This document shows, in pieces, positions 1-10,910 of a stretch of DNA of 10,910 nt. Position 1 is the stretch's first letter; every line of letters begins with the position of its first letter. The notes beneath the pieces were generated by a model. It saw only the letters and a list, made by a program, of their open reading frames with translations, made no database searches and was not told the origin of the DNA. Source of the stretch: a virus (lineage: Duplodnaviria; Heunggongvirae; Uroviricota; Caudoviricetes); IMG/VR virus record IMGVR_UViG_3300012275_000008, one strand, 5' to 3'. A program made the position numbers and the translations under genes.

Positions 1-173
1 TTCCGGACAGCGATCCGGACGGGCTGCACCTGCCGGATGATATTCGTCTGGGGATGCTGATGCTTATCAGCCATTTTTACGAAAACCGCTCGTCGGTTAC
101 GGAAGTGGAGAAACTCGACATGCCGCAGAGTTTTGGCTGGCTTGTCGGCCCGTACAGGTACTTTCCGCAATGA
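1..173 (+). CDS. Phage head-tail connector protein, gp6-like (3' partial; 5' end outside window)
   Basis: Open frame from base 3 to TGA at 171-173, translating ...DGLHLPDDIRLGMLMLISHFYENRSSVTEVEKLDMPQSFGWLVGPYRYFPQ*. The C-terminal pattern resembles gp6-like connector proteins, and the stop overlaps the next start (ATGA). Not in the ORF track because it has no start in the window. Confidence 0.55.
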   Translation, partial: PDSDPDGLHLPDDIRLGMLMLISHFYENRSSVTEVEKLDMPQSFGWLVGPYRYFPQ

Positions 174-580
174 AAATTCGTCAGGCGCAGACCAGCGCAA
201 CCTACATTCTGCCGGACCCCGGTGAACTGAATAAACGCGTCCTGATCCGCCTGCGGGTGGATATGCCCGCGGATAACTTTGGCGTGGAGCCTCAATACCC
301 GGTTACGTTCCGGACATGGGCGAAGGTTATCCAGACCAGTGCCACCACCTGGCAGGAAACCGCGCAGACCGGGGACGCCATCACCCATTACATCACCATT
401 CGTTACCGCCGGGGGATCACCGCTGATTATGAGGTGGTCTGCGGTGACAGTGTGTACCGGGTGAAACGTCAGCGCGATCTGAACGGGGCGCGGCGCTTTC
501 TGCTGCTGGAGTGTACGGAGCTGGGCGAATGTAGGCAGAGTCACGGAGGCAACAATGACGACTTCCTTTTTGCACGTTGA
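170..580 (+). CDS. Phage head closure / head-tail adaptor protein
   Basis: 136 aa ORF. Motifs such as RVLIRLRV..., TWAKVIQTSATTWQETAQTGDAITHYITIRYRRGIT and RFLLLECTEL match the conserved pattern of head-tail joining proteins as I recall it. Start overlaps the upstream stop (ATGA). Confidence 0.7.
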   Translation: MKIRQAQTSATYILPDPGELNKRVLIRLRVDMPADNFGVEPQYPVTFRTWAKVIQTSATTWQETAQTGDAITHYITIRYRRGITADYEVVCGDSVYRVKRQRDLNGARRFLLLECTELGECRQSHGGNNDDFLFAR

Positions 581-1004
581 TTTTCAGCAGCCCGCGGAGA
601 TGCGCTTTAACCGCGCCCGTGTCCGGCGGGCGTTTGTCACGATTGGTCAGCGTCATATGCGTGATGCCCGTCGGCTNNNNNNNNNNNNNNNNNNNNNNNN
701 NNNNNNNNNNNNNNNNNNNNNNNNNNNNNNTTTTATGGCACGTATAGCCCCTAACCAGCGTAATGGTGAGGGAAACCGCCGCATCACCGGTGATTTTTAT
801 CCGGCTTTTTTGTTCTATGGCGTGAAGAGAGGGGCAAAGCGTCGTCGCAGCCATCATCGTGGTGCATCCGGTGGCAGAGGCTGGCGACTGGCTCCACGTA
901 ATAACTTCATGGTGGAAACGCTTGAAAAGAACCACAGCTGGACACGCTATTTTCTGGCGCGGGAATTGCGTAAATCACTGAAGCCGGAGCGACGACACAG
1001 ATGA
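555..1004 (+). CDS. Phage neck / tail-completion protein (HK97 gp10-like or Mu gp36-like; family uncertain), interrupted by N run
   Basis: 149-codon ORF with a strong SD (GGAGG at 545-549, 5 nt before ATG 555). Stop at 1002-1004 overlaps the next ATG at 1001. An N run (677-730) masks about 19 codons. Position between adaptor and sheath-proximal genes fits a neck protein, but family assignment is tentative. Confidence 0.45.
   Translation: MTTSFLHVDFQQPAEMRFNRARVRRAFVTIGQRHMRDARRXXXXXXXXXXXXXXXXXXXFMARIAPNQRNGEGNRRITGDFYPAFLFYGVKRGAKRRRSHHRGASGGRGWRLAPRNNFMVETLEKNHSWTRYFLARELRKSLKPERRHR
677..730. other. Run of 54 N (assembly gap or masked sequence)
   Basis: Directly visible. Lies inside the 555..1004 ORF; frame is preserved across it. 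Confidence 1.
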
Positions 1005-1577
1005 AACTGACGCCTGTTATTGCTGCACTGCGTGCCCGCTGTCCGTATTTTGAAAACCGGGTTGCAGGCGCGGCACAGTTCAAAAATCTGCCGGAGGTCG
1101 GAAAGCTGAGACTCCCGGCGGCGTATGTGGTACCGGGGGATGATTCTCCGGGAGAAAACAAAAGCCAGACCGACTACTGGCAGGAGCTGAAAGAGGGCTT
1201 CTCCGTGGTTGTCATACTGAGTAACGGGCGTGATNNNNNNNNNNCGTGATGAGCGCGGTCAGTTTGCTTCGTATGATGTGGTGGACGATGTCCGGCAGAT
1301 GCTCTTTAAGGCCCTGCTGGGCTGGAACCCGGAAGCGTGCGGTAATCCGATTAACTATGACGGCGGCACGCTGCTGGATCTGAATCGTCATGAGCTGATT
1401 TATCAGTTCGATTTTTCGATCATCAGCGAGCTGACTGAAGACGATACCCGCCAGCAGGATGACCTGAACAGTCTGGATGAACTGCGAACGCTGGCGATTG
1501 ATGTTGATTATCTCGATCCCGGTAACGGGCCTGACGGCGATATCGAACATCACACCGAAATAACCCTTCCTTCCTGA
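1001..1577 (+). CDS. Phage tail terminator / tail-completion-like protein (Mu gp37-like, DUF1834-like), interrupted by 10-N run with apparent frame break
   Basis: Two track ORFs (1001..1249 and 1230..1577) both read as protein-like sequence and abut the 10-N run at 1235-1244. Most simply they are one gene of about 190 aa. Pre-gap frame is 2 and post-gap frame is 0, so the gap length is probably not faithful. Sits immediately upstream of the sheath region. Confidence 0.5.
1235..1244. other. Run of 10 N (assembly gap or masked sequence)
   Basis: Directly visible. Protein-like reading is frame 2 before and frame 0 after. Confidence 1.
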
Positions 1578-1585
1578 GAATCTTC

Positions 1586-1756
1586 ATGTTTGTGAAACCT
1601 GTTAAAGGGCGGTCAGTGCCTGACCCTGCCAGCGGTGACCTTTTGCCCGCCGAAGGGCGAAATGTTGACGAGAACAACTACTGGCTGCGCCGTGAAGCAG
1701 CGGGTGATATCCGGCGCGTGAATAAAAAGGTGAACACCGATGACGATAAGCTTTAA
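1586..1756 (+). CDS. Small phage protein, DUF2635-like (not in supplied ORF track)
   Basis: ATG at 1586 to TAA at 1754-1756, 56 aa: MFVKPVKGRSVPDPASGDLLPAEGRNVDENNYWLRREAAGDIRRVNKKVNTDDDKL. The MFVKP...DP...LP..G..V....YW.RR..GD pattern matches small proteins I recall just upstream of Mu-type sheath genes. Overlaps the sheath start by 17 nt. No strong SD upstream. Confidence 0.55.
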   Translation: MFVKPVKGRSVPDPASGDLLPAEGRNVDENNYWLRREAAGDIRRVNKKVNTDDDKL

Positions 1757-3236
1757 CACCATTCCGTCGAATACGCTGGTTCCGCTGTTTTATGCGGAAA
1801 TGGATAACCAGGCGGCGAATACTGCACAGGACAGCGGAGCATCGCTGCTGATTGGTCATGCCAATAACGGTGCAGAGATTGTTGCCAACAGTCTGGTGCT
1901 GATGCCGTCGGCAGACTATGCACGCCAGATTTGTGGTGCGGGAAGTCAGCTGGCGCGTATGGTCGAGGCTTATCGCCAGACCGACCCGTTTGGTGAACTG
2001 TATGTAATTGCCGTTCCTGAATCCACGGGCGCGGCGGCAACAGTTACGCTGACGGTGACCGGGGCGGCAACCGAAACCGGCACGGTGAATGTTTATGTGG
2101 GACGTACCCGCGTGCAGGCACCGGTGACTAACGGCGATAACGTCACGACGATTGCCAGCAGTATCCAGGATGCCATCAATGCCGTTCCGGCCCTGCCGTT
2201 TACGGCCTCATCTTCGGCTGGCGTGGTCACACTGACCGCGCGTCATAAGGGGCTTTGCGGGAATGAAATTCCTGTCAGCCTCAATTACTACGGCTTTGGT
2301 GGGGGCGAAGTGCTGCCTGCGGGCGTACAGATTGCCGTGGCGACGGGGACCGCCGGAACGGGCTCTCCTGTTCTCACCGGCGCGGTGGCTGCAATGGCGG
2401 ATGAGCCGTTTGATTATATCGGCCTGCCGTTCAACGACACGGCCTCCGTTAACACGCTGGTGACCGAGATGAACGATACCAGCGGTCGCTGGAGCTATGC
2501 GCGTCAGCTGTATGGTCATGTGTATACGGCAAAGATCGGCACGCTGTCAGAACTGGTGACCGCAGGTGACCAGTTTAACCAGCAGCACATTACCCTGGCG
2601 GGGTACGAAAAAGAGACCCAGACGCCTGCCGACGAGCTGGCGGCAAGCCGTACCGCCCGCGCAGCGGTGTTTATCCGCAACGATCCGGCACGTCCCACGC
2701 AGACCGGTGAGCTGGTGGGTATGCTGCCTGCGCCGAAGGGGAAACGGTTCACGATGACCGAACAACAGACCCTGCTGTCTCATGGCGTGGCAACGGCGTA
2801 TGTCGAAAACGGGGTACTACGCATTCAGCGTGATGTCACCACGTACAGGAAAAACGCTTACGGGGTTGCGGATAACAGTTACCTCGACAGTGAGACGCTG
2901 CATACCAGCGCGTATGTACTGCGCAAACTGAAATCCGTCATTACCAGTAAGTACGGGCGTCACAAGCTTGCCAGTGACGGTACCCGCTTTGGTCCCGGTC
3001 AGGCGATTGTCACCCCGGCGGTGATCAAAGGGGAACTGCTGGCAACCTACCGTCAGCTTGAGCGTGCGGGGATCGTGGAAAACTACGAACTGTTTAAGCA
3101 GTACCTGGTTGTGGAGCGTGATGCCAGCGATCCGAACCGCCTGAACACGCTGTTCCCGCCTGACTATGTTAACCAGCTGCGTGTCTTTGCCGTGGTTAAT
3201 CAGTTCCGTCTTCAGTATTCAGAGGAGTCTGCATAA
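1740..3236 (+). CDS. Phage contractile tail sheath protein (Mu gpL-like)
   Basis: 498 aa ORF with N-terminus MTISFNTIPSNTLVPLFYAEMDN typical of Mu-type sheath proteins. Size and position directly upstream of a 118 aa tube gene fit. SD-like AAGGTG lies about 9 nt upstream of the ATG. Confidence 0.9.
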   Translation: MTISFNTIPSNTLVPLFYAEMDNQAANTAQDSGASLLIGHANNGAEIVANSLVLMPSADYARQICGAGSQLARMVEAYRQTDPFGELYVIAVPESTGAAATVTLTVTGAATETGTVNVYVGRTRVQAPVTNGDNVTTIASSIQDAINAVPALPFTASSSAGVVTLTARHKGLCGNEIPVSLNYYGFGGGEVLPAGVQIAVATGTAGTGSPVLTGAVAAMADEPFDYIGLPFNDTASVNTLVTEMNDTSGRWSYARQLYGHVYTAKIGTLSELVTAGDQFNQQHITLAGYEKETQTPADELAASRTARAAVFIRNDPARPTQTGELVGMLPAPKGKRFTMTEQQTLLSHGVATAYVENGVLRIQRDVTTYRKNAYGVADNSYLDSETLHTSAYVLRKLKSVITSKYGRHKLASDGTRFGPGQAIVTPAVIKGELLATYRQLERAGIVENYELFKQYLVVERDASDPNRLNTLFPPDYVNQLRVFAVVNQFRLQYSEESA

Positions 3237-3592
3237 TGGCCCGTATCGGGGGAACCTGTTATTTCAAAATTGACGGTCAGCAGCTATCGCTGACCGGCGG
3301 CATTGAGGTGCCCATGAACAGGACGGTCAATGATGACATCATCGGCCTGGACGGTTCAGTGGACCGCAAGGAAACTCACCGTGCGCCTTATGTCAAAGGG
3401 ACCTTCAAGGTGCCGAAGAATTTTCCGGTGAGCAAAATCACCTCGTCTGATGAGATGACCATCACTGCCGAGCTGGCGAACGGTCAGGTCTATGTACTGT
3501 CGTCTGCCTGGCTGCACGGCGAAGCGAACCATAATGCCGAAGAAGGCACGGTCGATCTTGAGTTCCACGGTGAAGAAGGGGATTACCAGTAA
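3236..3592 (+). CDS. Phage tail tube protein (Mu gpM-like)
   Basis: 118 aa ORF. AGGAG at 3223-3227 is 8 nt upstream of the ATG. TAATG overlap with the sheath stop. Size and position match the sheath-tube pair of Mu-like tails. Confidence 0.85.
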   Translation: MARIGGTCYFKIDGQQLSLTGGIEVPMNRTVNDDIIGLDGSVDRKETHRAPYVKGTFKVPKNFPVSKITSSDEMTITAELANGQVYVLSSAWLHGEANHNAEEGTVDLEFHGEEGDYQ

Positions 3593-3881
3593 TGAAAGAG
3601 CTTGAGTTAAAGAAACCGATTACCGCTCATGGCGAGACACTCTCCGTACTGGAGTTTGATGAGCCCACCGGGAAAGATGTCCGCGAGCTGGGGTATCCCT
3701 ACCAGATGAATCAGGATGAGTCCGTCAGACTTCTNNNNNNNNNNNNNNNNNNNNNNNNNNNNNNGTATCGAAATACATTGTGCGGCTGGCGAAAGTGCCG
3801 CAAAACTCTGTCGACCAGATGTCTCCGGCAGACCTGAATGCAGCGGCGTGGCTTGTGGCCGGTTTTTTCCTCCAGGCCTGA
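3592..3881 (+). CDS. Phage tail assembly chaperone, short form (Mu gp41-like; lambda G / P2 E analogue), interrupted by 30-N run
   Basis: Starts at ATG 3592 (TAATG overlap with tube stop), MKELELKKPITAHGETLSVLEFDEPTGKDVRELGYPYQMNQDESVRL. After the N run (3735-3764) the protein-like continuation is in frame 0, VSKYIVRLAKVPQNSVDQMSPADLNAAAWLVAGFFLQA*, with stop at 3879-3881. The in-frame post-gap read in the original frame is R/C-rich junk. Frame change across the gap attributed to gap length. Confidence 0.6.
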
Positions 3882-4030
3882 CGGCTGAATACCTCACTGA
3901 TCGCTTCTTTGACTGCGCCAGCTACTGGCGCATTAATCCCTTCGAATTGCTGAATATGCCGATCAGTGAAATTCCCTTGCTGGTCAGTCAGGCAAACAGG
4001 ATAGAGCAGGAGAAACGCACACATGGCTGA
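3592..4030 (+). CDS. Tail assembly chaperone, frameshift-extended long form (lambda GT / P2 E+E' analogue)
   Basis: A -1 slip at 3863-3869 continues as ...AGFF-PPGLTAEYLTDRFFDCASYWRINPFELLNMPISEIPLLVSQANRIEQEKRTHG*, ending at TGA 4028-4030, which overlaps the tape measure start at 4023. Track ORF 3716..4030 is this extension frame. Confidence 0.5.
3735..3764. other. Run of 30 N (assembly gap or masked sequence)
   Basis: Directly visible. Protein-like reading is frame 1 before and frame 0 after. Confidence 1.
3863..3869 (+). other. Candidate -1 programmed ribosomal frameshift slippery heptamer T_TTT_TTC
   Basis: In the chaperone zero frame the codons are GGT TTT TTC (3861-3869), so T TTT TTC fits the X_XXY_YYZ slippery motif. 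It lies 3 codons before the chaperone stop. The -1 frame is open from here to 4030. Confidence 0.55.
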
Positions 4031-5858
4031 ATTTGAGCTTAAGGCGTTGATCACCGGTGTCGACAGGCTTTCTCCCGCGCTGTCGAAAATGCAAAAGAAA
4101 ATCCGGGGATTTAAACGCCAGGCGGAAGAAGCGTCACAGGGTGGGCTGGCGCTTGGTGGCGGACTGGCAGCGGGTCTGACGCTTTCCCTGAAATCTTATG
4201 CCGATCAGGAAAACGCCGCCACCGGGCTGAAAGTTGCCATGATGGATGCGAACGGTGAGGTCGGAAAGAGCTTTCAGGACATCAATAAACTGGCTATTGG
4301 TCTGGGTAACCAGCTACCCGGTACAACGGCTGATTTCCAGAACATGATGCAGATGCTGGTGCGTCAGGGGATCCCGGCAGAAAACATTCTTGGCGGTGTG
4401 GGGAAAGCGACTGCTTATCTTGCGGTACAACTGAAAAAAACACCGGAAGCGGCTGCTGAGTTTGCCGCAAAGATGCAGGATGCTACCGGAACGGCGTCAG
4501 AAGACATGATGGGGCTGTTCGACACTATCCAGAAGGCGTTTTATCTGGGCGTTGACGATACCAACATGTTGTCCTTCTTCACTAAAACCAGCTCTGTTCT
4601 GAAGATGGTGAACAAGGACGGTCTTCAGGCTGCACAGAGCCTTGCCCCCATCAGCGTCATGATGGATCAGATGGGGATGAACGGGGAGTCGGCAGGTAAT
4701 GCCCTGCGAAAAGTTATCCAGTCCGGATTAAGCGTTAAGAAAATCAGGGACGTCAATAAAGTCATGGCCCGCCAGAAACTCGGGGTACAGCTCGATTTTA
4801 CTGACGGCAAAGGAAGTTTTGGCGGTCTTGATAACATGTTCAGGCAACTGGCAAAGCTGCGAAAACTGACCGACGTTAAGCGAACAGGTGTACTTAAGGC
4901 AATATTTGGTGATGATGCCGAAACCCTTCAGGTGGTCAATGCACTAATCGATAAAGGAAAGGATGGCTACGATCAGATCCAGCAGAAGATGAATAAACAG
5001 GCCAGCCTGAATAAACGTGTTCAGGCACAGCTTGGTACGCTGTCCAACCTGTGGGAGGCAATGACGGGGACCGCAACTAACGGTCTTGCAGCTATTGGCG
5101 GCGCATTTTCTGGTGACGCTAAAAATATCACGCAATGGCTGGGGGAGTTAGGGGAAAAATTCACGAAGTTTGCGGATGAAAATCCCCGGGTTATTCGCGG
5201 CGTCGTCGGGCTTGCTGCCGGTCTTGCGATTCTGAAACTGGGATTGATGGGCGTTGGCGGTGCCATCAGTATTGTCAGCAGGATCATGTCGATGACGCCG
5301 ATTGGCATGATTGCGACGGCGATAGCCCTGGCTGCGGGATTAATTATCACTAACTGGGATGTTGTCGGACCTTATTTTAAGAAACTCTGGGAAACCATTG
5401 GTCCTTATTTTGAGGCTGGCTGGGAACTTCTGAAGAAAGTTTTTGCCTGGTCGCCGCTGGGGATGGTCATCAATAACTGGGGACCGGTTGTTAAGTGGTT
5501 TCAGAATATGTGGGACAAGCTGAAGCCAATTATTGAGTGGTTTACCGACAGTTCCGGTGACACGGTCGATGCCATTAACTCTGCGCAGTGGGGCGCGGGT
5601 GCTTATGATGCTTATGGGACGGGAATACCGGCGCGGGGATACACACCTTATCCGGCGGTAGATCCGGCTCAGTCAAACAACGCCTCCGATGCCACAGGCC
5701 CGAATCCCTTCATGATTAACAAAGCTTCTGCGCCAAAAGTTGATGGTGAGATCAAGGTCTCTTTTGTGAATTCGCCTCCGGGTATGCGGGTTATGGAAAC
5801 GCGATCCAGCGGTTTTGATGTCAGCCATGATGTTGGCTATACGCGCTTTGGCAGGTAA
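4023..5858 (+). CDS. Phage tail tape measure protein
   Basis: 611 aa ORF directly downstream of the chaperone/frameshift pair. Has a long hydrophobic Gly/Ala-rich segment (VIRGVVGLAAGLAILKLGLMGVGGAISIVS...IGMIATAIALAAGLIITNW) followed by W/F-periodic repeats, both typical of tape measure proteins. Confidence 0.9.
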   Translation: MAEFELKALITGVDRLSPALSKMQKKIRGFKRQAEEASQGGLALGGGLAAGLTLSLKSYADQENAATGLKVAMMDANGEVGKSFQDINKLAIGLGNQLPGTTADFQNMMQMLVRQGIPAENILGGVGKATAYLAVQLKKTPEAAAEFAAKMQDATGTASEDMMGLFDTIQKAFYLGVDDTNMLSFFTKTSSVLKMVNKDGLQAAQSLAPISVMMDQMGMNGESAGNALRKVIQSGLSVKKIRDVNKVMARQKLGVQLDFTDGKGSFGGLDNMFRQLAKLRKLTDVKRTGVLKAIFGDDAETLQVVNALIDKGKDGYDQIQQKMNKQASLNKRVQAQLGTLSNLWEAMTGTATNGLAAIGGAFSGDAKNITQWLGELGEKFTKFADENPRVIRGVVGLAAGLAILKLGLMGVGGAISIVSRIMSMTPIGMIATAIALAAGLIITNWDVVGPYFKKLWETIGPYFEAGWELLKKVFAWSPLGMVINNWGPVVKWFQNMWDKLKPIIEWFTDSSGDTVDAINSAQWGAGAYDAYGTGIPARGYTPYPAVDPAQSNNASDATGPNPFMINKASAPKVDGEIKVSFVNSPPGMRVMETRSSGFDVSHDVGYTRFGR

Positions 5859-5881
5859 TGAAAAATTAATCTGTTAATGAG

Positions 5882-5903
5882 TCCCACTCCGGTGGGATTT
5901 TTT
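5882..5903 (+). terminator. Rho-independent terminator-like hairpin plus T tract
   Basis: TCCCAC (5882-5887), loop TCCG, GTGGGA (5892-5897) form a perfect 6 bp stem, followed by TTTTTT (5898-5903). Lies in the 60 nt spacer between the tape measure stop (5858) and the likely start of the next gene (5919). Confidence 0.4.
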
Positions 5904-5918
5904 ATGTACGGAGTTTAT

Positions 5919-7247
5919 ATGACGTGGAAAGACAGACTTCAGGACGCGTCATTTCGCGGTGTGCCGTTTAAGGTTGAAGAAGAAAGTGCGGGAACCGGTC
6001 GTCGTGTGGAAACGCACGAATACCCGAACCGCGACAAACCCTATGCCGAAGACCTGGGGAAAATCACTTTCCGCCCGTCCATCACGGCTTATGTGGTGGG
6101 AGATGACTGCTTTGACCAGCGCGATCGCCTGATTGACGCGCTGAATAAACCCGGTCCCGGCACGCTTGTCCATCCGACATACGGTGAGCTGAAAGTCTGT
6201 GTTGACGGGGAGGTTCGGGTCAGCACATCGAAGAGTGAAGGGCGTATTGTCCGCTTTGACCTGAAGTTTGTCGAAGCGGGAGAACTCTCTTACCCCACAT
6301 CAGGTGCGGCGACGGCGCAGACGCTGATGTCATCCTGTTCTGCACTGGATGACTGCATCAGTGACAGTTTCAGTGGTTTCAGTATCGATGGCGTGGCAGA
6401 TTTTGTGCAGAACGACGTCGTCGGTAATGCCAGCACAATGCTTGGGTATGTTTCTGATGCGATGAAAGTGGTGGATTCTGCCGTATCGGATGCCGCCAGG
6501 CTGTTGCAGGGGGATATCTCGGTACTTCTGCCGCCGCCATCGTCAGGCAAAAATTTCGTTGAGCAGGTGCAGAAAATGTGGCGTACCGGGAAACGCCTTT
6601 ATGGTAACGCCAGCGACCTGGTCACCATGATCAAAACGCTTTCCGGTGTCAGCCTCGGCAGCGATCTGCAACCGCGCGGCGTCTGGAAAACGGACAGTAA
6701 AACCACCGCCACGGCGACGCAGCAGCGTAACGTGGTTGCCAGCACCCTTCGTACGACCGCAATCAGCGAAGCGGCGTATGCCGTCACCCGATTGCCTGCG
6801 CCAACAACTTCCGCGGTGATGCAGAATGCCGCAGTGGAGCAGGCAACAACACCTGCGCAGAGCACTGGCTGGCCTTCCGTCACGCATCCGGCACTGAACA
6901 ATGCACCGGCGGTGAAAAACACGGTTGACCTGCCGACGTGGGAAGAACTGACTGACATTCGCGACACACTGAATACGGCAATTGATAAGGAGTTGTCCCG
7001 TACAACCAGTGATGCGCTGTTTCTGGCGCTGCGCCGGGTGAAAGCAGATCTGAATGCGGATATCAATACGCGCCTTGAACAGTCTGCACGGATCATTCAG
7101 CGCACACCGGATGAGGTTTTACCCGCGCTGGTGCTGGCGGCGACCTGGTTTGATAACGCGGCGCGTGACGCGGACATTATCCGGCGTAATGCCATTACGC
7201 ATCCCGGCTTTGTGCCAGTGATCCCTCTGAAGGTGCCAGTGCAATGA
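5919..7247 (+). CDS. DNA circularization protein N-like tail protein (Mu gpN / gp43-like)
   Basis: N-terminus MTWKDRLQDASFRGVPFKVEEESAGTGRRVETHEYPNRDKPYAEDLG... matches the DNA-circularization-N domain signature. Start chosen at ATG 5919 (GGAG at 5909-5912, 6 nt spacer) rather than the track start 5877, which would read through the hairpin. Stop overlaps the next ATG (ATGA at 7244-7247). Confidence 0.8.
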   Translation: MTWKDRLQDASFRGVPFKVEEESAGTGRRVETHEYPNRDKPYAEDLGKITFRPSITAYVVGDDCFDQRDRLIDALNKPGPGTLVHPTYGELKVCVDGEVRVSTSKSEGRIVRFDLKFVEAGELSYPTSGAATAQTLMSSCSALDDCISDSFSGFSIDGVADFVQNDVVGNASTMLGYVSDAMKVVDSAVSDAARLLQGDISVLLPPPSSGKNFVEQVQKMWRTGKRLYGNASDLVTMIKTLSGVSLGSDLQPRGVWKTDSKTTATATQQRNVVASTLRTTAISEAAYAVTRLPAPTTSAVMQNAAVEQATTPAQSTGWPSVTHPALNNAPAVKNTVDLPTWEELTDIRDTLNTAIDKELSRTTSDALFLALRRVKADLNADINTRLEQSARIIQRTPDEVLPALVLAATWFDNAARDADIIRRNAITHPGFVPVIPLKVPVQ

Positions 7248-8323
7248 ACGACAATGTCACACTACGGGTAAATGGCCGGGAGTGGAATGGCTGGACATCG
7301 GTGCGCATCGGTGCCGGTATTGAACGGCTGGCGCGGGATTTCAGTGTGGAGATCACTCGCCAGTGGCCGGGAGATGAGGGTATCACCACGCTTCAGCCGC
7401 GCATTAAAAACGGTTCAAAAGTGGAAGTGCTGATTGGTGATGAGCTGGTGATCACCGGCTGGGTGGAGGCGACGCCCGTTCGTTACGATGCCCGTTCGGT
7501 CAGCACCGGTATTGCCGGACGTAGTCTGACGGCTGACCTGATTGACTGTGCAGCCGAACCGACACAGTTTAACGGACGCTCGCTGGTACAGATTGCGCAG
7601 GCGCTTGCTGCGCCTTTCGGCATTGAGGTGGTGAACAACGGTGCGCCGTCGGGTGTTATTACTGATGTCCAGCCTGATCATGGTGAAACGGTGATTGAGG
7701 TAATCAACAAAATACTCGGTCAGCAGCAGGCACTGGCTTATGACGACCCGCACGGCAGGCTGGTGATTGGCGGGATTGGCTCAACGCGGGCACATACTGC
7801 GCTGGTACTCGGGGAAAACATCCTTTCCTGCGATACGGAGAAGAGTATCCGGGAGCGGTTTTCTGTTTACCAGGTGGCGGGGCAGCGTGCCGGAAACGAC
7901 GATGATTTCGGTGAGGCCACCACCACCGCGCTGCGGGCCCGCACAGAGGACGCATTTATTGCCCGTTACCGTCCGATGTATATCAGGCAGACAGGGCAGG
8001 CTACGGGGGCAGGCTGTATTGCACGTGCTGACTTTGAAGCCCGACAACGGGCGGCGCGGACGGATGAAACCACCTATGTGGTGCAGGGCTGGCGACAGGG
8101 TAACGGTACGCTGTGGCAGCCCAACCAGCGGGTGATTGTCTTCGATCCGGTCTGTGGTTTCGACAATACTGAACTGCTTGTTTCGGAAGTCACGTTTACT
8201 CAGGACCAGAACGGCACCCTGACGGAAATCCGTGTCGGCCCACCTGATGCTTATCTGCCTGAACCCGAAGCCCCCGGCGCGCGGAAAAAGAAAAAAGCCA
8301 GAGTACAGGAGGACCCGTTCTGA
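7244..8323 (+). CDS. Baseplate hub protein (Mu gp44-like / P2 gpD-like)
   Basis: 359 aa ORF, MNDNVTLRVNGREWNGWTSVRIGAGIERLARDFSVEITRQW... resembles Mu-type baseplate hub proteins. Position after the DNA-circularization gene matches Mu order. Ends in a Lys-rich tail (ARKKKKARVQEDPF). Confidence 0.8.
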   Translation: MNDNVTLRVNGREWNGWTSVRIGAGIERLARDFSVEITRQWPGDEGITTLQPRIKNGSKVEVLIGDELVITGWVEATPVRYDARSVSTGIAGRSLTADLIDCAAEPTQFNGRSLVQIAQALAAPFGIEVVNNGAPSGVITDVQPDHGETVIEVINKILGQQQALAYDDPHGRLVIGGIGSTRAHTALVLGENILSCDTEKSIRERFSVYQVAGQRAGNDDDFGEATTTALRARTEDAFIARYRPMYIRQTGQATGAGCIARADFEARQRAARTDETTYVVQGWRQGNGTLWQPNQRVIVFDPVCGFDNTELLVSEVTFTQDQNGTLTEIRVGPPDAYLPEPEAPGARKKKKARVQEDPF

Positions 8324-8871
8324 TGAGGACGATTGAAGCCATGCAGCGACAACTCCTCGGCCTGATTGGGCGGGCCGTGGTGAAAAGCATCAGTGCCGCC
8401 ACGAAATGTCAGACCGTGGATGTGTCCCTGATTGCCGGTGAACCCAAAGCCGGGGTTGAACATCTTGAACCCTACGGTTTTACCGCAAGGGCAAACAGCG
8501 GTGCGGAAGCGGTGGTGTTGTTTCCGGATGGCGACCGTTCTCATGCGGTGGTTGTTACGGTGTCGGACCGGCGCTACCGCCTGAAAGGGCTGCAGACGGG
8601 TGAGGTGGCTGTCTATGACGATCAGGGGCAGTCTGTGACGCTGACCCGGGAGGGGATCGTGGTGGACGGTGCAGGGAAAACGATCACGTTTCGCAATGCA
8701 CCTGAAGCACGTTTTGAAATGGATCTGGAAGTGACCGGACAGGTGAAAGACCTGTGCGACTCCGGCGGCACCACCATGTCAGCGATGCGGCTTGCCTATA
8801 ACGGGCATCGTCACAGGGAGAACGGTCAGGGCAGTAACACCGACAAACCTGATAAAGCGATGGAGGCATGA
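8323..8871 (+). CDS. Baseplate central spike / assembly protein V (Mu gp45-like)
   Basis: 182 aa ORF with LEPYGFTARANSGAEAVVLFPDGDRSHAVVVTVSDRRYR, a gpV-type pattern. C-terminal HRH motif. AGGAGG at 8307-8312 upstream. Start overlaps the hub stop (TGATG). Confidence 0.8.
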   Translation: MRTIEAMQRQLLGLIGRAVVKSISAATKCQTVDVSLIAGEPKAGVEHLEPYGFTARANSGAEAVVLFPDGDRSHAVVVTVSDRRYRLKGLQTGEVAVYDDQGQSVTLTREGIVVDGAGKTITFRNAPEARFEMDLEVTGQVKDLCDSGGTTMSAMRLAYNGHRHRENGQGSNTDKPDKAMEA

Positions 8872-9288
8872 TGGAACTGTGGCTGACGGTGAACGGTAAA
8901 CGCACCTGCGCCAGCGCACCGCTGGATCCGCTGACCCGCGCCGTGGTGATTTCCCTGTTCACCTGGCGGCGGGCGGAGCCTGATGACAATGCCGACGTCC
9001 CGATGGGATGGTGGGGGGATACCTGGCCTGCGGTACAGAATGACCGTTACGGCTCCCGACTGTGGCTGCTTCAGCGCAGCAAACTGACCAATCAGCTGGT
9101 GCAGACGGTAAGGGGATATATCCGCGAATGCCTGCAATGGATGATTGATGACGGCGTGGTGTCCCGTATTGATCTGGATATCCACCGCACCGGGATTAAT
9201 GAGCTGGGTAACAGTATCACCCTCTGGCGTCGTGATGGACCAGTAGTGATTTCTTTTGATGATCTGTGGAGTGCGATAACGCATGGCG
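8868..9288 (+). CDS. Baseplate protein, phage GP46 family (Mu gp46-like); 3' end hidden in N run
   Basis: MMELWLTVNGK...SLFTWRRAEPDDNADVPMGWWGDTWP...RLWLLQRSKLT... matches the GP46-family pattern. Family members are about 140 aa as I recall, which places the stop at or inside the N run starting 9289. Start could be ATG 8868 or 8871 (GGAGG at 8862-8866). Confidence 0.7.
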
Positions 9289-9368
9289 NNNNNNNNNNNN
9301 NNNNNNNNNNNNNNNNNNNNNNNNNNNNNNNNNNNNNNNNNNNNNNNNNNNNNNNNNNNNNNNNNNNN
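9289..9368. other. Run of 80 N (assembly gap or masked sequence)
   Basis: Directly visible. Probably hides the gp46-like stop and the gp47-like start. Confidence 1.
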
Positions 9369-10373
9369 CGTAACGATTTATTCGCCAGGCTGGACGTCAG
9401 CGACACGCTCCGGCGCATGGATGAAGACGTGCGGGCAAAGGTGTATGCGGCGGCGCTGCATACGGTCTACGGTTACATCGATTATCTGGCAATGAATATG
9501 CTGCCTGACCTGTGCGATGAGTCCTGGCTGGCGCGACATGCTGCGATGAAACGGTGTCCGCGCAAGGGAGCCACGGTTGCCAGCGGGTATATGCGCTGGG
9601 AAGGTGTCAGCGATGGCCTGAAGGTGACTGCCGGGAGTGTTATTCAGCGCGATGACCTGGTGCAGTACACGACAACTGACGATGCAATCAGCTCCGGTGG
9701 TGTCCTGCGCGTGCCGATCGCCTGCTCAAGTGCAGGTGCGGTCGGTAACGCTGACGACGGTACGGCATTAATCCTGGTCACGCCGGTGAATGGTCTGCCG
9801 TCTTCCGGTGTGGCTGACACCCTGACAGGCGGATTTGATACTGAAGAGCTGGAAACGTGGCGCGCCCGCGTCATTGAGCGGTATTACTGGACGCCGCAGG
9901 GCGGGGCTGACGGGGACTATGTCGTCTGGGCTAAAGAAGTGCCTGGCATTACCCGCGCATGGACATACCGACACTGGATGGGAACGGGGACTGTCGGTGT
10001 GATGATTGCCAGCAGTGACCTGATTAATCCCATTCCGGAAGAATCAACGGAAACGGCGGCAAGACAACATATCGGGCCACTGGCCCCGGTGGCAGGCTCT
10101 GATTTGTATGTGTTCAGGCCGGTGGCACATACGGTGGATTTTCATATCCGTGTGACGCCGGACACACCGGAAATACGGGCTGCCATCACCGCGGAGTTGC
10201 GTTCGTTCCTGCTGCGTGATGGTTATCCGCAGGGAGAACTGAAGGTGTCACGTATCAGTGAAGCGATTTCCGGTGCGAACGGGGAATACAGCCATCAGTT
10301 GCTTGCACCGGCGGACAATATCACCATTGCGAAAAATGAGCTGGCGGTTCTGGGGGCGATTTCATGGACGTGA
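9369..10373 (+). CDS. Baseplate J-like wedge protein (Mu gp47-like / P2 gpJ-like); 5' end hidden in N run
   Basis: About 335 visible codons after the gap ending at TGA 10371-10373, with baseplate-J-like sequence throughout. The track fuses this with the gp46-like ORF across 80 N, but size and family argue for two genes with the junction masked. Confidence 0.75.
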
Positions 10374-10910
10374 CAAACGATGATTTCATCCGTCTGTTGT
10401 CAGCACTGTTGCCGCCCGGTCCGGCGTGGTCAGCCAGCGATCCGGCGATTGCCGGTGCGGCACCGTCATTAACCCGCGTTCATCAGCGTGCGGATGCCCT
10501 GATGCGGGAGCTGGATCCGCGCACCACCACCGAACTGATAAATCGCTGGGAGCGTCTGTGCGGCCTGCCGGATGAATGTATTCCTACAGGGACACAGACC
10601 CTTCGCCAGCGTCAGCAACGGCTGGATGCGAAGGTTAACCTGGCGGGCGGCATCAACGAGGATTTTTATCTTGCCCAGCTTGCTGCCCTGGGCAGACCAG
10701 CTGCCACCATCACGCGATACGACAAAAGCACCTTCACCTGCTCATTGGCCTGTACTGACGCGGTGAATGCGCCGGAATGGCGGTATTACTGGCAGGTCAA
10801 CATGCCAGCTGCCACCAACACCACCTGGATGACATGTGGCGATCCCTGTGATTCCGCGCTGCGTATCTGGGGCGACACCGTTGTCGAGTGTGTGCTTAAC
10901 AAACTCTGCC
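10364..10910 (+). CDS. Phage tail protein, Mu gp48-like / YmfQ-like (DUF2313), 3' partial
   Basis: ATG at 10364 opens a frame that runs to the window end: [69 protein letters not shown]... Overlaps the gp47-like stop by 10 nt. Absent from the track because there is no stop in the window. Confidence 0.7.

Follow-up and report, generated by a model that had tools for sequence, protein, structure and literature searches.

Frameshifting in tail chaperone genes is widely conserved among long-tailed phages (PMC5009743). In phage P2, a -1 shift at the sequence TTTTTTG gives rise to two proteins, of 91 and 142 aa, with no downstream structure (PMC3091744); this -1 frameshift in the FETUD tail operon goes back to Christie et al. 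2002, as cited in PMC3091744. The P2 record lists E (91 aa) and E+E' (142 aa), the latter as a join at the 'site of -1 translational frameshift', with GGT TTT TTG as the slip sequence and an overlap of 8 nt into gene T, and P2 makes a substantial amount of E+E' (PMC5009743). In phage lambda, neither of the two chaperone products is present in the virion, and the chaperone of phage Mu has been reported to use -2 frameshifting (PMC5009743).

The locus described here is carried by a window of 10,910 nt (the whole stretch of DNA that was analysed). This window holds genes for the sheath, tube, chaperone, tape measure, and baseplate of a contractile, Mu-like tail, which form the tail module of an SfV-like prophage. 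In an E. coli prophage that is 98% identical, the gene order according to PGAP is head-tail connector, head closure, tail terminator, DUF2635, sheath and tube, followed by a 'phage tail assembly protein' (270 nt), 141 unannotated nt, the tape measure gene, a DNA circularization protein, and baseplate proteins. The tail tube gene of the window lies directly 5' of the chaperone gene, whose start its stop overlaps, and the layout between the tube and tape measure genes is one of two overlapping frames, as in chaperones of the lambda G/GT type. Judging from the sequence and its relatives, a programmed -1 ribosomal frameshift at U_UUU_UUC very probably yields a long form of this chaperone, of 139 aa. 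The features concerned are the following:

3236..3592, + strand: tail tube gene, 118 aa (PF10618 Tail_tube, E=2.4e-33; 'phage tail tube protein' according to PGAP in E. coli relatives)
3592..3881, + strand: tail assembly chaperone, short form, equivalent to 'G' or 'E' (PF10109 Phage_TAC_7; 'phage tail assembly protein' of 270 nt in the SfV and E. coli annotation)
3735..3764, no strand: run of 30 N standing for 10 nt (GGCGCATGTG), from alignment with SfV and E. coli 50EVA
3863..3869, + strand: putative slippery heptamer T_TTT_TTC, its phase read from the sequence and translation
3869..4030, + strand: candidate -1 frame extension, equivalent to 'T' or E', with 53 codons (PPGLTAEY...EKRTHG) and the TGA at 4028-4030, from translation
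3914..3932, + strand: 8-bp hairpin TGCGCCAG-CTA-CTGGCGCA within the extension, from folding, consensus fold and synonymous-site invariance
4023..5858, + strand: tape measure gene, 611 aa (PF10145 PhageMin_Tail, E=9.9e-27; 'phage tail tape measure protein' according to PGAP)

The 30 N correspond to 10 nt in SfV and in the E. coli prophage, as seen in a three-way alignment, and in all full-length hits listed the 1065 query bases around the gap are matched by 1045 record bases. The gap content was taken from these relatives, not read directly in the window. With the 10-nt fill, the pre-gap frame (3592, position modulo 3 of 1) joins the post-gap frame with a position modulo 3 of 0, which is exactly the one that a preliminary description of this DNA had assumed for the chaperone, so that the resolution of the gap by alignment with relatives leaves that frame in place. 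Translation from the ATG at 3592 to the TGA at 3879-3881 then gives an 89-aa chaperone, residues 4-86 of which match PF10109 ('Phage tail assembly chaperone proteins, E, or 41 or 14') with 59.4 bits for a cut-off of 25, this match spanning the gap. The same correction disposes of an open reading frame that had been listed at 3716..4030 and that, on the reading of the preliminary description, would not be a separate gene: its listing results solely from an N-run that exceeds the actual gap by 20 nt. With the gap at its correct length, ATG 3716 lies outside the -1 frame, whose opening begins at 3720.

In the 0 frame, positions 3858-3881 read GCC GGT TTT TTC CTC CAG GCC TGA, and the T_TTT_TTC heptamer that had been proposed at 3863-3869, three codons ahead of the chaperone stop, can be read there directly. 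After a slip by one base, the -1 frame continues as CCT CCA GGC CTG ACG GCT GAA TAC..., which places the junction at ...AGFF/PPGLTAEY.... This frame does stay open to the TGA at 4028-4030, as had been noted; the number of codons given at the time, 51, has to be replaced by 53 sense codons counted from 3869, of which 49 lie past the 0-frame stop. The predicted long form reaches 139 aa, versus 89 aa for the gap-filled short form, and its stop overlaps the tape measure ATG (4023) by 8 nt (ATGGCTGA). The +1 frame shuts two codons past the chaperone stop, whereas the -1 frame is open up to the start of the tape measure gene. More generally, the reading put forward beforehand, with a long form ending inside the tape measure start and a geometry of the chaperone type, was favoured by every point that could be checked computationally.

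The first three codons of the -1 frame (3869-3877) encode Pro-Pro-Gly, a classic EF-P-dependent stall motif. A role as a functional stall motif was considered and dropped; relatives have PAG, PQG, PSG, or PRD at these positions, and Pro-Pro-Gly is therefore probably incidental.

In the mechanism proposed here, most ribosomes would stop at TGA 3879 and release the 89-aa chaperone, and a minority would slip back by one base on U_UUU_UUC. The P site and the A site would each hold tRNA-Phe, re-pairing from UUU-UUC to UUU-UUU, and the slipped ribosomes would read the 53 codons of the -1 frame to TGA 4028-4030, producing the 139-aa form with AGFFPPGLTAEY as its predicted junction peptide. By analogy with lambda G/GT and P2 E/E+E', the N-terminal part shared by both forms would coat the tape measure protein, the C-terminal domain encoded in the -1 frame would recruit tube subunits, and a fixed slip frequency would set the ratio of short to long form. 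That the slippage is ribosomal, how efficient it may be and what the two domains would do are points that we infer. The likeness to lambda lies in the place, between the major tail/tube and tape measure genes, and in the logic, which pairs a short chaperone with a less abundant form extended at its C terminus, at a fixed ratio. Lambda differs in its slippery motif (G_GGA_AAG) and its non-contractile tail, it has no detectable sequence similarity to the window, and its ratio of about 30:1 need not apply to the window.

Conservation of the slip site was followed in loci from 20 distinct species and in phages SfIV, ST64B, phiP27, BgVeeders33, and AH07, with further loci from Hamiltonella, Enterobacter, and Cronobacter, and with P2 and Mu for comparison. 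In all 24 loci analysed, P2 included, T_TTT_TTN is found in phase at the homologous GF(F/L) column (G/R/N-F-F(L)); these loci span Enterobacterales, Burkholderia, Derxia, and P2, and the Derxia relative is at 38% identity. The presence of a slippery heptamer at the same position in homologues, which had been suggested as a check, is thereby established for one and the same alignment column, down to this level of identity. The three extra loci of Hamiltonella, Enterobacter, and Cronobacter agree, bringing the in-phase T_TTT_TTN to 27 loci in total. In relatives, the last base of the heptamer is C or T, and the residue ahead of it is Gly, Arg, or Asn, the third base of its codon always being T. 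In the 24 loci, the -1 frame extends over 50-59 codons from the heptamer and its stop falls no farther than about 8 nt from the tape measure start, with a predicted long form of 136-142 aa in each of them and a short form of 87-111 aa. When the fused protein was used as a query in tblastn, the chaperone and the extension were recovered as two pieces in EPP-1, AH07, F1055, SfIV, ST64B, phiP27, and BgVeeders33, and different frames for the two halves were confirmed in SfIV, ST64B, phiP27, BgVeeders33, and AH07, the five loci fetched.

An alternative would be that the -1 frame represents a small separate gene initiated at a start codon of its own, which in the window would be the GTG at 3848-3850, located 15 nt ahead of the slip codon and the only start codon of the -1 frame 5' of the heptamer. 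Phage vB_EcoM-689R6 indeed has an annotated 61-codon ORF ('hypothetical protein') beginning at that GTG, and PHROG 32181 groups such ORF calls. However, in 16 of the 24 loci the part of the -1 frame that runs from its last stop to the heptamer contains no ATG, GTG, or TTG, and the extension therefore generally cannot be initiated by itself; where a start codon is present, its type differs between relatives, and no Shine-Dalgarno sequence precedes GTG 3848. Besides, it is the length of the long form that is conserved and not that of the short form, and the heptamer is invariant at synonymous sites (see below), a constraint that an independent gene would not need. Taken with these observations, a gene of its own in this frame is very improbable.

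The frameshift is further supported by the pattern of variation on both sides of the heptamer. Mean pairwise differences at the three codon positions were calculated from 12 ungapped sequences of the SfV subgroup. Over the 82 codons 5' of the heptamer, they amount to 0.17/0.11/0.53 for positions 1/2/3 of the 0 frame, and 3' of the chaperone stop to 0.23/0.14/0.44 for positions 1/2/3 of the -1 frame, the peak being at -1 third positions. By this sequence measure, selection passes from the 0 frame to the -1 frame at the heptamer, which also bears on the earlier question of whether the -1 region could prove untranslated: that region carries protein-coding constraint in the -1 frame. Residues A103, W106, P110, A128, R130, and I131 of the extension are invariant among sequences that are 35-83% identical. 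At the nucleotide level, the chaperone has 44 degenerate codons with a conserved residue, only six of which are nucleotide-invariant in 11 sequences; the consecutive codons GGT TTT TTC make up three of these six, with three synonymous sites fixed.

These data bear on whether there is any recoding at all. Positions 3882-4022 might simply be an untranslated spacer, with a heptamer and an open frame that are coincidental, or the arrangement might be an assembly or pseudogene artefact; this would agree with the RefSeq and PGAP annotation of SfV, SfI, SfII, and E. coli, which has no feature in the 141 nt, and with the existence of error-laden fused 'proteins' of 137-139 aa in noisy assemblies. Neither the third-position periodicity in the -1 frame nor the invariant residues of the extension would be expected of a spacer, and the same chaperone/extension arrangement is found in 895 E. 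coli genomes at a coverage of at least 80%, as well as in distant genera. Coincidence is also at odds with the composition of the window: TTTTTTY occurs a single time on its + strand in 10.9 kb, in-phase X_XXY_YYZ heptamers are found once in 2684 codons of the other genes, and the -1 frame is open for at least 53 codons at only 13% of positions. The resulting chance estimate for a heptamer followed by such an open -1 frame is well below 1e-3. Absence of recoding is thus hardly credible.

The preliminary description had also likened the locus to P2 E/E+E', and this turns out to be more than an analogy. The short forms of P2 and of the window both belong to PF10109 (P2 E+E' scores 47.5 bits on the same model), and the profile alignment puts the two slip sites in one column, VVGFL in P2 and VAGFF in the window. 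The GGT TTT TTN context is shared, with a T6 run at the G-F codons that end the PF10109 domain; the products are of similar sizes (91 and 142 aa in P2, 89 and 139 aa in the window), both long forms end 8 nt inside the tape measure gene, and P2 and the window are alike in lacking a canonical downstream stimulator. The two loci differ in the end of the heptamer, which is G in P2 and C in the window, in the 0-frame stop, which lies six codons past the heptamer in P2 and three in the window, and in the surrounding tail module, which is Mu/SfV-like in the window and not P2-like. They also differ in that PF06528 (Phage_P2_GpE) matches P2 E+E' with 76.3 bits, whereas it finds no match in the long form of the window (E up to 1) or in the extension alone (E up to 10). 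An hhalign comparison of the long-form family with E+E' gave E=3.5e-4 over 118 columns (probability 37%, identity about 22%) and matched the A..W..P.EL motif of the extension to AVIFHWPPSEL of P2; a remote homology between the extension and the C-terminal domain of the P2 protein is therefore possible. As far as can be judged at this level, the locus most likely works like P2 E/E+E', whose shift has been demonstrated experimentally, and is homologous to it, while being part of a tail module of the Mu/SfV type.

The nearest neighbours of the window in other respects are those of Mu, with a sheath like Mu L, a tube like Mu M, DUF2635, a DNA circularization protein, and the gp46/gp47 baseplate proteins. 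The chaperones are less alike: Mu gp41 is a 144-aa protein that matches PF10109 weakly (24.7 bits) and belongs to PF23746 (Gp41_Mu), for which the chaperone of the window has no match. The open alternative frame of Mu gp41 is +1/-2 (3950-4117 of the Mu locus, L029), whereas the window has a -1 frame on a T-run, like P2.

The same long form could in principle arise from slippage of RNA polymerase on the T6 run, with an extra U in a fraction of the transcripts and no slip of the ribosome. In favour of this, conservation concerns six or seven consecutive T, the heptamer by itself shifts ribosomes poorly in a reporter, and the relatives revealed no stimulator that is conserved (see below). A variant is also worth citing in this respect. 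The heptamer is unchanged in 79 of 80 near-identical IMG/VR loci, a scan that gave only loci at 99-100% identity and hence informs on population invariance, not on diversity. The exception, L082 (1448-1470), reads GCT GGG TTT TTT CTC versus GCT GGT TTT TTC CTC; through two synonymous differences, its T6 run is kept but moved by one base, which breaks the X_XXY_YYZ phase. This may be a homopolymer-adjacent sequencing error or a real variant. On the other side, the homologous site of P2 was described and annotated as a translational -1 frameshift, and the X_XXY_YYZ phase of the run holds throughout the 27 diverse loci. In addition, for transcriptional slippage to be efficient in enterobacteria, a run of about 8-9 or more A/T is required, six or seven giving very little, which counts against polymerase slippage here. 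Slippage of the polymerase is accordingly an improbable source of the long form, and it is the P2 precedent together with the short length of the run that leads us to favour ribosomal slippage.

How efficient ribosomal slippage would be at this site is best considered in the light of reporter data. In E. coli, the motifs of the H_HH.U_UU.Y type rank with the best -1 shifters (Sharma et al., PMC4066793). In an E. coli reporter, UUUUUUC gave 0.12% frameshifting when bare, 0.89% with the IS911 stimulators, and 7.6% with the IS3 pseudoknot, and the bare P2 motif UUUUUUG gave 0.118% (PMC4066793). P2 yields much E+E' even though its bare motif is weak, and therefore context must help.

A conserved stimulator at the canonical spacing of 5-9 nt was found neither with RNAfold on 3870-3969, nor with RNAalifold on 11 relatives, nor in per-locus folds. 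A 4-bp hairpin (GGCC-UGAC-GGCU, 3875-3886) does stand at a 5-nt spacing and is not kept in six of 11 close relatives. Reading of the sequence and of the relatives' alignment revealed no convincing or conserved Shine-Dalgarno-like stimulator upstream, and an Rfam scan of 3500-4300 with E up to 1 returned no relevant match. A terminator-like call at 3849-3861 followed by the T-run was rejected: its 5-bp stem includes two G-U pairs, its stem bases vary in relatives, and terminator-like calls are at chance level, with 2 found for 1.2 expected. Some distant relatives carry strong hairpins of their own, in BgVeeders33 (L026, about 663-713), from +8 nt after the heptamer, and in L017 (about 2754-2773), where an 8-bp GGGCUCGG/CCGAGCCC stem begins +2 nt after it. 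With such hairpins and no common element, stimulators seem to be lineage-specific rather than shared.

Within the extension, 44 nt past the heptamer, a perfect 8-bp hairpin with a YTA loop is present at 3914-3932, well beyond the 5-9 nt at which classical stimulators stand. Its stem is invariant in the enterobacterial SfV subgroup, with all four synonymous sites (in TGC, GCC, TAC, and CGC) unchanged in 11 diverged relatives, and the loop base varies. The hairpin is kept in loci L015, L020, L021, L114, and L115, is lost in L016, L019, and the Hamiltonella locus L113, and is absent from the SfIV, ST64B, and P2 groups. The frameshift can therefore not depend on it as a rule, and a role as a classical stimulator is improbable. 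It is doubtful, if conceivable, that it serves as a non-canonical modulator of frameshifting or as a separate regulatory RNA or DNA site in the extension. In the former case, it could pause a leading ribosome, and a following ribosome about 30 nt behind would then sit on U_UUU_UUC. Such pausing, if it occurs, would explain how useful amounts of the long form are obtained from a heptamer that is weak by itself. Alternatively, the element could act as an inverted repeat in DNA. In the window, the hairpin is enclosed by a 10-bp perfect complement between 3894-3903 and 3960-3969 (TCACTGATCG / CGATCAGTGA), and the fold of 3870-3969 has a z of -3.44. The 10-bp pairing belongs to this lineage only; L006 has not retained it, and the 11-sequence consensus fold did not recover it.

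The long form is not annotated in SfV, SfIV, ST64B, phiP27, AH07, BgVeeders33, vB_EcoM-689R6, or the PGAP E. coli records, and the listed feature names of SfI and SfII show none either. Among the homologues of the chaperone, no NCBI protein of about 139 aa was found, and NCBIfam models match neither this long form nor P2 E+E'. Three public 'proteins' of 137-139 aa (P0001, P0008, and P0115) were considered as natural fusions and discarded: each comes from a single noisy assembly and is joined by indels away from the heptamer. The survey of Xu et al. 2004 reportedly covered most tailed phages sequenced by then. The observation is real, and the frameshift proposed here is well supported and ordinary, the phenomenon being textbook for long-tailed phages, and the finding leaves the understanding of frameshifting and of tail assembly unchanged. 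Its value is mainly one of annotation, for records in which the 141 nt are empty or taken up by a spurious 'hypothetical protein'. The module was matched in 1089 of 5426 complete E. coli genomes, about a fifth of them, and occurs in SfV, SfI, SfII, SfIV, ST64B, and phiP27. The P2-type slip site, a T-run at the G-F codons ending PF10109, thereby reaches across Mu/SfV-like tails, Mu itself using -2, and offers an easy criterion by which the frameshift can be annotated throughout this large family.

As a side observation, the four N-runs of the window (677-730, 1235-1244, 3735-3764, and 9289-9368) are not faithful in length: in E. coli A17 (L111), the runs of 54, 30, and 80 N correspond to 111, 10, and 48 nt, respectively. 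ORFs listed across N-runs may therefore be misframed or wrongly fused. The mechanically listed ORFs 8868-10373, 555-1004, 1001-1249, and 1230-1577 disagree with the PGAP genes of the 98% identical E. coli locus. There, two genes, gp46 (8892-9317) and the baseplate J/gp47 gene (9304-10362), take the place of the first, and a hypothetical protein (555-1061) and the tail terminator (1058-1618) that of the others. The 501-aa ORF and the short mechanical ORFs are most likely N-run artefacts.

Finally, a contig of Edwardsiella hoshinae NBRC 105699 (L003) carries an SfV-like tail module essentially of the E. coli/Shigella type, with a chaperone that is 99% identical and a GCC GGT context shared with the window, which suggests that the window derives from this record, or else a recent transfer or contamination.
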